From NCBI GenBank assembly GCA_035221665.1, contig CM069157.1:7936001-8000000 (forward strand): 64,000 nt of DNA, read 5' to 3'. Below are positions 1-64,000 of this stretch, one piece after another. The DNA comes from Okamejei kenojei (Eukaryota). The position numbers were made by a program, and so were the translations under genes. Below the pieces are notes generated by a model. That model was given only the letters and a program-made list of their open reading frames with translations. It searched no databases and was not told where the DNA came from. The number at the start of each line of letters is the position of its first letter. The stretch's first letter is position 1.

Positions 1-3000
1 CTTTAATAGAGTTGCTAAATAATTACAGATGATTTTAATTAAATGCTTTACGAAATAGATTGATGTTCATAACTGTGTTATCTTGGTGGTGCAGCATTTG
101 TGCTGATGTCTCATAGATCCACAGACCAGCATTCACTCCTGACTTTGGATGCTGTCTGTATGGAATCTGTGACTACATAGTTTCTCCAGGATGCTCTGGT
201 TTCGTCTCGCATCCTAAAGGTGTGCTGGTACATAAACTGATTACCCCTTAGTGCGGAGGAAAAAAGGACATCTTTACAAAGATTTAGAGAGAGTTAATGA
301 GCATGTGAAAAACACTAAGTTGAAGGGCTGCAGGGAAAATGTGGAGAAGGAGAACTGGAATGATGGCATTGCCGGGCTAGGAGTTGAAATGGATTTGATG
401 GGCTAAATGACCTCCTGTGTCTTAAGTAAGCAAATGTTTTTTGGTGCTGCAGATTCTCTGTTGCAACGTTCATCATTCATGATGTTCCAAATGTTATCCA
501 TGCTAATTTTATGAAGAGTTCTGTCTGTAATTTCCTCCGTTTCCTCATTCTCTGTCACAAATATGTGTTGCATTTGTAGTTAGTGTGCTATGACACCACT
601 GCTCCTAATGCCGTCCCTCCTCTTCCTGGTGTCCTGACCCTCTCTCTCGCGCGCGCTCTCTCTCTCGCTCCGGGAAGAGGTTCATCCAGACCGATCTCAC
701 AATAAACCAATTTCACGGGAGCTTAAAATGGGGACGTTACTGCAGAAGGATAGATCATTTCTTGTTGGCGTTAACAATCAGCTGAGCAAGATTGTGACTC
801 CCTGCCGAGTGCAATTCCTTGGGCACCACTTGCCATACAGAACCTCATCCTACTCATCTTATGTAAACCTGTGGGGTTTGTCAGTGTTGAAAGGCTGATT
901 CACCAAGGATGGTCAAAACTCAGCTTGTGCTTGCCAGCAGGAATTTGTTTACTGAACTCGAGGAAGCAAACTCCTTCCCTCCTCCACGTTCCTGCCTCGC
1001 TCCGTTGCACGATTCCTGTATCACGTGAGATCAAGTAGCTCATACCTACGGGACAAGTATGGTTCAGTCATGTTTTAAATTGATGTATGCATCAATTAAA
1101 GGATGTATTCATCAATTAAATGATGTATGAGCCAAACTATGTTAAATTGTAGGGTCCCACCCCGAAACGTCACCCATCCTTTTTCTCCAGAGATGCTGCC
1201 TGACCCACTGAGTTACTCCAGCACTTTGTGTCTATCTTTGTAAAATTGCCTTGGGTCCAGTAGCTTTAAACACTCAGCCTAATCAACTTGTGCTCCTGTA
1301 TTCATATTAAAAGGATCCCCTGGTAGTTTTGGAAGAAAGTCTGTGATGCTGTCGTGTTGTACTACCAGAGTAATCAATTGTTTATACTACTGCGGGGATA
1401 TTATGCTGTTGTGTTGGTGCTTTCTTGTTCACTTATGCAGATGCAGCTGCAGTAGATAATACTCCGCAAAACTAGGGCATTGGTTCAAAAGAAACCTTGA
1501 CATTCCTGAGAATGTGATAAGCATGGCATCAAATTCTAATATTCTGTATCTATAGAAAATGAGTACACAAAACAAACTTGCTTTGAATAGCCCTTCCTCC
1601 TTTGCTATGCACCAGTTGCCCTTGGACAACGTTAGCAGCTGTTTGCTCTCATCTGGCAGCTTTATCGAAGGGGGATTTGGGGAGGGGGGGTTGGGGGTGA
1701 TGTGCAGATGTGGGTAGAATAGGGAGTGGAGACAAGTTTTTAACTGAACTTTAATGCAAGTCAGGACGACACGGAGAATGAAGATGCTGGAATCTAGAGC
1801 AAAACACAAAGTGCGGGCGGAATTCAGCGGGTCAGGCAGCATCTGCTGAGGGAATGATCCACCGACATTTCGATTCATCTGTCCTTTTTTCACACAGTGG
1901 TGAATCTGAAATTCTCTGCCACAGAAGGTAGTTGAGGCCAGTTCATTGGCTATATTTAAGAGCGAGTTAGATGTGGCCCTTGTGGCTAAAGGGATCAGGG
2001 GGTATGGAGAGATGGCAGGTACAGGATACTGAGTTGGATGATCAACCATGATCATATTGAATGGCGGTGCAGGCTCGAAGGGCTGAATGGTCTACTCCTG
2101 CACCTATTGTCTATGTCTACGTTTCCCTCCCCAGATGTTGCCTGACATGCTGAGTTCCTCCGGCACTGTGTTTTGAACTACGTCGGTTCAATAGTGGGCA
2201 GATTTATTTCCAAAAACAGGATAACTGCCAGAGCATTGACTTCCATCTGCACCGGGGTAGGTTTCAGTGTCAGCAATAGCTAACTTTTATAGTTGAGCAA
2301 TATTTTAGACTAGAAGTGCTGTATTTCTGAGTTTATTGGTGAGAGTAAATCTCTCTTGCAAAAATAGGGAAGAATAATGGAGAGATTGAGAACCAGTAAC
2401 TGATGGAACCATTAAGTAAAAATAGTCCTGATGCAGGATTGTTACTCGAAACATCCATTTACATCTTGTACATCTGACGAGCTCAACATTTTGCATGATG
2501 GTTGTTGGGAAGAAGTTGTTCCTGCACCTGGATGTTCCAATTTTCAGACTCCTGTATCTTCTTCACAATTGCAAGTGTAAAATAAGCCTGGATACCCGAG
2601 TTGCCAACTAGACCACGATTAAACCAGTCAAAATGCTCTCCACCATACACCTGCGGTGTATGTACGTATGAGTAAGATGTGGTCAACCAGTGCTTGCCAT
2701 AGTTGCAGAGTAACTTCTACACATTGTTTACCCCATGTATTTTAGGCCAGTGCTTCATCACGCTATCTGATTACTTCATATCCTTATCTATTTACGATGC
2801 CATAGCATAATCATAAAGATGCTGGAAATCTGAAGTAAAATAGAACATGCTGAAAAAGCTAAGCTTAATCTGCATTTGTAGTAGCAACTAAAATGTTAAT
2901 TTTATTTTTCACTTCCTGCAGACATTATCTGACCTGCTGATTATTTGCACATCTTTCTGTTTTATTTTTTGACATTTTAATATTGATCCATAAACTCTGT

Positions 3001-3779
3001 AGTTTGTAGCTTCTCATGATTTCAATAATTCTGTCCTATTTTGGTCTGCTGCCTGCATTGAAATCCGTGTCAAAGCTTGGACTTTCCCAATTAACCAATG
3101 TACAATTCCATCCTTTCATCCATGACACTGCCTAGAAAGGCAATCTAGTGTTGCTGGTTTAAAACCGTCAATTAAGCTATTAATAAAAAGATGAATATAT
3201 TGAAAGACAGTGGGATGGAAGCACTGACTCATTCTGCAAATTGGAGAACCACCTTGATTTTCCTATACTATCTCCTGCCTCTCAGCCAACTTCTTAACAA
3301 GATCAATAATTTATTCTTGGTTTTGTTGAGGTTCAACTCCCGCTAAGTCTTCTGTAAGGGATTTTATCATACAGTAAGTCTCCTGGAAGGCCGGATAATA
3401 ACTATCATTAATTATAGACCAATGTTTCCTGAGGACCGTTATTATAGTAACCAATCCATAATTTACTGACATCCCTTCTCATTCGGAAGCTTGTGGTTTC
3501 AACACCAGTGACTTAAGCTTTTGTGACCTAAGGACATCACAAAGTACAATACTGTGCAATCAATGAAGTAATTTAACGTGTATTTTCCATTGTAATGCAG
3601 ATAAAGCACCTGCCAATTTCCATGCAGCAAACTTCTACAAGCAGCAATGATATATTTCAGTGATAGTGGCTGAAGCTTAAGTATTGGTCAGAAAACGGAG
3701 CGGATTTTTTTTCTTTAAATAGTACTGCAAGATTCTTTCCATTCACTCCCAATAGTACATGGATCCCTAATATAATCAG

Positions 3780-4335
3780 ACTCATAATCATAATTTATTA
3801 GCCAAGTATATTTTGCAACATGAGGAATTTGCTTTGCCATAGTCATACCAAAAAAAAGCACCAAGACACCCAATTACATAAAAATTGGACATAAACATCC
3901 ACCACAGCGGCTCCTCCACATTCCCCAATGTGATGGAAGGCAATAAAGTCTTATCTTCTTTCCCCCTTTTCTCCCTCGGTCAGGGGAGTTGAACCACCCG
4001 CAGTCGGCGCGATTTTAGCTCCCGCAGTCGTCGATAGAAGCTTCCGTGATCAGTGGGGTAAAGCTCCTGCGGCTTGGAGCTCCCAAAGCCGGTCCCTAAC
4101 CAGGGACCACGAGCTCCACGATGTTAGGCCACAGTGCGGACGGAGATACGACATGGAAAAGGCGCATCTCCGTCGAGGAAAGAGATTTAAAAAAAAGTTT
4201 ACCCCACCATCCTCCACATAATTCAAGACTAAAGATAAACTAAAACATACATTTTACAACAGCCTAAAAACACAAAGAAGGATGAAGACAAGACAGACTG
4301 TTGGCGAGGCAGCCATCGTTCGGCGCCACCTGGTG
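3780..4335 (-). mobile_element. Unclassified GC-rich non-autonomous retroelement, related copy at ~8870-9510
   Basis: Both copies share ACATCCACCACAG...GTG(A/G)TGGAAGGCAA and CAGACTG..GGC..GCCA blocks; AATAAA plus (TGATTA)-type tail on the - strand at ~3780-3800. Confidence 0.6.
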
Positions 4336-6375
4336 ATCTGTTATGTAACTTCTCAGTACAACACATTGATGGTATTGGAGAGGGTTGCTTGTTTACAAAT
4401 TGCACGGCTCTGTCACCGGGGTTTGAAGAGCAACTTTCAGTTATGCATTGCTTTCCTGCAGTAAACCATCCGAAGACACTTTGTAAGATTGACACCAAAC
4501 AACACTTGGCACCCACCCACGTGAGGAGATATTACGAGCATATGTTTTAAGGAGTTTTTTTTAGTGGAGGAGAGTTTAAGGATTGAATTCCAAAGCTTTG
4601 CAACCAGATAGGTCTTACCCATCTAGTTCCTCTGACTAAGAAATAGGAGAGTTACCAACTGAATCTGGCTGGCACTTTCCAATGAACACTCAAAGGAAGG
4701 ATCTTACTGCAATTATTGAATACTACGGCAGTGAAGGACATAGTTTGTCTCATTATGTCCTTACCAAGCCAAAAAAACCATTGTCACTAATGCCACTCCC
4801 CGGCTTTTTTTTTGCTTTGTAGGTTACAGCAGAGACATTCCAAATCAGTTACGTTTTCTTTTTGAAGATGGACATAAAAAAGCTGGAGTAACTCAGAGTG
4901 ACAGGCAGCATCTCTGGAGAGAAGGAATGGATGACTTTTCAGGTCGAGACCCTTCTTCAGACTTCTTTTTCCGTTCTTCATCAGTTTTCATTTTACTTCA
5001 GGCACCCTTCAGGCAGTGGATTCTATACCCCTACCATTCTTTTAGTGAAATCATCTTCATTCAAATTCACACTAATTGTTCTGTCTGTGCACCTTAAATC
5101 TTAGATGAAATAGGATCTTCCTACTCGCCCTGTCTGGACTTCCCATTTTTAATGTACTTCAAACCTCCTCATTGTCTCTGCTGTCACAAAGAAAAGTACT
5201 GCAGTCCAGCTATTCCAGCCCAAGCAATGTCCTCACAAGGTATAGAAACAAAGAGCTGCAGATGTGGGTTAATGCACAAAAGGATACAAAGTACCTTAGC
5301 AAGTCAGGCAGCATAACTGGGGAAGATGGATAGGTGACCTTTTGGGTTGAGATCCTTCTTCAGATTGGTGTGGGAGGGGGTGAACCTTCTCTCCCTGTGT
5401 GTATTAACCTCAGTGATGCTGCCTGACCTCCTGAGTTACTCCAGCACTTTGTCTTTAATGTCCAAATCTCTCTGCACCCTCCACAGCTATTTGGGCCCTT
5501 TCTCGTGTGGTTGTGGGGGAAATGGACTGCTGAATAGAAGTAGGAAATATTCCAGTCTGTATATTGACACCAAGGTGGACACCAGTTCCCTGTCACTGTG
5601 ATTGGCAGAATCCAAAAATGTTTTGGTAAATACTTGCATGTTTCTCGAACAATACGTGCAGCCTTGTGACAGATTGCATGGGCGTAGTTGGACAACAGCA
5701 CTTGGCTGTAGTCATGCTGTTATGGTTTGTAGATGGTATGGTCCTCCTCACCCTGGAAGTACTGTGGCTGCTGTTTACATTTTGATTTAATATTGAACAC
5801 ACAGTCCAGCAATTTACAAATATTATGGTTACCCTAAAGATGGGTTGGCTCTATTTTCTGATTGGCAGCTGTCAACACCTTTTGAGTGTGCAATGCTAAT
5901 TTGTGACAAAAATAATCTAAATTTTCAATCTTAAATTTATTGTGCAGAGTTCCCAAAAATAGTGTTTTTTTCCCCTCTATTCTCTCCTCCACTGTTACCC
6001 AAGCCATAAACCTTGGGATAACACGATTGCCATGCTGGTGATTTCCACGGGCAATTGGCTGTTGCAAGGTCCCCATGGCTGCTCACCTGTTGTATGGGTT
6101 AATCCTTTGTGAGGCCTCATCAAATTTAACTACTGTAGAGCAGCTTGGAGCTTGACTTGGTACTCTCCATTTTCCCCAGTTCCCTCTGTGTTCAACTTTG
6201 TGTTTCCTGTCAATTTATTTTGATACTTTTCTTAGGTTTAACCAGGTGTGAGAAATGTTACTCGGTGAATGAATTTCTGGCAATTTGGACACCAAACTGA
6301 GCACTCTCCTGGTTCTGTCCAAATTTCAGCGCAGAGTAAAGCTCTCATGTTGTTTACCAGTGTAAACAACAGGAA

Positions 6376-6671
6376 TGGGCGACACAGTGGCGCAGCTGGT
6401 CGACTGCTGCCTGACAGCGCAAGTGGCCCTGGTTCAATCCTGTCCTTGGATGCTGACTCTGGAGATTGCATGTTCTACCTGTGACCACGTGGGTTTCCTT
6501 TGGATGCTGCCGTTTCCTCCCAAACACGTGGGTTTGTAGGTCTAACCTCTGTAAGTGCCCTAGTGTGTAGAGGGCGGTGAGCAAGTGGAATAACATAGAA
6601 CTAGTGTAAACTGATGATCGATGGCCTCCTCAGTGGACCTGTTACCCTGCTATATCTCCAAACTAAACTAA
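6376..6671 (+). mobile_element. tRNA-derived V-SINE (HE1-like)
   Basis: A/B-box head (TGGCGCAGCTGG...GGTTCAATCC), V-domain GTGGGTTTCC...TTTCCTCCCA, (AAACT)n tail. Confidence 0.85.
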
Positions 6672-6796
6672 GCACTGGTATATTCAAGGCAAACATTAGC
6701 GGGCTCAATGGATAAGGGGTGAGTCCAGAAATGTGATGGTGATTTATAAACGCACTAATCCTGATCCTGCTAAATGATGCGCAAGCATAAGACGAC

Positions 6797-6895
6797 AGTC
6801 TGAAGAAGGGTCTCGACCCGAAAAGTCACCCATTCCTTCTCTCCACAGATGCTGCCTCACCCGCTGAGTTACTCCAGCATTTTGTGCTGCCCTTC
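6797..6895 (+). mobile_element. Representative Penelope-end short repeat with hammerhead-like motif; many copies across the window, e.g. ~1155, 4870, 7465, 11045, 13205, 16135, 19470, 19610, 22045, 28480, 35600, 42865, 53445, 53640, 54885, 61110, 63240
   Basis: Consensus CTGAAGAAGGGTCTCGACCCGAAACGTCACCCATTCCTTCTCTCCAGAGATGCTGCCTGACCCGCTGAGTTACTCCAGCA recurs on both strands. Confidence 0.85.
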
Positions 6896-9800
6896 TCTAT
6901 GTTCCGCTCCACTGCATATTTGGAATAGAATGTTCATATTACATTAGATCACCTTTTCTAGCAGAACCTGTTTTTCTGGTGCACTCAGTCAGGATTTTGA
7001 AATCCGATATTTTAAATAGTATTAACACCGTTGCTAAGTCTTGCAATCACGAGTGAGCAAGAGCCGAGCTGCCATTTATTCCACTCTGGATCCTAATTCA
7101 AATATTTCCTCATGAATATTTAGTATCAGTGCAGATTATTATGATGACCAAAACGTGTATCTTCCATTATTTTCCTTTGCCTTATTTGTTGTTTTTTCTC
7201 TCAAAAGGTCTTCCCTGTTCACTGCCCCTCCAACCCCATCTTTGCCTTGCCTTGCCACCTGTAAAAGGCAACCTATCAAGTCAGCTCATTTCCCATTTAC
7301 TAACACCCCAGAAAGCCAGTCATCAGTCCTTATTTGTCATTTAAAATTGTGTTCAATAAATGTGCCTCTGACGTACCATAGAATGTTTTACATTTACCTT
7401 TCTGCCCCTCTCCACTTTAAGAAGGTACTTAAAACCTCCTTATACCCTCTTCAGTTAAAAAAAAGGCACAAAGTGTTCCAGTAATTCAGCAGGTCAGGCA
7501 GCATCTCTGCAGAACATTGATAGATGACATTTCGGGTCGGGACCTGTCTTCAGACCCAAAATGTCATCTACCCATGTTCTCTAGAGATGCTGAGTTACCC
7601 CAGCATTTTGTCTATTTTTAAAAAACAGTATCTGGAGATCCTTGTTTCTACATTTTTCCTTGTCAGTTGGTGACAAATTTTATGATGTATTGCTGCATTA
7701 AAAACATCTATTCAAGATGTAAATTTAAATCATTATCATTGTCTATAATTAGAGTAATTTTCACAATTATTGGGTCACTAATTTCAAATCTATTATAATG
7801 TAGTTCTGCAATTATTGATCAGTTGCATTATTATTTTCTCAATGGATAGTAATGTCATAAGGCGATAAGTGATTGGAGCAGAATTAGGCCATTTGGCCCA
7901 TCAAGTCTATTCCACCATTCAGTCATAGCTGATCTATCTCTCTCTCCTAACCCCATTCTCCTGTCATCTTTCCATAATCCCTGACAAGTATAAAATGTAA
8001 ATATTCTATATGTTTCTCAAGGGACTTGTAGCAGGATCAGGTTGTGTGTGAGTCTGGTGGAAGGGCTATTTTGCTTTACAAGACACTTGTTTCACACTCG
8101 CTGCTCCTCCTCCCCCACCCACTAGGGTAAAGGAAGAGACTTGGTCATTGGAATGTGCTGTAACTGCCTAATCCACGTGACGAAGATCATTTTTTATTTT
8201 GTTGCTGTTTGGTGATTGCACAAGCTGCAGAACAGGATCAGTGCACAGGAGATTATGCTGTTGACAGCCTCACCCCTGCCGAGCTGTGCAAACTTGAAAT
8301 GCCTTTTCTCTATGCTCCTCCATGTCCACATCCTAGATTTCCTTCATGCCACCTTTTGGAGTTGTAAATCAGTCCATCTGGGCCTCCAGATTTGCTTTTC
8401 TAAACCCGTTGGCCCTTCTCTCTTAATTTATACCTTCTACCCCATTTGAGCAGAATGATATTGTTTTCTTTCGGATTTACAAGAATGAGAGGTAATTATA
8501 CTGAGGCATGTACGTTTCAGCAGGTATGCAATGAGGACTTTTGCCCTGTTGGTGCATTAAAGAACTGAGGGACAAAGTCTCACGGGGATCAGCCACTTCA
8601 TCCTAAAATAAACAATGTCCCCTCCCTTGGAATTTTATTTATTTATTTACACATTATACTTATGGGCGCCTTATCAAAGACTCTCAAGGACGCCTTACAA
8701 AATTTAATAAGCAGATTACAAAACATATAAGCAGAATAAAACAAAATACAAAACAAAAATAGTAGGGACAAGACACAATTCAAAGAGAGAGCAGCGGCAG
8801 TCAAACGCGCCAGTGTTCACTCTCCCTTCCGGCAGCCATCTTGGAGACAAAACAAGCAAAACATCTTTTAACATTGAACATCCACCACAGTGACTCCTAC
8901 ACACTGCTCACTGTGGTGGAAGGCAAAATATAGTTCAAGTCCTTCCCCTTGCTCTTCCATGGTCGTGGGCCTCGAGCCCCTGTTGATGGGACGATTTTGG
9001 CTCCGCGAGCCACTGTTCAGGCCCTCCGCATCAAGGCGCTCCACTTCCGCATCGGGGGTTGTCAGCTCACCTACGGCGGGTGAACGGACCTCGCGTCGGG
9101 GCAAGTCGAGCCTTCCGCGGCGTTGGAGCTCCCGTCTAGCCTCGCCCCGAGACTGCGAGCCCTTGCTGATAAAGTCCGCAGTGGCCATGGTAGGAGCGAT
9201 CCCAGGCAAGGGATCCACTCCGATGTTAAGTCCACGCCCCGCGGTGGGGCTCACGACAGTCCGAGGAGGCTTCCTGCTCCAGCGATGGTAGGCCACAGAG
9301 CCCGGAGAATGTGATCTGGAAAGTGATCACATCTCCGGAAAGGTAAGGACTTGAAAAAAACTTTCCCCCGATCCCTTCTCCCCCACATAAAACACACCAA
9401 AAAAGCATTAAAACAAACTTCTAACAAACTAAAAATAACAAAAGAATGGAAAGACAAACAGACTGCCGGTTGGGCTGCCACCTCCCCCGTGGCCACACCC
9501 ACGCCGAATGGTAAGCTATGAATGCTGAGGCATTTAAGTATATTCAAGAATGAGAATGTTGAATTTCTGGAGTTTAGAAGGTAATGATGATCGGGCAGAA
9601 AAATTCAGTTAAAGCCAAAAAGTAGCTTAGCTGTGTTTTTACAGCCAAGCTCAAAGGGCTGAATGACCGACTACTCCATTTTCATGCGTTCTAATTTATG
9701 ATTTGGCGACAAATGATGCCTTATACTCTCCCTTACGATGTTTCTGATGTTGAAAGCATCAACCAGTCGATGATATTGAATGGCCACAGGAAATAAGGTC

Positions 9801-10246
9801 AGAGTTGTATGGACTCCAGCCCCAGTGAGGAAACGGTTCAAGATAAGGAGGTATGATACCATGCAAGGATACTCAAATAAAGTTGTGAAATAGGGTGAGA
9901 GCATAATATGGGTTAAATTATTGATGTGGTAGTGCACTGGTTAAATTACTGGATTAGCAGCCAGAGTTCTGGACCACTGAATCAGAAACTCTTAGTTTAA
10001 AACTCATGAGAAAATAAATTCACGCAGTTAAATCTGGGTTTCATTAGCAAGAAGCACAAAGCTACTGAATCGTTGTGAAAATCTGTCTAGATCACCATTG
10101 TCCTTTGGGGAATTAAATCTGATATCCTTGCCTCGATCTGAGTCTTGTGCCATCATTGTGGTTGATTTTTAACTGGTGTCTTGATTTAAGGACAGTTAAA
10201 GATAAGGAGGAAATGCTGGGTCACCAGCAATGTCCACATCCATTGT

Positions 10247-10530
10247 CTAGTTCAGAGATACAGTGCGGAAACATGCCCTTCGGCCCATCCAGTCCACGCC
10301 GACCAGCGATCCCCGCGCGCTAACACTATCCTACTCGGAACAACTTAACCAAGTCAATTAACCTACAAACTTGTACGTCTTTGGAGTGTGGGAGGAAACC
10401 AGAGATCCAGGAGAAACCCCACGTGAGTCATGGGGAGAACGTACAAACTCTGTTCAGACAGCACACATAAGTCAAGATCGAACCTGGGTCTGTGGTGCAG
10501 GAAGGCACCAACTCTACCACTGTGCCACCG
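10247..10530 (-). mobile_element. HE1-like V-SINE
   Basis: Reverse complement of the same consensus. Confidence 0.85.
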
Positions 10531-11239
10531 AATGATAAATAAAAATAAAGCTGCCTTGTCCTGTTATGATGAAGCCAATTTCTGTTAAATTATTGTTGTC
10601 ATAGGCTGCCCTCTCATGGTGGCTGACTTATAGTAGCTTTTCTCAAGATACCAGATTCACAGAACTGGAAGGAAATTGTTTCCAATACTTGAATATTGAA
10701 ATAAAAAGCAGAAAAAATTGTAAATGCCTTTACAGACCACTGAATTTATAACAGAAAAATATTGAATCCTTTTGGAGTGGCTCTGTTAGAATTTAAGCCA
10801 CTTCCACAGCAGTGTGATCAGGTAGAGGAGTAAGACTGTTCCTCGTAGGGAGGGAAAGCATTAAAAAAAACACGTCACTGCGTTTTGCCCTCTTCTCAAT
10901 CTTAACAGAATTTTAATAAAACTAGTATGTAACTCTTGTTCTCTCTCGCTAATCTCCTGAATATATTCAACATGTTCCGTTTCAATTTTTTCAATTTCTA
11001 TACCACTTTTTAAATGTAGTTTAAAAACAAATATCTCATAACAGGATAGACACAAAGTGCTGGAATAACTCAGTGGGTCAGGCAGCATCTCTGGAGAAAG
11101 GGAGCAGGTCACATTTCAGGTCAGAACCCTTCTTCAGACATAGTGGGATGGTCTTTGTCCATTTGAAAGCATTGCCTACTTGGCGTTTAGCATGGCCCAC
11201 CTGCTGTATTACTGAGCCACAACTACCCTAAAGCTTTTT

Positions 11240-11523
11240 TTAGAGCTACAACGCGGAAACAGGCCCATTGACCCACCGAGTGTGCACATTTCCGGCGATC
11301 CCAGCACATTAACACTATCCACACACAAGGAACTATTTTACATTTATACGTTTATATCAAGCCAATTAACCCACAAACCTGTATGTCTTTGGAGTGTGGG
11401 AGGAAACCCATGCAGATCACGGGGAAAACATACAAACTCTGTAGAGACAGCACCCGTAGTCAGTATCGAACTCGGATCTCTGGCGCTGTGAGGCCGTAGG
11501 TCTACTGCTACGCCACTGTGCCG
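11240..11523 (-). mobile_element. HE1-like V-SINE
   Basis: Reverse complement of the same consensus. Confidence 0.85.
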
Positions 11524-12689
11524 CTTCCTCTCCATCCTCATATCTTCCATCTTCTCCACAATTCAACATTCAAAAACTCTATTGCCTGTATTTATTCAGC
11601 ATTGGGTCCAATTTGCTCACTAGGTGGTCCACATTGGCTTCTGGTTCATCTGATATCTCTTCACTTCGCTCCTCAACTTGAACACCTCCCTCTCTTGAAC
11701 CATGCTTGCACTCATTCGAAATTGGCCTCGGCAACTAACATTTGACATTTCATTGTATTTGTAACTTCATCGATTTAGAACTTGTGCTCATTTATTTCCA
11801 TCTAGCTCGCAAGGTTTTCTCCTCTTTTAAGACCAAGAGCTAGAAATTGCATTCCTGCCTTTTAATGGTATACATATGTTTAATGGGTGAATCTAATAGT
11901 GTTAACGTAACACTATAAAATTTAAGATCTTCAATTATAAGGGTCTTAGAGCAGCAGCATTGGTTTTCAGTGTAATGCTGAGCTGAAATTGATGTTTCGG
12001 CATCAGTATGGCATTTCCTATTATGTGTTGCAAATTCGTACAGCTACTGTCGTTTAATGCATCGTGCAATCTTTGAAGTGAGGTCTTAAAGAGGCATATG
12101 ATAATGCAAAGAGCACGCAGCTACAGGAGGATGTTACTACTGAATGAATGTCTATAACAGTAATGGGAGATGATTGGAAGAGAGTTACTGGAGGAAATCA
12201 GTGAGTCCTGGAGAGATTGGAACAGTACATTGCCATCTGGAGGCATGCATATCTCAAATTCCCAGACCTTGGCCTTGTGACCTTCATCTAAAAACTGGCT
12301 GCTTGTCTTCCTGACCTGTAGACTTGTTTATCGGTCTGGGGGCTTGTGACTTATGGATCGATGCATGACCCATTGCTCTTTGACATCTACATCGACTTCT
12401 TGGATGAGAATATACAAGGCATGTTTAGTAAATTTGCAGATGGCATCATGGACATTATGCCGGGCAAACAGGGCAGTCTGCTTAGCGAACCACGCCGCAA
12501 GGATCTATCAGCTAAAGGAGGATGTTATCGCTGAATGACTGTCTACTACAGTAATGGGAGAGGGTTACTGGAGAGGATCAGTGAGTCCTGGAGAGATTGG
12601 AACAGTACATTGCCAACTGGAGGCATGCATATCTCCCTCAGGACGGCTGCTAAGGAGAAGAGACAGATGCCCACCTCTTCACAGGGTAT

Positions 12690-13195
12690 GGATTGGCGAC
12701 AGGGTCTGGAGAAGGGTTCTTGTCACGATTCATCCCGAACAGTTCCGTAACAGAGGACTTCTGATTTATGGGTTGTTCCCAGGAACCCATTCGGAGACGG
12801 ACATCAGATGTTGCTGAAAGACCATCAACTTGGTGAAAGACACTCTTTGGTCTGCCTGAAACTTGTTGGTTTTCCAGCATGGTGAGATGTCCATCAGGGA
12901 ATGTTGGTGACTAGCCCATTGTAGACTGAGGAGTACGTCGAGGCTCTGTGGGGAGGGCCACAGTCTGGGGTCCTTCCGCTGCTGAACATGTGGAGCACAA
13001 TCCGGTGGGGACACCCCTTATTCAAGGGGAGGGGGCAACATGAGTGGCAAGTGTGTTTTGTTTAAAGATAGGTGCAAACACTACTGAGCTTGCCACTCTT
13101 GGATGTGTAGACACTGAGAATGTATGAAGCGTTTTTGCACAGTTTTTATTTTGTACATATTTTTAATTCTGAATAAAGTTTACTTCAGAAATGTA
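12690..13195 (+). mobile_element. Tx1/L1-clade LINE ORF2 3' fragment
   Basis: Disrupted LIYGLFPGTHSETDIRCC..TINLVKDTLWSA..LLVFQH reading, followed by a 3' UTR with AATAAA. Confidence 0.65.
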
Positions 13196-14918
13196 AAGAC
13201 AATTAAGGGTCTCGACCCGAAATGTCGCCTATCTCCTTCGCTCCTTAGATGCTGCTGCACCCGCTGAGTTTCTCCAGCTTTTTGTGTACCCTAAATTGTT
13301 GTTCAGTTTCTTTAGGAATAGAATTTAGGAACAGAATGATGTCATACAGCCATTGAGTCTGCTTCATTGTTCAACTAGATTATGGCTGATCTATTTTGCA
13401 TCATTCTTTTTGCATCCAATTGCAATTCCTTTAACTTCTAGACATCTATTGAGCTGTGTTGAATATAATTGATGACTGAGCAAGCACTGCCCTCCAGGGT
13501 AGAAACTTCCAAACCTTTACCACCCTCCAAGCACTGTCTTAAACAGCAGATTACTTATTTTGAAACTCACCCTTTAGCTAAAGGGTGTGTGCCCCCCCCC
13601 CCCATCTACCCTACAGAGCCCTCTAAGAATCTTTTTTAACATTTCGTTGAGGTTGCCCAAGATCTCAAGAAGTTGCAGAAATGTAGACCAATCCATCACA
13701 CAAATAGCCTTCCTGCCATCAATTCAGTGTACACTTCATACTGCCTCAGGAAAGCAACCGATCTGGTCAAGGATCATTTTCTCCCCGGTCAGTCCCTCTT
13801 CTGTCAGACAGAGAGTTATCGGACTAGCAAATGGTCCTCTCATATGCCGATCTCCCAACCTTCCTCATTACCGACCGTACACATTTTTCCTCTACAATTG
13901 TAACATGATAACACTATATTCTGCACCCTAGTATTTTTCTCTCTGCATTACCCTGTTACACTAGTGTATGGCTTGATTGTATTTGTGCATAGTATGATTT
14001 GACTGGATAGCATGTAAACAAAGCATTTCACTGTATCTCGATACACGTGACAATAATAAACTAATAGCAATATTGCAGCCTGACCTGCTGTGTTACTCCA
14101 GCACTTTGTGCCCTTGTGTCTAAACCAGCACCTGCACTTTCTTGTTTCTACTAATACCAATCCTTCTCATTCTTCCATAGTTTAGATAATAGAGATTTGG
14201 CGTACTCAATCTCTCCTCGTAATGAGTCACTCTGAAATCTGCACTGCACTCCATTTTTGCAAGTGTCCTTATTCATTGACAGTCTCGAGTGCAGTTGCAG
14301 TTACCATGAGGCACTTTTTTTTAATACTCTAGTTGCTTTGACAGCATTAACTTCCCACCCCATCACTCCTCCCCACCCCTGCCACCACGTAACCCAAAGC
14401 ACAGAGTACTTCAGGATAGGATGAGAAAAAAAATAATGAATGGAAATCACAAACAACAAGGTTTACCTGAGCTTTCAACTGGTGTCTTTGTTTAGGCCAG
14501 TTTACAATTTACGGTATGCGTTGCAGAATTGGGGTTCCACTAAAATGTTTACATGAGAATGTAGAGACACAGACAGACACGCACACAGGCAGAGACACAC
14601 AAACACACACCCAGGCACGCACATATACACACACCTCTTTCTTTGGATTTGTGGATCTAAGCTCCTCCCGCTCTAACCTCTGGCTTCACGTAATCTGCAA
14701 TGAGGAATGATAGGCATTCGGGTGAGACGGGAAGTCGTAAGATTATCTTATTTATGAACCCAGGGACACCTCTTGAGAATAGAAAGAGAACAAGTCAAAT
14801 CGCTGGGCACGCCTCTTACCTGATGCTGACTTGTTATGTCCAACTGAAGCTTTTCACATTGTTACTGTTCCTGGGACTGCATGATGTTAAAATAAATAGC
14901 ACAGGAAGAAGATTTGGA

Positions 14919-14964
14919 ATGGGGCATGCTTCCTTTTCTAAGGTGCGTGAGGCAGACGTTTGTG
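14919..14964 (+). CDS. PHACTR4: PHACTR4 first coding exon (MG-start isoform): [15 protein letters not shown]
   Basis: ggaATGG start, 15 codons plus 1 nt, strong GTG|GTAAGT donor, phase 1 fits next exon. Same length and MG start as the recalled human MGQADVSRPVNPDAV isoform. Confidence 0.75.
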
Positions 14965-17900
14965 GTAAGTATTGTGTGATGTCGCGAGCATTCGGTTTGT
15001 TGGATGGTGTTACTGCATTCTGGCGCAGGTGAACTGATGAGATGATAGGAATTTGAGGACTCCAAAAGGCTGCTACAGATCAAGTTTCACTCCATGGTGT
15101 GTTAGCTAAGGAAGAGACTTGTAGGCCTTGTGTAAGTTGTACCTTCATGTATACAGGCATCGGGCGTTCCAGGAACCTTGTAAATGAGACAAAATGTGTC
15201 TAATTCTTTTTAATGAAAGCAACCATTATGTGTCAGTGAAAACAAGCCACAGCAACAGGTTTAAGATGGAAGAATGTTCCGCATCTTCTCTCGACATAGA
15301 AAATCCTAGCCTTTCTTCCTGATATACTTTGTTTCTCCAATGCATGATGCTCATACTTTTACTGATTTTCATTTGCTCAAACGTATTTTTGGCGGATTCC
15401 CACACCCACCTTCTCTTGCCGTATCCTCGTCCCGCCCTCCTCCCGTCCCGCCACCTCCCCCTTCCTTGCCCTCTCGCCTTGCTCCTTGACCAATCCCAGT
15501 CCTCCCTCATCTAACCCCCCCGTTCTCATCTCTAACCTAACCCTCGAACCACCCTCCTAACCCTCTCCCCTTTAATCCTCACTCCCCCACCGACCCTGCC
15601 TTCCCTTGCCCTTACCCTACCCTCCATAACCATATCCCCTACCCCCTCTTACCCTCGCCCCTGCCCCTTTCTTGTACTTAAAGTTATTCTTTATCCGCCT
15701 GGCATTACAGCTGGTTGTCTCTTTGCGCATCAATTTCATTAGTTTTCATTAGGGATTTTAAAATAATGGGCACCACCTAACATTGTTATAAAACAATCAC
15801 TTCTGGATAAAAAATACTGAAAGAATGGTCATATATTTGAGGCAAATTTAATGAAATATTTTGAAAAGACTATTCCGGGATTGTTTATCATGTTTTGTGT
15901 TTGTATTCTCACTGCAATCGATTGTTCTGGAGAGATGCAGAAGTATTAACCTTGCTGGAAAGCATTCATGTCAGCCACTGCACATTATAGTGAATTGTAA
16001 GCAGTAGTTTGTCTTGTCTTTTAGCTTGGATATTTTGATGTAGTGATTTCAAATGCCCCTATTAGTGAGATTTGAAAAGCTTTTAATTCAGGAAAGAGTG
16101 AGAAAAGTAGGTAGGATGCTGATTTAAACTGAAGATAGACCCAAAAAGCTGGGATAACTGTCTGAAGAAGGGTCTCTACCCAAAACGTCACCTATTCCTT
16201 CACTCCAGAGATGTTGTCTGACCGGCTGAGTTACTCCAGCTTTTTGTGTCTATCTATGAGTGAGAAAATGTATGGAGCAATGTGGGCTGGTGAATAACTG
16301 TTGTAAGGATTAACAAACATTAAACTTCATTCCCATGCACCATTTTCTTGGATCTGATGGTTTAGAGTTCTCGTTTGTGAATATGGCTCCAGAATGTTGC
16401 AACTGGGTACCAACACTCTAACTGTATAAAAGATTGTTATTCTGTTATTGGAAACCTACTCTTTAGACTTTAGAGATACAGTGTGGAAACAGGCCCTTCG
16501 GCCCACTGATGGAGTCCGCGCTGACCAGTAATCACCCCGTACACCAGCACTATCCTACACTTTAGGGACAATGTATAATTTACAGAAGTCAATTAACCTA
16601 CAAGCCTGTACATCTTTGGAGCGTATGAGGAAACCCAAAGAAAACCTATGTAGAAAAACCCACAGGGCGAATGTACAAGCTCTGTATATATAACACCCGT
16701 AGTCAGGATCGAACCTGGGTCTCTGGTGCTGTAAGGCAGAAACTCTACCACTGTGCTACCCTAATTTTACCTTTATTGGAAAACCATCTGCCATAGCTTT
16801 CCTAATGGTTGAACAATTACTCTATTCTCCCTTTTTCACTCCTTTCTCTTGGATTAATTGCAATGTTAGGTAATGGTTTTAGAGCTACCTAATACCAAGA
16901 GTGTAAGATGTCCAGGTGTTAACATGTAGCTCTGAAAATAGCAAGCTACTAATAGCAGACAGGTGATTACTTTCTTTGGTGACCGTTTACACAATGGAAA
17001 CATGAACAGATATTTTCCATCAATTCAGTCGTGAACTACCGCTCTTTGCCAGATGGAAAACCTGAACTAAAGGGTAAATAAGTCCATTTGTCATCATATC
17101 ATAGTCAGAGTGCTATGTAAAGAAAACATCTCTTGCTTGCTTAATGAATGTTTCATGATAAGGCAGTAGGAAGTACGAAATGCTCTTGAACACCCTTATG
17201 CAACATCTATATCCAGTGTTGTCAGTTCTGTCTGCTATAAACTGCTTAAGTTTTTAAAAGAAACTGCTCTAACCTTGTATGAATCAATGCATTTCTAAAT
17301 CTTTGCTATTGTGTTCGATACTGTGAGATTTTTGCCTTTGGTTTAGAGTTTGGCAGGTTGAAACGTGTGGTTTTCAAGCAAATATAGATAAATATGAGTC
17401 ATTTATGTGCCTTTATTTACAATGGAAAAATAATCTGAATATCGGAAGTGCAATATGTGCATAAGAGGCAACGTGCAATCTGAAATTTAATTCTTCAGGA
17501 TAAGGGCAACATAATTGCCTTTCCTTGACGCTGAAATCGAGTCACCGGTTTAAAATACCCAATAACTGTTGTTATTCAATTGAAAACTAACATTACAAAA
17601 ATGAGAATGTTGTACTGAAATAAAACAAAGAGATTTCATTCATAACATTTTTTGAAGCACCACTATGCATATCCCAGGAGGGATTTAACTACTGTTCTTT
17701 AGGAACCCATTTCTTTGAAGAGATTTAGTTGATCAAAATTACTTTTATCAACAAAGTCATGTAGCTTGGAAACAGGCCCTTTGGCCCAGCCTGCCCATGC
17801 CGACCAATGCGCCCCATTTACACTAGTCGCACTCGCCTGCATTTGGCCCATAACCTTCTAACCCTATCCTACCCATTCTAAACCTATCCTATCCATCGGT

Positions 17901-20900
17901 CTGTGGTATTTTGTACATAACTTAGTGTCATTTTGCAAAACTATTTTCTTTTGTTAAACATTGGAGAAAAATGCTTTCATGTGCTAACTGATATTGAGAA
18001 TGACTTCATAAGTTTATGTGATAGCAGCAGAATTAGGCCATTCGGCCCATCAAGTCTGCATTTAATCATGGCTGATCTATCTCTCCCTCCTAACCCATTC
18101 CCCTGCATTCTCCCCCTTAACCCCTGACATCAGTTCTAATCAAGAATCTTTCTGTCTCTGTCGTAAAAATGTCCATTGACTTGGCATCCACAGCCTTCTG
18201 TGGCAATGAATTCCACAGATTCACCACCCTCTAAAGAAATTCTTCCTCATCTCCTTCCTAAAGGAACGTCCATTAATTCTGAGGCGATGACCACTGGACC
18301 TAGACTCTCCCACTGGTGGAAATATTCTCTCCTTATCCACTCTATCAAACCATGTGAAAGTAATCATTCAAGTGATTAAGGATTGTATCCTCTACGTAGT
18401 CCTGCTCAGCATTCAATTGACACCTCTGAATTTAACTGAACTTTGTCTCCTCTAATTCATGTTTTCAGCTGAGGAAGAGGAGCCTCGTATGCCAGTGGGC
18501 TCAGGAAATGACGTCTCCGGGTCGAATACTCCCACAGCACGGAGGAAGGGGAAGTTCCCAGGATTTGGCAAAATATTCAAACCGTGGAAATGGAGGAAAA
18601 AGAAAACCAGTGAAAAGTTCAAGGAAACCTCTGCAGGTAAGAAACTTGTGCCCCCCTGAGGACACTGCTTTCAGAGTTTGAAAGACCAGTTTAACATGTA
18701 AAATGTTCTCCTATTTTAACCCATTCAGCCTGTCCACAGAATATTGTAAATTTTAAAAGTTATTGAAACGGAATTCTTCATAGGACCTACTCCCCCCCCC
18801 TCCTCCCTTGTTGGACACCGAATGAAAAGATCTGGGATGTAAAAAGATTCAAGTTCATTTGTTCCATTCATTGTTTGACTTAAGCCTTCTGAGATGCTGC
18901 TGTGGGAAGCTGGAAGAGACAGAAGGCACCAAGGGTGTTGCATCCAAGTCACAGTGCACATCTTCAGTAAAAGAAGAAATAAAATGGAGTGGATAAAGAA
19001 AAGAAGGAAACGCATTCTGAGTAGCACCATTAATCAATTAGACTTGTAGAGAACTATTGCTCTGTTGAGGGCATTTTTATTCTTTCACTTCATCAACTAA
19101 CCCCGGTCCCCTAAGTTATTTTTCCTGGAGCCATTTTATTTTCTCCCCCTTCAACTATTTATTCAGTTCTCTGTTGAAAGCAACAAATGAGTCTGCATCC
19201 GCTTATGTGCTGGGCAGTGCCGTTCTTACTGTAAAGAAATGTTGACTCTTATCAGTTCTTGCTCTGCTGCCAAGCGCTTCAAATCTGCCCTCATCACCCT
19301 CCTGCTACATGATGCAGTTTTTCATTGTTTACTCTGTTGAAACTATTTGTAAATTTTGAACTTCATCGTACCACCTCTGCTCCAATAGAGCAACCCCAGC
19401 TTCACCGCACTATTCATGCAATTGCGATTCTTCATCCGCGACACTATTCTCGTAAAGGAAAGCAAAGTGTGAAGGGTCTCGATACGAAACGTCACCCATT
19501 CCTTCTCTCCAGATATGCTGCCTGTCCCACTGAGTTACTCCAGCATTTTGTGTCCACCTACCTTTCTTGTAAAGCCCTTTCAAAGAATCATGCACAGAAT
19601 TCTCCAGTTGAAAAAGGATCCCGATCCGAAACGTCACAATCCATTTTCTCCAGAGATGCTGCCTGACCCGCTGAGTTACTCAAGCACTTTGTGTCAATCT
19701 TAAGTAATTTAATAGTTGGTAGAACTGATAGTTGAGGAATGGGAAGAGCTTTGCCATTCACATTAGTGCCATGAAAGCATGTCGATCTGAAAGGGAAAAT
19801 TAGACATGGTTTAATTTGTTTCCCAGGCCCATGTTGGGATTGAAAGCTTCAGTTGTGTACTCAAGTCATTAGAGTGGAACTTAAATCTCTTGCCGCCAAA
19901 TCCAAGATAACCATGCCATCTTAAGAGACGGAACTAACATCCGAAAGATTGCATGCAAAGTGTAGGGTGCGACCAGCTTTGTAATGGTTAGAAAAGGTAA
20001 GAATGCACTTTTGGTAAGTTGTAGTCATACAAGCACACATGAAAACAGTAACAGGAGCAGACCACCTGGTTACACAAAACTACCCCACAATTCAGCATGA
20101 TCCAGGCCTCAACTGCTCTGTGCCATTTCCCCATCGGCCTCAATTATCTAACCTTTCAATATGCTATCCACCTTGGTTTTAGATACCTCCATGATTCTCC
20201 TCCAGGGTGGAGAATTCCAGAGATTCACCACTCTCCATGAGAAGAATTTTTTATACAGCCCAGTTTTAAATGATCAGCCTCCTATCTTGTAACTGTGTCC
20301 CCTCGATCAAGATTCTCCCACTGGTGGAAACATCTCAACATCTATCATGTTGTGTTTCCTTGTAATTTAAAATGTTTCAGTAAAATCACCTCTTAATTCT
20401 TGAAACCTTCAAAGAATGTAGATCTAACTTTTTTCATCATCCCTCATAGGAAAACCTTTTTTTTCGCAAGGAATTAGATTAATGAATCTCTCTCAATGCT
20501 CATGAACCACAAATGCTCGTTACAAATAACAGGATCAAAACTAGCCATGTTACTTCAGGTGCAGCCTTGCCAGTGTAATTGTAATAGTACTTTATTTCTA
20601 AATTCCATCCTATTTGTTATAAAAGTGCCATTTGCCTTTCCAATAACTTGTGCATCCTAAATTTTGTTTTTCATGCTCAAGAGCATCTAGATCCCTCTGT
20701 CACTCTCTCCACACGTCATACTTTGCCATTTGATTCCTCCTATTGAAGTCACTGATCTCTCACAGTCAACTCCATTTTACCAATTTTCAGCCACTCACTC
20801 GACCTATCTATATCTTGAATTAAAACCCAACTATCTACATCGCAGCACGCCCTCCCACCATTTTCGTTTTGAGCAAACTTTAATGCATTAACTCTGCTTT

Positions 20901-23900
20901 CTCCTACAAGTCATTAATATAGATAACAAACAATTGTGGGTCAAGAACTGATTCATGGCACATTTCATTAGTTACATCCTTTGAGTGTGAAAAAGACCTA
21001 TTTGTTCTCACCTTTTTGTTTTCTATGTGATAAACAGTTTTCAATCCACATTAAAGCAGCCCCCCAGTATGCTGAACTCCAATTTTGTACAGCAGCCTTT
21101 ACATGGCACCTTGTTAAGTGACCTCTGGAAATCAAAATGTACTACATTGACAGATTCTCTGTTTTACATCTTTGATAGAATAGAACCTGTAGATGTAGTG
21201 TATTTGAATTTCCGGCAACAATTTTGTCCAAAATGATTTTTCTATTATAAAACAATTTGAATTGGTTGGATTAAACTGCTTTATTTTTTACCTTTTATTT
21301 ATAAACTCCAGCATCTTGCCGACAATAAATGTTAAACTAATGTTTCCCAATTTTAAGTGTCCACTTTTCTGATCAGTAGTAATAATGGACTTGTAAACGT
21401 CCATAAATTTAATGTTCCATTTAGATTAAGAGATGACTGGAACTTTGAAACAGCTGGCAGCACAAAAGGGATTAAGAGCACAAACATTTAATCCACTCAT
21501 CAATTTGAAATTAACACACTATGAGTGCAATGTATTGTTGCACATAATGTATTGATTGTTCGGGCCAACTTGGTTGAACAAATGTGCATTTTCTTGTCTG
21601 TTCTTAATGTTCCAGTCAACTACATCTATCTCACATGTTCGTCTAAGATCATTTTTACTAAACACAAATGGAAATTGTGTCTCGGCCCAAAACGCCACCC
21701 ATTCCTTCTCTCCACAGATGCTGCCTGTCCTGCTGAGTTACTCCAGCATTTTGTGTCTACAATTGGAAATTAAATTAGTTTATTTTAAAGAAGCAAGTTC
21801 CTTTATGGATATTATTGAAATCGTTTAATTTGGGTTTAAAGATTTTCAGCAAGAATATTCACCTTAACATTAAATACTTCAGAATGATTGAGTGAATATA
21901 GAAATGGAAAACAGGAGCAGGGGGTAGATCGTTTGGTTCTTTGAGTCCGCCCCACTATTTAGTACATTGATGGCTAATCTTCCATTTCAATACTATATTC
22001 CTGCTTTCTCCTCATACCTCCTGATGCCTTTTGTGTCTAAAGGTAGACACAATGTGCTGGAGTAATTCAGCGGGTCAGGCAGCATCTCTGGAGAAACATG
22101 ATGAGTGACGTTTCAGGTCGGGACCTTTCTTCAAACTCAATAGTCTTCAGAGTCTGAAGAAGGGTCTCAACCCAAAAAATCGCCAATCCTTTTTTTAGAG
22201 TTGCTGCCTGAACTGTTAAGGTACTCCAGCACTTTGTGTCTATCTGTGGTATAAACAAACATCTGCAGTTCTTTGTTTCTGCCTTTGGTACCTACCTACT
22301 TCCTAAAATTTATAAGTGAAGGGCTCCACCGCCTTCTGTGGTAGATAAATTCACAGATTAATAGAAGAAATGTTTTCATCTCAATCCTAACTTTTCATCT
22401 ATTTTCATCTGTTCACTGTCAGATGGGTATCTGGAAACTGCACTATTATTTTTACACACCACATTTCCCCCTACACCGCCAGCCACACAGGAGAAATAGT
22501 CTTCCTTTAGCTTGTCTGACTATGGATTGTCTCAAATGATTATCTTCATTGCCTCAGGAAATTGAGAGATTAGTTTTGGAATTTCTCTAAAATTAGCTGC
22601 GAGTGGTCCTTTTGTGCTTCATGCCTCTCCTCAGACTAGCTTTGGTTGTGGTGACAGAAGGCGATGCATGAGGTTGCACTGTCAGATGGGCAGGGGGAAT
22701 ATTGGAACGCTTGTCAGTCTGTGTTACTGTTGTCATTCATTGGCGTGGGTGTCATCGGTAAGGCCAGCCTTCATGACCCATCGTAATTATCCTTGTGAAG
22801 GGTTACCCCAATGAACCACTGTATCCTTGTTGTGTACTCCACTATGCTGTTAACCGAAAGGTTCAGGATTTAAATTATATGGTGTTGAAGAAACAGTGAC
22901 ACTTTTCCAAGTTAAGTTAGTGTGTTGCTTGGGGATGTAATTTGATGTTGCTGTGCACCTCATGTCCATTTCCTTCTAGGTGGTAGAAATTGCAGACCTG
23001 AGAGGTAGTGTCAAAAAACCCTAAAATGAACTTTTTGCTTGGAGCTACACATTGCAGTCAAAGTATGCTGACAGAGCAAGGAGTGTTTTTTTTTAATGTT
23101 ATAGGTGGCACACCAATCAAGAGGGTTGCTGTTGCTTTTAATATGTTTGGTTAGTTTTTTGCGCTAAAATTGATTCTTTCTAAATCTGCATTTCCACTGA
23201 GAAAGGTTTTGTAATTTACTTGTTTCCAAACCTCTGAGTCTTTTGTGTATGGTAGTAAGGATGATGTGCTCCAATTCCTATCATTTTATATAATAGCTCT
23301 TAAAAGAAAACAGCTGGCTTCATGTTGTTGTTTCCTACACCCCATCCCTTGTGAATAGCAAAATTGAGAAGCTTGTATCATTGCCTCTTGAAGGTTTTTG
23401 CTATGTAGCTTGTGGTGCTGCAATTATGCATCACAGCCAAGAATTAAATTGATCTCCAAATGTCACTAAATAAAAATAGGAATGCTTGACCCTCTGTCCT
23501 TGTTCCCATTGATGAAATAGGGAAGAAAGGGAATTGCTCAAATTAATGTAACTCTGCACAATTCACCAATACACCAGCTCTTCGTTTTTAACCTTCTCTT
23601 GTTCAGAGTAGAATTATCCGTCTACCTCAACATTAAGAGTATGCACAACTCTCTTTGCCTTTAATATTATCTCACGATTGAGTTTTAATTGTATTTTATA
23701 TCAACTTTCAATTACAAGAGGTGGAGGTGATGACATATTTGAATTCACCAGAGTTGAGTTTAGTGAAGTGAAACATACAAAGATGAAGTGTAATGTATTT
23801 ACATTTTGAGGTTCCACCAAGCTAATTGAGACCAGAGAGATTGAAGCTAATTATGCATTTAAAATACATTAAATGTAACCTAGTCAATCTGCTCCCTTAT

Positions 23901-26900
23901 TCTACTCTCCCCCAACATCCTCTGCCCTGCTTGACCTTGGTTGTTTATCTGGCACTTGCTTTGAAACATATAAAATAGGTGCAGGAGTAGGCCATTCAGC
24001 CCTTCGAGCCAACCGCCATTCAATATGATCATGGCTGATCATCCAAAATCAGTACCCCCTTCCTGCTTTTTCCCTATATCCCTTGATTCCATTATCCCTA
24101 AGAGCTGTATCTAACGATCTCTTGAAAACATCCAGTGAATAGGCCTCCACTGCCTTATGTGGCAGAGAATTCCACAGATTCACAACTCTCTGGGTGAAAA
24201 AGTATTTCCTCATCTCAGTCCTAAATGGACAGTTATTCTTAAACTATGACCCCTGGTTCTTGATTCCCCCTATATGTGGACATTTTTTTTCGGTACTCTA
24301 CCACAAGAGAAAGGAAAATACTGTGAGTGTGATCTCTGAGACCCCAGGCATAACTTTGGGAAGCAATCATTTTACAGTAGCAAAGTTTCAGCAAGTTGCT
24401 TCACACCCACCTAAAGCGTAAAATCTTTCTGATACAAATGTTTCTCTTTGGTGAGGTTTTACATCTTCTCAAAGAAGGTCATTTATTAATTCAAGGATCT
24501 TTTTATTACCTGTGCCAAATTACCTTGAGCTGAGCAGATTGCTAGGTGATTTCTGAGGGAAGGTAAGGATCAATCACAGTGGTAGGTCTGGAGTCATGTG
24601 GAACCCGTTGTGGGAAGATTGGTGAACTAGGTAGGATTTTGTTTTGCAGTAATTCAATAATTTCATAGTCGGCATAACTGGTATTAGTATTTTATAGCTC
24701 AATAATAACTGAACTGAGTTGGATGAGTTTTGTTTTATTCTTCTACTCGAGGTAAAAGACTCTTTTCCTGAAATACTGTTTGCCTGGCTGTTCTGATGTC
24801 CCGGCATATTGTATATGTGACCATTCTACATGTGCATTTCCAACTAATGTAAAACAGTCCAACACTATAAGTGGCTAGTATTGAGCTCTGTGAGATTGAA
24901 GCAATGACCATGCCAACTAATTTTTGCTTTACCTGATATTTGCTCTACATTCTTGCCACAATTTCCTCATGGGGCTCGGTGGCAGAGCTAGTTCGGGTGT
25001 CAGGGTTATGGGGAGACGGCAGGAGAATGGCGCTGAGAACGAACGAAAGATAGATCAGATAAGCCGAATACCCTAATTCTGCTCCGATAATTTATGAACT
25101 TATGAAGCCATCATCTTGGCAGAGATAAGGTAGCTAAATTCACAGTATTGTTCAGTACTACACTATTTCTGCAGTTCTCCATTAGAGCTAGTCCTATGAT
25201 TTAAAATAATATTTGGGCATAATTGAGCTCGCTAATCTGCGGTTCCCAATAACATACGGTGAAGGAAGGGTAATCTGCAAATATAAATGGTTTTACATTC
25301 TCATTTTATCAGATAAGCCATTGATGCAGCTGTGCAAATTGCATCTGCGCAATGTGTATTACAAAAAACATGTTTGTTAATGTATTGTTTCAAAATAGGC
25401 AATTAAAGGCTTAAGTGAGGTAAATTGGCTTGGAAAGCTCACTCTGCAACTAAAACAATTAAATTTTGAATTGACCTAATAAGAAAGGTGAAGATGGAAT
25501 TTTCTGAAATAAATAGTGAATAAAACAGTTTATTGCTCACTGATAAAAAGCAGCTTAATAGCATTGGGTACTCTATTTAAGATATAATGATGCCCTGTAT
25601 GGCCCAAGCATTCGTGATACAATATCTACAACTGAAAGCTCAATTTCCTCACTCTGCAGAAACTCTAAACTAGTTTTTTCTTGGGCTTCAACCAAAACAT
25701 ACATGAAAGCAGGAAAGGATAAAAGCACGCCACTTCACATAGTCACAGTCATACAATATGGAAACAGGCCCTTCAGCCCAGCTTGCCCATGCTGACCAAG
25801 ATGCCAATTCTCCACCAGTCCCACCTGCCAGCCTTTGGCTCATATACTTCCAAACCAATCCATGAAGCTATTGAAATGTATTTTAAATATTTTATAGTAC
25901 CTGCCTCAATTACCTCCTCTGCCAGCTTGTTCCATATGCCCACCACGCTCAGGGTAAACAAAGTTTCCCTTCCGGTTCCTCTCACCTTAAACCCATGTCC
26001 CAGGTTCTTGATTCCCCTGCTCTGAGTAAAACACTCTGTGCATCTACCCTATGTATTCTCCTCATGATCTTATACGCCTCTATAAGACCACCCCACATTC
26101 TCCTGTGCTTCAAGGAATAAAGTCCTAGCATGCCCAACTTCTCCCTTTAGCTTAGGCCCTCAAATCCTGGGAACATTCTTGTAAATCTTCTCTGCACTCT
26201 TTCCAACTTACCAACATATTTCCTTTGGTAGGGTGACCAAAACCAAACACAGTACTTCAAATGTGGCCTCACCAGCGTCTTGTACAACTGTAACATAACA
26301 GCCCAACTTTTATACTCAATACCCTGATTAATGAACGCCAATGTGCCGAAAGCCTTCATGCCCACCCTATCTACCAGTGACGCCACTTTCAAGGAACAGT
26401 GTGCGGACGCTCCTAGATCCCTCTGCACTACTCACACCCCATAGTCCCGCCATTCACGGCGAAGGTGCCCAACTGATTAAGATCCTGCTGCAATTTTTGG
26501 TAACCATCTTCGCTATCTAATATACCACATATTTTGGTGTCATCTGCAAAACTTGCTAACCGTGCCTAGTATATTACTGCTCTAAGCTCTTTACAACTTG
26601 TAGATTATAGCCCATAGAGAATCATTGAAAGCTTAATCGTTACGAGTAGATACTGAATTATGCAGATAATCAGTGGTTTTGTCATGAAATATTTCAATGG
26701 CTAAAATTATAATTTTCTTCAGAGGATATTTCTCACAATCTGCACATTTTTAAATGTTACCGACATCAATCCAATAGTATGGGTGTCAAAAGCCTGAATA
26801 ACTTGTTCCATTAAAACTGCTCAGAACTCTTCAGTAAGGTAGATCCATATGATTTAAGCATGGCAACGTTCTGTTGATCCAGCGTGCTCAGTGATAGACC

Positions 26901-29900
26901 AAATCCACTTAATCCTTGGCTAATACTTCCTGATGAATAGTAATGTTCAGAGTATGTTTCAGTATGTGCTGGACACTATTTCCATCATATCTTCTGGACT
27001 CTGGTAGGATGTTTCGAGACCTAAGATACTCATATAGATAAATTTTGTTGGCTTTTGACTTAATTCTTTTATTTGTGACAGGAGCTATGATCTTGCTTCA
27101 TGAGGGAGCTCGTGGAGAATAATTTATTCGATAGCCTGTTGACGGTCATGTTTTTATAATTCCAGTTTTGGACAGGAAATTATCTGTGAGACAGAGCAGA
27201 GCTGAACTGGTTAAGAAGGGAGTATTGAAAGAGATTCCTGAACAAGGCAAGTATAATGTGTGCAGAATGAAGAGAGATTTCATTAAACAGCCAAACCAAA
27301 TGATTAAGTTGGATTCCTTCTCCTTATTAAACATTTTGAGGAATGCCTTGATGTCGTGATCTTTGCACAGTGATCTAGTGTTGTCACCAGGATCAATTTC
27401 ATTAAGGTACAACTTTGAGCTTGAGAAAGTGTCCTTATCGTTCCCGCCTAATCAGTATAACATACCCAGTCCAATGTAGAGTTAACTGGGAAACCTTTTC
27501 ACGGATGGAAATGGACAAAGTATTTTGAGCTTTGCAGCACCAACATGTTGAACTGGTCACTGACAGCCAACAATCTTGGGCAGTAAATGAAATTCAACAG
27601 ATCAGTGAATTTTCATATGAAATTAATACATGGAAAATATGTACGGTTTGTTACCGACTACGCTATTGCCTGGTGACAACAATAGTTGTAATTCCTTTTA
27701 CGAGCCTGTTGATGCTTTCACAATTCAAGCTTGCAACTCAGCATGATTGCTGCAAATCAGCTAATAGTTTAAACCAAATGAAGCTAAAGCTAATGGTTTA
27801 GTGTGATGTGTTCTATCCCTGAAGTGTCAACATGGTTATAAGAAATGCGGGAGAAATTACTTTCTCAATGGAGTGATTAGAATGCGGAACTTGATATGGT
27901 TGAGATAAACAGCATGGATCCAATTAAGACCAATTTCTATAAATATTTGAGGGTGGATAGATTTATACATTATGCCAATACTGAAGTAGGATGAAATTAA
28001 CTTTACATTGTACATAACATCTTGCTCCATAAAATAACCTCAACACTGGATAATTCTATTAGATTTTTCAATCTTATTTGTTTAATGGGAAACAATTGGA
28101 CGGAATGGCACTGTTGGTTGCTGTAGATTCTGTACTTTTTATCATTTGGAAAGCACAGTCCAAATGAGTGGGGAGAAGTGGATCAATTTGTAACTTTCAA
28201 AAGGGAATTAAATGTCCACTTTGAAACAATAATTTGCTTGAATAGCAGGGAAGAATAGGTGTGTAACCAATAGATCTCGGTTTCAGACAGCTCATGCCTC
28301 CTTTGTGGGAAAATTTAGAGAAAACGTCAGTTTTTTTTCACATTACATATGTGATCCTCTACATGAAAAAATGAAGTATTCTTAAAGAATTGCCCTTCAG
28401 GATGATTCATTTTCAGGGCTTGTTAGTCATAAGTTGAACAGTTGTTTGAAAGAGAGATACAAGGAGCTGCAAATGCTGGAATCTTGAGCAAATCACAAAG
28501 TGCTGGTGTAACTCAGCGGGTCAGCCAGCATCCATGGAGCGAATGGATAGAGGAACATTTCGGGTTGTGACTTTTCAGTCTGAAGAAAGCTCCCAACCCG
28601 AAAGGTCACCTGTATCTTCCCTCCATGGATGCTGCCTGACCCGCTGAGTTACTCCAGCACTTTGTGTTTTGGATTTTTTGAAAGAACCAATACAAGCAAA
28701 AATGTCTAAATGGCAGCTGCTTTCCTGAAAGTTATGTCCCTGTAATCCAGCATTGCATTTTGACACTTTTGGGTTGCATATTTACGGCCATAAAGGTAAA
28801 TATCTTTGTATTATAAAGGAAAGTGACTGTTGAAAGTACTAATTATTGAACAGAGATCTTCAAAATTATGATGGTGTTTGATAAATATGGTCTCTATTTG
28901 TGGAATCCAGAAATATGGGTCATTGAGTATGCTAAGGAATGTAGTCAGTCATGGAGTCTTACAGCGTGGAAACAGGTACTTCGTCCCAACTTGCCCACAC
29001 CAGCCAATACTTGGTTTGAAAATGGAAGATACTACTACAAGAAGTAGTTGGAGTGTCTGATATGATATGTTTAGGAAAGAGTTATGTCTGTACATGACAG
29101 TGAAAAAAAGACTAAATGTGAACAAGGGTGACCAGAGACTTCTTTAAAGTGTACCAGTATTTTTTTTGCTAATGAGTCAATGTCATCCTGTGAAGCTGAG
29201 GCTCAGGATTGAGGTGAGGCTCGTAGGTACATCCGAGGAGTAGTTTTCTTTTCCTGGCTATGAATTAGTCCGATTGTGAAGATTTAAATAAGATCATGAG
29301 ACATAGGAGCAGAATTAGGCTGTTTGGCCCATCGAGTTTGCCTCGCCATTCAATCATGGCTGATCTATTTTTCCCTCTCAAACCCATTCTCTTACCTTCT
29401 CCCCATAACCTTTGCCACCCTTCCTAATCAAGAACCGATCAATCTCTGCTTTAAAAATACCCAATGACTTGGCTTCTCAGCCGTCTGAGGCAATGAATTC
29501 CACAGATTTTGACCCTCTGACTAAAGAAATTCCTCCATCTCCACTTTAAAGGTACATGGGAATAGTAAAACGACGAACTGCGTATGCCAAAGACAACAAA
29601 CAATCTGCACAAAGAGAACAGTTCCTGCCTTTTCAGTGGAATACATGTGCAGGATGCAGTCTCATTTGATTAACAGACAATGAGACTCAACAGGACAACT
29701 TTGAAGCTAGTACGACTTGGGTGGGGAATGGATGGCGAGCGAGAGGGGATGCAAGGGTTACTTGGTTAGAGAAATCAATATTCATACCACTGCGGCCCAA
29801 GCGAAATATGAGGTGCTGTTCCTCCAATTTGCGTTTGGCCACTGGTGAGCGAACACCTTTGAACAGGGAAGGTGCTCTCCTGGTTGCCAAACACTTCAAT

Positions 29901-32900
29901 TGCCCTTCCCATTCCCACACTGGCCTTTCTGTCCTGGGCTTCCACCATTGTCAGAGTGAAGCCAAACGCATATTGGATCTGCACCTATTCTTTTTCTCCA
30001 TGAATGCTGTCTGACCTGCTGAGGTACTCCAGATTTTTGTGTCTCATCTTGGGTATAAACCAACCATATGCAGTTTCTTCCTACACATGCAGTCTTGTAC
30101 GTTGCCTCTACTAAAGTCTCATGCTGACTCTCTTTTTATTATTCTTTGACCAGCTTTGCCTCTGACCCTCATATAAATCTTCCTTGATAGATTCTGTATA
30201 TCTGGATTCCTAAGAACTATTTCACGTTTAAGAGGTTTGTAATAATCTACGGTGCTGATGTCTAGATGATGTTAGTTCTTGTATTGCAGTCCACAAATTA
30301 ATTGTTAGCAGTAAAAATAAACGTGGAAAGGGTATTAGTGCTCCAAGCTGAGATTCTTCCTCACGAGGCATTTTCATTAGTTTTGACATCATTTTCCACG
30401 TTTAATGAGATTTCTGAGACGGCTCTCATTCCGAGTATTTTCTTAATAAGCAAAATGTATCAAACCACCAACCTAACCCATGACATTTCCAAAATGTGAA
30501 TTTAAGCACAGTGACAATATCTGTCATATTTCTCGTTAATGTAGCCACACCAGAGGATATTAATCTTTTTTGAAAACAAAAATTGTGTCAGGAACCAAAA
30601 TTATGAATTTTGTGTCAGCACAAAATTGGCCAAGCATACCCGGAAAATTAATTTTATGCAAAATAAGCTTTTAGATGATCCATTTTAGCAATTAATTGGT
30701 ATATACTTTGAAGCAAGCATCAGGTGACTGTGCGAGCATGAATGTATGGGAGAAATGTATCTCAGTATGAGTGTTAGATGCAAGGGACCAAAGAAGTAAA
30801 TGGAACAGATTTTTTTTTACACAGCTGCTGGTGTCGTAGAGTCACAAAGCACGGAAACAGGCTCTTTGGCCCAACTCATCCATGCCAACCAAGATGCCCA
30901 TCTCAGAGAGTCCTATTTGATCACATAATTTGGGTTGAACTGCCTGACAGTGTGATGATAACAGTTGCTCGGCAGTCATTTTCAGAAGGAAATTTGATGT
31001 ATACTGCAAAAGTAAACTATTTAATTTCCTGAGAAAGAGCAGGAGAGTGGGATTAATTGGATTTTTCTATCAGAGTCATCGCTAATGCACTGAAGCAAAC
31101 ACCTACATCCTGTGTTGTGAAGTGTGTAATTGGAACTTGAAAGTTACCAAGTTTTTTTTTGCCTCGAGCTTGCACCTTTGCAATGGAAAATAGAACCTGA
31201 TTCCACTAAAGTTGCCAGCGTAACTGGTTCTGGAGCTTCAAACCCACCTTTCAAGTTCTGCCTCCCGCACCTGTGCAGAACTTGTTGATTTTATCAACTT
31301 TACTAACTTCCACCTTGCCCTCATTCACTTTGACTATTTCTGACATCTTCCCTTCCCTATCTGCATAAAACATCTCAATATATCTGTCAAAAATAGGGTT
31401 CTCATTTTCCCTTATTGCAGATGGGGAAATTAACAGCAAACCTGACCAGAACAGTACACTAAAGAATGGACACACAGTCCCTGTGGGCGAATTGTCCACC
31501 TCAAAGGAGCCAGAAGTACCAGCTGGAGCTGAGAAAAGACCAAGTGTTTCGAAACCTCCACAGGAAAAAGAGGAAAAAATGATGAACTCTGCTGCAGAAT
31601 TAAAAAAAACGAAAGGTAAGAAATCAAAACCATGCAAAGAGATCTTGTTTTAATTGCAAGATTGCCTTTATCTATTTTGAACATTTACGAAAACCTTCCT
31701 CATTATTGTTTTATGATTGTATAGGAAGATGACCAAGAGAGAAATTGTGTCGTATGTGTTCACGGTATAAATGATATTTTACATGTGGCACTTGAAACTT
31801 AATTTAAAAAAGCAGCCAGCCTTACACTAGTAAAACAGCTTATAGTGGCAGGGTACTGACCTATTCTCACCCACAGACATTTTTCTATATTTCACAACTA
31901 TAAACTGGGTAAATACTTTTTGAGCTGATTTAGAAATCTGAAAACCATTCCAGATAGATCGTTGTTTTCTCCTGACACATTTTGCCAGGTTCTTCAATCA
32001 GTTTAATGTAATTCCTCCTTGACTTGAGCATACAAAAAATAAGTTGTATGGTCAACTTCCTCAATCGTGTTGTACTACTTAACAAACCCTTTTGGTCAAT
32101 TTATCAAACTGAGAATGTTGGTCTTGAACTCGGCAAGTTCCGTATGTTTACTATGTTCCTCAAGATCTTGGTTTCTGACCAACTTGGTGTCCCTTTCAAA
32201 CTGTTACCTAGCACCCAGGTTTCTGCCTGGATATTGGCTTGACATCCTTGATTTAAAAATAAATCAACGCCACCTATTCCCTCCCACCCTAAATAAAAGG
32301 GAAAGGGCAATGAAACAAGATTATTATCCAGTTGAAAAACTATGCACAGTCCTAAAAGGGACATTATAGTGATTTTGTAAATCAATTTTTTGTTCCATTG
32401 TTGGAATTCAAAAGATTCAGAGGAAAGTGTTACCTCATCCTTTACATTTCCATGTCTGTTTTTATGACTGAAAGCCATTCTTTTCCACATACATTGTCAA
32501 TGCGCAACCAAACCAGTTGTGTTTAGATTTGTATTTTATATGCTTGTTTTTCTCATGTGTCCTTACTTTTGCTATTGTAATGCTTTCTCTGCTTGATATA
32601 TGTCTACTTTCAATATTATTATCCAGCAGAGGCTTCGGAGAGGCGTCCAATGTCGGAAATGGAGCCCGTGCGTGACCAGAGACGAGCTTTGATTCCTCCC
32701 AAAAGACCCATTTCAGCTCCCACTCTGGAGACAGGCGAGGGGCAGGTGGAAGATTCCGGAGCCAATGTGTCTGATGCCAAGGATGTCTCTCCCATTATCT
32801 CCACCTTTTCAACTTCCTGTTCTATCACTACCTCCAGTACCACGCAATCTTTGGCCACCACTACGAATACGATCACTACTGTTTCAAGTACAGCTGTCAC

Positions 32901-35900
32901 CTCGACCACCACGGCCCCTGCTAAGCAACCTCCCATCCCACCTCCAAAACCCAACCGGAATAGCAATCCTTTATTCGGTGAGTCAAGGCATGCAAATCTG
33001 CATAACACAATTTGCATTAAAAGTTGAAGGTAGAATTTTACTCTGAAATGAAAAGTTATATCAAATGTAATTTACCTCATTAGTGATTTACAAATGTAAG
33101 AAACAAATTTGTCAGATATTTACTGGTGGATATATTTGTCAACAATTTGTCTGAATCGTACCCTTTGCTGATCACTGAAGATGAGTCAATGGACAGTTTT
33201 TTTTTTCCCCTTTTGAATGAAATTGGATCACTGCATTTACTTTGTTGAAGGGGGAGCCTTGACTGTAAGCTGCTTAATTGTCACAGAGAACAGTAGACAG
33301 GTTTTCTGAAAGATTGAGATGACTAAACAAGGATAAATTCTTTTTTAAGAAGGCAGTACGCTGATTGGAGTAGATGAAAAATCTCTAGGCACCACTCCTT
33401 GATAATTTTGATGCGATTGTATATATTTACAAGTAAGGGTAACAAATGTGTGTTATCCATCTTGTGAACTTGGTATTTTGGATAGTAGCCAAGTAAAGGT
33501 GTCACAGTTTTATTGTCCAAACTTTGTAGCTGCTACGTGAAAGTTTAAGTAAGGAGAACATTTGATTCAGAAAAATGAAAATTAGGTTTTCAGTATGAAA
33601 TTAGTTCAAATAGTCAGGATTGTGATGGAGGGAGTTGGGGAGTTAAAAGGTATGTCCATTTCATTCTATTTGAGTGAGGGTTAAGAGTGAGTGAATTTAA
33701 ATGTGGCCCCCTCCAATCTTGGTTTCTTGCGTTCAGGGGAGCTAACATTGTAACAAACCTGTCTGAGTTTGTGTAGCAGCCTCTCCCTGCCGCCCAGTGT
33801 CCACATATAGCAGCATCACTCAATGTTGCAATCTTGATGCAGCATTACTAATTTGTTGTCTCTCTGATGTCATAAATCTGATGTTTGCACATGTCTCTGG
33901 TTGGTGCAAGAGCTTGAGACATGAAGGTATGTATAAATTAAGTTTAACTTTTTTAAGGTTTCAAGGGAGAGTTAGATTTAGCTCTTAGGGCTAAAGGAAT
34001 CAAGAGTTATGGGGGAAAAAAGCAGGAATGAGGCACTGATTTTAGATCAGCCATGATCATATTGAATGGTGGTGCTGGCTCGAAGGGCCGAATGGCCTAC
34101 TCCTGCACCTATTTTTCTATGTTTCTAACCTGTGTTCTTGCAAGACGTCTCAAATGTAGGAAATTTAAGAGGAAAGTTCAAACTTAAGCAGAATTATCCT
34201 ATTTAATATTTTCATACACTGTTCACCATTGTCTGCAATAGGATATGTTATTTTGTCCAGTTAAGCTATTGCCTTGCTGTTTGTTTCACACACAAGGTCT
34301 CATGATGCTCTGATCAGGAAAAAAACCTTTATGTTTCTAAGCAATGAATAGTGCTGCATTGTTTAAAGGTAGTGAGGTTTGGAACACCAACTCGATTTGC
34401 AATATTCTTTTTCAGCGGAGCTAAGTCACGTCATGACCCCTGGCTTGAATTTGCCAGGTAAGAATTCGCCACCAGTGCCACACAGGAGGATAAGCTTCAA
34501 CCCACCTGTAACCGAGCCAAACAACACTATCCAAAATGCATTCGAGAGCAAGGAGAGAGTGCAGCTACCATCAAAAGTACCGTCATCAGTGCACGCACCC
34601 ACGTCGTCACCGACATTGCCTTCACGCCCACCTTCCGCCCCGGAACCCGCTCCTCGGCAATCCTTCGCACCCAGACTGGTAAAACCTATTCCGCCCACAT
34701 TAACATTCTCTCACAACAATTTACAACATGAGAAAGAACCAGATCAGCGGCCTCATTCTTTGTCTGACCATCAGTCTGACGCCGAGATCCTCCCGAATCG
34801 GCAGTCTCAAGTTCCATTGCACATAATGATACAGCAAGCACTCTGCAGCCCTCGACCAGTCATCACTGCAGCTGATGGTTCGAATACAGCAAAGTCGCAG
34901 CTTTTTGATATTGCCCTTGATGATGCTAGTAAGAACAAAGGGTTGCAAGTCACCTTGGAGAAGTTAAAATGGTGAGTGCGTTTTTTTATTCAATAAGTTA
35001 GCAATGTTACAAAATTTTGCGATTTTAAAAATCAAGTCTGCAATTTATCCCATCAGATAAAGCATAAAAATAAGTTTAATTTGACACCTCATTCACTTTC
35101 ATATCTTCAGTATTAAAAAAGCTATGGCCATTTTCATACTTGGAAATTAGCATCCTGTTCCCTATTGCTTTTCCATTGACAATGCAAAAGCTGTGATCGA
35201 GGACAGTTAAAAGCCCATAATTTTCTTAAAAATTAAGAGAACTGAAATACATTTTCAGTTAATTATAGATTGAAGCATTCTGAAACAAATATGAAACAAT
35301 CTTGCTTGGATGACCTGAAATTAAAGCATATAATTAGTTAGTTACCTAATTGTAGCTAATTACAAAATTCAATTACTAGATTTAAAGATCTATCCATTTC
35401 TTAAGAAAAGATTAACATTTTTAAATAGCCTAAGTGTCCAAATAACATTCAAACAAGAATTCACAATATAACTTCACATTTAAATCTCATTGTCATGAAT
35501 TTTTAGGTCAAATGGAAGGAATTTAGTGTTTAATTCCCGTAAATAAATTGCCATTTTAATCATCTTGCGAGTGGGATTTTGTGGAACGCGATCGATGACA
35601 GGCAGCATCTCTGGAGAACATGGATAGGCATTTTCTGGGGTCTGGACTGGCTTTGGGATCTTCTTCAGACTGGATTTGGGATCTAGTTTCAGTCTGAAAA
35701 AGGCTCCCGACCTGAAATATCACCGATCGATGCCCTCCAGCGGATCTGCCTGACCCGCTGCGTTTATCCAGCACGTTGTGTCTTTTTTTGGTGTTGCTCC
35801 ACTGATGGAACTGTCCATTTTTCATGATAATAGTGTCACGTCCCAAGTTCTGGATCTGTTGGATGCAGCAAAACAATGTTCTATGTTCTTCCACATCTCT

Positions 35901-38900
35901 AATGCTTGGTGTCATAGTCGTACATCACAGAAACAGGCCTTTCAGCCCAAATGGTCCACGCCGACCGGGATGCGTCATCTAAGCTAGTCCCATTTGCCCG
36001 CACTTGGCCCATATCCTTCCAAACTTTTACTATCTGAGTTTCTATTAAATTCTGGTGTAGTATTTGCTTCAACCACATTGTCTGGCAGCCTGTGCACCCA
36101 CCATGCTTCTATGCCTTCTATATTTATTTCGCATATCTCACGGATGTGCATGGTGCAAGGTTAATGTGCCATTCTAATTTGTCCCTAACGTGATAATAAG
36201 AAGTAGAATCTTGCGGGGAGTTGATCAGAGAATACATTGCAGGGAAGAAGTAGTAATGGAGGAAGATTGTTTGGCACTGCCTCAATAGGTTGAATATCGA
36301 CCTGCTATATCATAAGAAAATATAGAAATACGGATTTAAAATATATTCTGATTAAAAAGAAAGGCTAGGCAGAAGCAAAATGACGGGATTAGAGGAAGAG
36401 ATGGAAGGAGGCTAGGATGGAGTACAACACTAGCATTGAACGTTTGGGCCAGTTGGCTGCTTCAATACAATGTGTTTAAGAATTAATTTCTCTGGTCAAT
36501 CTATTCATCCTTCTGTTGTCCTAATGTCACATATGGTTAATTCTGTTGAAAGAGGCATTTTTAAAGTCCAGTTTAGTTTGCAACTGGAAGGTGTACAGTG
36601 AAATGTTTTTTGTTGTGCTATCCAGTCAGCGAAATGACTATACATGCTTACAATCAAGTGGCCATTTTGCATGGAAGGCACTGGTCAATACTTTCATTAC
36701 ATAGCTAACCTTGTGTATTGTAACCTGATCACCAGTCCCTCTGATGATGAAAACACCGAGGATGAAGAGGAGGAGGAACAGGGGGAACAGGGGGAACAGA
36801 GGTTCGGCAAAGCGGATGATCCAACATTAGTTTCAACAGTCATTATCATTCCGGAGCTCGTGAGACAGGATGAAGATACAAGTGACTCTGATGATGATGG
36901 TCCAGTATTGTACAGGGATGACAACGATGAGGATGAGGAAGATGATCAGCCCAGTACGTATTTATTTCACTAACTTCAACCATGTACATGCAAACAAAAT
37001 TTGTGTAAAACCATACCACACAAACTTAAAACCAACATGAGCAACCAATGAAAGGTTGGAAATGTCAAATTAGTATTGAAACCTAGTCCAGCTGCCCATA
37101 ACCCCAACCTAATGAGTAAAATATGCCCTTTTGCTGATTTAATATGCCTTGCCTGAAATAATGATCTGGATATTTTAAAAGTATCGGGTTGTATCCACAA
37201 AGTAACGTACGTAAGATTCTAGTTAATTTTCGTCAGTTGTGGTCTGGACACCGGTTTTTAAACATTCTTTATTAAAATTGTGTGCAGGTTCGTTGGCCAA
37301 TAAAGTAAAGCGAAAAGATACTTTGGCTCTTAAACTGAGCAACAGACCCACAAAGCAGGAACTTATCGAGAAGAACATACTACCTCGCCAGTCTGATCGG
37401 GAGAGGCTCGAGATTCGACAGCAGATTGGAACAGCTCTCATCAGGTGACGAATCATATGAATGGGATGGATAGTGGCATGGTGTTTCTCCAGTGATGGAT
37501 CTGTCAATTTTTCATGACCCTTGTGTCCTAAGTTCTGGATCTGTTGGGTGCAACAAAACAATTTCCTATGTTGTCCGTACAGAAACGTTGCCTGTTTCCT
37601 TCGCTCCATAGATGCTGTCTCACCCGCTGAGTTTCTCCAGCATTTTTGTCTACCTTCCAAGCCTTTGCTGTCCAAGTTTCTTTTAAATGTTAGTGTAGTA
37701 CCTGCTTCAACCACCTTGTCTGACAGCTCCACCCATCTAGGAAATGGCAACTCCGTCCTATAGAGAACATTGCTTTTCCTCCTCGGGTTCCTATGACAAA
37801 ATGCATGATACAACGGATATTCAGCTACTGAGTGAGCCTTGTGGCTTGATGGGTAGACTTTGAGTTCATTTTTTTTATCTTAGCCCCCATTCCAGAGATC
37901 GTACTAAGCACTCACTATCTGGACTGACACTTGCAATGCAGTATGAAGGCATTGGTGCATTTTTGGAAATGCTGCCATATAGATAATCCAGACAGGCTCT
38001 GGAACCAAGGATGGACTCATAGCTGTGGAAGCCATGACATTGGGTATTGTTAAAGTGGAAGTTGATAAGTTCTTGATAAGTAAGGGTATCAAAGGTTATG
38101 GGGAGAGGGCAGGAGAATGGGGTTGCGAGGGAATAATAGATCAGCCATGGTCGAATGGCAGAGCAGACTCGAGGGGCCGAATGGCCTAATTCTGTCATGT
38201 TTTATGATCTAAATCAGATTAAAAGCCCTTTTAGTTCTCTCAGATATGTGTAAAACCTCCCAGAGGTGCTCAAAAAACAGCTGAGTACTTAACCTTTTTG
38301 TCTTGACCAATGTTTATATATTTGTCAACTGCACTAAAAGTAAATAGCTTAACAATTATCAGGGTGGTCTTTACAGGAGCTTTCTGCAAATAAAGAGGCC
38401 ATTGTATTTTTTTGCGTAGAAACAGTAGCTGAATTTCCTTGTACTTCTTTGGCTATTTCCCTCCGGGGATGAATAAAGTTGTATTGTATAAAGTGTGTTA
38501 GGATGTCCTTGGGCACAAAAAACTGCTCTATTATTCAAGTTTTATTTTTTAAATATGGATTCTGAATGACTCGATATCCAAGCATTGTCAGTCTCCTCAG
38601 TACTACACTGTTTCACTAAAGTAAAATATAAAGTGCATTAGGATGTCCTTAGGCACAAAAAACTGCTTTATCCTCCGCCTGCAGTGATCCATATCCTTCC
38701 ATTCCCCAACCATGTGCCTTTGTAAATGTATCTGAAATATTGTATTTACTTCCACCGACCACCCCTGGCATCACATTTCAGGCACCCGCCACTGTCTGCA
38801 TAATGTATAGTTTAGTTTAATTTAATTTATTGTCACGTGTACCAAGGTACAGTGAAGCTTTTAGTGGCGTGTTATCCATTCAGTGGAAAGACTATACATG

Positions 38901-39265
38901 ATTACAATCAAGCCTTCCACAGTGTACAGATACAATGTAGAGAGAATAACGTTTAGTCCAAGATAAGTCCAGTTAAGTCTGATTAAAGATAGTCTGAGGG
39001 TCTTCAATGAGGTAGATAGTAGCTCAGGACTGCTCTCCAGTTGGTAGGTTGTAACCGGCATGGTGGCACAGCAGTACACTTGCTGCCTTACAATGCTTGC
39101 AGCGCAGGAGACCCGGGTTTGACCCCCACTACGGGCACTGGCTGTACGGAGTTTGTACGTTCGCCCATGACTGAGTGGGTTTTCTCCGAGATATTCAGTT
39201 TCCCCCCCACACTCCAAAGACGTACAGGTTTGTAGGTTAATTGACTGGTATAAATGTTAAATGTC

Positions 39266-39300
<35 letters not shown>

Positions 39301-42300
39301 AGTCACAGTGCAGGGATCGCTGGTCAGTGCAGACCCGGTGGCCAAAAGGGCCTGTTTCCACGCTATATCTCTAAACTAAACTAAACATGTCACTATCAGG
39401 TGCTTTGACGCAGTTTTAAAAAGAGGATCAAATTGAGCATTTGTTCCACTTGGTGTGACGTGAAGTGTAAGGTGCTGCTCATGCTTTTTAAAACTGAATG
39501 TACTTCAGACGAACCTAACCTGAGTAATAATTTATCTTCCATTCCATCAGGCGTCTGAGTCAAAGGCCATCTGCAGAAGAACTGGAGCAAAGGAATATCC
39601 TTAAAAGTTAGTACATTTTTCATCTCCAGATGCTAATTCTAGTTCAAACTGTAATTGGAAACACGTTGTTGTGCTTTTGATTATTACTGGTTATTATTCA
39701 ACTCATTAAGAATCTTCATGCTTGTGGAATAATTGGGATAAATAATAGATAAAATCTATGAAATTACAGTAGAGAATACTTGTCTGGTATTATGATTGAA
39801 AGTTACAACAATCAAAATGATATCCCTGGGTATGGTCTTGTAAATGCTCCTCATAGTCAGGGTCAGCATATACCCCATCCTCTTCATAAAACCTGTTTCA
39901 ATTATATTCCTGCATCAGAGGCATGCTTTCAGCTTTTGATTGTTGCAGAGTTTCTGTAATTTTTGAAGCAGGATTGTTATTCAGCACTCACTCAGATAAT
40001 TTTCTGTGTATTGATTTGGTAAGGAAGAACCACCATTTCTTCACCACCTAGCCTCTTGGTCTGCACCTGAATTGGACTCGCGTTTATTGAACTGGGTACA
40101 ATCGTACAATGGTCCAGTCAGTAAAACGAATGGTCCATCACATGCTCGGCTATCTGTGTTAATAAGGTCTCGATGAGTATTGCACCGCTGAGGAAAGGGA
40201 TATAACGGCATTGAACATGGAATGGGAAAAGTTCAGTTTGGGTTCATAAAGTTTGATTTGGGACGAAAGGTTGGTTCTCGGAAATCATCAGAAAGGTTAA
40301 GTAGTTGGGGGGAGACTTGATGAAGATGACAATCATGATTAAACCTGGTTAAACACTACGAGGCAATCCTTCGGATAAAATGTTTGTGAAAACAATGTAA
40401 TGTTCAAAATAACAAAACAATGTTCATTGGGTAACCAGCACTGAATACAATGGCAACTTTTCTGATCTCGGCTCGAGTAATGGCACAGATGAAATAACTG
40501 CCCTTTTACCGCTACAGATAAAGATGAAGAACAACACCAGGCAGAAAAACGGGAAATCAAGAGGCGGCTCACTAGAAAGGTACTACAGTATAAAGTGGTT
40601 AGATGAAGGTCTACATTAAGAACTAATGTGCAGCAATTAGATTGGTACATTAACTCCTCAACTTGATCTTTTACACTTAACATTAGTTGAGAAAACCAAA
40701 GCTTTTTTGTATGTGTGCTTCCATAACAGGCCTTGGAATCAACATGAGACTGGGAATGGGAACAGTCAAATGTCCCTAGAGTTTTGAAAGAGGCAGATGT
40801 GGAGATAATGAATGATCTGGTTATGTTTCAAAATCCTATAGCAAAAAAAGCTTTAATCGGTAATAAATGGATAAAAGTCAATGTATATTTTTAAGGTGGA
40901 GATTGGCAGATTCCTGATTAGTACGGGTGTCGGGGGTTATGTGGAGAAGGCAGGAGAATGGGGTTGACGGGGAAACATAGATCGTCCATGATTGAATGGC
41001 AAAGTAGACTTGATGGGCCGAATGGCCTAATTTTGCTCAGAACATATGAACATACAGTAATGGATGTGTGATATCAAGATGCCCCAAAAAAGTTAGCATT
41101 AGATTTATGAAAGATAATTCATGTTAGATTAATGTGTTGTAAGTTCCAATTACAGAGGTTGCTGAACAAATTAGAGCACGTGAAATTTGGGGTATTATGC
41201 CAACTAACATGGATTAAGAGTTGGTTAACAAAGGAAAGGAATAGATGCGACCTTCTGAGGCTTGCAAGATGTGATTGGTGAGGTAATGTGGAATCAATGC
41301 TTGGGTCCCAACTACTCTCAGTTCATTTCAACAATTTGACTTAAGGGATTGGAAGTAGCATTTCCAAGTTTGCTGATGACATGAAACTAAGTGTCAATGT
41401 GAATTGGGGAAAAGATGCAGAGACTATAGATCAAGCGAGCAAAAACATGGCCGAAGGAAGTACAAGATAGAAAAAATTTTAGGTTATCCACTTCGGTAGA
41501 AAAATCAGAAATGCTGACATTTTTTAATGGAGAGAGATTAAGAAGTTTTGACATTCAAAGGGAACTGCTGTCATTGTAAAGTTTTTAAAGCTGACAATCT
41601 GATTCAGCTGACAGCTAGAAAGGCAAATAGTGCGTTGATCTTTGCACTTCTACTCAAATCTTTTAGCAATATGGATGTCTTCTAATTGTTTTATATATAG
41701 CCTTGAAGAGCTTGGAGCATTGTGTACCATGTTGGTATAGAGAGTGTAGCAAAGATTTAAATGATTAATCCACAAGATAGTGTATCCATTGTGAGGAGAC
41801 GTTCAATACATGTGATCTCTTCATTGTAGTTTAGAAGATTGAGAGGTGGCCTCACTGAACAGTTTTCCTAGGGTATATGGGGCAGTGAGAGTGCTTTCCC
41901 TGGCTGCGGAGTATAGAACTAAGGATCAAGTTTGAAAATTATGGGTAGGGTAGTGGGACTGAAATTAGACATTTCTTCACTCAAGGGGCGGTAAATCTTT
42001 GAAAATTGCATCCCTGATGGCAGTAGAGATTCATCATTAAGCACATTCAAAGCAGAAATTAGATTTTTCTTCATGAGGAAGGGTGTGAAAGATTACGGGG
42101 AGAAGGCAGGAGAATGGGATCAAGAAAATAGATCAGCCATGATTGAATGGCAGAGTAGACTCAATGGTCTGAAGAACCTAATTCTGCTCCTATGTTCTGT
42201 GGTCTTATTGCTGAATATTAGAGGAAAAAAAGGATGTAGATATAGGGATAGAAAGTGCTGTTGACCTTGAAGCTCAGCCATTATTATTGAATGGTAGACA

Positions 42301-45300
42301 GGTTCAACGGGTCAAATGGCATAATCCTATTCATATTTTTCTTGTGCTGCTCCATTAATCTCCAAATAAAAAGGACGAACAGAGGTGACTCTTCCCATTC
42401 CCTTTGTCTGCATTTGCAAAATAATTTGTTTGATTTTTTTTTTTCACAATTTGAAAATTCTACTGTGATCATTGGCAAATGCTGCATGATAGGAAAGCTT
42501 TTTAAATTACTATTGTGAGCCTTCACTGTTTTGTGACTGTGATCTCTGATAACCAGCTCAGTGAAAGACCCACGGTGGCAGAACTCCAGGCAAGAAAAAT
42601 CCTACGGTTCCACGAGTATGTTGAAGTGACCGATGCTCACGACTATGATCGACGTGCAGAGAAGCCTTGGACTAAATTAACACCAGCAGATAAGGTACTG
42701 AGGACTTTATAGTTAACTGTAACATTGTCATTAACTGACTGTAAAATTGACTGCTTTCCTACAACATGAGCTTGGATGGCAGTTGAGTTAAGAGCAACAT
42801 CTGACAAGTGTTCATTAACATCAATACCCCTTAGTTTTCTCAAGCAGAGAGAGAAGCGTCCAAGATAGACACAAAATGTCGGAGTAACTCAGCGGTCAGG
42901 CAGCATCTCTGGAGAAATGGAATAGGTGACATTTTGGGTCGAGACCAGTCTTCAGACTTGTAGGTCTTTCTGGCTTGTAGGTCAGAAGAAGGGTCCCGAC
43001 CTGAAACGTCACCTATTCCTTCTCTCCAAAGATGCTGCCTGACCCACTGAGTTACTGCAGCATTTTGTAGCTAGCTTTGATGTAAACCAGCGTCTGCAGT
43101 TCCTTCCTGCACGAGAAGAGTCCAATCGTCAGTGTTCTGTGAGGGATTCTGAAAATCTCACAAGGGCATGAGTAATCTGTAGCAAGATCCTGCTGCAATT
43201 TTTCACAACCATCTTCACTATCTGCAAAACCACCCACTTTTGTATCATCTGCAAACTTGCTAATTTTGCCCTGTATGTTCTCATCCAAATCATTGATATA
43301 GATGACAATAGATGATATAGATCACCGTACTCTAAGGCACACCATTAGTCACAGGTCTTGCTGAATGAATGTCTTCTAAATCCTTTGAATTAGCAATGAC
43401 TTTTAAAAATATTTATGGCCACTAGATTTTATCTCCCTACAAGTGGAAACATTTACACAACAAGATTAAGGGATTTGTTTGTAATGAAGAGGCTTGCTTC
43501 CATGGTTTGTTTGAGCCAGGAAATTATTCTTTAAATTAGTCTAAACGCCTGTGTATGGATAATCCCTCTCCCTCAAAAACAAACAAAAGCAATCTTCCAG
43601 GGCAAGTATTCATTCCATTTCGAAATCAGCTGCTAATCTGAAGGTGTTCTTCATTAGACATTACATGAGAGATTCTAGCATGGTACAGAAGATATTTTTG
43701 ACAGATGCAATTACTTGGAATAAAAGTAAAGATTTACTTCACAAAGCCTTTTCTCATGATTGCACCCTTACAGGCAGCAATACGCAAAGAACTAAATGAA
43801 TTCAAAAGTCAAGAGATGGAGGTGCATGAAGAAAGCAGGATGTATACAAGGTAAATTCAGTCTTTTGGCTCTCAAAATAACATGTAGGAAATATCCGTTA
43901 TCTTTCTGAATAGCATACCCTTAGTTTGGAGAATGACTCCGTTGCCCAAGCAATGTTCAGCCTTTCAGGTCAGAATAATTTCCGATTTGGTGTCCTCTAC
44001 GTCAGCACCAGTGTGCTGTAAAGACGGACATACAGATTCGGTGTCCACCACTTCGTGTCTATCGTTGGTATAAACCAGCATCTGCACTTCCTTGCTTCTA
44101 CTAGTGTGCTGCAATCTGCCTTTGTTCTTCTGAGGCATTAAATGGGAAAATCAGCGAACTCCACTACTTCTGAACCTTTGACTAGTGCCACAACTCCCTA
44201 CCCTGTCCACAGGTGCTGTGGGTAAGGTCAGCAAAAGGCAAGAGTGGCCTACTCTCATGCCCAACCCAGGCGACATTAACATGATTACAATCGAGCCATC
44301 TCCAATGTACAGATACATGATAAGGGAACAAATTTAGTGCAAGGTAAAGCCAGTAAAGTCCAATCAATGATAGTCCGAGAGTTACCAAAGAGGTAGATAG
44401 TAGTTCAGCATTGACACAACCAAAGAGCAGTGCTGAATTACCTTCTACCTCTTTGGTGATCCTCTGACTATCCTTTATCGAACTTAGCTAACTTTATCTT
44501 GCACTAAACGTTATTTCCTTTTCATGTATTTATACACTGTAAATGGCTCGATTGTAATCATGTATTGTCTTTCTGCTGACTAGTTAGCATGCAACAAAAG
44601 CTTTTCACTGTACCACAGTACATGTGACAATAAACTATACTAAACATCCTCGCACACCTGCTTACTGTTCATTCCAATTATGCCTTGGCCCATTTGACCA
44701 ATGTGGATCCTGGTAAAAGTCAGCCTTGACAGTTTGCTTACTCAATACTCATAGACTTTGGGACAGAGTGCACAAGATTTCTCTGACCCTAAGTCGGATA
44801 AATCCTTCCTTTAGGGTCCCTGGGATTTTGTCCCTGGGTAACCTGGCTTGAATTTGTAGGAGCACGCAGTGGGTCCATCAGCCTCTGGAGTTTCTTTCAC
44901 CAAGTTAAGATCTTGGCTGATGTTCTTATCACTATTGATCTGTAATTCTTAATACCCTTGCGAACATGTATAATGTGCTTTTATTATAATATGGGATCAT
45001 GAAGCCCTTCATGAGTGCATGATCAATATTCATGGGAAGTGAACACATCCTGTGTTTTTTTAATTCGCCCATCAACTCTCCCCAGATTCTAAAACTTAGT
45101 ACACATGAGGGATAATTTACAGTGGCCCATTAACCTTCCAACCCACACCTTTGGGATTTAAAGAGAAACTGGAGCACCTGAAGAAAATATATGCAGTCAC
45201 GGAGAGAATATACAAATTCTACACAGACAGCAACTTTGGAAACAAGTCACCGGAAATATGAACCAGCAAGGGTGGCACAGCGGTAGAGTTGCTGCCTTAC

Positions 45301-46149
45301 ACCGCTTGCAGTGCCTGGAGACTCGGGTTCGATTCAGACTATGGGTGCTGTCTGTACGGAATTTGTACGTTCTCCCCGTGACCGCGTGGGTTTCCTCCTC
45401 CTCTCCAAAGACGTTAGGGGTTGTAGGTTAATTGGCTTGGTATAATTGTAAATTGTCCCTAGTGTGTATAGGATAGTGTTAGCGTGCAGGGATCGCTGGT
45501 CGGCGCGGACTCAGTGGGCCAAAGTGCCTATTTCCGCACAGCAGCTCGAAAAAAAACTAAACTCAACTCATCTCGCTGTTGCATTCTGTTGCCGTTGTGT
45601 GTCTCAGAATCGATTTGGATGATGCATTAACCTATTAAACCATTGAAGTGCAGGGAAAATCTTTTTGTGTTCTCATGACTTCCCAGATACACAGTTAATA
45701 AATCACTTTTGAACTGGGATCATGTTGTAATATGCACACAGAAGTTCCAAAGTCAGGAACAAGACCAAATAATCTGATTTTAATAATAGATTAAAATTAT
45801 CCTCGGGTCACTGAGAAAATACTTTTACTGTCATTGAAGTACAACCCTAGAATGTTTCAAAGCTACCTTGGAGAGAGAGAGTCTGAATTTAAGATCACTT
45901 CTAAAAGGTGGCATCTCTAATATGGCAATGCTCCCCCAGTGTCAAATAAAGTGATAGCGTTAGAAATATTCAGAATTGTGCACAATCCCACAACCTTCTG
46001 ACTTGGAAACAACAATCCAATTGAGACAAGATTAGGAGGAGAAACAAAACAAAAAAAGGGGCTTGTATGAATTAAGATAGTATGAATTAAGATTGTTGTG
46101 CACATTGTTATTAATTATGTTTTCTCTCCTTAGGTTCCATCGGCCTTAA
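14919..46149 (+). CDS. PHACTR4: PHACTR4 (phosphatase and actin regulator 4), whole spliced CDS, 13 coding exons, 2121 nt, ~706 aa
   Basis: Exons join in phase with GT-AG sites (one GC-AG). Motifs match vertebrate PHACTR4: [62 protein letters not shown] repeats and C-terminal ILRF.EYVEV...FHRP*. Downstream SNORA73 host gene supports PHACTR4 rather than PHACTR1-3. Confidence 0.95.
15400..15670. repeat. C-rich low-complexity tract with degenerate CCCTAA/CCCTC-like units
   Basis: Directly visible. Confidence 0.8.
16463..16761 (-). mobile_element. HE1-like V-SINE
   Basis: Reverse complement of the same consensus. Confidence 0.85.
18469..18636 (+). CDS. PHACTR4: PHACTR4 exon: EEEEPR...[25 protein letters not shown] (N-terminal basic/NLS block)
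   Basis: ttttcag acceptor, CAG|GTAAGA donor, 168 nt, phase 1-1. Confidence 0.97.
20040..21210 (-). mobile_element. Old degraded CR1 LINE fragment
   Basis: Colinear, diverged similarity to the 49.6-50.7 kb CR1. Confidence 0.7.
25738..26575 (-). mobile_element. CR1 LINE 3' fragment
   Basis: ORFs 26147-26428 ([13 protein letters not shown]) and 25773-25985 match the CR1 ORF2 C-terminus; FADD-like remnant near 26540. Confidence 0.9.
27166..27246 (+). CDS. PHACTR4: PHACTR4 exon: [27 protein letters not shown] (N-terminal RPEL)
   Basis: ttccag acceptor, non-canonical AAG|GCAAGT donor, 81 nt, phase 1-1. Confidence 0.95.
29687..30090. mobile_element. Penelope-like element fragments (GIY-YIG C-terminus), two pieces in opposite orientation
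   Basis: - strand [22 protein letters not shown]; + strand [26 protein letters not shown], followed by the common short repeat end. Confidence 0.75.
31421..31615 (+). CDS. PHACTR4: PHACTR4 exon: [23 protein letters not shown]...ELKKTK
   Basis: Polypyrimidine tract plus ttgcag acceptor, AAG|GTAAGA donor, 195 nt, phase 1-1, LKNGHT motif. Confidence 0.93.
32627..32977 (+). CDS. PHACTR4: PHACTR4 exon: AEASERR...IPPKRP, Thr/Ser-rich tract, [20 protein letters not shown]
   Basis: CAGCAG tandem acceptor (start 32627 or 32630), TCG|GTGAGT donor, phase 1-1. Confidence 0.93.
34416..34971 (+). CDS. PHACTR4: PHACTR4 exon: AELSH, proline-rich region, [13 protein letters not shown]...LQVTLEKLK
   Basis: tttttcag acceptor, ATG|GTGAGT donor, 556 nt, phase 1-2. 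Confidence 0.93.
34980..35595. mobile_element. Possible AT-rich non-autonomous DNA transposon fragment inserted just after a PHACTR4 donor site
   Basis: Abrupt compositional shift, bounded by a Penelope-end repeat. No TIR pair or TSD could be confirmed. Confidence 0.35.
36736..36953 (+). CDS. PHACTR4: PHACTR4 exon: acidic region CPSDDE...[14 protein letters not shown]...QP
   Basis: accag acceptor, CCA|GTACGT donor, 218 nt, phase 2-1. Confidence 0.9.
37288..37444 (+). CDS. PHACTR4: PHACTR4 exon: [33 protein letters not shown]...IGTALIR (RPEL)
   Basis: tgcag acceptor, CAG|GTGACG donor, 157 nt, phase 1-2. Confidence 0.96.
39056..39385 (+). mobile_element. HE1-like V-SINE with internal (GT)n microsatellite at ~39268-39299
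   Basis: tRNA head, V domain, CR1-like tail ending TCTAAACTAAACTAAAC. Confidence 0.87.
39551..39606 (+). CDS. PHACTR4: PHACTR4 exon: [18 protein letters not shown] (RPEL)
   Basis: catcag acceptor, AAA|GTTAGT donor, 56 nt, phase 2-1. Confidence 0.95.
40518..40579 (+). CDS. PHACTR4: PHACTR4 exon: [21 protein letters not shown]
   Basis: ctacag acceptor, AAG|GTACTA donor, 62 nt, phase 1-0. Confidence 0.95.
41100..42320 (+). mobile_element. Old degraded CR1 LINE fragment
   Basis: TCCAAGTTTGCTGATGAC (SKFADD) at ~41363 and diverged CR1 3' region. Confidence 0.8.
42557..42694 (+). CDS. PHACTR4: PHACTR4 exon: [24 protein letters not shown]...[11 protein letters not shown] (last RPEL and PP1-binding region)
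   Basis: accag acceptor, AAG|GTACTG donor, 138 nt, phase 0-0. Confidence 0.97.
43774..43850 (+). CDS. PHACTR4: PHACTR4 exon: [26 protein letters not shown]
   Basis: ttacag acceptor, AAG|GTAAAT donor, 77 nt, phase 0-2. Confidence 0.97.
45269..45562 (+). mobile_element. HE1-like V-SINE
   Basis: GGTGGCACAGCGGTAGAGTTGCTGCC...GGGTTCGATTC head and V domain. Confidence 0.87.
46134..46149 (+). CDS. PHACTR4: PHACTR4 terminal coding segment (R)FHRP-stop
   Basis: tttctctccttag acceptor then G TTC CAT CGG CCT TAA; conserved PHACTR C-terminus. Confidence 0.96.
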
Positions 46150-49000
46150 GAATGTGTACAGAGTAAACAGAAATCTAGCTATATGGAATCTGTGCAGAGA
46201 TGGGGATGAGGCGCGAGAGCTGTACCTGAAGCCATGTTGTATTGACAATGGTGTACAATGTATTCAGTACAAATTCAGTGAACCTGGTGCCATGGGAAAA
46301 GATATCAAAGCCTGATAAACATATACGTAAATCAGTTCTTACATCCTCGAAGTTGAGGTTTCCCTTGATCATATCTGTTTCTGCACCTCCAGATTTATAC
46401 AATATACTAGTTGCTTCAAAATCACAGCACTTGCTAACAGTTGCTGGGATGGTGTGCTGGGGAAATAACTGTTTTTCATTTTTTTTAACCAAAGATGAAT
46501 GAAGAGTAGGTCTATGTATAGACTGTGATCACCATCTCCCTATCACCTTCTCAAGACATATTATCCCTATTGATTTTATATTTGCACACATTTCGACGTC
46601 TCACGGAAAGCCATTTGGAGACCGAGCGTCACCCATTTCCGAATCACCCTCGACCCCAGGATATCAGGCCTTACTTTACTGCATTATCCTCACAACCACC
46701 ATCAGTTCCATGGCCTTTTAGTTGCTGGTGTCTCCATGAGCAAAACGGACTCTTGGAATACAACAAAAACGTGGAATGAATGACTGGAGGGTCTTGTGGC
46801 GACAAATTTATTGTTGTAGCCCCTCTCCTTTTTTTAAAAAACAAAAATCAACAAGTGCTGATTTCACTGAAGCAGGTCTCTTTTGAAAGGAATGTATTAT
46901 AGCATCAGGTGCCTTTCATCCTTAGACACCACGGATGTGGGGAAGGGTCTGGTTTTGGGCAGGGAAATTATAAACTTTTGTACATAGGCAATGACTGGTT
47001 TGCATTGAATGTTAAATCGTGTCTCAATGGAAAAGATGCACCTCCCTATTTCATTTAGAGTGAATATGTACACAGTTGTCTTCATATTAAATATTGTAAC
47101 TTAAAAAAAAAAATCAGAATCCATTTAAAACACTATACTGAATTCCTTCACAACCAAACTGTCAAACATTTCCATTCTAGTATGAAATGTTATCTCTTTG
47201 ACATTTTAAATTGTCTTGTAATTTATAACAAATTAATTTTCCCAGTCTTGCTCTCTGGCAGACGATAGCATAGACAGGTTGGCAGTGAAGAATGCAATTT
47301 GTTTTTCAACTCCTTGCTTTTGTTCCTGCAACTCAATCATCTTATGTGTGTTATATTAGATCTTTAGCTAAGTGAGCGGCTCAGTTAATTCCAATCCTTT
47401 TTCGCAATGGAATGTGAATAATGGGTGGAAATGATTTACCAAACTTGCTGAGAGTTTGGGGTTTTCTTGGGAACGCGTGAAGCACTTGATGGGTTTCATT
47501 TGCAACATTTTCAGTCATATCATTTAAAGTTCAAGATTCTTGTTTGTAGACTGAGTCAAAGTACATCTTGAAGTAGAACTTTGGTGTAGACCCTGGCAGC
47601 ACGATTCTCCATAAAATTCCATCTAAACAGTTGATGTGCATTTGCTGATTGAGTTGATGGGCTTCAGTAATAGGCAATAATGCTAATAAAATATTTGCAA
47701 CAGCATTGCAGTTAAAACTAGGAGATTGCTGAGCAACCATCGAATTAGTGTCAATTTCGCTGCAATGCTACACATCATCAGTTTCAATCATGACAGCTGA
47801 TGTGCATTGTCATTTTGTTTCTCTTCTGTTCCTCATCTATCTTTGCGTATTTAAAGTTGGCAAGAATATGGAGGGCTCTTTAATAATAAGAAGCTTTAAA
47901 TCACATTTTCATTTTGTTTAATTCACTATACAGGTCATTGTGACGAGTGGCATTTGAACCACATCGGTGCCACGCTCTACTATTGTTTGATGGGGTCAAT
48001 AATACAGTAATGTCCCTGCCTAACAGATGGCAGGGTTATAGAATGGTTGGTTAATTAATGCAATAGATAGTGACTTGTTGTACAGCTCAAAGGTCCCTGT
48101 TCTGAATCCCTCATGTGCTAACCTGAAGCTCGCATTTAGCAGTCTAGGCACTGTAATTATCCACGTGGGGGTGGAGGGGGGGGGGGGGGGGGGGGGGGGG
48201 CTTTGGGCTGAGGAGGAAAGACAACTCAGGGTTCCCGCTCCTGATCTGTTAATTCCTGGGTGGGAAGCCCACATGCAGGACACGATATGGTGGGGTATAG
48301 AAGAGCCAAGTAGCACTTGAGGAATAGCCACATGGGGCAAGTACTCGAGGGTTTCCAGGGCTGCCCTCTTCTGGTCTGTGACCATGAGTGGGAAGCTGGG
48401 AAACCAGAGGCGCTGTGACACTGGAGCCTAATGGGCCTGCTACACTGCTAAATATTAAATATTAGTATTTTTATTAAGCCAGTACATACAATGTTGCAGG
48501 GTTAACATTGCCCTACTCTCTTTGGAATTGAATTATTGCACATGTATGTAATATTTTTAGCAAGATATGTTAATGTTAATACAATTCCTTTTTGTAAAGC
48601 ATTGGATATCTCAAAATGGTCTTCCTTGTACCTCTTCTCCCCGATACAGTTAATGAGTTTATGAATTGAACGCACATCATGGTGTTTTTGTGTTTGAGGG
48701 GATCCAGGATTTAAAATAGGCTCTCAACCTTTGTCTATAGTTGTTCCTCGATTATGAAATGCAGCTGGACTGGGGGAGGAAGGTCAAAAGACCAAATTGA
48801 AATCCAGCCTCTCCCATCAGAAATTTTAAACAAAGACACGCAAATTTTTTTGCGGTCTGTATAGTTGTCGTATGTACATTTTCATATGAGTTGTAAATAA
48901 TTGAACAATTATTGTTGCTCTTATAAATTGTTTTTTTTTGGTGTATTTTGTTCTCATTCAATGCTGCTTTCTTTTATTAAAAAATAGATTCCTACTAGTT
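46150..49000 (+). other. Probable PHACTR4 3' UTR ending near ATTAAA at 48976-48981
   Basis: AU-rich, free of the young repeats dense elsewhere; ATTAAA followed by T-rich sequence, then repeats resume at ~49200. The end is inferred. Confidence 0.5.
48176..48200 (+). repeat. Poly-G run (25 G)
   Basis: Directly visible. Confidence 0.95.
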
Positions 49001-49576
49001 GAGAATCCGTTTTTTTAAATGTCCATCTTATATCAAAACTATTTCAGTAAGCTTTGCAGTGCAAGCAGAGTAGAAATTCCCACGCAAACTGGATGTAGAT
49101 AATGTGAAAGGAGTTGCCTGGCTAGGGTTAACAAGAACCTGATCTAACCTGCTGGCTGTTGTGGGGCAACAAAAGTGCGTCTCCTGATTTGTGCAAATAA
49201 ATCTGACGAAGGGTCCTGACCAGAAACATTGTCCGTCCATGTCCCCCAGAGATAGTGCCTTAACCACTGAAGATTCTATGCAAGATTCCAGCATGAACGA
49301 ATGAATACTTTATTGTCTCATGTGACAGATCACATTGAAATTATTTGCTTGCGTACCCACGGTAGGCACATAAGGACGCAGACAAGGTTACAAAGTATAC
49401 ACAGTATTTGCGCCAGGTCCCCCTTTGTTCTCCCCCTCCCCTCCCACCCCCTCATGGTGGTCTCTCCAGGCCGGGTCCTCCATTGTGTTTCCCCCCCCCC
49501 CCCCACCCACTCCAAAGCTGGGTCCCCGTTGTTCTCCCCTTCCCTCATGGAAGTCCCTCCACGCCGGGTCCTCCAT

Positions 49577-52040
49577 TAGAAACATAGAAAATAGGTGCAG
49601 CAGTAGACCATTCGGCCCTTAGAGCCTGCACTGCCATTCAATATGATCATGGCTGATCATCCAACTCGGTATCCTGTACCTGCCTTCTCTCCATACACCC
49701 TGATCCCTTTAGCCACAAGGGCCACATCTAACTCCCTCTTAAATATAGCCAGTGAACTGGCCTCAACTACCTTCTGTGGCGGAGAATTCCACAGATTCAC
49801 CACTCTCTGTGTGAAAAATGATTTTCTCATCTCGGTCCTAAAAGACTTCCCCATTATCCTTAAACTGTGACCCCTTGTTCTGGACTTCCCCAACATCGGG
49901 AACAATCTTCCTGCATCTAGCCTGTCCAACCTCTTAAGAATTTTGTATGTCTCTATAAGATCCCCCCTCAATCTTCTAAATTCCAGCGAGTACAAGCCAA
50001 GTCTATCCAGTCTCTCTTTGTATGGAAGTCCTGCCATCCCAGGAATCAGTCTGGTGAACCTTCTCTGTTCTCCCTCTATGGCAAGAATGTCTTTCCTTAG
50101 ATTAGGAGACCAAAACTGTACACAATACTCCAGGTGTGGCCTCACCAAGACCCTGTACAACTGCAGTAGAACCTCCATGCTCTTGTGCTCAAATCCTTTT
50201 GCTATGGATGCCAACATACCATTCACTTTCTTCACAGCCTGCTGCACCTGCATGCCTACTTTCAATGACTGATGTACCGTGACACCAAGGTCTCGTTGCA
50301 TCTCCACTTTTCATAATCAGCCACCATTCAGATAATAGTCTACTTTCCTATTTTTGCCACCAAAGTGGATAGCCTCACATTAACCACATTATACTGCATC
50401 TGCCATGCATTTGTCCTCTCACCCAACCTATCCAAGTCACCTTGCAGCCTCCTAGCATCCTCCTCACAGCTAACACTGCCCCCCAGCTTCGCGTCATCCG
50501 CAAACTTGGAGATGTTGCATTCAATTCCCTCGTCCAAATCAAGAATATATATTGTAAATAGCTGGGGTCCCAGCACTGAGCCTTGCGGTACCCCACTAGT
50601 CACTGCCTGCCGTTCTGCAAAGGACCCGTTTACTCCTACTCTTTGCTTCCTGTCTGCCAGCCAGTTCTCCATCCACATCAATACTGAACCACCAATATCG
50701 TGTCCAGATAGAACACATCCACAGGTTCTCCCTTATCCACTCTACTAGTTACATCCTCGAATAATTCTATAAGATTGTCAGACATGATTTACCTTTCATA
50801 AATCCATGCTGACTTTGTCCAATGATTTCACCACTTTCCAAATGTGCTGCTATCACATCTTTAATAACTGACTCTAGCATTTTCCCCACTACCGATGTTA
50901 GACTAACTGGTCTGTAATTCCCCGTTTTCTCTCTCTCTCCCTTTTTAAAAAGTGGGGTTACATTAGCTACTCTCCAATCCTCAGGAACTATTCCAGAATC
51001 TAAAGAGTTTTGCAAAATTATCACTAATGCATCCACTATTTCTGGGGCTACTTCCTTAAGTACTCTGGGATGCAGCCTATCTGGCCCTGGGGATTTATCG
51101 GCCTTTAATCCATTCAATTTACCTAACACCACTTTCTGGCTAACCTGGATTTCACTCAGTTCCTCCATCTCATTTGACCCCCGGACCCTGCTATTTCAGG
51201 CAGATTATTTATGTCTTCCTTAGTGAAGACAGAACCAAAGTAGTTATTCAATTGGTCTGCCATGTCCTTGTTCCCCATGATCAATTCGCCAGTTTCTGAC
51301 TGCAAGGGACCTACATTTGTTTTAACTAACCTTTTTCTCTTCACATATCTATAAAAACTTTTGCAGTCAGTTTTTATGTTCCCTGCCAGTTTTCTTTCAT
51401 AATCTATTTTCCCTTTCCTAATTAAGCCCTTTGTCCTCCTCTGCTGGACTCTGAATTTCTCCCGGTCCTCTGGTAAGCTGCTTTTTCTAGCTAATTTGTA
51501 TGCTTCATCTTTTGTTGTGATACTATCCCTGATTTCCCTTGTTATCCACGGATGCACTACCTTCCCTGATTTATTATTTTGCCAAACTGGAATAAACAAT
51601 TGTTGTAGTTCATCCATGCAGTCATTAAATGCCTTCCATTGCATATCCACCGTCAACCCTTTAAGAATCACTTGCCAGTCTATCTTGGCTAATTCACGTC
51701 TCTGTCTTGGCTAATTCACGTCTCAAAGTTACCTTTCTTTAAGTTCAGAACCCTTGTTTCTGAATTAACAATGTCACTCTCCATCCTAATGAAGAACTCA
51801 ACCATATTATGGTCACTCTTTCCCAAGGGGCCACGTACAACAAGACTGATAACTAACCCTTCCTCATTACTCAATACTAAGTCTAGAATAGCCTGCTCTC
51901 TTGTTGGTTCCGCTACATGTTGGTTTAGAAAACTATCCCGCATACATTCCAAGAAATCCTCTTCCTCAGCACCCCTGCTAATTTGATTCACCCAATCTAT
52001 ATGTAGATTGAAGTCACCCATTATAACTATTTTACCATTG
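49577..52040 (-). mobile_element. CR1-clade (HER1-like) LINE, 5'-truncated and frameshifted ORF2
   Basis: Consecutive - strand ORFs give endonuclease (GDFN, SDH), RT (NYRPVSLTS, QHGF, GVPQGSVLGP, KFADD) and CR1 C-terminus (RPHLEYCVQFWSP); (TTCTATGT)-type tail; internal deletion near 50700. Confidence 0.95.
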
Positions 52041-54238
52041 TTCCTTTCCTCGACTGTGCAGCACAGTCCCTTCTCTCACCTCGTCTGTGTCAGTTCACTA
52101 TTAATATCTCCAGCGATCTAGTCTTCACAAAGTTCAGGTTTTGAATGCCAAAGGTTTTACTACCCACTGTTTTAAATGATTGCTCTCTCAAATCTTGTCT
52201 GCTCATTAAGTACTCTCCCACTGAGGGAAACCTCAGCATCATCATTGTTAAATAAAATCACCCTTTGTTCTGTCAATCTTGAAAGAATAAAAAAAACTAG
52301 TTTATTTCGTTTTTGTGACAAAACAGTTCTTTCATTTCAGGGACCGTCCTATTGAATGCTTTTTACTGGTATGTCTTTAGATCAAGGAAACACAGTAGTT
52401 CAGGTGTGGCCATAGCATACAATTCTAACAATACTCCATTTTTAAAGTTCAACCACCGATCAATGAAGGCCGATTTACCATTTGCATAATTACTTGGTGT
52501 TCATTGACAATTACTTGCCAATATTTGTGTGTTTTGTGCATAAGAATATGTAGACCCCCCATCTTACTCTACTCACTTGCAATCTAAACCAATTAGTGGA
52601 CCTGTCTTATAATTACTTCTACTGAGCTCTATGATCTTGCACTTTCCCCCATTTACAAGCTCTATGATCTTGCACTTTTTCCCCATTTGACAAGTCTTTG
52701 CCTGATCACAAATCCAATCTACTTTCTGATCTATTATAAATATCCTTATCGCTCCATACTCTTCTACCTATTTTCACAACGTCAGCAAACTTGGCAACCT
52801 CACAGTCTGGCACTGCCTAAATAATTAATGCAGAATGTAAATAATTGAGGAAAAGGAGTTTTTACACCATTCCAGCACAGAAAAGACACACAGTTGCTCC
52901 TCAATTATGTCAATTAAGTCAATTTCACTTGTACGGTATATGCTCTTTTCCTACATATCATTGTTTAATACACTGTTGCACAATGGTATTATTACTTAAA
53001 CCAAATACATTACCCCTTGCTTTATGTGTTATCATTTTCAGGTTCATGTATTTGATTTGTTTTCCTCTTTGTAGGTGGGATCTGACCCATGGCTGCAAGT
53101 TTTCGTTGCACCAGACATCACAAGACATCACATATACTAATTACATATGCTAATTATCACATACCTAACAAAGAGCATGGACAGTTGCTAGGGCACAAAA
53201 TGTACTCTGGCTGGGACTGCAATATCCATCACCAAGAAAGGTTGGTTAACACCACCAACAGCAAGCTGAAGTCCTGAAGGTGGTGGCCTCCGGACTGTCT
53301 CAGGAAGGTAGTGCACCAACAATGGGTAAACCAACGGCCTGTGCTCACTAAACTCCCTATGGTGGATGCATCATTTACAATAAAATGTGTAGAAGTGACC
53401 ATCATATAATCTATGTGGAGACAGACTTCCATCTTTGCACTGATAACATAAAAAGCTGGAGTAACTCTGGGTCAGACAGCATCTCTGGAGAAAAGGAATA
53501 GGTGACGTTTTGGGTCGGGACCCTTCAGACAGTGAGTTACTCCAGCTTTTTGTGTCTATGGTTTAAACCATCATCTGCAGTTCCTTCCTACACATTTGCA
53601 CTGAGAACATCCTTATTATGTTGTATGTCACAACAAACCGAAGGGTCTCGACCCGAAACGTCGCCTATCTCCTTCGCTCCTTAGATGCTGCTGCACCCGC
53701 TGAATTTCTCCAGCCTTTTGTGTACCCCAGCAGAAATGACAGATTTGTTGATGTAGCCCATTTTATCTACTTCACCTACACCACGCTGACTAGGGATAAC
53801 ATGGACCATTGAGACTGGTCATCCCCTCTCCGCCAGTCTTACTGTCTCCGACTACATTCTATCTTTGTCCCGCCCCCTTGCCTGATATCAACCCGAAACG
53901 TCGCCCATTCCTTCTCTCCAGAGATATTGCCTCGCCCGCTGAGTTACTCCAGCATTTTGTGTCTACCTTCGATTTAAACCAGCATCTGCAGTTCTTTTTT
54001 ACACAAGTTCCCAAACCAGATGCATCACGATAAAATGCTTTCTATAGCTATAGAAGTTGGTGAAAGTTGTTTGGACCATGCCAAACTTTCTCAGCCATGC
54101 AATTGAGTGCACATCTACTGCACATTGGCCAGTTAAGTAATGAGTGTGCATTTTCTAGATCGTACACTCTGCAGTCATGGTGTTCCATCTACTGGTGGAA
54201 TCTTGTAATCAAAGGTCTGCAGTCCTACTTTATGTAAT

Positions 54239-54373
54239 CTTCTTGCACATGGCTTGCACAGCCTAAAGTTGGAGGACAACTTGTTCTATTTCATCTTATT
54301 TGATTGTGCACGCCGGGTTGATTGCATTAGTCAAAACAGGGCGGATCATGTGAAAGTTGCAATCTCCCACCCC
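54239..54373 (-). mobile_element. 135-bp non-autonomous retroposon with 5' HDV-like ribozyme head and (GAA)n tail, copy A
   Basis: Perfect 12-bp TSD ACTTTATGTAAT (54227-54238 and 54374-54385); homologous copy at 56168-56803. Confidence 0.85.
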
Positions 54374-56196
54374 ACTTTATGTAATGATGATTTGGTAATG
54401 GAATTTTTTTCTCAATGCAGCTAATGAAAAGGTGGTTTCAAGTCCACCCACAACCTCAACAGAGGCAGGGCCCAGATTGAGTGCTAAGGCGAAGCTGTTC
54501 AAACAGAAATGCAGAGTAGATGATTCACTGTGCCTTTCTCCAGAGATCACTTGACCAGTTTAGTTCACTCCATGTGACATCAAGAAATGGCTGGGTGCAT
54601 TGGAAAGAGCAAAATCTGTGGAATCGGGCAACAACCCAACTAATATTTGATTGGAGGAACTCAGCGAGATGAGCAGAATCTGTGGATGGAAATGGACAGT
54701 CTACCTTTTGGGTCAGTGAAACGCTCTTCACCACCTTGGTACACATGACAATAAACTAAACTGATGAACTGAGAATGATGGACCTTCATACCACTGAATT
54801 CCTCCAACAGATTGTTGCTCCATATTCCAACATCTGAGGTCCCAAATATCCTCAGGTCCAGAATTACCTGTGGTTCTAGCCAAAGGTAGATACAAATGCT
54901 GGAGAAACTCAGCGGGTGAGGCAGCATTTATGGTTTGAAGAAGCGTCTTGACCCGAAACGTCACCTATTCCTTTGCTCTATAGATGCTGCCTCACAATTG
55001 AGTTTCTCCAGCATTTTTATCTACCTTCGATTTTTCCAGCATTTGCAGTTCCTTCTTATAATGGTTCTAGCCAGGTACAGTGTGGAAACAGGCCCTAAGG
55101 CCAAACTTTTCCACACAAACCATTATGTTCCATCTACACTAGTCCCACTTGTCTGTGTTTGGCCCATATCCCTCCAAGCCTGTCCTATCCATGTACCTAT
55201 CCTATTGCTTCTTAAACATTGCAATAATTCCTACCTCAACTACCTCCTCCGGCAACGTGTTCAATACACGCACAAGTTGTTCCAGTTTATTTCCCACATT
55301 GAAATCTACCTAACAATAAAGAAAATTACACAAGTGTGCCCTGTTATCAAAAAGCAGAATAAATCAAATCTGACTCTTATTACCCAATTAGTTTCCACAT
55401 AATAATCGACAAAATGAAAGAAGCTGTCATTCGCGTATCAAACAGCACTTGTTCATCATTGTGCAGTCTGGTTCACTCCAGGATCATACAGTTCCAGAAT
55501 TAATCGCCATTTTGATCCAACATGAACCAAAAAGCTAAGTTCCAAAGGTGAGACTGGTTTTAACATCAAGATAAGGTTTGACCAAGCGTGCCATCAAAGA
55601 GCCCTGGTAAAATTGAATGCACATCAAGGAGAAACCATTCCCATGGCTGGAGATGTACCTTGCATTAAGGTAAATGATTATTGTTGTTGGGCAGTCAATC
55701 ATTGCAGCCCTAGGACATCACAACAAGAATTCTTCAGGGTGGTGGCCTGGGATAAACCATCTTCAGTTGCTTTCCTTACATTGTAAGGTCAGAATCTGAG
55801 GTGTTTGCTATTGATTGCACAATGTTCAATTCACACCTCTAGTTTCCCTCTCCCCTGACTCTCAAAACAAAGCATCAACTATTCCTTTGCACCAGAGATG
55901 CTGCCTGATCTGTTGAGTCACTCCAGCATTTTGTGTCTCTTTGCAATACCTTGGCAAATGAAGTAGCCTATGCCTGCATGCTGCAAGGCTCAGGCAACAT
56001 TCATCACGTGCCAATAAGTGGCAATAGCAACGTTCACATCCAATAGGTGCCAGTGCAATGACTACCTCCAGCAGAGTGTCTATTCACACATACTTGAATT
56101 CAATGGCTTCAGAATCACCTGTTTCATCATCAAAAACTCATATGGACTAGCCAAATGAAGAGAAGTTCTTCTTCTTGCGTATGGCATGCACAGCCT

Positions 56197-56682
56197 TCTT
56201 CTTCTTCTGTCGTGTGTCTTTTAGACCTGCAGCTCCGTTGAGGCGAGCCAGGCCAACATGTCATCGTCCAGGTCAATCAGACCTCGTTCACCATTCGGTG
56301 GCCAGTGTTTGGGGCAACTGATGACTATGTGCTCCACTGTCTGTGTTGGGTCCCCACACTCGCAGGAGGCGCTGTCCACGAGCCCCCACCTCTTCATCGC
56401 TACTCCATAGCGTCCGATGCCTGTCCTCAAGCAGTTGAGGGTTGTCCACTGCTTTCGGGGCAGGTCCTGGCCAGGGACGTCCATGGGGTCATTGATGTAC
56501 TGGTGTAGCCTAGATGGTTCTGCTGACTTCCACTGGTCTCTCCATCTCGTCTTGACCCAGGCAGCCTTAGAAGTGTCAGCCAGTGTTGTGCAGAGCAGCT
56601 TGTGTGGCAAAAGGGTGCCGTGACTTGAGGCGCACTCATCGTGGTGTCTCTGTGACGATCTGATGGAGGAGGTGGGATTCAC
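56197..56682 (-). mobile_element. 5'-truncated Ingi/Vingi-like non-LTR retrotransposon 3' end
   Basis: ORF 56221-56682 ends with a CCHC zinc knuckle (LRTGIGR...WG...CECG...QTVEHIVISCP) and a (GAA)n tail; 13-bp TSD GC(A/G)TGCACAGCCT. Clade assignment from recalled motif similarity. Confidence 0.75.
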
Positions 56683-56751
56683 GCGTGCACAGCCTAAAGT
56701 TGTGCGACAACTGTTCTATTTGATCTCATTTAATTGTGCACGCCAGGTTGC

Positions 56752-56803
56752 TTGCATTCGTTGAAACAGGGCGGACCACGTGAAGGTTGCAATCTCCCAC
56801 CCC
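56752..56803 (-). ncRNA. Minimal HDV/CPEB3-like self-cleaving ribozyme (predicted)
   Basis: RNA GGGGUGG-GAGA-UUGCA-ACC-UUCACGU-GGU-CCGCCCU-GU-UUCAA-CGAA-UGCAA gives P1 with G1.U wobble, P2, P3, L3 UUCACGU, J1/4 GU and J4/2 CGAA (catalytic C at 56760). Confidence 0.8.
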
Positions 56804-56939
56804 AGGAGAAGTTTAGAGACTGGATATCCTGTGGCAAATGACTTGCCTCCTAATATCCCAAGCCCTTTTAACAAGGTGTGATGTAATAATCTCCATTTGC
56901 CTTTATGAATAAGGCTTGGACACCTTACACGGGTTGCCA

Positions 56940-57430
56940 GGACCCTATGGTATGAGCTATAAAGAGAGGTTGAGTAAGCTGGTTCTATATTCCTTGGAGT
57001 GGAAGAGGTGTACAAAATCATAAGAGGAATAGATCGAGGAGATGCACAGCCTCTAGCCCAGAGTAGGGGAATCGAGGATCAGAGAACATAGGTTTAAGGT
57101 GATGGAGAATAGATTTAATAGAAATCTGAGGGGTACATTATTCACACAAAGGGTGTTGAGTTGTGTTATGCAAATAAAGAATTTCATTGTCCTGTCAGGG
57201 ACACATGACAATAAACTCTTTTGACTCTTTTGACTCTTTGACTTTGAGTGTATGGGACGTACTGCCAGATATTATAGCAAACATTTAAACAATTAGACAG
57301 GTACATGGATAGGACAGGTTTAGAGGGATAAGGGCCAAACGCAGGCAGGTGGGACTAGTGTAGACGGGACATGTTGGACTGTGTGGACAAGTTGGGCCGA
57401 AGGGCCTGTTTCCATGCTTTATGACTCAAT
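56940..57430 (+). mobile_element. CR1 LINE 3' end
   Basis: Similar to the reverse complement of the 25.7-26.1 kb CR1 3' region; ends GGGCCGAAGGGCCTGTTTCC...TATGACTC. Confidence 0.8.
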
Positions 57431-57849
57431 GACTTTATGACATCTAAGGCACCAGATTGGGTATTGTCTTTGAGATCCTGCAGTCACCAAGGGACACCAT
57501 CCAATGTCCCCTGACTCCTAGTCTGAAGAAGTCTGGAAGCTGCAAACCAAAACTCGTTGCACTTATGTGCAATGACAATAAAATATATTATTATTATTAT
57601 TATTATTATTAGAAGGCTCTCGACCCTGAAACATCACGGTCTATTCGGATATGTTTATGTTTACTGTTAAATTCTTTAATGTTGTTTATTATCTTTATTA
57701 CTGTGCTGCATTGGCAAGTCAAATTTCACTGCACCAATTGGTGTATGTGATAATAAATGTCCTTTGTCCTTTTATTCCTTCACTCCAGAGATGCTGCCTG
57801 ACCCGCTGACTTGCTGCTGCAACTTGTGTCGATCGCCTCGGGTTTGTGA

Positions 57850-57994
57850 TGCTTTGCGTCGCGTCTCCCGGCCTGTCGGCGGCGCTGCAGCGGGAGGAGG
57901 CGGTGGGCGGGTCTCTCTCTCCCCGCGGGGGGAGGGGGGCGCTCGGCGGCGGCCGCCCTATAAAAGGGCGGGTCGGGGGAGTGCGCGCTCTCTT
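57850..57994 (+). promoter_or_regulatory. CpG-island promoter: GC box (GGGCGG ~57905), TATAAAA 57959-57965, 5'TOP-like start CTCTCTT 57988-57994
   Basis: TATA lies ~29 nt upstream of a C-initiated pyrimidine tract, followed by CGG|GTGAGT donor at 58006. Typical of ribosomal-protein and snoRNA-host TOP genes. Confidence 0.85.
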
Positions 57995-58089
57995 GCAGCC
58001 GCCGGGTGAGTGAGTGAGTGAGGGAGGGAGAGTGCGTCCGTCATCCGGCAGGTGAGCAGCGGCGTGGGGAGGCCCTCAACGCGGCCTGC

Positions 58090-58339
58090 GACCGGCGCCG
58101 TGTGTGTGGGGGCCCCGGGACCGGCGGTGTGTGGAGGCCCCGGGACCGGCGCCGTGTGTGTGTGTGGAGGCCCCGGGACCGGCGGTGTGTGGAGGCCCCG
58201 GGACCGGCGGTGTGTGTGTGGAGGCCCCGGGACCGGCGGTGTGTGGGTGGAGGCCCCGGGACCGGCGGTGTGTGTGTGGAGGCCCCGGGACCTGCCGTGT
58301 GTGTGTGTGTGGGGCCCCGGGACCGGCGCCGTGTGGGTG
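58090..58339. repeat. GC-rich minisatellite, ~8.5 copies of GACCGGCG(CC)(GT)nGGAGGCCCCGG, unit ~25-33 bp
   Basis: Directly visible tandem units differing mainly in internal (GT)n length. Confidence 0.95.
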
Positions 58340-60172
58340 AATTCCACTGGAATTTAAAAGGATACGAGGATATCTAATCGAAACGTATACAATTATTACG
58401 GGATTAAGAATAAGGGGGAGGCCATTTAGAACTGGGATGAGGAAAAACTTTTCATTCAGCGAGTTGTGAATTTGTGGAATTCTCTGCGCCAGAGAGCCGG
58501 GTTCGACCCCGACCACGGGTGCTGTCTCCGGAGTTTGTACGTTCTCCCCGTGACCGGTTGGTTTTTTCCCGGTGCTTCGGTTTCATCCCACGCTGCAAAA
58601 GACGTTAATTGCATGGGAGGAATTTTTTTTTTTTTGCGCCAATTGACCTCCGTAAATTGTCCCTGGTTCTAAAGTGAGTGGATGAAGTATAGATCTCGGC
58701 TGTGGAGTTTTTATCCTTGTGACGGGCGAGGGGGGGGGGGGTGTTCCTTCCTCTCATCTCCTCCGCTCTCCCGTGCCCGGCCGGCAGATTATAGCTCTCC
58801 CTCGGGTTGCGGGCGCCAGCGTTGCAGGCAGTCCCCGCATACGGACAGGGGGGACCGGCGGGGTGGGGTTTGTAGGGACCTTCTGCCTCCCGGGAGGTCA
58901 GTGTGCGGCTTCATCCGGCCTCTGTTACGAACAACTCACTGGAGCAAACCCCCACCCTGATGTGTAATTTGCCATCGTAAATTACTCCACACGTGTGGAA
59001 GAGGAGGGATTCGGGAGAGGATGGGGGATACAGGCAATTTAGTGTAAATGTGTTTAATGGAGAGCATGGCCTGGTGGACAAAGGTCTTGCCTCTGCATTG
59101 TATGATAATGACTAAAGTATTGACGCAGGCAATTGATCCGTTATTTTTTTCCCTCTGGCTCCTGGCCACGTGTTTCCAATCCTTGTTTTCCAGCCTGAAT
59201 GGCTGCTTTTTAACTCTTATTTCTAATTTCTAATGCTTGTTTTACATCGAAGCCTTTTGTTTTATGTCCTTTCCCATCATCACTGGGACCCGAATGTATT
59301 CCCTGCATTAATTGCATCATGGACCTTGAGATATAATACACTATATCTCTATCTCTATCTATATATAGCACATCTTGCTTGTCTTTTCCTGAGAGGAACC
59401 AGAGCATGTGCCATTAAAGAGGCAAGTTGTAATACTCTAATTTGGATCTTAATGGAGGTTAAGTCTGCAAGTGGGTCTATATTGATATTTTGGATAGCCT
59501 TATTAGTTTTCAAATATGGCTTGGGATCTGGTCAGGTAGTTGTACATGCAAGGAGTAGAAACAGCATGAGATGTGCATAATCAAAAGATACTTGGGTTAA
59601 GAGTTATGATGTGGCCTCCTTTTCACCTGTGGACATGTGCAATGCTCTTTCCGATGCTGTAAATATTAAGTTTTTGCATTGGCTGTGAAATGCTGTGTTT
59701 GAGAAACTGTTAAAATTAAAACATGTACTGGGGCTGCTGGCAAAATGGTACTAGTGTAAATTAATCAACTGCATTTGTTTCTTTCCACAGTACAATGGCA
59801 TCGTATAGTGGACGTGGGAATCGATTCCTGAGACGAGCTGCAGTACTTATGGAGGTAAATGTTTAATTTTATCAATTTAATGTTTTTTCAAGGTAGCAAA
59901 TTTATTTGATTTATGTATAGATGTTCATTAACAGGTGAATGTTCCATGATGTGCATAACTATCCACTGGACACGTATATCAGATGGGGCTACAAGAATAA
60001 CTGGATAAATGTGGCTGAATGTCTTAAGGTAATTGGTTCAGATGTTTGACGTGAATTAAGAAAAGTGAACACTTAGTTATTTATAAAAGTGCTTGTGTAA
60101 TTGAGCACATTCTAGCTGTTTTTGTTGTGAAGTGCCTACACTATTTTCTTGTCTTTGTGCAAGACAAGCCTA

Positions 60173-60376
60173 GTACAGGTGACCCCTGTGTTGTTGGGGA
60201 GAGTGGTTGTGTCCTTGCAACATGAACTGCATCAGTTTTCTGTGAAATGAAGTTGCATCATCTGTGCATGCTTTGGGAAATGAGTTGACTTGGACTGGTA
60301 AGGGTAGCACCCTAGATATTCCTAAGGCACCATAGTATCTGCATAGACCTTCTATGGTCTACCTGATTGAACATTT
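60173..60376 (+). pseudogene. Degenerate SNORA73/U17 remnant
   Basis: GGACTGGTAAGGGTAGCACCCTAGATATTCCTA aligns to copy 2 GGGCTGGTGAGGGCAGCACCCTGTATATTCCTA. m1 kept at 60316-60324, ACA at 60371-60373, m2 absent, 5' stem eroded. Confidence 0.7.
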
Positions 60377-60593
60377 GTGGGTGAGATTGAGAATGGGGTG
60401 GAAAATGCTAATACTTCAGGAAGGTTGATAGCTTATTCTGATTTGATTTAATGTGTGTCTTCTCCAGGGAGGCTGAATTCTATCCATGACCAATGTGGAT
60501 GAAGCTTGCAAGTCAGGATTGTGAGTTCAGACATATATCAGGTGAGGTGAGCTGACAAATCTCTTTATTTAAAAAAAAATTCCAACCCCCCCC

Positions 60594-60801
60594 CCCAACG
60601 TGGACATCCAGCAGCTCCTGTTTGGCACTGTCCGTGTGGCGTGTGGGAGCGTAGACTTTGGTCTATGACGTACAGTCCCGTTCCATGTCGTTGGAGAGCA
60701 ACCATGTCCCTGGCTTTGAGCTGGTGAGGACTGCATCCTGTATATTCCTAGACCTCCCCAGTCTGCTGTGACTGGGAAGATAAACCATACAGGGTACATG
60801 T
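60594..60801 (+). ncRNA. SNORA73: SNORA73 (U17/E1/snR30 family) H/ACA snoRNA, copy 1
   Basis: Starts CCAACGTGG, closes CGTTGG, H box AGAGCA 60695-60700, m1 ATATTCCTA 60742-60750, m2 AAACCAT 60782-60788, ACA 60796-60798 plus 3 nt. Confidence 0.95.
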
Positions 60802-62344
60802 CTTACATCTGACAAATCATTTGGCATTTTAGCCTGATGACCTTTGATCAGCATTTCGAGTGCTTTGAGCATTTTCTGTTTTGATTTCTAGCATCTGCAG
60901 CTTTTTGCTTTCAGATCCTACTTTTGCAACTGTAGGATGTTCCACATATTGTGGGAACATTGGGAAGTGATTAAATCAGCATGGTCAACAATGGGCAATC
61001 TCTTTTCAAAGATCTTGATGGGTTATGTTGTAGTTTTCTGCAATTGTATATGTATCTTAAAAGAGACCGCTCTTGAACAGATATCGATTTGGGGGGAAGA
61101 AAATATAGTTTTGAACTAACTGATCAGGCATCATCTCTGGAGAGCATGAATAGGTGCTGTCTGAAGAAGGGTCTCGACCCAATACGTCGCCTATTCCTTC
61201 TCTCCATAGATCATAAGTCTGCAGATACTGGCTTAAATCAAAGATAGACACAAAATGCTGTCTGTCCTGCTGAGTTACTGCAGCATTTTGTGTCTATCTT
61301 TGATTTAAGCCAGCATCTGCAGTTCATTGTTTAAGAAAGAACTGCAGATGTTGGACAAACGAAGGTAGACAAAAATGCTGGAGAAACTGAGCGAGTGAGG
61401 CAGCATCTATGGAGCGATGGAAATGGGCAATGTTTCGGGTCGAACCCCTTCTTCAGACATCTGCAATTCTCTCCTACACATGAATAGGTGATGTTTCAGG
61501 TCCGGCCCTTTGAACTAACATTATTGGTTCTTACCTGTTTTGATTTGACTGTTAACAAGTGGCTTGGTTAAATGATGTTGATGAGGTTCCATTTTTAACA
61601 TCAAATGTTTACTACTGTGATGACCAGGTGCTGTTCTCCTATGTGTCATGACATCAGATTTCTAAACCAAGTAAACCATTACTTTAGCTAATGTGAACCT
61701 GGATTATTGAGTGGGCAGTTGGAAAAAAAAAGTTTTATTATTGTCACTTTATTGATGCCGGGGTGACGTTTGTGGAAGCAAAAATATGGTGTCTTGTTTT
61801 ACTGGTTTGATGGAAGAATTTTGAGATTATCCACTGCGTTTTGGGGCTTCAGCCCTTTGTCAAAAGTATCCCATAATGTTGGGCACTTTCATCAAAAATA
61901 ACTTCAACTAATTTCATTGCTAACTTCTATTAAATGATTTTTCTACTAGTTTCTGTGGGATTCTCATTTGATGATGAGCATGAAATCTTTATGGTCTTTG
62001 AACACAAGAATTTAAGGTTGAGTTGAATACAATTGAAGAAACCAGGCCATTAAGTTCAACGTATAGTTCTGCTTGTAGCTTTTTCAGTAAGTGCTGTGGA
62101 GAACTCCAAATTAAATTATGCCTTTTGTTTGCAGGAGAGAAAATTTGGCAAAGGTAGCTGAGATCTTATGGTGAGTATTAGTTGCTGCACCAAATTTAAG
62201 CTCCAAGTAGAATATAACACATTTATTAGTACATGGTCCCAATTATATTTCTAATTATATGCCATGCCAATTTGCAAACTACTCTTTGTAAAGCCATGGT
62301 CTTGCAAATACAGCCAGTAGTGGATTTGGCACCTCCATTAATGT

Positions 62345-62561
62345 TCCAATGTGGGCATCCAGCGAGGTTACTCTTGCCTGGCTCTGTCTGTATGGCGTGT
62401 AGGAGCATAGACTTGTAGTCTATGATGTATAGTCCTGTTCCATGACATTGGAGAGAAAGCATGTCCCCAGTCACTGGGCTGGTGAGGGCAGCACCCTGTA
62501 TATTCCTAGACCTTCTCAGTCTTTGCAGTGTCTGAGGAGATAAACCATGCAGGATACAATT
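62345..62561 (+). ncRNA. SNORA73: SNORA73 (U17) snoRNA, copy 2
   Basis: TCCAATGT/ACATTGGA closing stem, H box AGAGAA 62452-62457, m1 62500-62508, m2 62542-62548, ACA 62556-62558. Confidence 0.95.
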
Positions 62562-62786
62562 GCTTCTTTGAGTCTGGAATAAAGATGAGTGTGAATGGTA
62601 TTGATTTTGGTTGATTGGTGACTTTGTTGATCTGCTTTGCTTTAGTGTTGCACAGTACCAAAGATGTGTCCATCTTCACCTGGGGAATCGGCTGAAAGCC
62701 AGGGATGCAGGGCGATGCAGTGCAAAGAGGTGATTTGTTGAAATGCTCATTCCTCAGTATAAGAGTATATCTCTAAACTAAAGAAA

Positions 62787-62999
62787 CCCAACGTGGGCAT
62801 CCAGCAAGTTTATTCTTGTCTGGCTCTGTCCGTGTGGCATGTGGGAGCGTAGACCTTTGGTCTGTGACGTACAGTCCCATTCCATGACGTTGGAGAGCAA
62901 GTGTCCCCAGCTTTTAAGCTGCTGAGGACTGCATCGTGTATATTCCTAGACCTTCTCAGTCTACAGTGGTTGGGAAGATAAACCATGCACGGTACAATA
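62787..62999 (+). ncRNA. SNORA73: SNORA73 (U17) snoRNA, copy 3
   Basis: CCAACGT/ACGTTGG stem, H box AGAGCA 62894-62899, m1 62940-62948, m2 62980-62986, ACA 62994-62996. Confidence 0.95.
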
Positions 63000-63895
63000 A
63001 CCTTGCAAACCAGAAACTATCAAAACCATTGATTGAGATCACTCAACAAATTGGGCAGTGTTAGACTTCTGCTTGCAATTTCCCAGGGCATCAATCTGCC
63101 CTCAATACTAACACTGCAACCTATTAACGGAGCTGCCAAGTAGTGTGGATTTCCCGTACATTGTATGGAAATGCGATAAGAATACTGATGTACGATTTTG
63201 TGTTGGTAAATACGGATTTTAAATACAGAGTTCAGTTCAGTCGGAAGAAGGGTCTTGACCAGAAACGTCACCCATTCCTTCTCCAGTCGCTGCCTGTCCA
63301 GCTCCAGGTTTAAACAGCGCTGTCAGTTTAACGCATGGGAATTTAAACAAAGCTGTCGGCTGCAGCGCTGTGTTCTAAATATAGCGCTACTGGCTGGAGC
63401 GCTATGGGCTTTAAACATGGCGCTTTGGGTCACAGACAGTTCAGGAAAATTCTCGTATAACAGTGAGTCTTTGGAATTCTCTTTTCTCAGTGGAAGTTGA
63501 GCCTTTGATTATTTTTCAGGCAGTGGTAGAATTCTGGATAAGCCTAGTGGTGAAAAGTTACCAGTGGGATTGCAGTTACATTGGGATTGGCCTTGTGGGC
63601 TTTCTCTGATTTCCTCCCTCATACCCATGTACATTGGGAGAGATTTTGATATTTCTAATGGTTAAGAACTAGGCTTATTTGCCAATTGCAATGATTCTGG
63701 TTTATTTCAGGTTCCCTGGTACACCAGCAAGAAGGCCAACAAGATGTTTAATTTGATCGACAGATGAACTCCCATTGGGTTTCAATGCCCTTTATCCCCT
63801 GGAGCTGCCAACATTTGGTTTCAAGCGGAGGGACACAATTGTTTTGAAATTTTTAATTTGATATGTGCTTGTTTTTCTTTTTGTATTGCACCTTC

Positions 63896-63901
63896 AATAA
63901 A
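63896..63901 (+). terminator. Polyadenylation signal of the snoRNA host gene
   Basis: AATAAA in the last predicted exon, preceded by a U-rich tract. Confidence 0.7.
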
Positions 63902-64000
63902 AGTTTGTGTTGAAGTGCAGATTAAATCATTTTGCAAATGCATCTTAACAATGCCGTAAAGGGACAGGACTGGCTTTACAAACTTGGACGACCAAGGGTC

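Follow-up and report, generated by a model that had tools for sequence, protein, structure and literature searches.

A 135-bp repeat on the minus strand of Okamejei kenojei contig CM069157.1 (assembly GCA_035221665.1) raises the question of how so short a mobile element arises and moves, and whether the fold at its 5′ end takes part by cutting the element's own RNA. A reading of the surrounding 64,000 nt made from the letters alone (contig positions 7,936,001–8,000,000, here called the window, from whose first base all coordinates below are counted) had proposed a promoterless SINE headed by a minimal HDV/CPEB3-like ribozyme, freed from host read-through transcripts and reinserted by an Ingi/Vingi-type reverse transcriptase (RT).

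Two copies in the window and a dispersed family

Copy A is read on the minus strand from 54373 to 54239 and is flanked by 12-bp repeats at 54374–54385 (left) and 54227–54238 (right), which are identical, as expected of the perfect target-site duplication claimed for it. Its first 54 nt (54320–54373) form a P4-less HDV-type fold with the parts originally described: P1 GGGGUGG/CCGCCCU, P2 GAUUGCA/UGCAAUC, a damaged P3 (C·A mismatch), an L3 with the change G25A, a GU J1/4 and a J4/2 whose predicted catalytic C lies at 54330. The (GAA)n tail is also present, reduced in copy A to just two GAA(G) units. Copy B, 87% identical to copy A over 122 bases, begins at the same base, G1 (56803), with its predicted catalytic C in J4/2 at 56760, again as first noted. 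It consists of a 5′ piece (56683–56803, minus strand) whose fold is intact except for one P2 mismatch and a 3′ piece with tail (56168–56196, minus), and is bordered by a 10-bp target duplication (56804–56813), the right copy of which (56167–56158) has one mismatch. Between the pieces lies a 5′-truncated Vingi-type LINE of 486 bp (56197–56682, minus; family V1), with its own 13-bp duplication (56695–56683 and 56196–56184) and an open frame that carries a C-terminal Cys/His knuckle and is followed by a GAA tail; an interpretation of copy B as a 3′-truncated copy was rejected because it is split by this fragment. When the window was searched with a descriptor for the HDV-type fold, copy B alone passed, and the failure of copy A (P3 mismatch, L3 G25A) suggests that its ribozyme is probably dead.

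The proposed absence of a tRNA, 5S or 7SL head was borne out, as ARAGORN found no tRNA in the window and Rfam gave no tRNA, 5S or 7SL match at gathering score in the window or at E ≤ 10 in 53800–57500. The HDV and CPEB3 models of Rfam, which had been suggested as a check with Infernal, likewise found nothing at copies A or B at these thresholds and scopes; because Rfam models include P4 and are sequence-specific, these misses lower the probability of membership of those Rfam families only. Three SNORA73 genes (60595–62999, plus strand) are the only Rfam matches in the window, and both element copies lie upstream of them on the opposite strand. The neighbourhood also contains a decayed LINE with RT and endonuclease fragments (50343–52075, minus), a GC-rich tandem repeat with units of 25–33 bases (58075–58351) and, around copy B, a pair of 135-nt inverted repeats with 83% complementarity (55076–55210 and 57287–57421), which probably represents another repeat family.

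Beyond the window, the suggested genome-wide check of copy number revealed a multicopy family: a 34-nt head pattern matched exactly at 4,974 places and a family-specific 24-nt internal pattern at the junction at 9,114 (reversed controls, 0 in each case). The overlap of two samples (15/30 and 32/70) gives a family size of approximately 11,000–18,000 copies, an estimate that under-counts older copies. Nine organism labels are attached to runs that contain, or are listed with, the element sequence. Ends were analysed in copies from contig C1, namely the first 70 of the 100 junction matches listed, a choice made without use of the head. The predicted uniformity of the 5′ end was confirmed, with 67 of the 70 copies reaching G1 (alignment from positions 1–3) and the other three starting at positions 17, 36 and 58, and no common sequence was found upstream of G1 except in two same-flank pairs. 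These pairs, L246/L247 with a spacing of 309 kb and L267/L268 with one of 84 kb on C1, are local segmental duplications. Removal of the three truncated copies and two duplicates left 65, among which target duplications were found in 53 (mismatched-flank control, 6/319), flush with G1 in 41, 1–4 nt off in 12 and undetected in the remaining 12; their length across the dispersed family is 8–15 bp. The element is thus real, and has spread as a single unit that ends in a simple-repeat tail and is flanked by target duplications. An untemplated G precedes G1 in just 2 of 53 genomic junctions. The preceding base is T in 39 of the 65 copies (A 12, C 9, G 5; background for T, 30%), and this T is usually the last base of the duplication; the same excess is seen at the heads of the LINE families V3 and V4 (20/30). 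It may arise from an untemplated A on the cDNA that pairs with the target.

The 65 copies fall into two subfamilies with divergences from the column majority of 4.6% (21 copies) and 3.6% (44 copies), values biased low by the exact-match selection of copies. Decay after insertion appears neutral, with changes in 67 of 2437 core cells and 16 of 509 free cells. The fold is intact in 29 of 65 copies (about 45%), and C44, the predicted catalytic residue, is kept in 59 of the 63 copies that have a letter there. Two paired positions, T29 (7/63) and T36 (10/63), vary three to five times as often as other non-CpG sites, and their variants define no clear sub-lineages. No covariation or selection was found among the element's own 65 copies, a comparison that is uninformative because inserted copies decay neutrally; covariation, which the sequence-only reading had suggested as a check, was found across the heads of the LINE families described below.

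The parent LINE and its relatives

The LINE families were reached from the insert in copy B through its relatives and the N-terminal part of one of these, which led to five families, V1–V5. One of them, the 3.0-kb Vingi-type LINE V5, is the source of the element, in which an internal deletion has joined the initial 81 to the final 41 bases of the LINE. Element positions 1–77/81 align to V5 5′ ends at about 85–95% identity and positions 95–135 to V5 3′ ends, including those of L236 and L218, each of which has both ends. In copy A, the 5′ part corresponds to 54293–54373, the 3′ part, comprising the last ORF codons and stop, the 3′ motif and the GAA tail, to 54239–54279, and between them lies, as read against the V5 ends, a 13-nt junction (54280–54292), some of which repeats the adjacent end of the 5′ part (all minus strand). 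The full-length V5 copy L236 (3,040 bp) has the element head at its start and the element tail at its end. L236 and L230 begin at the element's G1, L218 and L193 7–9 bases further in and L216 about 65 bases in. V5 ORF sequence was present in 28 of 30 loci, most of which terminate in the last 36–41 bases of the element, and the end of the V5 ORF itself falls within the last 41. Copies of V5 are 3.0–3.1 kb long, mostly 82–90% identical to each other, and have T runs directly after base 81. V1, the family of the copy B insert, was rejected as parent since neither of its ends could be aligned to the element, as were V2, V3 and V4, from which the element's ends are absent.

An Ingi/Vingi-type RT had been proposed as the partner of the element, and this is supported by the finding of V5 as the parent family, with its Vingi type set by architecture. 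Vingi elements are described as compact, with a single ORF encoding an APE endonuclease and RT and without RNase H (PMC13708176). Pfam searches with seven pieces of V3 and V5 gave RVT_1 and weak endonuclease (APE) matches and no RNase H, and RNase H families are likewise absent from all 120 listed relatives of V3. Both translated V5 copies have broken ORFs, and the single ORF of V5 is consequently inferred. Since no named Vingi or Ingi reference was among the matches of the protein searches, V5 is called Vingi-type for an architecture that fits this clade and not for its place in an RT tree.

Among the relatives, five V3 copies (L147, L148, L149, L151 and L156) are 98–99% identical, one with an open frame of 778 residues, and V3 copies end in a 13-base 3′ motif common to element subfamily a; V3 may recently have acted as a driver in trans. 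V4 has independently given rise to another bipartite dwarf, very young and approximately 200 bp long, with a P4-bearing HDV-type head and target duplications (L311–L340). The V3/V4 head pattern has 459 matches in the genome (G000), with the tail motif at position 183–188 in 16 of 30 loci.

The 5′ fold, RNA ends and competing explanations

Each of the five families begins with an HDV-type fold at its 5′ boundary, the boundaries of V1–V4 having been set independently by homology among copies. The plan is a nested double pseudoknot with a 7-bp P1, P2, a 3-bp P3, P1.1 (C-G in V2–V5, U-A in V1) and a 7-nt L3, and the minimum-energy fold of the head contains P1 and P3. In an alignment of 13 natural heads from V1–V5 and the element, gap-free in the helices, 98.7% of 234 cells are paired and both partners change in 12 of the 18 pairs, so that the covariation looked for is evident between families; slid alignments pair at 37–48%, and the covariation score was reached by none of 500 shuffles. 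G1–G3, the catalytic C that opens J4/2, the last A of J4/2 and the U and C of L3 are invariant in all 13, and the L3 G in all except copy A. By eye, P4 in V1–V4 is a stem within 16–40 bases, whereas V5 and the element have 5 nt instead. Changes from V5 to the element and between subfamilies are structure-neutral (A32G turns U-A into U·G; positions 8 and 45 are unpaired). The descriptor was written after the V1–V5 heads had been seen and was used to choose the V1–V4 rows, and the high pairing figure is therefore partly built in. It gave 13 matches in 1,186,654 bases of LINE loci, some of which overlap, and none in 2,373,308 shuffled bases; the 12 listed of these 13 are all at family heads or element copies, and a further four matches have another base at the catalytic position. 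Such selection cannot explain why five LINE 5′ ends differ widely in primary sequence and keep the same pairing, which supports, on comparative grounds, an HDV-type double pseudoknot conserved across five LINE families of one genome.

None of the indexed runs containing the element is recorded as RNA, and the RNA evidence comes from raw reads that carry the same species label. Three raw RNA runs (X21, X23 and X24, each sampled at 1–5%) and one contig set were aligned on the natural copy L004, in which G1 is position 1501. The runs belong to 'organism C', which may not be the species of the window, and variant shares differ (A32 in 14–40% of reads). In X21, 1,615 reads have a loose end directly before 1501, with a consensus (agreement 0.79) that ends in three G and that we take to be the full template-switch oligo. 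This consensus comprises the whole oligo, including its own three G but no additional G before G1, giving seven G in all; the junction is read from the consensus rather than from per-read G counts, with a median loose length of 31 for an oligo of 30. The oligo tail likewise leads the consensus at this base in the other two runs, X23 with 561 reads (agreement 0.42) and X24 with 712 (0.44). Sense depth at the 5′ end in X21 reaches about 1,851, against 539 for antisense, and about half of the reads there begin at G1. Many others run through G1 into the flanks, and the loose ends before 1499–1500 are long, mixed and not oligo-like, as in read-through. Poly(A) behind positions 1624–1639 in X21 was not counted as polyadenylation because oligo-dT can prime on the A-rich tail. 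RNA 5′ ends in these public reads therefore fall at G1, the predicted cut site. Capped RNAs mostly add one extra G at the oligo junction and about 90% of uncapped RNAs add none, according to the data given in PMC6885630, so the direct joining of the oligo to G1, without a further G, is as expected of uncapped RNA; the reads fit an uncapped RNA that starts at G1, and also a capped RNA that starts at G2.

We consider it probable, on the strength of the predicted fold together with these RNA ends, that the 54-nt P4-less HDV-like ribozyme cuts before G1 and thereby releases an uncapped unit RNA for a LINE RT. Transcription of a copy would begin at a promoter upstream of it or within it, the fold would cut just before G1 by means of C44 and so free the unit, uncapped, from longer read-through host transcripts, the ORF protein of V5 or a sister Vingi-type family would recognise the 3′ motif and GAA tail, and a new copy would be inserted by target-primed reverse transcription. 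That the signal at G1 is instead a library artefact, produced by strand invasion at T-GGG or by switching on G-start RNA, such that the anatomy of the DNA alone stands, seems quite unlikely. The T before G1 in 39 of 65 copies does create a TGGG site, and a bias of template switching towards uncapped RNA that starts with G is documented (PMC6885630); strand invasion, however, predicts that the G of the oligo fall on G1–G3, with a loose end before 1500. The 276 X21 reads of that class have an agreement of 0.35 and do not resemble the oligo, all seven G are seen in the class before 1501, and the best-supported loose ends listed include none at another G run of the element.

The ends at G1 could also reflect transcription initiation. 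If the head were an internal promoter like Pr77 of L1Tc/NARTc, itself also a ribozyme, RNA synthesis would begin at G1 or beside it, with the fold serving a second function or protecting the RNA. Such dual function is reported for these closest known heads (PMC3383444), the share of X21 reads at G1 and the excess of sense over antisense depth would be equally expected, and the seven G would also arise from a capped start at G2. We nevertheless regard a promoter in place of cleavage as unlikely: the start would have to coincide with the predicted scissile bond, a capped start at G1 is contradicted by the RNA consensus without an extra G, a cap-derived G is rare at genomic junctions (the 2 of 53 above), and the V1–V5 heads diverge in sequence while their pairing is kept. 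A promoter is compatible with the ribozyme reading if both functions coexist. It is very unlikely, in our assessment, that the P4-less fold no longer cleaves and that the ends at G1 are produced by Pol III initiation or by an exonuclease stopping at the pseudoknot. Pol III could transcribe the whole element, which lacks any run of four T, and weak words at 5–16 and 37–46 are reminiscent of the A-box and B-box consensus; the B-box-like word, however, lacks G53 and C61, which are invariant in that consensus, and the same head starts the 3-kb V5 LINE, where the T runs follow base 81. The frequent variation of the paired T29 and T36 and the mere 5 nt in place of P4 would suit a fold that has lost activity, against which stand the retention of C44 and the activity in vitro of P4-less HDV-like ribozymes (PMC10879173).

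With cleavage before G1 as the favoured explanation, we lean, by a modest degree, towards a broader model in which more than 10,000 dispersed 54-nt P4-less HDV-like ribozymes would cut in living vertebrate cells, the Vingi-type clade would use HDV-like heads of which one lineage lost P4, and promoter-free dwarfs of 135–200 nt would arise repeatedly and cut read-through host transcripts. Thousands of fold-intact copies could then cut host transcripts, and the pile-up of reads at G1 offers rare evidence from cells on where such an RNA begins.

Comparison with known systems

The classification as a SINE had to be given up: with a LINE-derived head and no small-RNA head found by ARAGORN or Rfam, the element is not a classical SINE, and its V5 5′ end, V5 3′ end and amplification as a unit are those of a bipartite, internally deleted non-autonomous LINE (SIDE type), a class already described (PMC5786205). 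This kind of element is known from NARTc, RIME, R2 SIDEs and Vingi derivatives. Kojima (2018) names Vingi among four clades that yield 5′+3′ deletion derivatives (PMC5786205), of which Vingi-1_EE and the body of SINE2-1_ACar are likewise bipartite, and the present family bears on the question left open there of why only some LINE clades make such dwarfs. In the literature searched we found no precedent for the Vingi-type parent, for an animal LINE headed by a P4-less fold, for the copy number or for the RNA-end data, and these features appear new. Neither the element nor a Vingi ribozyme was found described in that literature, although an earlier description may exist. A review assigns hammerhead or HDV-like ribozymes to certain LINEs and SINEs (PMC6765202) and does not list Vingi-type LINEs, to which HDV-like 5′ processing would here extend. 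As Vingi 5′ UTRs serve in gene-insertion tools (PMC13708176), a self-cutting head would matter for template design.

In L3 (UUCACGU), J1/4 (GU) and J4/2 (CGAA), the words of the element resemble those of the CPEB3 ribozyme. CPEB3, however, has P4 and a single intronic locus, and the Rfam CPEB3 model misses the element. R2 SIDEs and RTE-derived bipartite elements are likewise non-autonomous with both LINE ends, and R2 SIDEs keep an HDV-like ribozyme (PMC3414825); R2 is site-specific with a restriction-like endonuclease, whereas the present element is dispersed, with an APE-type parent and 8–15-bp duplications. The trypanosomatid L1Tc/ingi derivatives NARTc, RIME and SIDER also join two LINE ends and have an HDV-like fold from +1, and ribozyme cleavage has been shown for NARTc, NARTco and several SIDERs (PMC3383444 and PMC4035085), in vitro in the case of NARTc and SIDER (PMC4035085). 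These elements are at least 263 nt long, have P4 and derive from parents with RNase H, in contrast to an element of 135 nt that is P4-less, derives from an RNase-H-less parent and reaches 10,000–18,000 copies in an animal genome. In fold, the element is closest to forms such as drz-Mtgn-1 and the phage theta ribozymes, which also lack P4, place the catalytic C first in J4/2 and cut before G1; nearly 99% of P4-less forms are in phages and none came from the human, mouse and protist genomes searched (PMC10879173). A minimal HDV-like fold previously reported almost only from phages thus occurs in an animal, within a natural series in one genome of P4-plus (V1–V4) and P4-less (V5) families, and stands at the 5′ end of both a LINE family and the dwarf derived from it.
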